DNA of 63,913 nt, filler included, from Pelomyxa schiedti (lineage: Eukaryota > Protista > Evosea): NCBI GenBank assembly GCA_020536535.1. It is 15 parts of 15 records of this genome, joined end to end, with 100 filler letters (N's around TTAATTAATTAA, not from the genome) between each part and the next. Parts side by side here need not be neighbours in the genome. Positions count along the whole stretch, not along the records: positions 44,940 to 46,800 come from JAHLWZ010000441.1; 14 more parts are not named here. The stretch is one strand, 5' to 3'. A program made the translations under genes and the position numbers. Shown one piece after another: positions 1 through 63,913 of the stretch. The first letter of the stretch is position 1; every line of letters begins with the position of its first letter. Under the pieces are notes generated by a model. It saw nothing but the letters and a program-made list of their open reading frames with translations, searched no databases and was not told the DNA's origin.

Positions 1-294
1 AACAACCTCACAGCACCACTGAGGATTATACTGCGCCCAGTTGTTGAGTGCCGGTTGTTTGCCGAAGGTGGCCTCATATTCGTCAGAACAGGCAGCAGAT
101 TTGAAGTATATGTTTGTGGCGCCACAGCGCCCATTGTTGCCTTCCAACCAACTAAATTCTGGGTCAATGCCCAGAACCACTTCTCATTCATTGTGTGATG
201 TTGATACCACACACGAAAAGCGTGGTATTAAAAAAACCTCGGTTTCTTCTTCTTGCAGTTGCATAAATTAAACTAACCCAAGATCTGCACGCCC

Positions 295-3571
<3,277 letters not shown>

Positions 3572-3654
3572 CCCTGTGAATTCCCAAATAAAGGGTTTTT
3601 TTTTAACTGTATTGAGAACACTAGGCGGCGTCATTTAAAACTTCATAACTAGGT

Positions 3655-5529
3655 CTAGTTATTGAATGGTGTGTGTGACCACACGGAAGTGGGAGGCAGC
3701 TGTTTGGTGTTGAAAGCCCAGAGGTCAGTGTACAGGGTGGCAACATAAAGGGTATCATCAAGCTCCAGTGAATCGCATACAATGTGCATGAATGGAGCAC
3801 AGTCCTCTAACATGCCGATGCACTCTCCCTTCTCATTTAGTTTCATAACTGCGGAGTAGAGCAGGTCAGGGATTCGATGTGTTTGAAGTGGGAGTGAAAG
3901 TGGGAGTAGTAAGTAGAGCGGAGAAAGTACCTACCCCGTGCCAGTGCATATGTTCCGGCTTTATGAAGAGAGTTACAATTCTCCTCAGGAAGGGATGACC
4001 GGCTAGCCAGTCAGTTACACAGAAGGGTTCTGACCTTTTAGTGGCACCTGCGAGGAGGTAAGTTCCGGGCTCTGATCCTCTCTGCAGATTATCTGGCGCC
4101 GTTGGAAGGCTGCAGTATGTATGAATACCACGAAAGGAGTGGAAATAAATTGGGTGCGGAGGTGGAACCTGTCAGCAAAGACAGTGAGGAGCCCTTTGCT
4201 GTGTCCTTTGATCCCGTATTTGTAAATCCGGTGCCTTGTGGTTGATGCAATGAGCAGAGCATCATTAGAGTGTGTGAGGCAGAGCCCGTTGGCAAAGGCA
4301 ATTCCGCCGACTTCTACTCTGTGCTTGAGTGAGTGAAAAGGAAACTGAAGGGGTTGTACTTTGCCTCCCCAGTGGCGATGTTGTATGAGGCCAAGTATCC
4401 AGAAGGGCGTCCTTCAATTGCTATATGATGTTATTCCAAATAAAGAAGAGTGTTATGGGGGCGAACATTCAAACAGGAACTGTNNNNNNNNNNNNNNNNN
4501 NNNNNNNNNNNNNNNNNNNNNNNNNNNNNNNNNNNNNNNNNNNNNNNNNNNNNNNNNNNNNNNNNNNNNNNNNNNNNNNNNNNGCCTCCCCAGTGGCGAT
4601 GTTGTATGAGGCCAAGTATCCAGAAGGGCGTCCTTCAATTGCTATATGATGTTATTCCAAATAAAGAAGAGTGTTATGGGGGCGAACATTCAAACAGGAA
4701 CTGTTTTCTCTGGTACTTTTTGGATGATACAGTGAAGTAGACAATTCCTTCCACTACAATAATGGAATTAAGAATCATTACTTTCTGACCAGCAATACTA
4801 TCCACCAGTAAAGATATTTCTGAACAATTAATGAGTACAGAACACTTCTTGCTAGGAATGCGGGAGATACTCTTGTTAACAGTATTAACCTGCAATAAAC
4901 CCAAGTAGGAATCAGCTACAATGAGATTGCCATCATCCAAAGGTACTACACCAAGAGGTCTCCCGCAAATAGACTCGGCTGCCATAGTACTGGAGCGGTG
5001 TGAGATTTATGGGGAATTTACATGAAATAACCTCACCCGCACTCGGGTATGATTTTTCCAGTGTGAGCAATCCTGCAGTCACTCAGAAACATACTTTAAA
5101 GAAGAAAAATGTAACCTCTCAAAGGATTCACTAGAATTCTTCCGTGGATCAAACCTCACAATCCAGCCATCCGTCAAGCCAGTGTATATATACGGTTCCA
5201 CATATGTCAATGCCTCACCGCCCTTGATCAATCCAGGCAGTACTTTCAATCCTCTTTCCTCCATCAAGCCACCATCCTCCTCCTTACCATCACAACATCT
5301 CTCACAAGGTGGCAATTTCCCCAAGTCCTTAGCTACCCTTATACATTAGTTCAATACTTTGCCCAAAAAATAACTAACAAATAAAAATTTAAAAACTGAA
5401 AAATATTGACGCACAATAGTCAATGGGACTCATGTTGACCATAAGTTTCAATCGTGGCATACTGATTGACACCAATACGCCAAAAAGTACCACAGCAACA
5501 CCGCCCAATACCCAACGCGACAGTCCCAT
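3655..5529 (-). CDS. Strictosidine synthase-like / APMAP-type beta-propeller with N-terminal membrane anchor, multi-exon
   Basis: N-terminal hydrophobic helix; IYTGLTDGWIVRF; CGRPLGV..DDGNLIVADSYLGLLQVN; VYFTVSSKKYQRKQF...SPP. Spans a 100-N gap with a duplicated 121-nt overlap. Confidence 0.85.
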
Positions 5530-6459
5530 AATCGCCAATTTTTGTTGACGGTTCGCCGGCTCCTTTACACCGCTTGGCCCTCAGCCCCTCACAAAAAAAA
5601 TTCCGTGGTCGTTCGGGGAACGGAAAGATGTAACTCTGATGAAAAGGAAAAAAATATCAGATGTCATTGAGCTTCCTGCCGCTGGAGGCAATCCGGGTAT
5701 TGATGTTCTCTGGTTGGTGATTGTTCCTCACCCTCGAAAATGCTAAATTGTACTTAAAAATTCAAACATTAATTAAAACACTCAGAGCAATGTTGCTGGT
5801 GGCAGGTATCCCTACTGGTCACGCCATACTAACAGGAGATACTCATCCAACCCCTTGCCTCTGCCATGAGTGTGGATACGCTCCTCGCTCATTGAAGCGT
5901 TCTCCGTATCCTCTGCTCAATCATGACGTTCATAAATACTTCAGATTGACACTGCATTCAGGGGCTCACAGTCTCGATCTGGTGTTGACGCCGAGTATAC
6001 TCGGACTGCCGCTCAGTGCAACACATCCCTGATGTGAGTGATGTTGCACTTGCTGTACTACCCCCCAGCCTAGAACCCCGGTTGCAGGAAACACAAGTTG
6101 GGGAGAAAATCAAGAAAAAACGGCTGTGTGGACGACTCTGGTTTTCCACCTTAGGGAATGTTGGATCCTACATTCGCTGCATCAAAGTCGCGACCCTGCA
6201 CATTCTTTCGCTACTCTTGCCTGTTATGGGCTCTGCACCCGCGGAAAATCAATCAGCGCAGCAGCTAACCGCCAAAGATGAAAGTCAGAATTCATTTCGA
6301 AGAACGCTGATCAACAAAAGCGAAATATAAACTCGAAGGAGAAAGCACAACAGACACAAAAAAATAAAAGAAAGAGAGGCAGGGGGAAAAAGACAGAAAA
6401 ACAAAGACAAAAATAAAAACTTTACGAAACACACGACACGCGATACGTATTTGCCGGAA

Positions 6460-8046
6460 ATGCGACAACAAGTGCGAGTCGTAGTACCCAAGAAAGAGCC
6501 TGTTTGCACTACGCCTGTTGTAACACGCAGGAAACGAGGGCGCCCTCCAAAGGCCGTCGCACAACAACGCAAAGAGGCCGAACTCCAACTACAACAACTC
6601 CGCGAAGAGGCGGAACTACGAGAACGAGAACAACAGAAGGTGGCCCTGGAGGTATCTTCTCCTTCGTTCTCGCCTTGTACTCCCGCAGCTCCTGCGACCG
6701 TAGACGACCAGGACTGCGCAAGCCCCCTCCAGGGACCGACTTCGCCGTGCCTACCGCCCTCTTCGGACGTATGCGGTACTCCGTCGTCGCATCACCGGAG
6801 GAGCCACTCCTCTTCTAGCCACAACAAGAACAACTCCAACTGCGGAGGCAACGGAAAGCAGAAGCGCAAGCAGGGCGTTAAGTCTACCCTAGCGACGCTC
6901 AAGTTCAGGCAGACAAGAATTACTTCTTCTTGCTGCCACGTACACCCACCCGGAGGAGTAGAGGAGTCTGCAGTAGCCCCACCGCCAAAGACCCGTCGAG
7001 TTGGTGTTTCTAGCTCCGTACCTGGAACTCCGGCCTTGACCGATGTAGATGTAGTCAGCGGCGCTCAGAGCCATACCCATGGTACTCAGGGCAATATCTG
7101 CCAGCATTGTAAACATACCAGTTCGTCTTTCTTTGTGCCGACATACGATCAGTCACAGTTTACTTTATCTGTGCTGCAGCACCCACCTAGGAAGGCGAAT
7201 GTGCCATATGTAAAGTTGAAAACAGGGTTCTTGGCTTTACGCGGTAGGTTTCCTAACTTATTTGACACGGTGGCCTAACCTTACCCTTAGAGCTTGAACC
7301 CGGAGAGGAAGCTCCTTGCCGCATTATGTTGGCAAACGAAACTTCTGTGAATGGAGAAAAGCGCACTTCTGGTGCTCTGAAGATCAGAGTCTTCACCCAG
7401 CAGAACGCCAACTCTAATTATGTGAGGACAGAGACACTTTATGGTTAGCACCTTTCTTACAACCCACTTCACAAAAACTAACCCAAACACCAGAAGTCGA
7501 ACCGGTTTACAAAAGCCCTCTTTTGACTTCTGAGGAGCCCCCTCCTTGCTCTCCTGAAATAACCACCCCAGCATTCCCGACTTACAATAACACAACAACA
7601 TCGTCGCCTTCGTCATCTCCTACACACACACCTAAGCCCTCGCCCACTCCCACCCCATCCCTTCTCGGTGGGCACCGCTTCCCGATGGGCCCCTGCCCCT
7701 CGTTCACACTCTCCTATGACAACACAAACTCCGGCGAGGGCGAGTCTCAGCCTCAGGACACTCCCGAGGAGCTTGATGAACTTGATGACGAAGGCCCAGC
7801 CTCGGACAAGGAAGAAGAGCCCGCCTCGGAACCGGTGGAAGCCTACCTCTTCCAGGACGCCGATCACAAGGCGTACACCCAGGAGCCACAGCCACAGCCC
7901 CAGAATCCGGCCCTCCCGGAAAATCCGCAACAAGCAGAACAAGTCCAGCCAGAGCCAGAAGTTCAGCCCGCGGAGGAGCCGCAGCACAACCAGGAGTGCT
8001 CCTCCGAGCCGTGCCTCTGCCTTTCTTGCTGCAGCGGCCAGGCTGC
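6460..8046 (+). CDS. AT-hook-containing low-complexity protein; true C-terminus is displaced to 15903-16074
   Basis: RRKRGRPPK AT-hook followed by a coiled coil. Introns at about 7243-7290 and 7444-7493 join the 6451 and 7523 ORFs in frame. Confidence 0.65.
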
Positions 8047-8149
8047 NNNNNNNNNNNNNNNNNNNNNNNNNNNNNNNNNNNNNNNNNNNNNNNNNNNNNN
8101 NNNNNNNNNNNNNNNNNNNNNNNNNNNNNNNNNNNNNNNNNNNNNNAAG

Positions 8150-11100
8150 ATGATGCGATGGGTGATCGACCTGGACGACGACCTTGGGGACCTGTTCCCA
8201 CCATCAGCAACAACGAGGTCCCTGCCTCCGTTTTCCCCGGGCGTGGTGGTGGCGCCCGCGCCGGCCCCGGCGGGCACCCCGGCCGCCGCTGGCCCACCAC
8301 CACCAACACCACCACTCCCTCTGCCCCTACTACCACCAGCCAGGAAGCACAGCAACAAGTCCGCGACCGCCAAGAGGCCCAGGGCCACAACGGTGCACAA
8401 GGGGGGCCAGCGCCACCGCAACCACCACCAGCAGCACCACCACCACCACACCCAAGCGACCGCCACCGCGACGGCAGCAGCAGGTCCCGCCCCGGTGGTG
8501 GTGGGGGTGCCCACCAAGATGAAGAAGAGGACAAAGAAGAAGCCCAGCCGAGCCCCCACCACCGCCCCCACAACCACCACAACCACAACAACAAGCAGCA
8601 GCACGGGGGGTGGGGGTGGCGCCGTACCCGAGGGACCGGGGCACGTGGGCATCGGAACCGGGATCGGGGGTGGAGATGGGAGTGGGAATGGGAATGTAGG
8701 CAGGGGCAAGGGGCTGGGGCTGGGGACGGGGACGGGGATGGGGATGAGGGCGGCAACCGGCGTGCACGTCGTGGGGATGCCCCCGCCAATCACTAAGAAT
8801 CCTGACAAGTCCCTCATTGCAAAGTTCGAGGAGGTATGTGTGTGCGTTGTTTTGTGTTGCGAGATAGCCTTGGTTGAGATTACAAGTCCTATTTTATTTC
8901 TCGCTGTAAAATTATTGTGATTTTCGAGGATTGACCACGTTACCCATGTAGAAGTTCCCGTCATTGGTTGGGGCCACTGACTGCCCAAAATGTTGCACTA
9001 TCAGAATGTATACAATTCATACTTATGAGGTGTTCAACCAACTAGGCTGAACGAAGAATAACAGATTCAAAAACAGGGGATAAGCAATTGCCCGTATCGC
9101 CATATGAAAGAAGGTGGCTGGACGAAATGGAATGACTGCATGCTGTGGATGTGTGGGTGTTGCTCGCAAGAGCAATGCCCTGCCAAGCACGATATCACGC
9201 ATCACAACGTACTCGCTGCCCGAGCATGCTTCTTTCCTCGTCAGGATAGTGATCCAGAAATGTTGGTTTGATCTCAATCCTGCCTTTATCTTATTTTCCG
9301 CAGGGTACCGACTTCCGTTTTGGAGGCAGAGGTATCCTCGAAGCATAAGACTGCTACGTTGGGCCAAGGTTTGTCACTGACTAGTCATCCCTCAATGCGT
9401 AACAAAAACAGGAAAGTATTCCTCTGTATTCAAGATAAAGTACAATGGTAAAGATGTGGCGCTGAAAGTATGGAAGAGACCAACTGAAGACTTTTGGAAT
9501 GAGGTGGCAATGTTCAGGTGGGATGCTGTCACCGATATACCGTGAATTAAATTCATCACTCTTTTCTACAGGAAAATAGGAAAACATAAAAATATTGTGG
9601 AATTCATGGGGTTTTATGATGCTCCCAAGACTCATTGCATTGCTATGGCAGCATACCGTCAAACGCTTCTGGAATATGTTGAAAGCAGACCTAGCTCAAG
9701 TCCCCATACCATAGTTACTAATGCTATACAAATTGCCAAACAGATTGGTAATTGATTCCAGATAATATTATCTATATGGTTAACATTTCTCCCAGCAAAG
9801 GCGCTGGAATGGATTCACTCCCTTGGCCTTGTGTAGTTTTTTCCCCTGTACATTTTTTACATTTAACTTCCTTTGAAGGCATCAAGACTTGAAGCCTGAG
9901 AATTGCGGAATAACAAAGGTACCTGCCTGAACTATAAGCTTACCAACATTGTGGTAGATGCCCTCAGGTGAAAGACTCGTAGTTATTGGGTACACTATTA
10001 CCAATTCTTAGTGTTTTGTTAAACTCGGACAGGGATTTCGGAACAGTTGCATGGAGAAATCAGACCTATGGAAGATGTGGTACAGGTACAAACACCTGGT
10101 TGGAGTAACTGAAACTCATTGTTACACAAAGTAACCTGGTCAGCCCCTGAAACTTTTTCAGGGGAGCACAATGTGGACCCGAAATCTGACATATTCAGTT
10201 TTGGTTAGAACCTTTGTTCGGATGCTCTTTAGTCACTAATATGTTAGGATTGATTTTATGGTACCTTGTCAGTGATACCGCCGAATTCCCCACCACCGGG
10301 ATTTCTAGTAGGCATCTTGCCGCTTCTTCCACCTCACCATACAACTCCTATCAGCCTCATATTCCCTCATATGCACCCAAGCAATGCGCACAACTTCTCA
10401 AATCCTGCTGGAGCAAACAGCTGGCACATCGACCGGATGCCGGAGGTGTTATGCGCGCCTTGGGTGCAATTGAAAAGGAAGTAGCTGAAACAAAGAAGAT
10501 GGCAGCCAGACGCGAAAGGATGAAAAAGAAGGCTCTGGAAAAATTGGAATACATGCCAGGGGAGAAAACAGAACGGAAAAGGAAGCAAGCACCAGCCTTC
10601 CCTGAAATCACGCGCAAAGAGGAAGATACCCCAACCGAAGATGAAGAGTGTTACATTCAACCTCCCCCTCAATTACCAATTAATCCTTCACTCCCGGCAA
10701 CACCTTCTCGTATTTACAACCTTCCTTCCAACCGCGTAAGTTCACCACAGCAGCCAATTTCACCTCAAACACAAGCCGTGCCAACGCAAGCCATTACGGC
10801 ACCCAATACCGCTCCTCCACCAACAATATGGATAGACGACGATGACGATGATACTGAGGACGAGCAAGAAGAAGAACCAATCCCTATTCCTGCACAACCA
10901 AAGAAGAGAAGAGTGGGATGCATTCTAGCCGATGTAGGCGGCGTTTTAGGCCTCCGCATTGTGCCTCAATCCCGGCCCCCATCACCACCTAAGAAAGCCA
11001 CAATACCCAAACCTACAACATTAATAACACAAACACAGCCGCAAATACCACAACCGCAACCGCAAATCCTAATTCCACAGTCACTACCGCCGTCATTACC

Positions 11101-11269
11101 AATACCAGTACCAATACAAATACAGCCGGAACTACAACAATTTCCAAGTCCTGCACCAGCCACAACCCACAAACACTCACACAAAAAGAAGCACCAAGTT
11201 AAGCAGAGCAAGACCAGAAGAATTACAACTTCCACAACAACTACAACAATCATAGAGGAGGGAGAATGA
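8150..11269 (+). CDS. Protein kinase (TKL-like, HQD catalytic loop) with long low-complexity termini, multi-exon
   Basis: Spliced motifs KDVALK, HKNIVEF, HSLGLVHQDLKPEN, VIGDFG, CGTVTWSAPE, KSDIFSFGLILW, CWSKQLAHRP. Confidence 0.85.
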
Positions 11270-11558
11270 AACCTAGGGCAGGTTGATTTAGCTTCCCTCC
11301 AATTGACCAAACATTAATATTGTTCACATAACTTTTCCACTTGATCCTTTATTTTGTGCATAACCAAACAACAAACAGAGCCTCACCATCACCAATCACT
11401 TTTTTTTCCTCGTTCCAACGAAAAGGGAAAAAAAAAACACCCTTTGACCGAGTTTTTTTTCCCTTATTCTTTTGACAACAAACACCGGCGTGTATCGGCG
11501 TCCATTTTTTTGGCCCTCGCGCTGTCATAAAACAAAACAAACGCCAGATCTGACTACG

Positions 11559-13273
11559 ATGAGGAGGGTTGGTGCCGTTGTGGTTTGTATCGCGGCCGTA
11601 ATCGCGTCCGTGGTGGTTGCCGAGGCGCAATCGGCGGCGACAAATAAGCCGAGGGTGTTGGTTATTGCGCCCAGCGAAGTTGAGGCTCAGTCATACAGCG
11701 GTTTCCTCAACATGGTTCAAGGTTTGCCTTGCGATTGTTACGTCGCGTTATTATGCATTAAAAGTGACTTGTAATATCTGTGCCACCGTTACGAATTTTG
11801 TTGTACAGAAGCGGGATATGATATTAGAGTGTCGAAGGCGGATGACGCTGCGCCCCTGACGTTGTATGGCTGGGACGAGTTTGACAATTTAATCCTTCTT
11901 GATTCTCAATCAGGTCAGTAATCTGAGTACTCACAACTTTGTTAATACAATAGTTTCGCACAGAGCTTACCGCCAAGGTAACACCCGACAGCATTTTATC
12001 TTTCATTGATGCCGGCCACAACGTCATTTTGGCAGCAAGTTCCCAAGGTTGGAGTGATGCTTTCAGCACTATTGCCGCCGAGTGTGGTGTCAAGCTGTCG
12101 GAAAATCCCCATGACCTCGTCTTTGACCACGTTCATTCCCTACCTCTACCAGCCTCACTTCAACTCGACACACACACACTCATTGAGGCCAAAGTTACTG
12201 CGCTCCTGCCACCCATGCAGAAGGCGATTCCCAATATTGCTTATAGAGGAACGTGCATAGACCTTGAGGGGAAAACCACAACGTCCCCTCTGCACACGCG
12301 AGTTGCTAGCTCCCTTGCTACAGCCTATTGTGCTGACGCGCATCATTCACGTGCCCCTATTGCTACTGCAAATATCGCACCACAGCTTATGGTTGCTCTG
12401 CAAGCAAGAAACAACGCTAGAGTAATCATCAGTGGAAGTGCTGAATTATTCAGTGATGCATTCTTTGCTATGAATGTTACTGGTGAGGATGGACTCATTA
12501 GGTAGGATAGTGATTTATACTCACAGGACCTTACATACTACAGCCAGCCAGCAGGCAACAAAGAGCTGTCTTCAATGCTTATTGACTGGACATTCCAGCA
12601 CACCGGTGTACTGCGTATGAATAACGTTCAGATTAAAAAAATTGGTGGTGTGAAAGATGAAGAGCTCCCCGCAAATGAGGACAGCGACCCAATGTTTACC
12701 ATAAAGGATGTTATTGTGTGTACTCCGATTATGGCTTATGATTATACTTATTACCTCAGGAATACAGCGTTGATATTCAAGAGTGGGACAATATCCAACA
12801 GCAGTGGGTTCCAACTGACCGCGATGATGTTCAGGTTTGAGCAATTATTTTTCCCGTTTATCACTCACTGGATCTTAGCTCGAGGTCACAATGCTAAATC
12901 CCTACATCAGACTTACACTCAAGCCTGACCACGGTACACACAAAGCGCAATTCACATTGCCTGATGTTTATGGTTTGCTTTTCGCGGCATAGCGCACTTT
13001 GACTAATTCCGCAACAAAAGGACTTTTCACTCTCAAGATTGATTACCGACGACCCGGCTATTCTTGGATGGAGGCAAATGACCATATTTCTGTGAGACCT
13101 TTCAGGCACAACCAGTACGAGCGGTTCATTTCCTCGGCAAATCCATTTTATTTTGGTTTGTCTTCCCTCCCTTTTTTTTTGAGTACTGATCTGAAACAGC
13201 ATCCTTTTGCATGATTGGTGGAGTTGTACTATTCTCTCTGATCTTTTTGTTCACCAATCCCCACAAGCAGTGA
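11559..13273 (+). CDS. WBP1: Oligosaccharyltransferase 48 kDa subunit (Wbp1/DDOST), multi-exon
   Basis: Signal peptide; ALQARNNARVIISGS.ELFSD; LPDVYG.FT.KIDYRRPGY; VRPFRHNQYERFISSANPFY followed by a C-terminal TM helix. Confidence 0.93.
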
Positions 13274-13438
13274 CACCATCTACTTCCCCTATCTAAAATA
13301 AGGCATTTTCTCTAGAGTTCACCTTCCCTCTTTTAAAGAGAAATTTTTCGCTTTTTCTGTCAATAGCCATCACTCCTTTCTGGTTGTAGGCTAAAGAAGA
13401 ATGGTGAAAGGAAAACTACTTGATCATGTTTGTGGTAC

Positions 13439-14908
13439 TCAATGAAAGAAAAACAGTTTGTCCTGACCTAACGTGAGGACATAATTGACAACAGCCAAGA
13501 GAGTGTCGGTCTCAGCATCAGTGATCGCATACCTTCTTGTCCAGCCAGTTGCTTTGCCTGGCTGATGTGGGTTCTGCCCCACAGATGCCCACATTAGAAT
13601 CCCAGCAACTTGTTGGCTGCCAAACCGCAGTTGCATTTTCACTTGTGACACAAACCTCTGGGAACTGATTCTCAGGCAAGGTGTGTTGAGGTTGGATGTG
13701 TTGTATACCTCGTATTCCATCCCAATGGTGTTGACTGCAATGACGGTGGGGCTGAGGCAGTGAACATAACTCTCCCCTCTGAAAGTGTGGTTTGTGTGGG
13801 ACTCCGTGTTGTACACACTTAGGCCTCCTCTGATTTCCTGGTAAACTGCACAAAGGGGATCACCACAAAGAAAGTTCACACAGTTTCCAGGTGGCAGGGA
13901 AATTGGCTCAGCTTGCATCACCTTCATTCCCTTGCTGAAACTCTCCTCCAAGTCAATCATCTCCAAGTGGGTCTGAGCCATATTATTATCGTCGCAGGTG
14001 CGGATTGGCAAAAACAGAACATTCACGTGGTGGTCGCTCAGAGCTGCGCGAAAATTACGAGTTCCCAGGTCAATGCTTTTACAGCGATCCTCAGTGAACA
14101 ACTCACTTCCTCTTCCTGAACCCCCAATCCTCCACACTGTCATGTGTCTGTCTCTGAGAACCACAAGCCACCTGCTGTTTACGTGGATGGAAGAATGCCG
14201 CCGCGCCGCAGCCGCGCCTTTCCCAACAGGTGCCACGTGCTCCACCGCGCATCCATTCCCATCCACCACTTCGAAGTCAAAGACTCGCGTTCCCGAGTTG
14301 CCATCCTCCAGTACAAGCCTTTCACCGCCAATCACACCAACACCACCGCCGCCGCCGCCGCCGCCACAACATGATGAATCTGGCGAATCTCCTTCCCTGC
14401 CCCCCTCCTCCTTCCTTGGATGAACAGCAGCAACACCACCCGTCGTGGTTCCAACGTGCCCAATGAGGATCCTCATCGCGCCCTCGGTCGTCGCGAACTG
14501 GGCCGACCTCACAACCCCGAGCGTCGGCGACAGTCTCATCCACACGTGCACCTGATGGTAAGCCCTGCCCGTGCGCGTCTTCTTGTCGACGTCCTCGCCC
14601 ACGAGCATGGATTCGACAACGTCGCGGCAGCCGCGCAGGACCCACTCCCTGCCAAACTGCGCGATTATAGACGGGGACGCGGCGAGGAGCCTGGACGGCG
14701 ACCGCGCCCTCGTCCTGGCAACGAGTGAACCGCACGCGAACGCGACAAACTGGCCCGCCGCTGATATTGCCACTTCAAGTGTGACTCGTTGTGGCGAAGA
14801 GTTTGTTGTTGGTGCGTTGGTGTATGTTTGGTGTGGTTGTTGAGTTTGTGGTTCGTTGTCGTTGTCGTTGTTGTTGCCGTACGACTGTGCCGATTGTGTC
14901 GTTCCCAT
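13439..14908 (-). CDS. Orphan expanded-family protein (intronless, MGxxxS N-terminus)
   Basis: 489-aa ORF. Shares the motifs SAAGQFVAFAC, FGREWVL, LSPTLGVV, NSRWLV, IDLEESF and a C-terminal DAETDTLL with other copies in the window. Confidence 0.8.
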   Translation of the reverse strand: MGTTQSAQSYGNNNDNDNEPQTQQPHQTYTNAPTTNSSPQRVTLEVAISAAGQFVAFACGSLVARTRARSPSRLLAASPSIIAQFGREWVLRGCRDVVESMLVGEDVDKKTRTGRAYHQVHVWMRLSPTLGVVRSAQFATTEGAMRILIGHVGTTTGGVAAVHPRKEEGGREGDSPDSSCCGGGGGGGGVGVIGGERLVLEDGNSGTRVFDFEVVDGNGCAVEHVAPVGKGAAAARRHSSIHVNSRWLVVLRDRHMTVWRIGGSGRGSELFTEDRCKSIDLGTRNFRAALSDHHVNVLFLPIRTCDDNNMAQTHLEMIDLEESFSKGMKVMQAEPISLPPGNCVNFLCGDPLCAVYQEIRGGLSVYNTESHTNHTFRGESYVHCLSPTVIAVNTIGMEYEVYNTSNLNTPCLRISSQRFVSQVKMQLRFGSQQVAGILMWASVGQNPHQPGKATGWTRRYAITDAETDTLLAVVNYVLTLGQDKLFFFH

Positions 14909-14980
14909 TTTTCAAGTCGTTCTGGCCAAAAAGACAAAACCAAAGGTTCCCTTCTCAGCACCAATACACTCCTTAACTTA

Positions 14981-15681
14981 TTATTGGTGGTATTTGATGA
15001 AAGCCAAGAGGGTGTCAGTCTCAGCATCAGTGATGGCGTACCTGGTCACCACCGATGAACCTGTTGTGGGCGTGGAAGGGAGTGGCGCTGGAGGTGTTGA
15101 GCACTGCCACACAACAACCCCACAAGGCAGCATGTCAGTGACTGACATCACGATGGCTGATCCACCTGTATCAAACGACCTCTGAAAAGGGACACCAATG
15201 GAGGGTGTGAAGAGGTCATCAGAGGTGCGTATCACACTGAGCTCAGGTGTGGGTCCGTAGGTGCAGACTGCAATGAGGTTTCCCCCGAGAACGCGGACTA
15301 CGCCTTCAATGGTGTGTGCTCGGTTGGTGCTGGTGTTGTGGAAGTGGAAAATCTGCGTTGTGCACCCCTGTGTGAAGGCGCAGATTGGATCACCACCGAG
15401 CACAGAGATGATATTATTTGTGGGCAATGAGATAGGCACAGGATCCTTCTTGAGAACGATGGCACCCTTGTTGAAGCTCTCTTTCAAATCAACGTGCCTC
15501 AGGAAAGGATCTCCCATGTCGGCCATGAGCAACACATCGGGATCATGCTCACAGAGTGCGGCTGAAAGATAGGGCTTATAACCCAACTTTATCTTTGCGC
15601 AGCACTCCTCAGTGAACAGCGGGTTGCCGTTGCTTTCTTCAGACTCATTGGGCAGCCAGAGCCTCCACAGAATAATTTCTC
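14981..15681 (-). CDS. Tandem paralogue of the orphan family (3' part, truncated by gap)
   Basis: VDLKESFNKG, PISLP, GGDPICA and TRYAITDAETDTLLA closely match 13439-14908. Confidence 0.8.
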
Positions 15682-15781
15682 NNNNNNNNNNNNNNNNNNN
15701 NNNNNNNNNNNNNNNNNNNNNNNNNNNNNNNNNNNNNNNNNNNNNNNNNNNNNNNNNNNNNNNNNNNNNNNNNNNNNNNNN

Positions 15782-16074
15782 CGCAACAAGCAGAACAAGT
15801 CCAGCCAGAGCCAGAAGTTCAGCCCGCGGAGGAGCCGCAGCACAACCAGGAGTGCTCCTCCGAGCCGTGCCTCTGCCTTTCTTGCTGCAGCGGCCAGGCT
15901 GCTTACTGCTTGCTGGACAACATATGGCGCGATAATAGCGGCGCCGCGGCCCTTCCTCCCTCCTCCCTGTCTGTGATACTCGGAGCTACCCCCACACCAG
16001 CCTCAGTGCTGAACACACGCGTGAGCCAGAGCATAGAGGAGGCGGATATCCTCCAGTTTATTGACTCGCTTTGA
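15782..16074 (+). CDS. Displaced C-terminal part of the AT-hook gene (fills the 8047-8146 gap)
   Basis: 15782-15902 is identical to 7926-8046, and the frame continues ...GQAAYCLLDNIW...ADILQFIDSL* to TGA at 16072-16074. Confidence 0.8.
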
Positions 16075-16220
16075 GGTTGCCAGGCAGCCTTCTTTGCACT
16101 CTGAACTTACCCACACATGCATTATTCAAACCTATGGATGTTTTTGTAGTTTTTGGTGGTTATTTTAAATAGAGAAAACCTTTTTCTCTGTCTTCTCTTT
16201 TATTGTCAGAAGGAAAAAGA

Positions 16221-16364
16221 TGTGTTGGGTGGGGTTTGAACCCACGACACCGTGGGTGACTAGCCGAAGTCTAGAACTCCGGCTAAATTCCCTGACGCCA
16301 CTCCCACTTGGAATCTGGTAGGTTTTTACAACGGTCCTACGGTCTTGCACTGAACTCCAAACAC
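16221..16364 (-). ncRNA. tRNA-like Pol III RNA (144 nt) with enlarged central domain
   Basis: Perfect T-arm GTGGG-TTCAAAC-CCCAC (B box); acceptor-like stem GTGTTTG/CCAACAC plus A; A-box-like GAGTTCAGTGC; TTTTT just downstream. Confidence 0.6.
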
Positions 16365-16564
16365 TGAGGCACTTTTTTTTTGAATCACTAAGGAAATCTG
16401 ACAGATTACTGATTACGATCTAATTAGTAATCTTGAAACAAGCAAGATGATGCGATGGGTGATCGACCTGGACGACGACCTTGGGGACCTGTTCCCACCA
16501 TCAGCAACAACGAGGTCCCTGCCTCCGTTTTCCCCGGGCGTGGTGGTGGCGCCCGCGCCGGCCC

Positions 16565-16664
16565 NNNNNNNNNNNNNNNNNNNNNNNNNNNNNNNNNNNN
16601 NNNNNNNNTTAATTAATTAANNNNNNNNNNNNNNNNNNNNNNNNNNNNNNNNNNNNNNNNNNNN
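16565..16664. other. Artificial scaffold linker N44-TTAATTAATTAA-N44 (14 in window; others start at 19949, 25745, 26889, 28875, 43090, 44840, 46801, 48698, 52111, 53313, 57966, 59113, 60798)
   Basis: Identical 100-nt spacer with stop codons in all six frames. Confidence 0.98.
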
Positions 16665-17334
16665 TAGAACACTGATTTTTGGGATTTCACTGTATGTTTT
16701 CGTGTTATTTCCAGGCAGAAGGGAGCTTATCACAGCGGCAGCTTTGTGGGCAATGACACTCATAGAGGAAGCACTGAACTCTTGCCCAACAGCAGGGTCT
16801 CTCCCCAATGTCACCCTCCCACAAGCACCCAGCCAACCCGGCGGCCCTCCCTTCAGTGCATAAACCTAGTCGCATGTCACATGACTGTACAGGCACGTGA
16901 TCCAAAGCAACCCAGTCAACACGAACCACAACACAACAACACACAACAACCTCCACACCACACCACGGCACAGCACAGCCATGTAATGGCGGATGACATC
17001 ATATGACATACCATAGGCATACCATTCTGTGCCACTTCCTGCACACGAGCGCGAATCTCATCATCGCCTCGTACCTCGACACCTCGTCCACAAGCATGGC
17101 GCTCATCGCCGGGGCTCCGCCGCCTCCTCCTCGCTGCTCCGCCGCCCTCGCGGCCTTGTCCGTGTAGTCCACGGCATCGTTCCTGGGCACAGCCGCTGCG
17201 TCCGTAGTGGTGCTGCTAGAGGTAGACGCCGAGGCCGAGGCATTTTGAGCGGGGACAACAACAGGTAGAGCCCACGGCCTGCTTAGTACCAGTGACAATA
17301 TAAACTGCACAACGTCCTCGGGTATCGTGTCCAT
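16665..17334 (-). CDS. F-box protein (5' part, truncated by scaffold end)
   Basis: MDTIPEDVVQFILSLV ... MRFALVCRKWHRM is an F-box split by a long low-complexity insert. An intron leads into VYALKGGPP... Confidence 0.7.
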
Positions 17335-17466
17335 GCGCGCGTTAGCGTGCCCGTTTACCGATAAGATATTACTTTCTGGGAACTGTGGGTGTTGAGAAAA
17401 ACGTTTTTCCCAAATTTGACGCTTTCGTGGAAATACCGTTCCGTTCGTTGTTGGTGGCTGGCTACG

Positions 17467-18798
17467 ATGCTGGGGCTGGTTGTGACGTTTGGGCCGTTGG
17501 CCCGCGAACAGATGACAGCACTTGCCTGCGCGTGCCTTGAGCCGTCGTCACAACGGCATCGAGGGGGAGGGCGATTGGCGTCGATGGCTATGACGAGGGA
17601 GGTTCTCGTGGCCGTGTCGCGTCACGTGTTGACGACCAAGACATGGTTGGTGATGCGGAACGATGACTACGACTGCTGGGTCGTCGGCCTGTCTTTGACC
17701 CTCGGTTGATGATCCCATCATTCACTGCCTCCTCCCTTTTCTTTTTTTTGTTGGACTGTGTGTGCTGTTTCTTTTTTTTTTTATGTAATAGGTAGTTAGT
17801 GACTGGATACAAAAAGGCGTGACCAAGAAGATTCCCTGTGGAAACGCACGGCCACACTCATTCATTGATGATAGCACGTGGCTAATTTCAGAACCGCTGC
17901 CGAATTCGTTCCGGTCGTGCCTTTCCGTTAGGCATTATGCTGGAGACAGAACTATTTGGCAGATGCGCCTTGACGTGGTATTTTCTTTCTGTAGCATTCC
18001 TTGCGTGGCCAGTAACCCGCGGTGGATTGTTGCTGTCTCAGGTGATGAATTGCTGATATGGAGAGTTGTGAACTGCCGGCCTCAGTTGGGTGACATGAAA
18101 CAACTGACATTGCCGAGTGCTACCGCCAGGTGGGAGCTCAACCTGACTTACTATATTCCTCCCAAGGGTGATGTTCTGACAATGATCGGCACTGAGGAGT
18201 TGTGCATGTGGGTGTGTCAGCTGGACATTGCCCGCACGCATGCAAGCGGGTCTCTTATGGGATTGACTTGTCGTTTGCGTCGCATTTCCCAGAGCTATAA
18301 CGGCGGGATTTTTCTGACCAAGAGCGGTACCCTCGCAGTTCCGTATTCAGGCCCAGAACTGTACTTCACTTTCCCTCTAAAAAATCCAGACCCGAACTTT
18401 CAGCCAGCAAATACGGCCAGGCCAGACTGAGGAAAATTCCCCTCACCACCCCAAGCAACTTTAGAATGACTGCCGTCACCTGGCTGGATTCCACGCACTT
18501 TAGCCTTCAACAAGTGGACCCAGAACCCGATTCCGCCGCAACAACTACAACAGGCATTTATTCCACTGATTCCATCCCCAATGAGATTGACAGTGGCACT
18601 CTGGCACCGCATCCCATAATGCCAGAACACCAAGTGAATCTGCCGGAACTGCCGTCGATGTGGATTGGGGCCTGTCTCCTTCTGATCATTGATGGTCCCA
18701 AACTAACCATCCTGGACACACTCACCAACACAGTGGCATTGATATTGGAGGGTCCGACACATGTCACACTGTCATCCCACACAATCCTCAGTCCTTGA
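17467..18798 (+). CDS. Orphan expanded-family protein (2 introns)
   Basis: LAREQMTALAC, LSLTLG|VT, SNPRWIVA, LDIARTH, ILDTLTNTVAL. Introns about 17706-17816 and 18343-18389 join three ORFs. Confidence 0.7.
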
Positions 18799-19311
18799 AT
18801 GCCCCCAAGCAGTTGGAGAACTACCTTCATTCCAATCCGCCAGTCAATCGCCGAATGCGATGACCTAAGGTAACACCCCACCAGAGCAAAAGCAATTATG
18901 GATGCATGTCACAGGGCTGGGTGAGGTGCTGGAGGGTGGACGACAACAACAAGGATAGGGGACTGGACTTGGAGAACAATGGCACAACAGAACCAAAGAT
19001 GTGCAGTTCGTGCTGGAAAGGGTGTGGTCCTTGGTGTATGATTGCAGGAAACTCCAAAACTTTGGAGGTTGTGGGTTAGGCAAAGGACTTGTTGTAAAGT
19101 GGATGAGAGCCTTCAACAGACCGGAACAACAAATAGAACTTGTAGTTCTAATAAGCCTTTTTCCTTGATCTTGAGGAACTTGGTCGAACGCCAAGGGCCG
19201 GAGTTTATTTTCTTTCTGCCATGTCGGTTCGTGATTACTGGAATACCACCATTTTGCACAACAGCAAGACGAGAACTTGAACGCATCCTGGCTGCGAGTA
19301 CACAGGTCATA

Positions 19312-19948
19312 ATGGACATCCCCGGTTGTCATTCACCCTCGCCACCGGCAGCGGCAATACCAGCGAATAGCGGCGCGTCGTCGACGGTAGTGGGGCCACT
19401 ATCAACGGTGGGGGATTCGTCGTATTCGCCAAGGCTCCTCAGCTTGCTGAGGGGACTGCTCAAGCTTGGGCCCTACGAGGAATTCCTGAGACATCCTGAT
19501 GCACTCCTAAGGTGTCTAACTCATTGCGACCCCGCCTGGCTCACGCGTCCATATCTAGATGGTACCCTGCCTTGCAACTCCCTTTCATTGTTTCTCTTTT
19601 GTGAAAAATAAATTCCAATAGGTGAGTACCCTTTGCACATTGCGTGCAAGAAAGGGTATGTGAAGACCACCAGATACTTGATTGACGAGTGCCACTGCGA
19701 TGTAAATATCACAGATGAGAAAACTGAGAAGATGGGAATGTCACCGTTGCACCTTGCATGCTTCTTGTACACACTTTATTCTTTTATTGTTACTGGCCCA
19801 AAGCTCTTCCCAACAATAACTCATTTGCCATACTACAGTGGGCATGCATACCTTGCATACCTTTTGGTCAAGCAGTATCATGCCGATGTAAATCTCAGAG
19901 ATACTCACTGGAGGACACCTCTTATGTGGGCTGTAAGTCAGGGACATC
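19312..19948 (+). CDS. Ankyrin-repeat protein (5' part)
   Basis: GEYPLHIACKKG, GMSPLHLAC, DVNLRDTHWRTPLMWAVSQGH. Confidence 0.9.
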
Positions 19949-20048
19949 NNNNNNNNNNNNNNNNNNNNNNNNNNNNNNNNNNNNNNNNNNNNTTAATTAA
20001 TTAANNNNNNNNNNNNNNNNNNNNNNNNNNNNNNNNNNNNNNNNNNNN

Positions 20049-21962
20049 GTCACCCCTCGTAACTACCGCACACATTTAGCCTGGTATTTATGTCCCGATT
20101 CTTTTTCCATATTTAACACTTTAAGCTTTTCTCAGTATCCATTTGTTTTAGAACCTGTTCTGAAAAGCGAAATATTTACTTATATCACTGCTGAATCACA
20201 GGTTCTCTTTTTAAAGAAGATTTGTTATTGACCGTAATTGGCAGATATTACATGCACTGGCACAAAATGTATTTTTAATAGCTGTGAGAAGGGACTCAGT
20301 GATCCAAGATGCCTTGAAATATCTCTCCGTTGCAGTGTGTTGCTCGGAACATTACTTGATGCAAACACTAAATCAGGAAAAAAATCCCGCGCTGTTAAAT
20401 TTGCCTCTTATTGTCTATTTTGACGGTGAAACTGCTGTTGATTACGGTGGGGTGACAAGAGAGTTTTTCCATATCGTTTTAAAACAAATTTTGAATCCGT
20501 GCTATGGTACATTTCAGTTTAACTGAAGAAACTATGACTGCGTTGCAGGAATGTTTATTGAAACAGAGAACCACCAACTATGGTTCGACAGGAAAAATAT
20601 TGCCAGTTTTCAAGAGTACAAGCTAATTGGGATGGTAATCTTCAAAATACACAGTTTTTTTCTGACATGCCCCCTTTTTTTCTCTGAACTAGTTGATTGG
20701 CTTGGCAGCATTTAATCGTGTTCTTCTGGATTTGAGATTTCCTTTACTTCTGTACTCCCTTCTTGCTGGGAAAAAACCGACAACGAAACTTCTCAAGGAA
20801 GCTTTTCCAGTACACTTTTTTTTTTNNNNNNNNNNNNNNNNNNNNNNNNNNNNNNNNNNNNNNNNNNNNNNNNNNNNNNNNNNNNNNNNNNNNNNNNNNN
20901 NNNNNNNNNNNNNNNNNNNNNNNNNGCAGCATTTAATCGTGTTCTTCTGGATTTGAGATTTCCTTTACTTCTGTACTCCCTTCTTGCTGGGAAAAAACCG
21001 ACAACGAAACTTCTCAAGGAAGCTTTTCCAGTACACTTTTTTTTTTCCCTACGAACACTAAGACTTTTTTCCAAGACAATTTCCAGAAGTATAGAAAAAA
21101 TTCTCGAGTACAGTGGGGCCGATTTCGAAGAAGTATTTAACCTTGACTTTTCTGTGGATTATGATGTAAAGCCATCTCTTGCTTGCTGATAGTAGTCACA
21201 CACTTTTAGTATTTTGGGGAACTGCGAAATGATGAGCTGAAGTTCAATGGAAGACAAATTCCCGTGACGGAGAGCAATAGAAGAGGTGTGCAGAAATACA
21301 AACGCCGACGAATTTTACCCGATTCTAGAGTTCGTGGAACTCTTCACCAGTTATATGGGATTAGTGTCCATCCAAAAACAATTTGCAGCGTTTTTTGAAG
21401 GCTTTTCTCTTGCATGCAATGGAGCAGCCTTTGAGGTCCCTACTAAAAAAACTCTTTTCTCCTAACAAATAAATAGCTATTCCGCGCAGAAGAACTGGAA
21501 AGTTTTATCTGTGGGGATACAGCCTCTTCAGCAATGGACTTACAGGATCTTAGGCAATCAACAACCTACAAGAGCGGATTTCATGACAATCATCCCTTCA
21601 TCCAGTGAGCACTTCCGGCAATATGTGCAACTCTAACACTCACGTTATAGAATGTTCTGGCGGGTTCTGGCTTCTTTTCCTATGAACTTACGGAAAAGAT
21701 TTTTGTTCTTCACCACAGGAAGTGATAGGGTACCCCTTGGAGGTCTCAATGAGATCAACCTAATAATAGAGAGAAGCGGCTCTGACTCCGAAATGTATGC
21801 TTGAACTGGATTCTGGTACTGCCCACTAACTATTTTCCCAGGCTGCCAACTTCCCACACTTGCTTTTCCTGGCTGCTTATACCGGAATACAGTACCGAGC
21901 AGAAACTAGTTGAGCGACTTACAACCGCCTTGGAGCATGCTGAGGGATTTGGCTTTGTTTAA
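20049..21962 (+). CDS. HECT-domain E3 ubiquitin ligase (3' part, multi-exon)
   Basis: [49 protein letters not shown] (catalytic Cys), AEGFGFV*. Confidence 0.93.
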
Positions 21963-23220
21963 AGTGTAACTAATGTACTACTGTCTGTAGTGTAGTGTCA
22001 AAAAAAAAAACTGTTTCCCTCTCTTCGCGGTCCAACTGCCAAAGAGGAGTGCAACCTCCTTCCTTTTTGGTGAAAAAGGAAAAAAGTGCAAGTTCACAGA
22101 AGACACGTTGGCAATAATAGCTCCACGCAACTCATGTCACCGAAGGTTGATCAGAGGGTGAGTTAGGCCGTTGTCCCTGAAGTCGTGTGCTCTTCACAAC
22201 GAGTAGGAGGGAATCGTTTCTTTAAGGCAGATCAGTTCTAATGAGATCTCATGAATCAAAGGATGTTCTTTTTCGGGGATGATGTGCCCGAGACCATTAT
22301 CAGGCATTTTAAACCCTCAACGTTCTCATTTTTTAAACAATAAATTAACGCAACGACAAGAAGTGTGCATATGATTTTGCGCTTGCGCTCGCAAGATACG
22401 AAGGCGATGAGGTCACAGCACCCCCACGAGGTGGATGCCGTGCGAGTGCGCGTGAGTGTGGCGGATTATGGGAGAATGCACCGTGGGTCAAGGCCGGACG
22501 GGCATCAGGCCAAGCAAGCCCCGGTTACAGCGGATAGAGCAAAGTATATCTGTGTGGTTGTATGTGAGTTTTCACGCCTTTATGTTTGTTGTTGTTACCG
22601 TTGGTGGGATGATGTGGGAAAAGTTCTTCGCGGGGGAGGATATATGCATTGTTGTGTTGAATAGAGAAAAAAAAGACCATGTTACGTGATCGCACTGTTT
22701 TCGGATGTGAACTGGTGAAAAGTCGGAGCGGAATCCAAGAGTTGTGAGCAATTAACATGCAACAATCCCGCGAGTAGCACCTTGAGAAGAAAAAAAACGT
22801 AAAAAAAAAGTAATGGTGATCACAAAGTTACACTGAGAAGGTAAAAAGTAAACAAACAGAACTCACGGTCAAGACGCAACGCAATGGGTGCAAGAGAGCG
22901 TATCAACGTTTGTTTGTTGTTTAATCTCAGTCTTGGAGACAAGATTGGATGTTTGTGTTTGTTTTTTAGAAAGTTAGAAATATTATAAAGACAAAACAGG
23001 GCCTTGATGGTTCTTTTTTTACAACTGAGCAGGGAACTGATGTCAACGGGGATCAGTTGCAAACAAAGAAAAATTTCGATTCCCCTGCGCTTCATAAGGG
23101 CCGTTGAAAGGAAAAATCATTCTTTTCTTTTTAATTACCTTTTTGCATTCGCTCGAGCGATCGTATACTACAGAGAGTTATCGCTATATATCGCGTATAT
23201 CAGTGACATCAGAGAGCAAC

Positions 23221-25461
23221 ATGCTTTCGTTCATCGTTTTGATCGCGTGTGCGTTTTTACGAGCGTGCTTGGCACTGTGGCTCCTGGTCGCGGTGGGGCA
23301 TCTCTTTGTCGCAATCATCACCGACACGATGTACGTTGTTTGCTTTTTCTTCATCTCGCGTGTTTTTTTTTTTTTTTCTTCCTCCTGGTGGTTGTTGTCA
23401 CGCGTTAACGCGAACTGACTCGCTTTTCTCACACACACGCAGAGTCCCCGTTGTTCGTGATGATCGCGGCGAGAACTATTACAACGAAAAACAGAGGACC
23501 AACAATTACGAAGAGGAGGATGAACCAACCGCCTTGGAGGTTGCAATCTCTCATTCACTTATTTGTTGTTGTATTTTCGTTTATTATAATATGATTACTC
23601 TGACATTGAGACTCATTCACAACAACAGGATTGGTGTCGAGTCGTTTGGGCCACACTCGAGTCCGCATTGTCGTTGATTTACCGACTCGGTTGGCATATT
23701 ACCCACCAACAGTTGATGCTAGACGTGGCTGAAGGCAGATACTACAGGAGCAAGTGGGCGGATCTTTCATTTAGAGATGCCATGCACCTGGCAAGAAGAA
23801 GGTGGCTCGACCTTCCAGCGGGCATCGTCACGCTAATGTGGCCGATAAACTGGGCTCGCGATCCAATGCGCAGACTTACGGAAGCCACCATAGTGATATT
23901 GTGCCTGGTCCACTGTTGCTCCACCGTCACCCGCTCTTTGGTGTTTGCTCTCCTGACTTGCAAGTTCCTGATACTTCGTTCACCGGGTTTCGCTCTGCGC
24001 GCTGCTTTACTGATGTGGAGGACCTGTTCATGCGCGGCCTCTCATGTTGTCTGGTGTGCTACCCGGGTGCTTTCCTCGACGAGGAGTAGTATTTGTCTTC
24101 TTCTCCGCCTAATTACCCGCCAATCCACGCACTATGCGGCAACTGTGGCTCGCCATGGGTCCTTTGTCTTCCACAGCCTCTTCGCCTTCGTCGTCATGGT
24201 CACCAATTGGATTTGCGGCGTATTGCTATTGGCCGTCCGTGTACACTTGTTTGTCATGCGCTCTTTCTTCTCGCATTTCTTGTTCAGTTCTGCTACTGCT
24301 ACTGCGACTGCGACTACTAGTACTAGTACTGTTACTGTTACTGGTGCTTCTAGGTTAGAGCACAATAGACATTATGGTTGTACCACCGCCAATACACCAG
24401 TTTCTCCTTTTCCGCACCAAGTCCGACAGATGGTCACGACGACGATGCCTTCTCCACCTCCGGTTCCAGCAGCAGTTTATGGTGGGTCACCTCTACGGTC
24501 ACGGTCAGCAACACCAGCACCAGCAGCACCGCGGAGACAACAACAGCGTTATCAAATTCCCTTCTTCAGTGAGGAGATCTCCCAGGCGGCAAGCACCTTC
24601 CAGACGAGAAGGAATCTTAAGNNNNNNNNNNNNNNNNNNNNNNNNNNNNNNNNNNNNNNNNNNNNNNNNNNNNNNNNNNNNNNNNNNNNNNNNNNNNNNN
24701 NNNNNNNNNNNNNNNNNNNNNACGGTCAGCAACACCAGCACCAGCAGCACCGCGGAGACAACAACAGCGTTATCAAATTCCCTTCTTCAGTGAGGAGATC
24801 TCCCAGGCGGCAAGCACCTTCCAGACGAGAAGGAATCTTAAGAGTACTACCGCTGCTACTCGTACCCAACAGTCCAGAAGCCCTCTGATGACACCACCGC
24901 CTGCTACCGCTGCCAATCCCCCAACGAACCCACCAACACGGTCACCACCAGCTTCTGTGGGCCCATCGCGAGTTATGATTGTTCGAGGTTCCAGCACAAC
25001 GCCGTCGCTGTCACCTGCGCCAACAATCACAACCACAACCACCACCAACCCGTTGGTGTTGCCTTCAACAACTTCATTTTCAACTCCAGCACCAAAGGCA
25101 ACAACACCTTCAAGTCGAACCCCCCCAGCAGTGGTCAATGCCTCCAACAACAAAGTTCCGTTCATCCGCAGATCTCCTCCAAAGGCAAGAACCCCTCAGG
25201 ACCATCCTACGACCACACCGATTGGTGGATTGCCTCCTACGACTGCTCCACGTGGTGCGTCATCTCGGCAGTGGGTCCCACCACCAGTACCTGTTCGAGC
25301 TTCTTCCATTTACCCGGTATGAACATATCCATTTCATTTCGTTGAGTCGAACTAACATATCCTTTCAGAATGGTGACAAACCGAACCCGAACCCGATCAA
25401 CAAAGTTCCCACTCCTCCTGCTCCTGCCTGCGGAGGTTGTGGTGTCTTGGATTCAAACTGA
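23221..25461 (+). CDS. Hypothetical membrane protein with Pro/Thr-rich C-terminal half, multi-exon
   Basis: Hydrophobic N-terminal exon. GT-AG introns join the ORFs at 23104, 23249, 23668 and 24888 once the 121-nt gap overlap is collapsed. Confidence 0.55.
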
Positions 25462-25844
25462 TGATCATGGCTATTCTATGGCTTTGAGATGTACATTTAG
25501 ACGTGTACAGTGACTGTATATATATATATACAAGTGGACTTGGCAACAGTTATACGGGGAATATGCTTGGAGCGCACTCCCACTGACTGTGACTGAATTC
25601 CTCCTCTGACCTTGTTCTGCTGTTGTTTCATCATGTGTGCCCTCGTCACTCTCCACCCCAAGCCCACTCTGGCGGGTCGGCCAGTGGGGACCCGGGGTTG
25701 TGGGCTCGGAACCGAAGGCCCAATCGGTTCCTTGCCCGCACCCCNNNNNNNNNNNNNNNNNNNNNNNNNNNNNNNNNNNNNNNNNNNNTTAATTAATTAA
25801 NNNNNNNNNNNNNNNNNNNNNNNNNNNNNNNNNNNNNNNNNNNN

Positions 25845-26200
25845 TAGTGCTGGGCATACACTGTTGGTGATGTGGCATTTGTGCCGGTGATGTTTGTTGT
25901 TATATCCACGCGCCACTGTGCCCTGTAGTAGTACATTTCCATGGACCAGTCATAGTAACTATCCACCTCTGGAAAGTTATGTTTTATAAACAAACAATCA
26001 TGATGAGCAAAACAAAAAAACAAAAAAACCGATGCAACAGACAAACCTTTTTCCCAAGTGTAACAAGTAGCTCTTTCCATGTAGTATCCCTCGTCGCGCT
26101 CCATGAGGGACCATATTCCCAATCCCAAAAACAGGGCTAGGAGTGACAGCCCAATGCCCAAAACGGACAGGGTGCTCACCAACAGGCACCGCGCACTCAT
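25845..26200 (-). CDS. Hypothetical membrane protein (5' part)
   Basis: N-terminal TM helix, then a luminal-type region with N-glycosylation sequons (NIT, NAT); truncated by the linker. Confidence 0.5.
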
Positions 26201-26517
26201 TTCCCTTGTGTTCTTTTTTTTTTTTTTTGTTTCGGAAGTTATACGGCTACGTGCCTACGGCTTTGCTGATTCAAAGCGCAAAAAAAAAAAAAAACCCCGG
26301 TCGTGTGACGGTGGGGGTGTTGGTTGGTGTTCTTGTTGGTGTTGTTTCGTTTGTTGGTCCCTTCGCCGAAATTCAGGGCTTCTGGGATCTTTCTCAACAC
26401 TCACAGTCGGACTTATCCACAATGGCTCAGGTGCACTCTCTGATCTCATCACCGAATTTTTCCATTGTAGTTCTATCAACATTGTATTTTTGTGTGGTTT
26501 TAGAGCAAGGGCTGGAA

Positions 26518-26876
26518 TCAGGATATGAGAACATGTGGGAGCTTGGGGTTTCTCACAAACTTGAACTGTGCATCACAGCAACACATGTTCACTGTTGGGA
26601 AAATGGGAACCGATGTGTCAACATCAGTGAACGTGGAAAGAAGCTCAAGGTTCCTGAACACTCTCACAAGCCCACGCCTTTTGTCTGGTGTGAATTCAAG
26701 AAGGAACGATATTTCATCTGACTCTGAGACAGGACTTTCTTCTGTCTTGTAATCCTCAGCCAGGGTGAGGCCATTGACCTTGGGTTCATCATTTGATGTT
26801 GAGAAACCAAATGAAATGAGATTGGCTGCTTTGTTGAGTGTATCACATGTGACTGGGTAGAATCCACCACTGCCTA
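26518..26876 (-). CDS. SPRY/B30.2-like domain, last exon of a truncated gene (absent from the ORF track)
   Basis: Manual translation: ...ESDEISFLLEFTPDKRRGLVRVFRNLELLSTFTDVDTSVPIFPTVNMC...LIS*, which matches the SPRY C-terminal pattern. Confidence 0.6.
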
Positions 26877-26988
26877 TATATTTAGCTANNNNNNNNNNNN
26901 NNNNNNNNNNNNNNNNNNNNNNNNNNNNNNNNTTAATTAATTAANNNNNNNNNNNNNNNNNNNNNNNNNNNNNNNNNNNNNNNNNNNN

Positions 26989-27344
26989 TCCCTGGCAGGC
27001 CTCAGCACCCATTCGTTGGCCCACATCCTGAACAACACAGTTTGTGTCCATTGGACCAGTGTTTTTGCTGCTGTTGCGTGTGTGGCTTCTGTTGATGTTG
27101 ATGTCGTTGTTGTGTGTGATGACACCGATGTTGATGGTGGCAGTTGTTGTGACGGTTGGGGTTTGGACCGGCGTTTTCCGCCTCGGTGGCGACGGCGTCG
27201 TTGAGGTTGCGGTTGCGGTTGCGGTGGCGGGGGTTGGGGCTGCTCAGGTCGCTGGGCGATTATGGGAGCGCAGCAGAGCGCCAGGATTTGTAAGTTGGCT
27301 GTGGTCGTGCAAGGCAACACTTTGGTCGATTTGATTTCGGTCAT
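26989..27344 (-). CDS. Orphan expanded-family protein (5' part)
   Basis: TTANLQILALCCAPIIAQR ... FRMWANEWVL, a near copy of the N-terminus of 27425-28702. Confidence 0.75.
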
Positions 27345-27424
27345 TGTCGGTTCGTCTTTGATCAAAAAACGGTAGTTTTTGTTTGTTTTCCTCAAGGAGG
27401 ATTGAGTGCATGAAGTACAGAGGG

Positions 27425-28702
27425 TCAGTAGTAAAAGGAAGCTGTTGGGTCAAAGTAGAATTTTGGGTGAACTGGAACACAAATATCAGCAATGTGAGAA
27501 CCAGTGGGGCCATCATGGAGCTTGAACATAATTTCAGTGGCTTTGGCACTGTGCCAAAAGTTGTGAGTTGTGGAAATGATGAGGCCTGACTGTGCACTGG
27601 GAAGTGACCATGTGCATGGAACAGAGAGTGACGCTGCTGCAAGTTTGTCAATGGTGTTGTAAACCTGGAAGAACTCCTGATTCTGATGTGGCAACTGAGA
27701 AAGATAAGCATGATTCTTGCTGATTGGTGTCACTTGAGGGAACTCTGGAAAATGATGCTGCTGCTTGAATGTTGCACAGTCGATGAGGCTAGATGCTTTA
27801 CTAATAGTTTTATACAGTGCGTAGGTTGCGCCATCAGGCATCCACATCACACCTTGTGGCCAAGTCTCTCCACACTTAATGGTGGATGTTACAACTGTTT
27901 CCTGTTCTCTGAAACTTGCTTCCAAGTCAACAAAGTGGAAGCAGCAGATGCCTGTTTTCGTTGTTGTCAGCACAATCACGGTGTCATCACTGAATGGTGA
28001 GAACTGCAAACTTCCAGCAGTAATTTCTCCATTGGAAACGAACTGCTGTGGCTCAACTGGGTCACCATTGACGACCTTCACAACCCAGAGTGTCTCATCC
28101 CTTGGAAAACCCACAATCCGCTCCCTGTTGCACTTCACATTCATAACAGGAGTCCTGAAGAAGCACTGTTTGCAGCTCAAGGGCCATTCACGCAGGTCCA
28201 AAACACTGTACTCGTACCACGACATGAACTTATCACCAACACACCCCCTATTTGAGTCAGAACAGAATTCTTTCACCAGGACCTTTCCATCACCCACACA
28301 GCCACACACATCCCTCCCACAATGAGTGAACCAATGGACACCGACGATGCCAAGTGTCGGCGAAACGCTCACAGATATAACTTGAGTGACCCTTTCGGAT
28401 GCCTCGACGATCTTCTTCAATGGCAGCTCGAACAGAGCATCAGAGTTTGACGTGAGGACCCAGTCCTCAGCCCACGTCCTGAACATTTGTGATTGTGCCC
28501 ACTGTACCAGCGACGGCGATGGCAGGGGTTTTCCTCGAGAATGAGAGCCGCCGTTGATGCGCCGTTGTGCGATAATGGGAGCACAGCAGAGGGCCAGGGC
28601 CTGCGACCTGGCGGTTGTGGTCGCTTTCGACAATGGGAAAACAAACAACTTGTCACTTGGAAGTTGTTGAGTCTGGTTTTGTTGTGAGTGCTGCTGCCCC
28701 AT
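27425..28702 (-). CDS. Orphan expanded-family protein (intronless, MGxxxS N-terminus)
   Basis: 425-aa ORF with TTARSQALALCC, WAEDWVL, VSPTLGIV, NRERIV, VDLEASF, LHDGPTGSHI. Confidence 0.8.
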   Translation of the reverse strand: MGQQHSQQNQTQQLPSDKLFVFPLSKATTTARSQALALCCAPIIAQRRINGGSHSRGKPLPSPSLVQWAQSQMFRTWAEDWVLTSNSDALFELPLKKIVEASERVTQVISVSVSPTLGIVGVHWFTHCGRDVCGCVGDGKVLVKEFCSDSNRGCVGDKFMSWYEYSVLDLREWPLSCKQCFFRTPVMNVKCNRERIVGFPRDETLWVVKVVNGDPVEPQQFVSNGEITAGSLQFSPFSDDTVIVLTTTKTGICCFHFVDLEASFREQETVVTSTIKCGETWPQGVMWMPDGATYALYKTISKASSLIDCATFKQQHHFPEFPQVTPISKNHAYLSQLPHQNQEFFQVYNTIDKLAAASLSVPCTWSLPSAQSGLIISTTHNFWHSAKATEIMFKLHDGPTGSHIADICVPVHPKFYFDPTASFYY

Positions 28703-29314
28703 GTGATTTTGGCCAATGATTCGGTGAAGTTGATGGTGTTTAAGTCAAAACAAGTTGTTTTTTCAACTATTCATCATTCCAGAGAAATCGTGATCTTTCT
28801 ACCAATACAAAAACAGGTTCAAAAGGAGGGTACTGGGGCAAAGCGGAACTCAGGGTCTCTGAGCATCACACAGANNNNNNNNNNNNNNNNNNNNNNNNNN
28901 NNNNNNNNNNNNNNNNNNTTAATTAATTAANNNNNNNNNNNNNNNNNNNNNNNNNNNNNNNNNNNNNNNNNNNNTTCTTTTTGAGTATCAGCCATGTCGA
29001 ATTATCGTAGCTTCTGTCTTTCTTCCTTCGTGCTCTTGTGCTTGTGGGTCTTTCCTATGCTGCAACGCGATGTGTGCAATGACACCGTCTTCTCGTCCTC
29101 GTTTACTCAGTCCGCAAAAAAGAAAAAAAAAACGAAAAACAAGAGGATCGGCCCCGGGGAAAACTTTTTAAGGTTGCAAAGCCAGGGAGTGTGTCTGGAA
29201 ACCATCCCCACTTGTGCCTCACACTGTTTGTATAAGGAGCGACGGGCCTGGCGCCGCGGCGGGGCTCTACCGCAATGTCGTGGTTTACTGAATTGTGGGT
29301 TGTTGTCTAGAGCA

Positions 29315-30587
29315 TCATGTCTGGCGAGTGTGAGGCGGTCGCGGCTGTTCGGGGGCACTCGAGGTGGTTGATTGTACATGTGATGAGGGTGTTGTAGGCT
29401 CCTCTTTGATAGTGATGGGCATTGGTGTGACCAGTGTTGTATCTGGTTCTGAGTTCGTAACTTCTGGTGCTGGTGCTGGTGCTGGTGTTGGTGTTGGTGT
29501 TGGTGTTGGTGTTGGTGTTGGTGTTGGTGTTGGTGTTGGTGTTGGTGTTGGTGTTGGTGTTGGTGTTGGTGTTGGATTCGCCGACCCATCTTTGTACATA
29601 CATTTGGGATTGCGTTGCTCGGCCGGCTGCGGATGGTTGTTGGGTGTTGGAACTGTGATGGTTGCTTTTGGTGCAACTGTGGGATTTACAGGTGATGTCC
29701 AATTCAGGTCAGTATTTGGTTGTGATCCCTATTTCGGCGCGTTACTTTCATGTTGTTTGTACTGTATTTACCTCATTTTCTGATGTGTCTTTGTCTTTTC
29801 CATCACCTCCATCTGTATTCACCTCACTCATAGACTCATATTTGGATTCCGAGCGAGCTCTGTGGTTACCCTTGTGTACGTAGTATATATGTGAATACAA
29901 GTTCTTTACTGCGGCGCACCGTGACCTGTAAAATGACCACCCAGGTCTATCATATGTAGTGCATCTTGGGCACATGTATGGAGAATTCTTATCCACCGGA
30001 ATTGTATGAGCTGCTTCCTCATATGCAGTCATTCCCTCAGTTTGGAGTGTTCCGGTTGTACTAGTTACCGAGTGTTCTGTTAGAGCACAGCCACGTTTCA
30101 GTCTCTGTTGATCTATGGCATATTCTCTGCTCCGATCTGCTCTAGTTGTAATATTCCGTGCCTCTACCGCCTGCCTCTCATAAAACTTGGAAACGCCGAA
30201 ACTGTCTTGAATTCTACGGTCTCTCTCTTGTGGAGTACGGGAGTCAGAATAATCAGAATCACTGTCTGATGATTCGCTACTCGATGAGGCAGAATACTCC
30301 GAGCCGGAGTTCGACTCCGAATCCGAATCTGATTCTGAACGCGAGTCTGACTCTGAGCCGCAGTAGTTCTGCTGTCGCGGTTTCTCCGGGTATGGATGGT
30401 GTCTGCGCCTATTCCTGTGCTTGTATCGCACGTGCTTGTACAAACTCTGCACGGCGTGTAGCCTAGACGGATACAGCCGCCACCCCGCTCTTTCATAGTA
30501 AATCGTGCAACACGGGCACTGATATGCCTTGTTTTTCTCTTTTGGCACAGTCGAAAGGGCCACCTGATATGCTCTCATTGCAATCAC
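29315..30587 (-). CDS. Protein with two long-spacer C2H2 (BED-like) zinc-finger modules and a (PT)n tail
   Basis: Cx2C-x24-H-x4-H and Cx2C-x23-H-x4-H in a duplicated module of about 55 aa. An intron near 29731-29771 joins to the PT-repeat exon. Start uncertain. Confidence 0.6.
29465..29575. repeat. (TGGTGY)n hexamer microsatellite encoding Pro-Thr/Pro-Ala repeats
   Basis: About 18 tandem hexamers directly visible. Confidence 0.95.
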
Positions 30588-30809
30588 GAAAAGCCTGTGT
30601 ACAAAAAAAAATAATAATACTGATAAGACAATATTCTAGCTACACTACTGATTGTTCAATTGCCGTATCTCGTGATTTTAAACATACCCTCGTCGTGTTG
30701 GCGTTGGCGTATCCGCTCGGCTTTTTTTTTCTTTTTTTGTGTTCTTTTTTTCAAACGAACAAACATCAAAGCGTCGTTCAGAGAAGATAATAATAGCGAG
30801 ACTCTGGTC

Positions 30810-33800
30810 TTATTCATTTTGTACAATGGAGGAGATAGCAGATAGAACTTGCGACATCGAGGCCCTGTTCGCGGGTGTGTGGTGCCAGCACATGCGCATC
30901 GCCTGAGGCCAAGTTGGGTGAGAGAATCTCGTCGGCGTTGTTGGCGGCGGTTCCGGTGATACTCGGCCGGATATAACTGCACTCCGGAGCAGGTGTTCCT
31001 CCAGGATTATGGTTGTGCTGGTGTCGCGGGTGCCGCTACTGTTGCTGTTGTTGGTGTTTGTGCTGCTTGCTGTGGTGGTTTTTATTTTGCAGAGAGTTGG
31101 GTCACCGATGAGGTGATCAAAGGGTGTTGCGAAGGGGTTGATGATACAGGAGCACAGCATTCCAAAGCTCCATACATCGGCTTTGGTGTCATGTGTGTCT
31201 CCTGAAAGCACCTCGGGTGCAAAGGTTGATACCTGTTCTGGGTGAGAAATTGAATGAATTTGTTTTGATTTGTTGCTTGTTGGTGAGTTGGGGGATTACG
31301 TTGTGTCTGGCTCCTTTGCTGACTCCGGAGAATAAAAATTCGGAAAGACCAAAGTCAGCTATCTGATACAGAATTAAGAATTAGAGTGTCGCAGAGTGAA
31401 GTCGTTGCTTGGACTCACTTTTGCCCAAGGGCCAGTATCACCGGGATCAATAGAACAAATGAAGATATTTCCTGGAAGAAATAATTAGTTGGGTGTAAGT
31501 TATAACTTTTTCTACCTGAATGCAGGTCATTATGTGTTAGTGGTGGTGTTTGGCTGTGAAGGTGTTCGAGCCCTTTTGCAATATCGAGAATGATGTTTGT
31601 CCGTACTTTTTCACAGAGAACCAGATCAAAGTCATCTAGCAGGGTCTCTAATGTCCCACTACAAGCACGATCATCACTAGTGCCGCTGCGTTTTGATGCC
31701 CAGTTGACTCCAAGGGAAATGATACCTTCAAGATCAGGTTTGGCGATGCGGTCAATTCCAAGTAGTTCCTTAATGGCGATAGGAATAATAGGAGATATGA
31801 ACTCCATTACGAGCCATAATACACCCTCAGCCTCACCGGGTATACTGACACCATGAAACGTAACCAAGTTTGGGTGTGCTGAGATCGAGCTCATCATTCC
31901 TGCTTCATACAGGAATTCAATTAAAGTTTGTTCCAGGGCTCTTCTGGTGGAGTTTCCTGCGAGAGGTTCCTTGACTGCAACTATATTTCCATTCCACTCT
32001 CCTCTCATAACCTTTCCAAATCCACCTTTTACTGGTTCATTCGCAGTGCCATGGCTATGTGAAAACAAGGTAATTTCGGTTTTGTCGATAAGGGGTAAGT
32101 TGACCATGGCGATGTCTGGTGCCGCATGGAACACATCCGTGGCATGTTTAGCAATAGAGCTATTGTCGTTGGCTTTTACTTGTTAGACGGAAAAAGGACC
32201 GCGGACTCTTACCAACATGATTTAAGACACCACTCCCAGATTTTAAGGAGTTCACACAGTCAACAACTGTGAAACTGTGAAACATCTCTCGGGATACAAG
32301 AATAGCCCCAAGATGGGTGAGTGCTGTGACGGAGATGCGCTCCGCATTCTCTCCAAAGAAGAGGCGAGTTAGGCACAGAGGACAAATGACGGTCTGAACC
32401 ATATTTCTTTCCATGCTTGGATAATAACCTCTTATAAATGATACTATCACCATCATCAAGTTGGAAAGTGCATCATCTTTTTTACGCTTCAGGATGCTTT
32501 GAGCCTCCTGATCGCTGGGGGTTTTGTGCATCTTAGCCTCAATGATTGCCAGAGTGCCGGACTTCTCATTGCACAGTATAGCACAGTTGCTTCTGTGGAT
32601 TTGCTCTGAAGTAAAATTCATGCATATTCCCATCCTCCACATATATGTAACACTAAAACCAGTGACTCCAACAATCCTCAGCATCAATCTTGAGAAAAAT
32701 CCTATCGGAATGAAGTCGAAGGAGAGCAGCCGCCCCATTAGTTCCACTTCAGATGGAAGAGCTTTTTCACACCCATTGACTTCAGCTGGAAAGTGTTCTT
32801 GAGGTGTAATACTTCCTGGAATCATCTTAGAAGTATCGAAAGCTAAGGACGTAGTCATGGCAGATGCAGTAATATCCTCTGAAGTCAATGTGGGTACCTT
32901 ATGAAGGAGATACTGCACGTCGTCTGTCTCTTCCTCATCGGGGAGCATACATGCCACCAGTACTATTCCCCCTGGCATTAGATGAATAACCTCAAACACT
33001 GTCAATAGGTTCAGCAATGCATCCTATCCTACTGATGAGAAATAAAACTGTGCACTTCGAATTTTAACCTGAATTGACTTTGGAAATTGTTGCTCAAAGA
33101 TCATTCTCAGTTTTGGGAGTGGTAAGTAGCCACCTTTAATCCAGCCACTGCGACCAGAGATACTAATTACACACTTCATTACATCAGATAGCCAAGCCGG
33201 GTTTAAAATGATCAGTTCGGACAGAGGAACATCAGAGCAGTTGGTGCTAGCAAGACTTGTTACTTTCTTAGTTTTAGTTCTCTGCATGATAGCTTCGGAT
33301 ACAGATGAAGCGGCACTTGTGTAACCTGCAAGAGTTTGAAAATTTGGTTCATCACTTGATGTGCTAGATGGAGTGCTAGTTTCTCCCCGAGCAGAAAGAA
33401 AATGAATAAGTACTCCCGAATCTGGACTTTATGAATTGCGGCCATGATAAATGAAGAATACCTGCCAGAAAGTCTGCACACATTCTCAGTTCTGCAGAAT
33501 TCTCCTCGGTATCTTTGCTCACTCCAATACCCGCAGCAGCAGCCAATTCACAGAACCTGTCCCAACAAATAGTTTCCTCTGAGCATCCACCCAATCTAGC
33601 GTGAAGCTTGGCCCACTTTAAGGGTACGATTACTTCAGTGTCACTAGATAGTTTCATGAGCCTTTGGGTAAATTGGGTGAAGCCTGTAGAACTGCTAATA
33701 ACTTCTGCATGAAATGTTTTTTGTTGTGGCGTGACTTGAACGACAGTTCCGTCAGCACAGCTCAGACAAAATAAAGAGCAAAAGCAACCAGAAGGTTGAT

Positions 33801-36800
33801 GTCTTACAACCTGGGTGAATAAGGAAATTGCTGTGTTCAGATCAGGTGCTTGATCTAAATGTGTGGCAACGAGAACAATCTTTGGGGGACTGCCACTTGC
33901 AGGAACAGAGGCATTGATCTGATTTATCCAATATGTTATTTTGCTGCACACAGCAGTGAAGCCGACTGCGCTCAAAGTTTTTGATTTCAGTGCCGAGGAC
34001 TTCCCAGATGCTTGAATTCCTTCAGCAGCAGAAGCGGTGAGGTCAAAAACGATGAGGAACAGAGCATTGCTGCATAAGAAGAATTGGTGACTTGGGTATA
34101 AAATCTCTTGTTTTAGTCAAGTGAGTGCTTATTAAAAAAAAAGAATTACTGATACCTTGGCCTCCCAAATCCCATACCACCCACTTGGCAGTCCCAACTT
34201 TAAACTTCTTTATATTCACACCATCAGTGGCAACATTGGTTTTTACTGAGGTCTTGGATTTCTTTTCCATGCACTTAGTGAGAGTGGTTTTTCCAGCAGC
34301 ACCATCGCCAACAACAATAAGTTTTCTTGTGTCCCATACAACAGGCTCTTCACTGAATCGAAGGAATTTCTTGGTCTCAGACCACGAGGAGCGAAATCTA
34401 ACTGGAATATCACTAAGGGGATTCCTGTCAAAGTTCACAATCTGAACACAATGCAAGGAGTAAGGTAGAGAGTTCAGAGCATTGTAGGACAAGTCCATGG
34501 AACAACATTCCAGTGAAGCGAGAATGTTGCCATTAATATTAGTCAGTGAGAGGCCTGAGAGATCCAAGTGGGCATTTTTTAGAGTTTTTGCGAGGGAGAC
34601 TTCTAATACAGCATCCCAGTTTCCAGCTCGTACCCATTCTCTTACAAAGCAAGCAATATTATTCCTTATGGTGGTTATGACTGACTGGGTAGTTACAGTC
34701 TTGTTTAGAGTCATGAATTTGTGGAGAAGTGCTCTTGCATGTGGGGGACTGAAGTAGTGCAGGCATGTTACCCTTTCTTCAATCAAAAACTTTATCAGTG
34801 CGTGACTGGAAATTGGAAGGAAAACGGGTGGTGTTTGTTTTGCCATAACAGCTTGAAGGAGCAGGGAGATTGTGTCATCCTCATCACTGAAAACAACACC
34901 TCGGGGGAAATGGCTATAGTGCAGCTCAGCAACAAGAACGAGCTTTTGTATATCTTCGAAGTCGCCACGTTTTAAGCAGTCCCATATCGCTCTTGCGAAT
35001 GAACGTTGGCACCAATTCAAGTGTCGGCCGGTTACCTCTGAGCCTGGAGTGTGTGCATTCACAGCTGGGGATTTGATCAAATTCTTGTTATCACTCAGTA
35101 TATCTTGTGGGAGGATGTTTGTTTTTGCTGGCAGAGTGGATACTGCCAATTTTGGCGCCAATTGGATGGTGGACACTGTGGCGGATCGGTTTTCAGGCCT
35201 TTTCCGCTGGGCTTTTGCAGTTTTGTGTGAAGCCCAGAGTCCAAATCGTGTTGCAACCTGGGGGAATATAGCCTGGGCACGAGTACAAACTTCTGAATCT
35301 TGTTTAGTCCCAACCTTCAGTTGCCATAGAGGCTTTGCGGGGTTGGAAACTATTTGCCCGATGGAACATAAAGCAGCAGATCCAAGATGGAGAGAGTGGA
35401 GAGAAGTAGTGGCGGAAAATACCGATTTCCATTCTGTAAAGGAATCACCTTTTGTGAATTCTGACCCTGATAGGAATTTTAGAGAAGACAATACTTTTGC
35501 AGGTGGATACCCTTCAGAGATAAGTGACGAAGTGTCCCATTTGTGGCTAACCCTTTGATTAAACTATTCGGCTCAAAAGAAATATCTTTTTGAACAGTTA
35601 CGTTTTGTTTACACAAATGAAAAGGTGACATACCTTCCAGAATCAGTTCCACAAGAGAGTTATTTTTTGCAAGCAAATCACACCACCAGGCTAAATTTTC
35701 CGCAGAGCGCCCAGAACCGCCACTGCACGTGCAGCGCGAAAGGTTGAGATGTGCAAGGAAGTGGTTGTTTTCCATGCTCAATGCTATTGCATGACCAGAT
35801 CTGGGGTCAATGTGGAGTCCCTCTTGTAAGAATAAGACACACTTTTTTTCAGTTGGGTGTAATAAATCTTTCCATATGGAGTTTAGATACCAAGGTTCAG
35901 ATAAGTCAATGATTTGTTACAAGTTAGCGCCTCGAAAATTGGAACAGCGGAGTCAGAAATGTTGTTGCCTGGAATTAGGTTAGATGCAGTATATATGCTA
36001 GAAAATCAAAAGTGCAAAAAATACAAGCCAAGTTGAGCCATGATAAAGTTTTGTTGGACTTTAAAGACTCTCCAATTGGTCCAGTATTGCTCACAAGATT
36101 TTCTGAGGAACAATAGACTTGAGAGAGCTATATATTTTGGAATAATCAACTTGACAAATCCAAAACAGTGAGAAAAGGTGAGAAGCTATCACATAAGTGT
36201 GCACCAAGGAGATTATCTACGTATTTTTGGTTTTATTTAAAGAAAAGGGTATCTCTACCTCTTAAAATAAGATGCGATAAATGGCACTGCTTCAAACTGG
36301 ACCACAAGGTGGAAATTTCTTTATCTGAAATACTGTTCTCTGGCTTCCATGAGGGAGATAGAAAATCATTCTCAAAGTGGAAATACCACTAACAACAAGT
36401 TTAATCAATGATGGATGAGCTTGGAGGGAATGGATAATATCACCCGCCTTCAGTGAGATCCTACTTCCTATAACTGTAAAGAACAAGCATTTAGCAGTCA
36501 CAATACCTGTAATATTGAGCTTCGTCAATGATGTGTTTTCTGTCAGACTCGGACATATATTGGAGACAGTGTCATCCATCTTGTTTGCTAGAATTTTGAT
36601 TGGTTTAACTGCCATATTCTTTTCATAATTATGCCAATGTACCTGTAAATTTCAAAGTCTTCAAAGTGTTATTAAAGTGGAATGTGTCACAAAACTTGAT
36701 CTGAAAATCTATTTATTGAACTCATAAGAAAATGTGGGATCCATCTTGGGTTTACTTGATAATTCAATAACGTCTAAAGTCTGGTTTGAACCCAGTGATT

Positions 36801-37983
36801 GGAATATAGCAGTAACACATGCACTAGCATCAATTTCTGTACCACATACAGATGGTACTGCTCCATATTACTTTACTTCGAAGGGATATTTATATGGCTA
36901 TATAAAAAGCACCTACTAGAAGAAAGTCTCAAGTACTTAAGAGACTTGTTACTTTCCAGTATTTCACCAATGGCCAAGGACCCTTCATCAAGAGCCTTAA
37001 GTCCTGCAAAAAATGGATATTGAGTTACAAAATGTCAAAAACAAGTATGCATACTCAAAGATAGGAAGGAGACTTTTGTGTTTTTCTTCAAACCTTGACA
37101 CAAACAGGAGACAAACTGGCTGCTTAAGTTGGATTCTAATCATCTGGTAAGTTCAGAAGAAATGAACAGAAGAGTACCCAGAGATATTAACAAGTGAGTA
37201 AGTTTTGTGTTGGTTTCTAATGCACTGCAGAGAGAATCCATTGGGAAACTGTCTGTCACGATCATCTTCCAAAGAAAGTAAGAAAGACAAAGCCATCAGA
37301 ACCATAACAAACTAACACAGTAACCAACGGTAAACTTTTAACTGTATTGCTCAATACTAGAATAAGACACTTATGGGGGTTGAGGTAGTACATGCCTGGC
37401 AGAAAACATGGGAATTTGCTTTGATCCTGTTGAGCATCTCCCTAGCACGCAGCTCCTCGTCAGTCAAGTGGTGAAGCACATTGGACTGCGCGTGAACGAG
37501 CCTGTCAAGGTGCTTCACTGATCCAGCCCTCAGTCTGAGCTGCTGCTGCTGTTGCTGTTGCTCGCGCTCTTGAGTATCTTGCTCTTGGTGTTGCAGGGGT
37601 AAATGCTCGTCCTGGTCTGGAACCTGGGGTTGGTTTCCTTGTTGTTGCTCTTGCCGTTGCTGTGTAGTGTTCAGATTCGCTACGTCGCCTTCGGCTGTTG
37701 CAGGTTGCGCGACCAGGGCGTCGTTGCTGGGCGGTGTGTTTTCGTTGGCGGCTGGTCGTGGTGACTCCAGCGGGGCGGCGTCGTTGTCGGTGGTGCTGCT
37801 GCTGGTGGAGGAGGCGTCGTGGTCTCTGGCATCGCCGCCATGGTGATGGCGGTGGTGACTGTGCCGCATGCTGCGGGCCGCAGGCTGCGCGTCGCCACCG
37901 GCGTTGCTCGTGGGGACATCGGCATCGCTCGGCGCTGCCTGAGGAACACTGGCCGCGTCGCCTCCCTTTTCGGCGTCGTCCAT
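30810..37983 (-). CDS. ROCO protein: LRR - Roc GTPase - COR - kinase, multi-exon
   Basis: RNI-like LRR exons; Roc GDGAAGKT, ATDGV, WDLGGQ, VATHLD; COR LNPAWL, PIGFFSRLMLR; kinase GGFGKV, VAVKE, HNDLHSGN, ADFG, APE, DVWSFG. Confidence 0.92.
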
Positions 37984-38017
37984 TCCCGAATCAACGAAGA
38001 TTGCTTTTTTTTTTCCC

Positions 38018-40967
38018 TCAGAAGAGCGGTGTTGTTGGTGATGCTATCATCGACTTTGGTTCTGGGAGTGGTGATGGGGGTGATGTGTATGGAGTGAGGG
38101 GAGGAGGGGACATAGCAGTGAGAGGAGGTTGTGGGAGTGGTGGGGGTGGTTGTGGTTGTGGAGGTGGGGGGACTGTTGTGGTAATGACCAAGCCTTGGGT
38201 TGTGTTTATGCCGATGCTGTCAGTAGGGAAGGGGCCGTCAAAGGGTATGGCAACAGTTTGGTCAGGAATGGGAACACTCATGGGATTGGCAGCCGTGGGT
38301 GTAGAAGCCGGAGGAAGGGACATAACCATTGGTGGAGGGAATAGAGTTCGGTGTTGCAATAGAAGCATTTCGTGTGGCCACGGGCACTGGGCACTCCCGG
38401 TGGCAAGTGCACTCCAATTTATTGAAGCAAAGAATGGGTGGCGCTTGATGGCCTCAAATCCCCCAGTTTCTGAAATTATCAATCCGGATTGGTTTTAAGA
38501 AAAGATAGAGACTTACCAGGACTGCCGAGCCTCTTTTCTGGGTCACAGGCAAGAAGTTTTCGTATGATATCTTGTGCGTGAAATGAGAGAGCCACACTGG
38601 TAAATCCACAGCACAGAACCACTTCTCCACATAATATTCGGGCGTAAACCACAGCATCACTCTCTGCAGCAAAAGGTGGGGTTCTAGGGGAAAAAAAAAA
38701 GAGTGAGAACTAATTTGAGACCTTTCAAGAGAATACCCTGTGAGCATCTCACACATCAGGCAACCAAAACACCACCAGTCTAGTGCTTTACCAGTTTTTT
38801 GCCTGCAAGTCTGTAAGAGTTCGGGTGCTACGTATTCTGCAATTCTCCCAAGGAACCCTTTTCTATGGAAGGTTTGAACAAAGAAAAAAAACCATCATAC
38901 ACACTTGTTTGATAAGATTGTGCATGAGGGCATGTACTTCAGTAATGGGAAGTGCATCAACTTGGCATGACCTTTGTCATCAAGAAAAATGTTTTCAGGA
39001 ACAAGATCGCTTTTTTCGTGAGGAAAAAGTGTTAGGAGAAAGTTGCTTACCAATACACCATGTTGGCAGCATGAAGCTGCTCAAGTCCGAGTGCAATCTC
39101 ACCCAGTGTGAATCTGGCGTAGTCCTCATTCCCAATGTACAATCCCTAGTTCAAATGTCATAAATTCGATTGGTGGCCACAAACAAACCTGTTTTATGTA
39201 GGAATAGAGGTCACTGCCAGGAGTGAATTCCATCAGGAAGTAAAGATGCACTCCATCGTCAAATGTATAAAACCTAGAACTTCTTCAATTTTCATAAAGA
39301 CCAACGGATATTGGGGTCTATCCACACAGTTTTGCTAGAAAGGGGGACATCAATTGTGATTCTCTCCACTTTTCTGCTCGAAGTGAGGCATTTGGACCTA
39401 TTGGTGATGTGGAGAGCTTCCATATTTTCATGCAAAAGTGCCGACCGCTCGTTATGTGCTGGCAAAGATGCAAGTCCCCCCACAAATCTGAATTAGGTTC
39501 GGTCTCGTTCAACTGGTATTGATCACCGCCAACATCTGCACACTTCATAAAACAATGGAAGAATATCACTGACGTACATAGTTTGCATAGCACGGTAAAG
39601 TCCGCCAGTGTTGTTACTTGGGAGGTCTGTGACTGTGGTGTTGTATGACTTTCAGGTTGTGAAGTTTGCACAAATAGAGAATCCCGCCCATCTTGCCTAC
39701 AATCAGATAGATAATCTAGAGAGTATGAAAAAAAAAATACAATCCAACTGTAAGTTCTTGCCATTTAATATAGGGTGCTGCTCTTGCGGTTGCTGCTGAT
39801 TTGGGTGGCAGACTAAAGGAAAAGGAGCAGGTGGAGGATATGCTGCACGAATATGGGGAAGAGCATATGGAAACGTGGCTACAACAGTGCCCAATATTCG
39901 AAGCAGCACACTGCGGAGGGATTCTGTTTGTTGGACAACAAGCATAAGTTCACTGCTTCCTGGGGTATTTGCTTGCTGTGGGTCACAAAGACTGGAGGTA
40001 GAACTGATTGGCGGTATGCCTGGTGAATGAATTTCCGTACTGGTACTGTGGGATGACGTAATAGGATGAGAAATAAAGGCATCTGTTGGGACTGGGAGGG
40101 GCTGTGCTGTTGCATCTTGGGAACTTATGTAGGCGGGAATAGCAAGAACCTAGGTTTATTTGTAAAGAAATAATACTTTTTTCCTAAATTAATGAATGGG
40201 CTCACCGCATTTAACATGGAAAGGGAGCAAAAAGCTCTGGCACTGTAAACAAACGCACTGTCCAATTGCTGTGGAAAATGTAGGTATTTATTTCCTTCCC
40301 CAAATAAAAGATCGGCCCTTGGCATGGATGCACAAGCCATATTCTGAAGGGGATCACTTCCCAGTGTCGGGGATGATGACGTAGGGGGCACACTAAACAC
40401 TGCTTGCTGGGGTACTGATAACTGCGGATTGTTCTCGCCTCCAGAATTTAGAAGGAACTCGGGACCAACAGGTACAGGCACAGAGGGCCAGTTAACTAGC
40501 TCTGCAGCAGCTGAATTTTCCCTCGTATCTTGACTTTGATCTCCGCCTCCAGAACATGACCCTCTTGCTTCTTCCTCAGCCATAAACGCGCAGGGTGGTT
40601 TCCCAAGCAGAAGGGGAGTGTCAGTGTTTGTAGGGAGCGATCCAAATCTCGTTACACGTGTAGCCTTCCTTCTCGAGATCACCACTTGTCTCAAATTCTG
40701 CTCTATGGCCAACAAGGTTGCCAGGTCCAAGCTCGAGAAATCAAATCCACTCACCAACCCAGTGGTGTCACAACCAGATGCACAAGGCACAAAAGATGAC
40801 GGGGCGTAAAAGCAGTCGAACGCACTGAGTTGTTGCTGGTTTGGCAGAGCCGGATCTACGCTGTTATTGTCCGACAGTGCAGTAGTAGTAGTATCCGCTG
40901 CAAAGCTGAGATCTCCACCAGGACAACTCGTAGTTTCAGCACACACGACTGTTAAGGAACGCGGCAA
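38018..40967 (-). CDS. AGC-group (PKA/RSK-like) pseudokinase with long N-terminal extension, multi-exon; start uncertain
   Basis: Spliced PFLAKLFYTF..HLYFLMEF..GSDL, YCDLVPENIFLDDKGHAKLMHFP, EYVAPE, LDWWCFGCLMCEMLTG, PPF, LLACDPEKRLG, IKRHPFFASINW. Confidence 0.85.
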
Positions 40968-42183
40968 CGAGTCCTCCGCCGTTTGTTTATTCTCTCAAGA
41001 TCCCCACGGTTCCTGGCACATACAACGTTTATTGTCAATTTCTTTGCGCCCTCCGATTAGTGACATGTGGCACAACAAAACCCCTGCCCAAAAACCGAGT
41101 CAAATGGCCGTTCCCGTTTTCGTTTGTACGATGACTTGGACCACCTGTGCACTCGAGTACCATCCAGGTTTATTAGCTCCGCTACGCCCTGTATTTGCAA
41201 GGCCACATCCGTGAATTGGTCGACTTCGCGTTAACAGATGGGTGTAGGTCAACACCACCAAGTGCTGAATGGATGTAGTGCTGAGAATTGTGTGTTGCTT
41301 GTCTGGCAACAGACTGATATTTAGGATTGGAACAGAGAAAGTGACAGGAAAAAAAAAGTTTTGTTGTCATTATGCGAAGTAGGACTATGGGGAAACCAAG
41401 ACCTTGAGGAGGGCATAGTGGTTCTCTTGGTCAAGTACTTGTGGCAAGTGCGTGAGTGCTGACTGTTTAAACAAAGGGAAAACTTACTGCACTTGTGAAG
41501 CTTGTTGTCAACACACTCGTATGTCCAAGGCATTTCAGCGTGATGCTCACAGCACATGCCCCTTATTTCCCTAAGCAGGCATATAGAACCTACGCGCTAA
41601 GATTAATTGCCTGGTTGGCTGTGGAAAGTGGGCACACTTTTTTCTCCATCCATCATGATTCTAAGCAGCTTGTTGGGGTCCACTGGCTCATGTGGAGCGG
41701 AGGGAGGAGGAGTTGGATCACTAGACTTCATTGAGGGCATGGCATTGAAACCAAAGGTGATCGTCTTCTCCAAACGTTTCAGCAGCTTCCACTCTTGTTC
41801 TTTGAACGTCTTTTTGAGCGTGGGAAATCGTAACCACAAAAGAAAGAGAGGAACCTTGAATGTACACGCTATGGCTGCTCCATTTGGTCCAGAACATAAT
41901 TGCCAATATGTGTCGTACTGTGTTATCAGCGCCCTCTTCTTGAATTGAGTGATAACATTACAGTATGTGATATTATAACCTCATCCTCCAGAGCTTTGTT
42001 CAGTTTTTCCAGTATTTGCTCCATACTTCCTGTGACGGGTTGTTGTGCTTTGGAGATTATTTTTTTCACTTGTCAGTTCTCTGTGGTGGACCCTCCTATA
42101 AAGCCACTTTGACATCTCAGCCGGGATTTCATTTCACAGGTTTCCCTCTACCACATTCTCAGTGAAAGAAAGAAAAAACAAAA

Positions 42184-42833
42184 TTATACTTGTTCATTTT
42201 TGTGGCCAAGGATTTTGCATATAATTCGCCTATACCACAGATGTGCAAACAGAACACCAGTAACTATGAGCCAAGGAATCTCAACGGCCATTGGGATTGG
42301 TGCCCAGGACACGCTGGAAAGCTTTGCCTCCACATCCGCTGTTTGACCCCAGAGAGTGGGATACACCACCCCACTGGCCAGAATCACCCAGGCACCAGAT
42401 ATTGCAAACCACAGACAGGCAATGTACACAAGTGGAGACGCGGGATTAAGGCGGAGCGCTTGCCGGAAGTGCCCGTGGCCAATGCAAACAAATGCCCTTG
42501 TGGTTCCTACAAGACCAAGTTATCCACAAAGGGAGGGATGTCATTGGCTGAACGTACCACAAAACGGGCACAGCCATCCAGTTGCGAATCGGAAGGGACA
42601 CGGCAGATAAAAAGAAACAGCCACTCTGCCATCTACCATTCCTGCGCGCAAAGAGTCATGAGTCATTCATTTGTATGCAAGTGACACGTGCGACCACGCC
42701 AACGCAGAACGGAATGTTTACAAACAACGATACTGGCAGGCAGGATAACGGAGCCAAGCAACGCTATCCACGAAGCAGCCGTGGCCCAACATATCCCACA
42801 ACTAAAAAACGGTACCACGGACTCTAACCACAT
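42184..42833 (-). CDS. DUF2752-family membrane protein, 2 introns
   Basis: Splicing out 42507-42557 gives LPCPFRFATGWLCPFCGTTRAFVCIGHGHFRQALRLNP, flanked by TM helices. Confidence 0.8.
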
Positions 42834-43189
42834 TTTTTCGGTTTTGGTCAAAAAGGAAAACACAGAAGGAGGAGAATAATGGTGATGGCAATGGTTCTGT
42901 TCTATTCTTACATCGAGAAAAGGCAACATGGCACACAAAGTGCTAGTAATACTAGTGCTGTAAAAATCGACGTGAGCTGGTGGGCTGAGTTTTCTTGTCT
43001 GTGAAATGTTGAATTGGCAACAGTCGATTCAAGATGGAGTACTCTGACCTGCATATCTCGGTTTGAAGACCTGCAAATGTGCAGTTCTCNNNNNNNNNNN
43101 NNNNNNNNNNNNNNNNNNNNNNNNNNNNNNNNNTTAATTAATTAANNNNNNNNNNNNNNNNNNNNNNNNNNNNNNNNNNNNNNNNNNNN

Positions 43190-43307
43190 ACACCAGCACC
43201 GCGACGGCAGAGTGGGCCACCGACGTGGACGACGAGCACGCGAGCACGCCCACTTGGGTCCGTGCAGAGAGACTGGCCCGAGCGACGAAGTTGTGGTCTC
43301 GATTCAT
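43190..43307 (-). CDS. Orphan expanded-family protein (extreme 5' fragment)
   Basis: MNRDHNFVARASLSARTQVGVLAC matches the family N-terminal motif. Confidence 0.5.
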
Positions 43308-43523
43308 TCGACTTGGTTGTTTGGGTTTCCTTAGTTTCAATGAAAGTGATTTGATTGATGCTTCCACATTGGACAATGAAAGGGATAAGTGAGCTGACAC
43401 CCTGATACTTGTACCCTTGGTTATTACCAACACACCAGCCCACCTCACTCTCCAATCTACCTTGGCACAAAGACCAAATACCAAAGTGCTTTGTCGTCAA
43501 GTATTGGGTCCCAACAAAACCGA

Positions 43524-44839
43524 ATGCAACAGACAACGCCTGTACTGCCAGCTCCAACGCCAAGCGAGTCTAGTTGTCCACATCCTCTGGACTCTACATC
43601 ATTGGTTCCCAATGAGCCCGTAACGAAACGCCCGCGGTGCACCTCCCATAATCGTGTCGGTACGGACGTTGCCGCCGCCGACTGCCCTGCTGTCCAAACA
43701 ACTTCGCCGGCCTTGCCCTCTCAAGACTCTGGCTCCCATAATCAGCAACCTCCTGTAGTAGCTAGTGATTCTGTTTGTATGTGTCTTATTGGGTTTGGCG
43801 TGTTGGCCTTTGCTTATGTATTTCCAATGCAGCTGATACAAGTAAAGTGAAGTTCACTGAGGGAGGTTGTATGATGCACAAAACCCGGTGGCATGACAGC
43901 AAGACAGTAAGGTCAACTGTATCAGACGGAATTTCTTATTTGGACATACTGGCCTCCCAGGCTGAAAAAGTGTGTGTGATCCTGTTTCTTTGTTTTTTAT
44001 TGAATATGGCGAAAAGGGCACAAGGGAAGTCAGCACCGAAATTGACGAGGCTTTGGAAGAACTTAAAAGTTTCCTGGTGAAAAAGATCGATTGTAAGATA
44101 GCCAGATTGAAGGCCCAAGCACAAAGAAATATGACAGTGTGTTCGCTCTGTGCTGTAACCTTTCATACTTACATTTAAAAAAACAGATGTCGCTAACCCA
44201 GCTCAAGAGTCTCAATACGGCTACATTCAAAGGGACACAAAGGGTATGCATTCTGTAATAGGAGTATTCTTTTTCACAGTAATGAAAGGTCTTTTACCCA
44301 AAAGAGCGTGCCCACAATTTGTTGGGTGACACCTTCACTGACATTGCTCGTGAAATTTTCATTGTCCAAGGTTTGCCAGTGACACACGTGCTCTTTTCTC
44401 TCAAATTTACCAATCCAATAAAGGTACTCACATTCTGGACCTTCCAATTGCCGTTTTGGTACACGTCGTTGAGTATTTGAAGCCACGTTCTTGGGGCATG
44501 CTTCGCACTGTGTGCTTCAAATTTTGGAAGGCTGTCTGCGAACGTGTGGTCCAGCCATTTCACTCCGAACTAACCTATTGTTATATTCAGTAACACGAAC
44601 AGGCAACATCACACTTTCGACTGCTGTTCAATGGGAACACGAAGAGTGGAAACTTGTAGGGGGAGATACTGTGGTTACTCCCACTGGTGACTTTGAGTTC
44701 AAAGTGGTCTCCACCCCTGAGGACATTACTGTGTGGGTAGCCCTTTCCGTGAGCAAGCTCTTTGCACAGCCCAAGTCCATCAAAATAGTGGCCCATGACG
44801 CTGACAATGTGTTGCTGGCTGAAACGAAGTCCACCCTCA
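43524..44839 (+). CDS. Hypothetical multi-exon protein (coiled coil, then beta-rich domain), truncated
   Basis: Consecutive exons with GT-AG introns; helical segment EIDEALEELKSFL...KIARLK. Confidence 0.45.
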
Positions 44840-45258
44840 NNNNNNNNNNNNNNNNNNNNNNNNNNNNNNNNNNNNNNNNNNNNTTAATTAATTAANNNNN
44901 NNNNNNNNNNNNNNNNNNNNNNNNNNNNNNNNNNNNNNNGGGTTATGAATGTATCTGACAGACCCGGCACAACAAACAAACAGGCACTCCTGCTGCCGTA
45001 AGATCTCCCGTTTCGTTGTTGATTTCGGAAATTGATGGAGGAGTACGAATTAGCCAGTTCATGTTTCGGCTTTTACTGGAAGTTGCCGGGAAATCAATGA
45101 TTCAATCACCACATGAGATTGTGCTCCGTCCACTTCATTCTGCCGGTGGCTCGTTCAACTCTGTTTCACCATTCTTTTCTTGCAAACTAGTGCATCAATT
45201 TCAGCAGTTTTTCCCAGCCTCTAGAAGTGTGAATAAAATTTCGCTCGTCGACAGGCCC

Positions 45259-46396
45259 ATGGCGTCCCACAATGCAGATGGCAGCGATGGAGTCACAGTG
45301 ATGGTGCTGGCGGGGGGTAGGTCGACAAGGATGGGAAGGGACAAGCCCACGTGCGTGGAACTAGGTGGAAGGTCACTGTTGTCTTGGGTTTTGTCATGGT
45401 ACTCATATCCCCCCCCCTATGAAAACACGTTTTTGTTATGTGACGCGTTTTTTTGGATCGCTGGCTTCTAAATATATTAAGATTAAGATTTGAACATATC
45501 TCTGCCATAATCGTTCCTTTATTGCTTCCCTCCCTTTTTTTTTTTTCTCTTCGCACTAAGTAGAAAGTGTAGAGAGAGTATTCGCAAAGGACAGAATATT
45601 TGTATCACTTGGTGCCGGGCAACCAATATCCGACGACTTGGACAGGCAGCTCGGCGGTATTGCCGTAGTGCGCGACAGAAGCGAGGCCTCCCATAATGGT
45701 GTGGGAGTTGGCCCGCTTGGGGGAATCCAGGCCGGCCTCAGCAGATGCCAAACCCCTTGGCTTATGGTTCTTCCCTGCGATTGTCCCTTTGTCAGTGAGT
45801 CATTCATAAGAGGAATGACAAGACTCACCCACGGCACCCAAAGCAAGGCAAAATAATTCACTAATTACAATCGCACAATAATAAGACCCGAGTTAAAAAT
45901 AAAAGTAAAACTTAAGCAACTCACCCATAACCAGGTAATTGTTCCCAAGCCCGATAGTGACTTGTACGAGCCCCTTCACGCCCTGTACTCCCGGGAGCTC
46001 CTCCCACAAGTGGATTCGATGGTGGCCACCAACCACCGCCGAGNNNNNNNNNNNNNNNNNNNNNNNNNNNNNNNNNNNNNNNNNNNNNNNNNNNNNNNNN
46101 NNNNNNNNNNNNNNNNNNNNNNNNNNNNNNNNNNNNNNNNNNNCGAGCCCCTTCACGCCCTGTACTCCCGGGAGCTCCTCCCACAAGTGGATTCGATGGT
46201 GGCCACCAACCACCGCCGAGTGTACGACCTCTTTGATGTGTCCTGTACTACATTTGTGGACCGGACTATGTTGGATTCCATTGATGCTGCGTGGGAGTCC
46301 AGCTTCTTCAACATCAACACGCCTTCACAGCTTGAGGCCGCCCAGGCCCATGTTGCTTCAAACTTCACATCAAAGCTTCCTCCATCTTATCACTGA
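45259..46396 (+). CDS. mobA: Molybdenum cofactor guanylyltransferase MobA, 2 spliceosomal introns
   Basis: VLAGGRSTRMGRDK, GPLGGIQAGL, LPCDCPFV, EPLHALYS, FFNINTPSQL. Introns 45399-45567 (GT-AG) and 45848-45934 (GC-AG). A 77-nt gap overlap must be collapsed. Confidence 0.9.
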
Positions 46397-48460
46397 CACC
46401 CTTGTGTGTAATTTTCTGGGGTCAAAGGTGAAGCGTGAAGGTACGTGCATTGCCACACGTCTTCTAATCACAGCAGTATAATTGCAGTTATACCTCACGT
46501 CACCATAAATACCTTTCTGTGCTTAATGCATTTTTTGTCCACTCCCGAGGCCAAACAAAACAAAAAATCTTTCTGTGAAGGCAACGAGAAAAAAATTGAT
46601 CGACAATGTTGGGACTCACACTAGGGGGTTTTTGGTCCAAAAAACGAAAATCTGGTCCAGGGGAAAAAATCCGGTCCGGAAAAAAAATACTTTTTTTCTG
46701 TGAATTTCTGTGGCCTGTGGTTTTGTCACAGGGTGTGAGGCATGTGGTTGTCAGAGCTTGTTGTAACATGGACAACTCAATATTATTGTCACAACCAGCA
46801 NNNNNNNNNNNNNNNNNNNNNNNNNNNNNNNNNNNNNNNNNNNNTTAATTAATTAANNNNNNNNNNNNNNNNNNNNNNNNNNNNNNNNNNNNNNNNNNNN
46901 ACTTGAAAACGGTGGTACGCTGCTGGGATTGAGAGGCCGAAACTGTGAAGTATGAGATGAAGAGCGAAAAGGCGTTAAGAAGGGATGTTGAAAATTGTGC
47001 AAGAGGGAAACTGGCAATAAGGGAGTGCATACATCCTCAAGCACTTGAAACGCCGGCATAGTGGACCCAAACCATAGATTTTTTGTTTTTTTTCCTTTTT
47101 CCTCCCCCAACACCAACCGCAAACAAACGACCCCTCCCAAGTGTAAAACCTCCTGCCCGCTCCAGTTTTTTGTACGCGGTTTTTGGGGCTTTATGCCTGA
47201 CGAAATGAAGGCCTCATTCTCATCACATTTGCACACCGGTGTAACTCCGTTCCTTAAACGTTCCTTAAACTCATTAACTCCGTTGCCTAAACGCGCCGGA
47301 AACTCTACAAGCGGGAATAAAAATTGGTTTTATCCCCGGAGGAGGGTTGCCTGTGTTACTGGGTAAAGACAAGAAAAAAAAATTGGTTGTTGCATAGTGA
47401 TGGGACGCAATAAACCAACAAGAGCAACAACTGAGGTAGACACAGGAACATCGTTATTTGTGCCTCCAAGTGTGGTGACAAGTGCGTTGTTGTGATGATG
47501 GCAGAGAGGGGGAACAATGGCGGTGACAACAGGGCAACAACAGAGTCAACAAATGTGGTGAGTGCTTTCAGTGGGGCAGGGACTGGCGTGGTGGCAACTG
47601 GTGTGGCAGTGAAATATGTGGTGGCTGCCATGGGGGGAGCTCCAACATTAATAACAAGTGTGGTGACCAGTGTGGTGACTACTGCAGTGACAGGTGCGGC
47701 GATGAGTGTGGTGATGGGTGTGGTGACGGGTGCAGTGAAAAGTGCCAGGATGGGTGTAACTGGTGGGATGAGTGCAACAAAGGGTACTTCAACTGGATTG
47801 CTACCAACCGGTGCCACACACACTACTACAGTGTTGTCCCTTTAGCTAACAAACAATCAGCAGCACCTGCTTCCTCTCAACCAAAAAGAAACATACCCCC
47901 AAAATCAACAAAAAAACCTTCAAAATATAAAACTAAAAAACCCAAATCTTCTGTGTACTTTAGCAAGTACACGAGCTTTAGCTCTATGGACACTTTGCGG
48001 ACTCTACATGAATCCTGACTCTCAAGATCCAATGCAGGCTTGATGGAATTACTGGAATAAGGCAGTGACGATCTTATGAGACTTAATTAAGGTAATCTCG
48101 ACTGAGAATTGGACAACAGCATGGCTTTGAAGCTAACTGCACCTAACCACACCAACCTAATTATCCTTTGAACACGTGCAACCCAAGCACGAGAACAAGC
48201 AAGAGAACCTTTACACTCTCACTCTCTTTCATTCTTTTCCCTCTGTGGGGCTTTATTCTCTTCCCACAGAAGCTAACACTTCACAAACCAAAAAACCCAA
48301 ATTGTCACAAAACAAAAAACCCAAATCTTCAAAATCAATTCAGCCACCAGAACTTAAAAAACCTAAACATTCACATGCTCTTCGTGTACCACATAAACAT
48401 GCACCCTCAACCTCACTTCAACATTTTGAATCAAGCTAACCACACTTAATCACACCAAAA

Positions 48461-48697
48461 TTAATTATCCTTTAACAATGTTGTGTTTCCTGTGTTGCCA
48501 CAACTTCCACCACCAGCACCCCACAGCTTCACCATCACCCTCATGGGTGTTGTGCTTGTCTTCACCAATTTTGTTGGTTTGGAGAATGGTGATGACTCTA
48601 CTTGTGTTGCTGCACAAACAACAGCACTGTATTCTGTTCCTGGCCTCAGCCTGTCAATGATCACCTGGCACGTTGTTGTTGGTGCCACCACAGTTTT
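48461..48697 (-). CDS. Fibronectin type III fragment followed by the start of a glycine-rich (WGAGGG) domain
   Basis: IDRLRPGTEYSAVVCA...ESSPFS, then VMVKLWGAGGG. No clear continuation, so possibly a pseudogene. Confidence 0.6.
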   Translation of the reverse strand, partial: KTVVAPTTTCQVIIDRLRPGTEYSAVVCAATQVESSPFSKPTKLVKTSTTPMRVMVKLWGAGGGSCGNTGNTTLLKDN

Positions 48698-48952
48698 NNN
48701 NNNNNNNNNNNNNNNNNNNNNNNNNNNNNNNNNNNNNNNNNTTAATTAATTAANNNNNNNNNNNNNNNNNNNNNNNNNNNNNNNNNNNNNNNNNNNNAGC
48801 AGCAGCAACATGCAGGATCACAACAATACCGGCAATCACAGCAATCACAGTATGTGCATGCTATCCCGCCATCATCAGCACATCCCGCCACTGTTCCTGC
48901 ACAACAACAACAACAACAGCAACGTGTGCCACGTACTCCCTCATCACCATCA

Positions 48953-49294
48953 TCACAACCGTTGCTGTATGTTCCACCGCTCCAGCAGGTCCTTCTCGTC
49001 GGGTGAGGGGTAGAACGCCTTTGTCCGGTGCAACGGCATCTTGGGCGAGGACAGGCTGACCGCGGCCTCTCCCTCTTCCTCCTCCATGTCGGCCGCCCCC
49101 GCCGCAGGCTCCTCCTCCCGCACCACCTCGTCCTCCTCGCCATCCAATTCGGGGTTCGCCTCATTGCCACTGTCTTCGCCTGTTCCTTCGTTGTGCTGTT
49201 GGGGCATGCGCTCACGAGCTTCGCCGCGGTCCCCGTCTGTTTGCTTCCACCTCAACAGTCCCATTTTTTTCCCTTTTTGGGGCCAACAGATCAC
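48953..49294 (-). CDS. Short acidic ORF, hypothetical or gene remnant
   Basis: GC- and CpG-rich ORF; part of it is copied into the adjacent foldback. Confidence 0.3.
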   Translation of the reverse strand: MICWPQKGKKMGLLRWKQTDGDRGEARERMPQQHNEGTGEDSGNEANPELDGEEDEVVREEEPAAGAADMEEEEGEAAVSLSSPKMPLHRTKAFYPSPDEKDLLERWNIQQRL

Positions 49295-49352
49295 AATTAA
49301 TCATTAATCTCGAAGATCGGGAAAAAGAGGTTAACCCTGGGCTCACCGAGTT

Positions 49353-50802
49353 TTAGTGGTTCTGGAGCCATGGGTGGTGTTTGGCCTGTTGCGCCGTCAG
49401 CCATCGAGATGGGTTGTTCTGAAGGAGTTGCAGCATGAGGTCCTTGGCTGGAAGAAGATGGTGAGGCGACTGTTAGTTAGATGAAGGAGGGTGACTGGAA
49501 AGGAAGGACTACTGACTCACTGTCAAGTAGTCCATATGTTTGTTGTCTTGAGAATGAAGTACGTACACCACAGGTTTTCCATACACTCCTTCAACCCGTT
49601 TCCTTCGTTGTGCTGTTGGGGCATGCGCTCACGAGCAAACAGATGGGGACCACGGCAAAGCTCGTGAGCGCATGCCCCAACAGCACAACAAAGGAAATGG
49701 GTTGAAGGAGTGTATGGAAAACCTGTGGTGTACATACTCTGTTCCCAAGACAACAAACATATGGACTACTTGACAGTGAGTCAGTAGTCCCCCCCAGTGC
49801 TGCTCCTGGGCGGTGCCCCAGAGGTGAGTAAATGGGAAACAGGTGGGACTGTTTTGACTCACTCACATTGCATGAAGTAGTATGCCAAGAGACCTGAGCC
49901 TATGTTAGTGATTGTCACCAACTCAATAGTACTTACCACATATCTGCTGGAAAACTATACCCCCGGTGCAAGTTTGGCCCCTGGTCACAACGGAATACCT
50001 CCAGAGCTGTATAATGCGGCATGCCGCAGTATGTCTGAGCCAGTTATCCTTCTGGGAGGATGTTAGAACCAAACAGAAAAAAGAGGAAAGTAAGTAGTCC
50101 TATACCTCATAAAACTTGTGACAAACCAAAATCCTTTTTTGAGAAAGATTAGTGTGTTGGCTGGAGATTACAATATCAGACATACGACAATTTTCACATG
50201 TGGAGGGCTCCTCGCATAACATTATCCCCCTAATTGTGGTGAGGAGCAGTGTTGCCTTTATTTGTCCAAACCTTAAGGTCCCTGGAACCAAAAGAAATTG
50301 AGAATAAAAAAAAACAGAGGGAACAGCAACCTATGAAATATACCACAGGAGTGAAGATAGTCCACACCATCAAGTATCTGTGAAAAAATAGCTCTTGCTT
50401 CAGGCTCCGTAAGACAAGCACCTTCCTGTGGAAAAAAGGGTGTAAAAAAAGGGGAGGTGGGACAGACAACTAGGTGCTTCAACCGTGATTTTTTCACACA
50501 AAGTTCCTCCATGAGCTCTGGTAAAGGAGTAAGTGAAACTAAGCAATGAAGGAGGACCAGCTGAGGTCTTGGGAATTATACCTTGGCATTACAATGCATG
50601 TGTTGTCTTCTGGGCTCTCGTAGTAGGTGATTATCGGTAAGACATTGGGGTGGCTCAATATGCGGCCGATTTTCAGCTCTGCCTTTAGACTCTTCCAATC
50701 TCCATTTGAAATGTGCACACTTTTTATGGCCACATCACAATCCAGAGGGACCCAGCCCTGTGGCTTCTGTGTGCCAAATCTTCTTCTTCCAGATGTCATC
50801 AC
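49353..50802 (-). pseudogene. Decayed CAMK/SNF1-like kinase gene
   Basis: DVAIK, HPNVL, EPEARAIFSQILDGVDYLH, FH|RDLK, TYCGMPHYTALE, DMWSLGILL, AKDL..LL..NPSRWLTA..HPWL. In-frame TAA at 50044-50046, and a foldback sits inside the C-lobe. Confidence 0.75.
49506..49790. repeat. Long inverted repeat (131-nt arms, 23-nt loop)
   Basis: 49506-49636 is the reverse complement of 49660-49790 with only a handful of mismatches. Confidence 0.95.
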
Positions 50803-52210
50803 AGCAAACAGCAGGCTTCAACAAAAAACCACCTCTCGTAAGCAAACCTGTTTCTCTCTTGATCCAATGTAACCATTGTTACAGCGAGAACGCGTAAGTC
50901 ACTGTGTACTCTGAGCTGTCTGTAGAGAGTCTCACTGACACCACAACAATGAAAAGACTTCTTTTGGGCAAACCATTCTCAATAAAAGTACTTAATATTT
51001 GCCATGTTGTATCTGTTGGAGTGAATTGAGTTAAAACAAGTAGTTTGAAGACGAAATGCAAGGGGTAGTACAAGGGTAAAAATGGAGTGGGATGTTAGGT
51101 TCTGTGGATCATCAGTCCACATGGACACAGGTGAACGTCGGCATCGGTCTAGTTGTACCATCCAGGAACTTCTGCTTTTGAGGGGAAGAAGAGAGGGACT
51201 GGTAAGAGGAGAGCTTCCATCGTTGTGGTTGTGCGGGAATGAATACACGATCACGGCTTTTCCACTTTCAAATCAGCCAAGTTCTTTTCAGGTGCAGTGA
51301 TCCCAATGTGTTGTGATAAGCTGTTATCAACACAGCTGGAACAAGGAAACTTAAGCAGCGAATATCCTGTGAGGTTAATGGGCATTATATAACTCACGCA
51401 CACACAAGTACACACACACACCAGATATACCCAATGAGAGTAGGTCACTTGTGTCAGACTCGGTACAACACACAGCGGGGATTGCGTGGACAGCATCAGC
51501 CGAGTGGCATGAGGTGGCCACGACCCACCACATCATCGGATACTCCCCCCCCTTTGCACCACACGACGCACCGTGCTGCTGTTGTTCTTCCTCATGCCAC
51601 GGGGCTCCCCCGACGACGAAGATGCATGCAGCAGTAGGCAGTCGTGTTTGTTGGGTGCCCTGCAGTTGGCATGTTGTTTGGTTCTGCCTGCGACGTGTCT
51701 GGAGGGGAGTTTTCAAAGCCGAAGGAAACGAAAGGCACTGCGCTGGTGAGCCTTGCGAGCAAGCCCAAGTTCGTGTACTTGTGGAAGTACACAGACGAGG
51801 ACCATTGCCAGCTACCTGGTGCCCACACACCCACTAGACCCTATACGGCAGACCCAACTGACGTCACATTATTCCCTCTTTTTTACTTAGAAGGCCCTCA
51901 ATCACTACAAGGTCCCACTGCACAGTCCTACCGCACATGGGTTTTTAAACAAAACGTCAGCCAGAAAAAAAGTTCGGTAGCCCCGCCAGGATTGGGACTG
52001 CCCAAACTTTTTCGGTGTGCACACGATCAAAAAACGAGCGTTTTTCTGGGAAAACAGTGTGCACACAGTTTGCAGCACGCCAACGGCCAACAGACACACC
52101 AATGTGCTTCNNNNNNNNNNNNNNNNNNNNNNNNNNNNNNNNNNNNNNNNNNNNTTAATTAATTAANNNNNNNNNNNNNNNNNNNNNNNNNNNNNNNNNN
52201 NNNNNNNNNN

Positions 52211-53307
52211 TCGTGGGCGAGATACAGGACAGGGCGCCGGGGTGTGGTGACATGTGGGTGGATGACACGCGGTACTTGGGGAGCACACTGCACAAGAAGG
52301 CGGTGGAGTGCGGCGATGGCGGGGATGGAGATGGAGACGGATACGGGGGAGAGGCGGTTGATGTGGTCGCGCCGATGTCGTTTGCCAGGTGGATCATGTG
52401 CAATGCTTGTGATGTGGGGTCACTGTGGCCCAAGAGGAGGGATGACGGTGTGGTTGTGTGTGAGGAGCCCGTGTGGTTCAGAAGAAAGTATGGTGCCAAC
52501 TCAAAGTGGCTGGTACTGCTTGGTTGTGGAGTGGGTGGTGGTGAGAAGGTTCATCGCTTCAATGACGACTCCAACAAGAACAGGACTGGTGGGTTCTCCC
52601 ATCACAAGGTTCCACCGGAGGTGATTTCTGATGGTTACACACTGGAAAGTGCCCTCCTCCGGTTCGATGGGCAAAGGCCTGATGAGTTGCTTCTTTTCCT
52701 CCTCAGAAAAGCAAGGTCGGCAGAATCATCAATCATTGTGATTGTCATTGATGTGGAGCAGACACACTCAAATGGTGCACTGTGTATTTGTAGCATCACA
52801 CCGTGGTCATCCCCATTTGTTGGTGCTCTCATATCCGCCTTTGTGATGAGGAAGAAAAGTGGTGCCCGTTGTTTCATCTGCACAGCATTCATTTCTGATC
52901 CCAACACAGTAAGAAGTTATAGTGGAAATCAAATGCGCGGTATTGCAGTTGAAGAAGGCACTGGCCGCGTCACACCACTTGCACCACATGCTTGGTTCGA
53001 CCCTGTGAGTGACTCTGTGTTCCTCATCAGGGATGCAACATGCAACAACCTGCTGATTTGTGATTGCAACGACCCAACCAGCCCCTCCAATGTCGTCATG
53101 TCCACCAATTCCAATTGTTTGGATGATGAGGGACCACTCCACGACAGGAAGCTGCCAGTGGTGGGAGTGCGGTCAGGAGCAGGGTTCCTGTTTTGCACAG
53201 ATGGGTCACACCTCAGGGTGATTGAGCCATTCACTGGGTTCTGTGTCCTCACTCTCAAATTTCCACTCTGTCGGGACCTCACCGTGACACTCCCTTTTTG
53301 TTCTTGA
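52211..53307 (+). CDS. Orphan expanded-family protein (3' part, intronless)
   Basis: ANSKWLVL, IDVEQTHSNG, VIEPFTGFCVL. Confidence 0.65.
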
Positions 53308-53412
53308 ATCCANNNNNNNNNNNNNNNNNNNNNNNNNNNNNNNNNNNNNNNNNNNNTTAATTAATTAANNNNNNNNNNNNNNNNNNNNNNNNNNNNNNNN
53401 NNNNNNNNNNNN

Positions 53413-53891
53413 TGTGCGTGGACCTTAAGACGTCGTTTGAGTCTCACAACCTGGCTGTGACTCAGGAATTTTTGGGACTCTCCTTCACAGTGGAGGAGGT
53501 GTTCCACTCAAAGAAGCACAAGGTCATTGCGGCAACGTGGGGATGCAACACAAGGGGTGACCGTGCGTTGAGCCTCAGGTCACTCCAGCAGCAGCCACCC
53601 CATCATCCGGTTCTTCTCCACACATCAGAAGACCACCTGCCAGATAATCTGGCCAAGGTGGATAACACTCACTTTGCGTGTTGCAACCGCAGGACCCACA
53701 CTCTGAGTGTCTTCTCCACTGATGACTTTGATCACCCTCTGCGTGTTTTCCCACTCTCTCCAAACTTCCACTTTGAGAACGGGTTCATTGTGTTCCGTTC
53801 CGGTGACGATGAGTGCTTGGACCTTGTGGATGCTGTAACTGGCACTCGGCTGTTGTGCTTAACAAGCCCCTCGATTCACTGGATGAACTGA
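53413..53891 (+). CDS. Orphan expanded-family protein (3' fragment)
   Basis: VDLKTSFES ... LVDAVTGTRLL. Confidence 0.65.
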
Positions 53892-56868
53892 AAGTGATGA
53901 ATCAGCCGAGCCATGAGGGAATAATACCCAAGAAGGAATTATTACCCTTCCATAGATGGATGTTCTAATTATGATTGATACACCACAGGACCTGGTGCAG
54001 GTCCGTGTCCCAGCTTAAACATTATGCTACGCATACAACACCAGAAAGAATCAGATGCTGTAAGTGAATGGCAGGAGTTAGCTGTTACAGCGTCAGCACC
54101 ACTGCTTTCAGAGTCCCTTGTGCTTCACTGTGTATGTTGTTTGTTGTGTTGTGTGGTTGTTGGTTGTGGGGGTCATCAACAAGGAACAACATTTTTTTTG
54201 AAAACAATTTGCGTCGGGAGTTTAAACGATCGTTTTCGGAGAAAACGCATTGAGAGACAGCCAAAGATGTGGTCTTACATCATTTCAATGCAATGTTCAT
54301 TGCAACCTTGTTTGTTGGGGGTATCCCATGATTTCTTCTATGTGTATTTATTAACCGGAAATGGTTAATAAGTATTACTTGCGCTCAATCCAACAGACAG
54401 AATATCTCAGCTGGAAATTCCAAACCTAATTAAAGTCTGTGAGGTAAATAATAAAAAGGAAAAAAGCCACACAGCAGTGCCACAAGGTGCCGGAAATGCA
54501 GAAACGATGTGGTGTATGCTGGCACTTTTAGGATATTGAAGCGCACATTTCCGACAAACCTAGGAATGCTAGATATGCGAATTTAAATCATCCAAAGCTA
54601 CGTTTTATTGTTCCAACTCTGCTTATCCATTTCGTTTGTATTTATTTGTTTTATTGGTTTGTATTTGCGTTTTATTAAGCAGTTAACTTGCTGGTTGCAT
54701 GCAACATAGGTGAAAATGCAAGAATGGGGGGAAACCAGGATTTATTTACCATAAGTTCACCAAGAGCAAGGAAATGGCTCAACTTTTCAAATCGGACCTA
54801 TTTCTTGAGTCAGAGGAGGAACTGCAAAGAGGGCCGATTCGGAAAAAAAGAAGAGTGCAGAAAATATGTGGAGTGGTGAAAGAGCAAAACCTGACTTCCA
54901 TTTGATGGAATGGGCATTGAGGCCTCTGGAGGAAGCAGGATGAGTCCAACCAGCTGCGCCAACATATACCGCAATTGCAGAGAGAGCAGTATGATGGACC
55001 TGTAGTAAGAGAGCTGCTCCAAATAGTGCGGAAATGGAGAGGACCATGTGTGCAACGCTCGGCAAGTGTTATTACAACTGCGGAGGTGCTAAATATGTGC
55101 ATTTAAAGCTCACTGTAAAGACCAGAACTGAAACCAAAAGGAAATCACAAAAACCAAATCGTAGCTGAACTTCCCCTTCACCCTTCAAACCCAAATGAGT
55201 AACAGCAATAAATTAACACTTACCACTCAAATCAGCGCCACCAGCACTCTCTCAGTGAGCTGTGTAATGTAAATAAGAAATTGAGTCCACATGCTGGATT
55301 TCATCTCATATGAAATGAACCTGGAGTAATTTCTCCTCCCACCCAGCACAGTCCCAATATGATCCATTGGCATGCATGCAGGCTGGAATACAACTTTCAA
55401 GCACTTCTGTCAGCGAATCCCTCCATTAATTAGTCAGCTTTTAGATAAGAGGGGACTGCATACCAACGCAAAGGAATCATCGCTACTTCTGCCAGGCTTT
55501 GGCACATAATTCTGAGGCTTCTACAATTGGATGAGTCCTTTGGAGATAGGGACCACAAAGGGCATACCTAGAATGCTGCAGAACAACCAGTAGCTGAACT
55601 CAGCAGAGTTGTCGCAAAGCTGGGAGTTGAGTCAGGAAAACCAAAGCCGATGTTCAGCACCATGTTTATTGGGGCCAATGCGTTTTACAGAGGCAAGATT
55701 CATGCAACAATACGAGGGACAATGCAGTACTGATTGCGGGACAATAATCAATAAACAAACCGATTTCACATACCACCAATTTCCAATCAATATTTCTACC
55801 AGGGAGAACTACGCACCAATCCAAGTTTTGCCAGTTTTGAAATACAAATTTTCGCTCAGCTCTTTGAAAGTAATACCGAGTCACACCGAGGAAAGCTTGA
55901 TGGTAGGGCAAGAACCACATGAATGAACAGTGCCTTCATCAGCATTTCTAATGCTACGGAATCGTAGAGAAGGCAAAGCAAAAGACAAAAGTCAGCAGAG
56001 GCTCAAGAAAAAACGAAACGCTGTGCACGTGGAAGCAGGTAGTAAAAGAAACAAATCAGGTGCCGCAGCCAACAATGGCAAGGAACACGTTTGTGGTTTT
56101 GAAACGAAAGCGCCACATCCATTGGACAAGCAATTACAAATTATTATCCCCCCCTCACATCAAAAAAGGGAAAAAAAAAAAAGCCGTTCCTCCGCCACAA
56201 CCTCCTCCACGTGATTCATCGGCTGCTATGACTAGTAGTGTCACCATCACTCCATCAACACCTGTTAATAAATACACCACTCCCCGCACCATCCGCCGAC
56301 GATCAGCGCTTTAGTTATTCTCTTAGCGGTTGTTCTTTCTTCACCTTTGATTGTTTGTCAACTCACACTTGTTAGAGTTGATTATCTAAGCTTGACACCT
56401 TTGGCACCATTCCCCTGCATTTATAAGATCTCCGTTTCAACGAGATCACAATGGTCGTTAAATTCGTTGAGTAATTGAGTGTTGAATAAACTATTGTTGC
56501 GTTTTTGGTCTTGTGAAGGAAGAGCTAAGTCGCTATTACGAGCGTCGTGTAGCGTAGTTCCCTTTTGCTTTGTTTATATTGATTTTTCCTGAGCTTCAAA
56601 TATGGGTTTGTAGTATTCCCGCGCCTTACGAGAGCGCTTGTTTGGTGTGTTGTGTGTATGATTCTCATGATTTCCATGCTAATGTCATTGCAGAGTGCGT
56701 GCATGGCTGGCCAGTGCCGGAAATGACCGCTTCAGTGCTGGAAATATCCGGTTCTGTCCCGGCTGAGTATGCATGCCATTCCACTCACATCACTGCATGC
56801 ACTAACTAATGTGGACTGCAGTGGTGATTGATCCCAGGCCAGGTGGTCTGGACTGAGAACCGCAATGC

Positions 56869-57965
56869 TTGACGTTGGTTGCCCAACCGTTGTTAGTGAT
56901 GGTGTTTCTTGTTGCATCATCAATCCTTTTCATCCTCACCGTCATGGCAGCTGCAACCAACAAACGAGTGGGTGCTGCGACCATGGTTGTTGACGACATG
57001 TTAGTGGTGTGTGGTGGCGCAACATACACTGGTCGGGTGGTCGGTGGCGAACGCGACGGCAGGGGCACCCTAAAATGGCCAAGCGGCGACACGTACGACG
57101 GTGTGTGGCTCAACGGAGCCAGGACGGGCCGAGGGGTGTACAAGTGGCCCAATGGCAGCACCTGCGAGGGAGAGTGGCTCAACAACAAGACGGATGGGTG
57201 GGGTGTGCAACACTTGGCTGATGGCTGGTGGTTCGAGGGGCTGTGGAGGGGCAACCACAGGAAAAGGGGAACGTGGCACCACAGCAACGGTGTGGATGTG
57301 TGGGATGGCGAGTGGGTGTGGAACGCAACCGCAAATTGTCATGAGATGCAGGGGTGGGGTGTGCAAAGGAGGGCAGTCAAGGGGGGGGCCACAGGAGCAA
57401 TGGTCACGGTGTATGAGGGTGAGTGGGACAGGAGCAAGTGGCACGGTGTGGGAACGTGGATGTCACCTGATGGCTTGGGTGACATCTACAATGGTCAATT
57501 CGATCACGGAATGAAATGTGGAACAGGGAGTATCCTGTTTGGCGGTGGTGGCGATGGAGGCAACAACAGCAAGGGTGGGAGTTATGTTGGTGAGTGGAAG
57601 GATGACGTGTTCCATGGTCGGGGTGTGAGGCTGTGGGCAAACGGTGACAGGTATGATGGCCAGTGGGTCGGTGGCAAGGAGAATGGTGAAGGAACAAAGA
57701 CATGGAGCAGGGGTGAATCATCATTCACTGGGTTGTGGGTGAGTGGAGTGCCCACCAAGGGGACAAGGAGGTGGTCCAACGGTGACATGTTTGAAGGCAC
57801 GTTCACACAAGATGGGGATGGTAATGGGAGTGGATGGGAGTGCCGTGGTGGCGAGGGTGTTGCGACACTGTCACTGTCGTCTGTCCTGAAGGGCACCCTC
57901 AACAACAACCTGTTCCAAAGTTGGAATTCAGAGGTGCAACATCAAATGGGATCATCACCTCCACT
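56869..57965 (+). CDS. MORN-repeat protein (partial)
   Basis: Multiple YxGxWxxGxxxGxG repeats. Confidence 0.92.
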
Positions 57966-58065
57966 NNNNNNNNNNNNNNNNNNNNNNNNNNNNNNNNNNN
58001 NNNNNNNNNTTAATTAATTAANNNNNNNNNNNNNNNNNNNNNNNNNNNNNNNNNNNNNNNNNNNN

Positions 58066-58965
58066 ACTGTATACTAGCTTCTTGCTTTCAAATGTACGAT
58101 CAAGGTCGACGAGCATCACCTTGTTGCCTGCAGTAGCTCCATAATTATCCATTAGCACTGCTTTGTTTCCATCAAAGGGTGAAATGTCTCCAGCTCTACA
58201 AAAATATTGGCCGCGATTTCGGGCAGTCACTTTGACGTGATTGTGTTCATCTTGAACCAGGCCTCTGTCCACCATCTTCCACAAATGCATCTCGTCACGC
58301 ACGACACCGCACATAAGGAGCCACTTGGAAGAGACTGCCAACAACGACAAAAACTCGGCCGTAGAACCCAGAGTGCTGACAACGCTTCCACTCGCGTCGG
58401 CCACAAACAGCGTGAAACCAAAGGGCTTCTCTCTGCTCCCCCTCATCAGGAATGTGCCGTCACCCAAACCAGCGACCATAGTACTCAAGCCGAGCCGATC
58501 CGGGCACCTGAACGCGCCGCACTGCACAACCCCCAGCGTAGGCGACACGTACGCCCACACGTGCACACCTATTATTTCAGGTTCTTCTTCCTCCTCCTCC
58601 TCCTCTGTCCTGCGGACCGGCCCCGGTGGGTCAAATAACCCCGCGGCGCCTTCCTTCGTCCTGATTGTCAAGACCCGCCTCGACGCCACCGCTGTCACCC
58701 ATTTGGACCCCCACTGAGACAGCAACGACGGGGTCTGAGCCAAAAGACACGCCGGCGGCCGTGGTTGCGGGTGCGGTTTCGATGGCGACGCAGCGCGGTA
58801 GCAGGACCACCGACAGCACGCCACCGCCGTGAACTGCTCCTGCGCGCTCACCACCTCACCTCCATTTTCAATGGTTCCTCGAAAATCAGTGGAGTGATGC
58901 GCCGTTTGGGGATTAGCAATCCTAAAGTTTTCGATGATGGAATTCCCGAACTTGTGTGCCAGCAT
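58066..58965 (-). CDS. Orphan expanded-family protein (5' part, intronless)
   Basis: VSAQEQFTAVAC, WGSKWV, VSPTLGVV, SSKWLL, VDLDRTFES. Confidence 0.75.
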
Positions 58966-59409
58966 CTTCCCACCGTGCCGTGTTACAAGGGATCTGATTT
59001 CTTTTGATATACATAAATAAATCTTTGTTTGCTATGCCTTACAAGTGATGTGTGTTATGTTATGGATGTTATTGTTTCAGGTGTTAGTTGTCTTGTGAGG
59101 ATTGTTTATTTGNNNNNNNNNNNNNNNNNNNNNNNNNNNNNNNNNNNNNNNNNNNNTTAATTAATTAANNNNNNNNNNNNNNNNNNNNNNNNNNNNNNNN
59201 NNNNNNNNNNNNGCGATGGGGACGACGACTGGCGCCAGGGGAACTGCTGGAATCGGCGACGAAGCTTGCGTTCGAGTTCGTCTTTCATTCTTTCAGAGAT
59301 TGATGGCTTTCGGTGAATCGGTAACGTCCTCTGGAAAAGGGAGAAACGTTACGGCCTTTGTGGTGGGGTTATTTTGTCCCGCTCTGCTGGTGTACTGTAG
59401 GAGAGTACG

Positions 59410-60502
59410 AGGGAGTTATTGATTGTAGCTTGCTTGTCTCTGAAATAATTCAGCACCTGTTGGTTTTGGATCTCACTGTGACTAGTTGTTTTCACTCTGT
59501 GGCTTTCTTGTTTTCCATAGGATCCCATGCATCAAGCACACTGCTTTGAGAAGTGGAGCAGCATACAAAAACCACTTCAATGAGTTTGAAGGTGAACTTG
59601 ATTGTAAGCAGGAAATGAGTGGTAGAACCTGTGGATCCCTGAGTTCTAGACAGGCTGCATAAAGTTGAGGACTTCTTGGTTTATAATGCACATTGCTCTC
59701 TGCACACACTTATGTGGTATGAGCAGCCTATTGTCCTGTTATTCTGTTCTGAAAGCAAAGACCTAGTAATATTGAGCAAAGATCTTAGCCAGTTGCAACA
59801 AGAAAGCATGGCTGAGTAATTTGGTAACTGCAGTAAGAAATGGTTGTTTGGTAAACCCAGTGCCCCATAAACTTCCACACATGCTAGTTCTGAGTTATGT
59901 TGGCACCTGATTGTTAAGGGGGGTTACAACCAAGAGGGCTTGGTTCTGGATTGAGGGGGGATGCCTGGGGTGTTGAGGTCATGGTGGTGTTGCTTAATTG
60001 GGTGCTTTTCTAGTATGCTCCTCTCTGGAACAGAATCAAGGGGGGTTGGGTTTTGAGTGGTGTCTGTTCTGGGTGGAGGGAGTTGGGAATTATATTGAGG
60101 GTCATGGTGGTGTTGAGTTTGTGGTGCAAACACTTAATTGGGTGCTTTATCTCCAGGCCTCCTTGTTTCTTGAGGGCTGTCAAGTGTTCCTTGGTGGCTA
60201 CTATTTTCCTTGGTAGGCCAAGGACTATGGGAATATTGTCTTGAGCCCTTCTCTAGGCCTTGTTGATCATTGGTTCAATTCTTTCTAGAACAGCTCCTGT
60301 AGCCTGACAGTATAAATTGAAGATTGGAGCTCCTGTGTACAAGTCCTCTAGATTCTTCCAAATAGTGCAGATGTCACTTTTAGTGGTTGTTCCCTTTATT
60401 TTTTCAATTCTGCCCCACCTTGTAAACCACAAGATCAAATTTTGAAGAAGTACCCCTCTGAGAACATTGCTCAATCTTGCTCAACAATCTTCCATTCCAT
60501 TC
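59410..60502 (-). mobile_element. Possible degenerate non-LTR retrotransposon fragment (CpG-free)
   Basis: The broken frame ...LERIEPMINKA*RRA...VLGLPRK...HLTALKKQGGLEI resembles the post-RT LGLP...GGLG(I) motif. It has stops, a short internal duplication and no visible CpG. Confidence 0.35.
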
Positions 60503-60897
60503 ACGGAATTCTGATGAATTGATTTCCTGCAATCGTGGAACACTGAGACAGAAGTCTGAAGCAGCACGTGCAAGTTTTTGGGAGCATGTGGCGTTTTGCG
60601 CCTGCAGAGACCTGCTTACTGTTTTCTTGGGGTTCTTCAGATGCCAGCCTAATCATCTTCTGAGACTCGATTGTGTTTTTAAAGGGTAAAAAAACCGCTA
60701 GAGTTCAGTGCCGAACGTCGAGGCGTAATGGCGGACGAAGATCCGAAGCCGCAAGAAGATCTTACGACGACAGAAGGGGGTGACGCCAATACGGAGCNNN
60801 NNNNNNNNNNNNNNNNNNNNNNNNNNNNNNNNNNNNNNNNNTTAATTAATTAANNNNNNNNNNNNNNNNNNNNNNNNNNNNNNNNNNNNNNNNNNNN

Positions 60898-63800
60898 TTC
60901 TCCCATTACTGCGAGACGAAGACAGTCCCTGCAACTGACAGTGATATGTTCGAGAACTGGTTGTGCACAGACTTGGACACACTGCCTGATCCGTTTGAGG
61001 ATTATTGGGACGAGTATGCGCTCTGTTGCCGTGGGTTGTTGAATGTGTCTAACTGAAAACCTCAGTGCACTCCTGAATTTGTATTATGGCACTGAAGCAT
61101 CAACTTGTGGAGCAAGCAGTGACTGGTTGTTCAGGAGGGCAATGAATAGAGACTGTGTCGCGGATGCGGACACATCCAAAGGGAACTGGCACTTTGGCTG
61201 CGCATCTGATGCCGAAGAGGCAACCCTTCGGGTAGGTTCCTTGTGTTTCCCCCTCCCATTTTCCTCCTTTTTAAGCACTGCACCAGCTTTTTAACGGCGG
61301 TGATTCCAACTGCACCGGCGGATCTTACGCCACCCTGGAGGATAGCTCCTCCTGGCATTCTGTCGACTACTGCTACCCTGGATACTACTCAGACAACAGC
61401 TATTTCGAGCTTCACTGTGATCCACCCAACCCGGGTTATCAGATCATGAANNNNNNNNNNNNNNNNNNNNNNNNNNNNNNNNNNNNNNNNNNNNNNNNNN
61501 NNNNNNNNNNNNNNNNNNNNNNNNNNNNNNNNNNNNNNNNNNNNNNNNNNGGTGCTGACACAACAGGTGTGTTTCTTTTTTAAATTGTGCTCAATGGGTT
61601 ACTCAATTGCGCACAGCAACTCCAATGATGATCGAACAGTATTTCTCCCATTACTGCGAGACGAAGACAGTCCCTGCAACTGACAGTGATATGTTCGAGA
61701 ACTGGTTGTGCACAGACTTGGACACACTGCCTGATCCGTTTGAGGATTATTGGGACGAGTATGTGCTCTGTTTCCGTGGGTTGTTGAATGTGTCTAACTG
61801 AAAACCTCAGTGCACTCCTGAATTTGTATTATGGCACTGAAGCATCAACTTGTGGAGCAAGCAGTGACTGGTTGTATCGGAGGGCAATGAACAGAGACTG
61901 TGTCGCGGATGCGGACACATCCAAGGGGAGCTGGCACTTTGGCTGCGCATCTGATGCCGAAGAGGCAACCCTTCGGGTAGGTTCCTTGTGTTTCCCCCTC
62001 CCATTTTCCTCCTTTTTAAGCACTGCACCAGCTTTTTAAAGGCGGTGATTCCAACTGCACCGGCGGATCTTACACCACCCTGGAGGATAGCTCCTCCTGG
62101 CATTCTGTCGACTACTGCTACCCTGGATACTACTCAGACAACAGCTATTTCGAGCTTCACTGTGATCCACCCAACCCGGGTTATCAGATCATGAAGACAT
62201 ACACTGACACCGCAAAGAGTACTTTTTCTCCTCACATCGTCACATAACACCCTCCTCTTTTCTTCTGCATTCTCTGACTTTTTGACTCTGTGCAGCGGAG
62301 CTCATTTCCGTTGAAGTCTTGTACACACAGTACTGCACCGAAGTTGCCCCAATGTCATCGTACTTTGTCTATGAATACACATGCCAAACATCAATCGACA
62401 CACTCACAATCGACATTGACATGTGAGAGCTCATTTTTACTTTTTTCCACGTCTCACGAACGTACACACAGGCCCATCACCGTGACACAGTTTTCAGATT
62501 CAACGTGCACAACACCCAAGAAGCACTGGAACTATTACTCACCCGAGTGCCACGACTCTGACATCACAACCGACTCTTACCATGTCACGTGCTCCGCCGA
62601 CGACTCTTACGCCGACGTTCAGGTAATTCCATCACCATCAACAACACAACAATCACAACAAGACGCAGTGACAAAAATGAACAGGTGTACAGCTGCGACG
62701 CAGACACGCTGGACGGGTGCCGAGGTTCGTGCTCATACTTCTCGGAGGAGGTCGACGCAACGAGGTGGAGCGGGTACGCTGACGGTTGCTTCTGGGATTA
62801 TGACAGCAGCTCTTACGTGACTGTGAAATGTGCTCCCGCCAACCCAAAGTGGCAGGCTGTTTATTCCTTCCCTGGTCCCAACGTCGTTGGTATGTTTCGA
62901 GTCGTTACGCGGCATCGCATTTTTATTTCTCTCAAAAAACGGGCTCCGCGCACTGGACCACCAAGTACCCTTTGCTTTGGGTATGCTGACTATGTCTCAC
63001 AGAAACGACCGGCGACAAGGTGATTGACATGCACTATTTCTGGTCAGAGAACTGTGTGGAGTATGACATTGGTTGGACTTATGCCTCCGGCAACGTCGTT
63101 CAGGTTGCTTCCTGCACTGCCGATGAACCCGATATTTATGGCCTCTGGGATGAGTATGATTGATCCTCTCCACAAATTTCGTTCTTCCTCACCAATACCC
63201 AAATAGTGCCTATGTTATTCATGTTATCAACTCGGAAGATGACACAATTGACAGCACATGGGGATACAATCCAGGGTGCGTTCAACACCAGACCGCAACA
63301 GCGAGTTATTCTCACTCGTGCTCTTGGGATACTTCCTCATTCTCTGGTTCCATCTCGGTATCCTCTTCTGCCAATTTTTTCCACTCTTGGGTTTAATTGT
63401 TGTTTGCAGACTTTGTCATTCTCAACAACGGACTGCACGGGATCCTCGACGAGCGGAACAGTGACAGCTGTTGGGATGAACACAGATTATTACACCACCG
63501 ATTACTTCTGCCTTGCACCCAACAACATGTGGCAAGTCGTGAAGTTGCACTTGTATGACGAAGAAGGTCTGTGGCAACCCATCATGTTTACGTCGAAAAT
63601 AACCTCAAAGCACAGACCCGATCTACCGGGTTGTGACATACATCAACCCGTTCTGTCAGGAATCAAACGGAACGCTTGGTTCTTCATTTTACGAGGCTGA
63701 GTGCCGCGAGATTGGCACTGACGACCCACAGGGTGGTGATTACTTCAACGACGAGTATGGGGGATTTCTCCTTTTTCTTGTTCCACTCACTTGTTGGCAT

Positions 63801-63913
63801 AGACCCGTTGAGATTCTATGGTTCACAGACGACACCTGCACAGGAAACGCGACATACACATCGTGGTACAACCTTGATTGCATGGCCATGGACACCACAT
63901 ATTCCGCATTCCT
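60898..63913 (+). CDS. Cys/Thr/Tyr-rich repetitive extracellular-type protein, multi-exon, partial
   Basis: Recurring modules such as FSDSTCT, FSTTDCT, FTDDTCT and regular GT-AG introns. The first ~550 nt are duplicated across a gap. Confidence 0.55.

What the first reader, a model, noticed from the sequence alone, without database searches (positions are those of the whole stretch)
45259..46396. Intron-containing mobA: a eukaryote apparently able to make molybdopterin guanine dinucleotide
Seen: a complete MobA-like reading frame (LAGGRSTRMG.DK, GPLGGI, PCDCP, EPLHALYS, FFNINTP) is restored only by removing two spliceosomal introns, so this is a nuclear gene rather than bacterial contamination. 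Established: MobA adds GMP to Mo-MPT to make bis-MGD, the cofactor of prokaryotic DMSO-reductase-family enzymes (formate dehydrogenase, Nap/Nar, TMAO/DMSO reductases). Characterised eukaryotic Mo enzymes (sulfite oxidase, nitrate reductase, xanthine oxidase family, mARC) use dinucleotide-free Moco. LAGG is MobA-like, whereas the CTP-using MocA typically has AAG. Inference: this protist may run a laterally acquired bis-MGD pathway with one or more DMSO-reductase-family enzymes for anaerobic metabolism.
Basis: partly seen in the sequence, partly recalled or inferred. Interest (0 to 1): 0.85.

Follow-up and report, generated by a model that had tools for sequence, protein, structure and literature searches.

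The report
Amoeba gene for a bacterial cofactor
An oxygen-avoiding giant amoeba has its own spliced gene for the enzyme that adds a guanine nucleotide to the molybdenum cofactor, a cofactor form that reviews say occurs only in bacteria and archaea.

Summary
This is a spliced nuclear mobA-like gene of the anaerobic amoeba Pelomyxa schiedti (GenBank KAH3722472.1, Pelo_18822).

The N gap is false: 77 identical bases flank it and contigs of all four runs join across it. Intron 2 (87 nt, GC-AG) is removed in RNA contigs only. No RNA covers intron 1. It is placed at 45399-45567 by allele indels, by homology and by an intron at the same codon in a second eukaryote. That placement corrects the GenBank model.

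Every exon scores best on MobA models, most MobA-type residues are kept and the fold matches MobA. It misses NCBI's MobA cut-off. Mastigella eilhardi and an unidentified eukaryote carry close relatives in one clade, with no resolved donor.

Papers already list two 'FdhF' enzymes and a NifU-FdhD fusion in Pelomyxa, and list this gene in a supplementary table, but do not discuss the cofactor. The best reading is that these amoebae make bis-MGD for their own DMSO-reductase-family enzymes. Activity is untested. The amoeba's published enzyme list shows no molybdopterin-synthesis genes, which hints at cofactor scavenging.

The parts
45259..45398 (+). Exon 1: start codon, LAGG loop, RMG and the conserved lysine (E. 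coli K25)
   Evidence: Best NCBIfam hit TIGR02665 MobA, profile 2-34, E 6.9e-07; Pfam PF12804 32.8 bits, cut-off 27. The upstream in-frame ATG at 45061 is changed, and a 1-nt indel at 45238 shifts the upstream frame, in the other copy, so 45259 is the likely start.
45399..45567 (+). Intron 1, GT..AG, 169 nt, phase 2 (ends inferred, no RNA across it)
   Evidence: About 37% GC, stops in all frames; 5 indels between the two copies; an intron at the same codon and phase in the relative on L007, 9822-9870; restores a segment that prokaryotic relatives have and the GenBank model lacks.
45568..45847 (+). Exon 2: aspartate matching E. coli D71, GPLGG motif, PCD motif (D101)
   Evidence: TIGR02665 E 3.4e-12 against MocA TIGR03310 E 0.12; only PDB sequence hits are E. 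coli MobA, weak; RNA contigs cover 45627-45845.
45848..45934 (+). Intron 2, GC..AG, 87 nt, phase 0, with an in-frame stop
   Evidence: Skipped in RNA runs X3 and X4 only; 31% GC; 88 nt in the other copy; GC-AG introns are 1.59% of P. schiedti introns (PMC8887013).
45935..46043 (+). Exon 3, first part (to the gap), with EPLHALYS
   Evidence: Best hit MobA NF001457; RNA contigs cover it.
46044..46143 (.). False assembly gap, 100 N
   Evidence: All four runs join across it; absent from JAHLWZ010002198.1.
46144..46220 (+). Second print of 45967-46043: a 77-base contig overlap, not a real duplication
   Evidence: Exact 77-base match; 77 is one of the k-mer sizes in the published assembly (PMC8887013); the joint skips 177 bases.
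46221..46396 (+). Exon 3, last part, with FFNINTP (E. coli N180, N182) and the stop codon
   Evidence: MobA models E 1.4e-08 and 1.9e-08, no MocA hit; this stretch retrieved the P. schiedti protein at 98% identity; RNA contig X4 runs to 46511.

Best explanation
A nuclear, expressed mobA-like gene of about 234 codons, gained from a prokaryote by an ancestor of Pelomyxa and Mastigella and since given introns. Its product most likely binds Mg-GTP and Mo-molybdopterin and transfers GMP to make bis-MGD in the cytosol. The NifU-FdhD fusion would add sulfur to the cofactor and pass it to the amoeba's own DMSO-reductase-family enzymes (Pelo_6878 and Pelo_718, both annotated FdhF). Shown here: gene structure except the exact ends of intron 1, splicing of intron 2, purifying selection, MobA-type residues and fold, and a three-member eukaryotic clade. 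Taken from papers: the client and chaperone genes. Inferred: the reaction, the location, the client and the lateral origin.
For: Splicing and false gap. Selection and indel pattern. MobA outranks MocA in every exon and in the GenBank protein, 89.3 against 31.6 bits. It has the MobA letter at L12, G14, D71, P79, G82, N180 and N182, where E. coli MocA has T, A, N, L, S, D and D; K25 and D101 are kept too. The nine best fold matches are MobA structures, E 2e-11 to 3e-10, ahead of GlmU and IspD (model pLDDT 85). Clade of P. schiedti, M. eilhardi and the L007 eukaryote, SH-aLRT 95. Only these three stand above the prokaryotic hits in a profile search built from them. NifU-FdhD is reported from the same two genera (PMC10711303). 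FdhD binds the bis-guanine-dinucleotide cofactor (PMC10609526), so it implies a need for MobA.
Against: No activity or cofactor measured. Below NCBIfam's MobA cut-off of 151.85 bits. E. coli N53 is not kept and A81 is G; the nearest prokaryotic relatives also lack N53. NifU-FdhD went to mitochondria in yeast while FdhF has no targeting signal (PMC8887013), so the partners may sit in different compartments. I could not fetch the client genes, so their introns and completeness are unchecked. No molybdopterin-synthesis genes appear in the amoeba's published enzyme list. Tree is the quick search only.
Confidence: 0.75

Rival explanations
1. A Moco nucleotidyltransferase with another or relaxed nucleotide choice. 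It would make MCD or a single MGD for bacterial-type xanthine dehydrogenases rather than bis-MGD.
For: Four xanthine dehydrogenases are listed for P. schiedti. N53 and A81 differ from E. coli MobA. The MobA cut-off is missed.
Against: None of the MocA letters is present at the seven positions where it matches MobA. The MocA model scores 58 bits lower. The ABA3-type sulfurase listed beside them is the eukaryotic route for nucleotide-free Moco (established knowledge).
Confidence: 0.12
2. A salvage enzyme. It binds bis-MGD released from eaten or symbiotic prokaryotes, or runs backwards with pyrophosphate to free Mo-MPT for the xanthine dehydrogenases.
For: Only last-step Moco enzymes are listed for the amoeba, while its Syntrophus and Methanoregula symbionts have moaA, moaC and moeA. 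C. elegans takes up Moco from its food (PMC9793310; PMC9370521).
Against: I found no report of MobA acting in reverse. Two FdhF-annotated proteins and FdhD point to a need for the dinucleotide form. Absence from a curated list is not absence from the genome, which is about 82% complete by BUSCO.
Confidence: 0.08
3. A contaminant, chimera or decaying gene copy with no function.
For: The piece is short (1861 bases), has a gap and has no neighbouring gene. The host carries several prokaryotic endosymbionts. The RNA contigs carry the letters of the other copy, so expression of this exact copy is not shown.
Against: Spliced RNA, pN/pS 0.20 and no exon indels, an orthologue in Mastigella, and a shared intron on a 365-kb contig among eukaryotic genes. 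No prokaryotic protein is closer than about 41% identity.
Confidence: 0.03

Closest known systems
E. coli MobA, molybdenum cofactor guanylyltransferase (EC 2.7.7.77; PDB 1fr9, 1e5k) and A. fulgidus MobA (3ngw)
   Same: Same fold (TM-score 0.65-0.69 by query). Same residues at L12, A13, G14, G15, R19, K25, D71, G78, P79, L80, G82, D101, N180 and N182.
   Different: Nuclear gene with two introns; about 26% identity to E. coli MobA; N53 not kept, A81 is G; no operon or mobB neighbour seen; below the TIGR02665 cut-off.
E. coli MocA, molybdenum cofactor cytidylyltransferase (TIGR03310)
   Same: Same Pfam family (PF12804); K25 and D101 are shared.
   Different: MocA has T-A-A-G, G-L-L-T-S and D-I-D where this protein has L-A-G-G, G-P-L-G-G and N-I-N. 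It scores 31.6 against 89.3 bits.
Published Pelomyxa FdhF and NifU-FdhD (PMC8887013, PMC10711303, PMC10579272)
   Same: Same organism. These are the likely client and chaperone. This gene is row Pelo_18822, EC 2.7.7.77, in a supplementary table of PMC10579272.
   Different: None of the three main texts contains 'molybd'. The cofactor consequence, the Mastigella orthologue and the shared intron are not described there.
Eukaryotic Moco pathway (Cnx/MOCS, gephyrin, ABA3)
   Same: P. schiedti lists ABA3 and xanthine dehydrogenases like other eukaryotes.
   Different: [quoted passage not shown]

Membership tests
Pfam PF12804 MobA-like NTP transferases | Score above the gathering cut-off of 27 bits | tested here: met
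   Exon 1 32.8 bits and exon 2 43 bits, each alone.
MobA guanylyltransferases (functional class) | LAGG nucleotide loop and lysine 25 | tested here: met
   L12, A13, G14, G15, K25 aligned. Their role is from established knowledge of the E. coli MobA structure; the primary paper was not held.
MobA guanylyltransferases (functional class) | G78-P79-L80-A81-G82 motif and D71, which differ from MocA | tested here: met
   G-P-L-G-G and D; four of five motif letters match MobA, A81 is G, none is the MocA letter.
MobA guanylyltransferases (functional class) | Metal-binding D101 and the C-terminal N-x-N-T-P motif | tested here: met
   D101, N180, N182 kept.
MobA guanylyltransferases (functional class) | Asparagine 53 near the guanine base (E. 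coli) | tested here: inconclusive
   Column holds S; it borders a gapped loop, and prokaryotic relatives named MobA have C, A or S there too.
MobA guanylyltransferases (functional class) | MobA fold closer than GlmU, IspD or MocA-type folds | tested here: met
   Ranks 1-9 are MobA structures; GlmU rank 10, IspD rank 11, a mycobacterial Rv0371c homologue rank 49. The model is of the GenBank protein, which lacks 12 residues.
MobA guanylyltransferases (functional class) | Forms MGD from Mo-MPT and GTP | not testable with these tools
   Needs an assay or complementation.
NCBIfam TIGR02665 MobA equivalog | Whole-protein score of at least 151.85 bits | tested here: not met
   89.3 bits for the GenBank protein; exon scores 29.5, 46.8 and 16.9. 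It is therefore filed as MobA-like, not as a member of this equivalog.
MocA cytidylyltransferases (TIGR03310) | T-A-A-G and L-L-T-S motifs; cut-off 186.45 bits | tested here: not met
   Motifs absent; 31.6 bits.
Complete bis-MGD pathway | A DMSO-reductase-family client in the same genome | not testable with these tools
   The rest of the genome could not be reached. Papers list Pelo_718 and Pelo_6878 as FdhF.
Complete bis-MGD pathway | Own molybdopterin synthesis (MoaA, MoaC, MoaD/E, MogA/MoeA) | not testable with these tools
   None is named in the amoeba's published enzyme table; that table is curated, so this is no proof of absence.
Spliceosomal nuclear gene | Introns removed in RNA, with GT/GC..AG ends | tested here: met
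   Shown for intron 2. Intron 1 is inferred only.

The most novel reading that the evidence does not exclude
Pelomyxid amoebae make bis-MGD, a cofactor not yet found in any eukaryote, but cannot build molybdopterin themselves. They take Mo-MPT from food or endosymbionts and finish it with laterally gained MobA and NifU-FdhD, for at least one DMSO-reductase-family enzyme that is not a standard formate dehydrogenase. That would be a cofactor-level dependence of a eukaryote on its prokaryotes.
Probability: 0.25. Interest if true: 0.85.

Novelty: new variant of a known kind. Interest (0 to 1): 0.64.

Why it matters
Current reviews say that eukaryotes lack dinucleotide molybdenum cofactors and the DMSO reductase family. 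A spliced, conserved mobA in three eukaryotes, in a lineage that also holds FdhD and FdhF-annotated genes, is a concrete candidate exception. It supplies the cofactor step that the published formate dehydrogenase idea for Pelomyxa needs but never addressed. It can be tested cheaply by complementing an E. coli mutant. It also bears on how the amoeba trades formate and hydrogen with its essential methanogen. Interest is tempered because the enzyme is of a well-known kind, the gene already carries this name in GenBank, and the clients were reported before.

Tried and rejected
Real duplication of the EPLHALYS block around the gap: rejected, it is a 77-base overlap.

The GenBank intron 1 (45365-45560): disfavoured. 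It removes a segment that matches the MobA profile and all close relatives, and the relative's intron sits at my position.

A GT donor at 45795 for intron 2, which looks more canonical: rejected by the RNA joint.

An N-terminal extension from ATG 45061 or 45097: disfavoured, because the other copy breaks that frame.

Template-switch oligo at 45627 as a transcript start: not accepted; one contig, inside exon 2, more likely a truncated cDNA.

More eukaryotic copies: none among 160 loci from the genome and metagenome scans; only L001 and the L007 organism show an intron-like split.

Donor: the careful tree did not finish in two runs; the quick tree leaves the eukaryotic clade in an open fork. The symbionts' own MobA proteins were not available as named rows.

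Identity of the L007 eukaryote: a paper search for its run gave nothing.

The MobA/MocA specificity paper was not held.

Left out by rule: I did not build, search or fold a joined, corrected protein. Exons were searched by reference, and whole-protein searches used the GenBank protein P0001 that a tool returned. Pelo_718 was read in a paper's table but has no reference here, so it was not sent to any tool.

Full report
The piece and the gap. The piece (44940-46800) holds one gene, from ATG 45259 to TGA 46396, split over two frames. The last 77 bases before the N run are the same as the first 77 after it. Contigs of all four public runs go straight from 45966 to 46144, skipping 177 bases. A second assembled copy of the locus has no gap. 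The gap is a scaffolding artefact over a contig overlap; 77 is one of the k-mer sizes used in the published assembly (PMC8887013). The true sequence is continuous and in frame.

The organism. The last exon, searched alone, found one protein at 98% identity: 'molybdenum cofactor guanylyltransferase [Pelomyxa schiedti]', KAH3722472.1. The query ran from 45857 to 46393 only to set the length; residues 97-179 alone were scored. The protein's contig, JAHLWZ010002198.1 (L001), starts at the same base as the piece but differs at 55 positions and 12 indels. The window therefore holds a second allele or a recent duplicate. The runs mix letters of both copies, and the RNA contigs carry the L001 letters.

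The introns. Intron 2 is shown. Both single-cell RNA runs skip 87 bases and the two intron-holding runs do not; of four equivalent placements only 45848-45934 reads GC..AG. GC-AG introns make up 1.59% of this genome's introns. Intron 1 is not covered by RNA. Three lines place it at 45399-45567. Five indels between the two copies fall inside it. The MobA profile matches exon 1 up to residue 45, past the GenBank donor, and close prokaryotic relatives have a segment that the GenBank protein lacks. A relative on a 365-kb contig (L007) has a 49-nt GT..AG intron at the same codon and phase. The corrected product has 234 residues against 225 in GenBank. Whole-protein work used the GenBank sequence, which lacks 12 true residues and has 3 from the intron end if my placement is right.

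It is a working gene. Between the copies there are 11 silent and 7 amino-acid changes (pN/pS 0.20, p=0.0008), and 0 indels in 705 exon bases against 6 in 256 intron bases (p=0.0004). With the spliced RNA, this rules out a prokaryotic contaminant and makes decay unlikely.

What the protein is. Each exon scores best on MobA models and far lower, or not at all, on MocA. The GenBank protein scores 89.3 bits on TIGR02665 and 31.6 on the MocA model; both are under their cut-offs. Against E. coli MobA and MocA it has the MobA letter at L12, G14, D71, P79, G82, N180 and N182, shares K25 and D101 with both, and departs at N53 and A81. The predicted structure (pLDDT 85) matches nine MobA structures before any GlmU or IspD. 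It works like MobA on all sequence and fold evidence. It is not a member of NCBI's MobA equivalog by score, and its activity is untested.

Relatives. Two searches gave the same two nearest relatives. P0125 is from Mastigella eilhardi, the sister pelomyxid. P0002 lies on L007 among G-alpha, importin-beta-like, Vps54/syndetin and XRN genes broken by introns, so it is eukaryotic but unidentified; it lacks intron 2. The three form one clade (SH-aLRT 95) in an open fork with unclassified bacteria and gammaproteobacterial MobA (quick tree only; about half of the genome loci were thinned out). A profile of the three found no further close member among 146 hits, in a database that holds EukProt, and scans of genomes and metagenomes gave no other intron-split copy. 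One old gain from a prokaryote fits best. The donor and the direction are not proven.

Clients, from papers. PMC8887013 reports a NifU-FdhD fusion and an FdhF homologue without targeting signal. PMC10711303 finds NifU-FdhD in Mastigella too, the same pair of genera that carry this mobA. PMC10579272 names a second FdhF, Pelo_6878. FdhD binds and sulfurates the bis-guanine-dinucleotide cofactor (PMC10609526). Read by eye, Pelo_718 has four N-terminal cysteines (about 6, 10, 14, 48) and a cysteine near 138. E. coli FdhF has its cluster cysteines and selenocysteine 140 at like places, but followed by a histidine that Pelo_718 lacks. From my knowledge of the family, this marks a DMSO-reductase-family protein that is probably not a standard formate dehydrogenase. 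I could not test this with a tool.

What is already known. The gene is row Pelo_18822, EC 2.7.7.77, in a supplementary table of PMC10579272, with no comment; the three main texts do not contain 'molybd'. [quoted passage not shown] My paper searches found no account of a eukaryotic MobA, within an open-access library only.

An open lead. The amoeba's table lists ABA3, MobA and four xanthine dehydrogenases, but no MoaA, MoaC, MoaE, MoeA or gephyrin, while two symbionts' tables do list such genes. If they are truly absent, the amoeba would finish a scavenged cofactor, as C. elegans uses Moco from food. The table is curated and the genome is about 82% complete, so I give this reading 0.25.

Verdict. 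It is a new variant of a known kind: a known enzyme, already named in GenBank, in a domain of life said to lack its product. Interest 0.64.

Noticed in passing
window 45365-45567 and GenBank KAH3722472.1: The GenBank model seems mis-spliced at intron 1 (45365-45560). It drops 12 residues of the first helix and adds 3 from the intron end; anyone expressing the protein should check the junction first.
   Followed up: yes
window 44940-46609 against L001: Two copies differing at about 3.5% of positions (55 substitutions, 12 indels) with similar flanks. The runs mix letters of both, so these are divergent alleles or a recent duplicate.
   Followed up: partly
window 46578-46800: Contig depth rises from about 45 to 300-850 with many loose ends in X1 and X2: a high-copy repeat begins just downstream of the gene and probably ends the contig.
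   Followed up: no
window 45627: An RNA contig of X3 starts here with a template-switch oligo attached, inside exon 2; probably a truncated cDNA.
   Followed up: partly
L007 (ERZ21831265 ctg81793l, 365 kb); also L002, L173: A long contig of an unidentified eukaryote in a metagenome, about 41% GC, carrying the mobA orthologue among eukaryotic genes. It may be an unsequenced pelomyxid; its bin could show the whole cofactor pathway.
   Followed up: partly
P0125 (Mastigella eilhardi, EukProt EP01105): The Mastigella protein is 152 residues and begins at the GPL motif, without the LAGG half; probably a truncated or unspliced transcript model.
   Followed up: no
Pelo_718 in PMC8887013 Table S2: The protein called FdhF has a different cluster motif from E. 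coli FdhF and no histidine after the likely metal-binding cysteine, so it may be another kind of molybdoenzyme. Read by eye only.
   Followed up: partly
PMC10579272 supplementary file 3: The amoeba's cofactor list has only last-step Moco enzymes (ABA3, MobA) and no molybdopterin-synthesis genes.
   Followed up: partly
L003 1162-2187, L009 and L010 8180-9217, L011 4614-5636, L008 12204-14149: Several of the nearest prokaryotic relatives lie just downstream of a gene of about 340 codons (radical SAM by Pfam in L003, L009, L010; not scanned in L011). Another lies near MOSC, MoaA-like and MoCF_biosynth genes.
   Followed up: no
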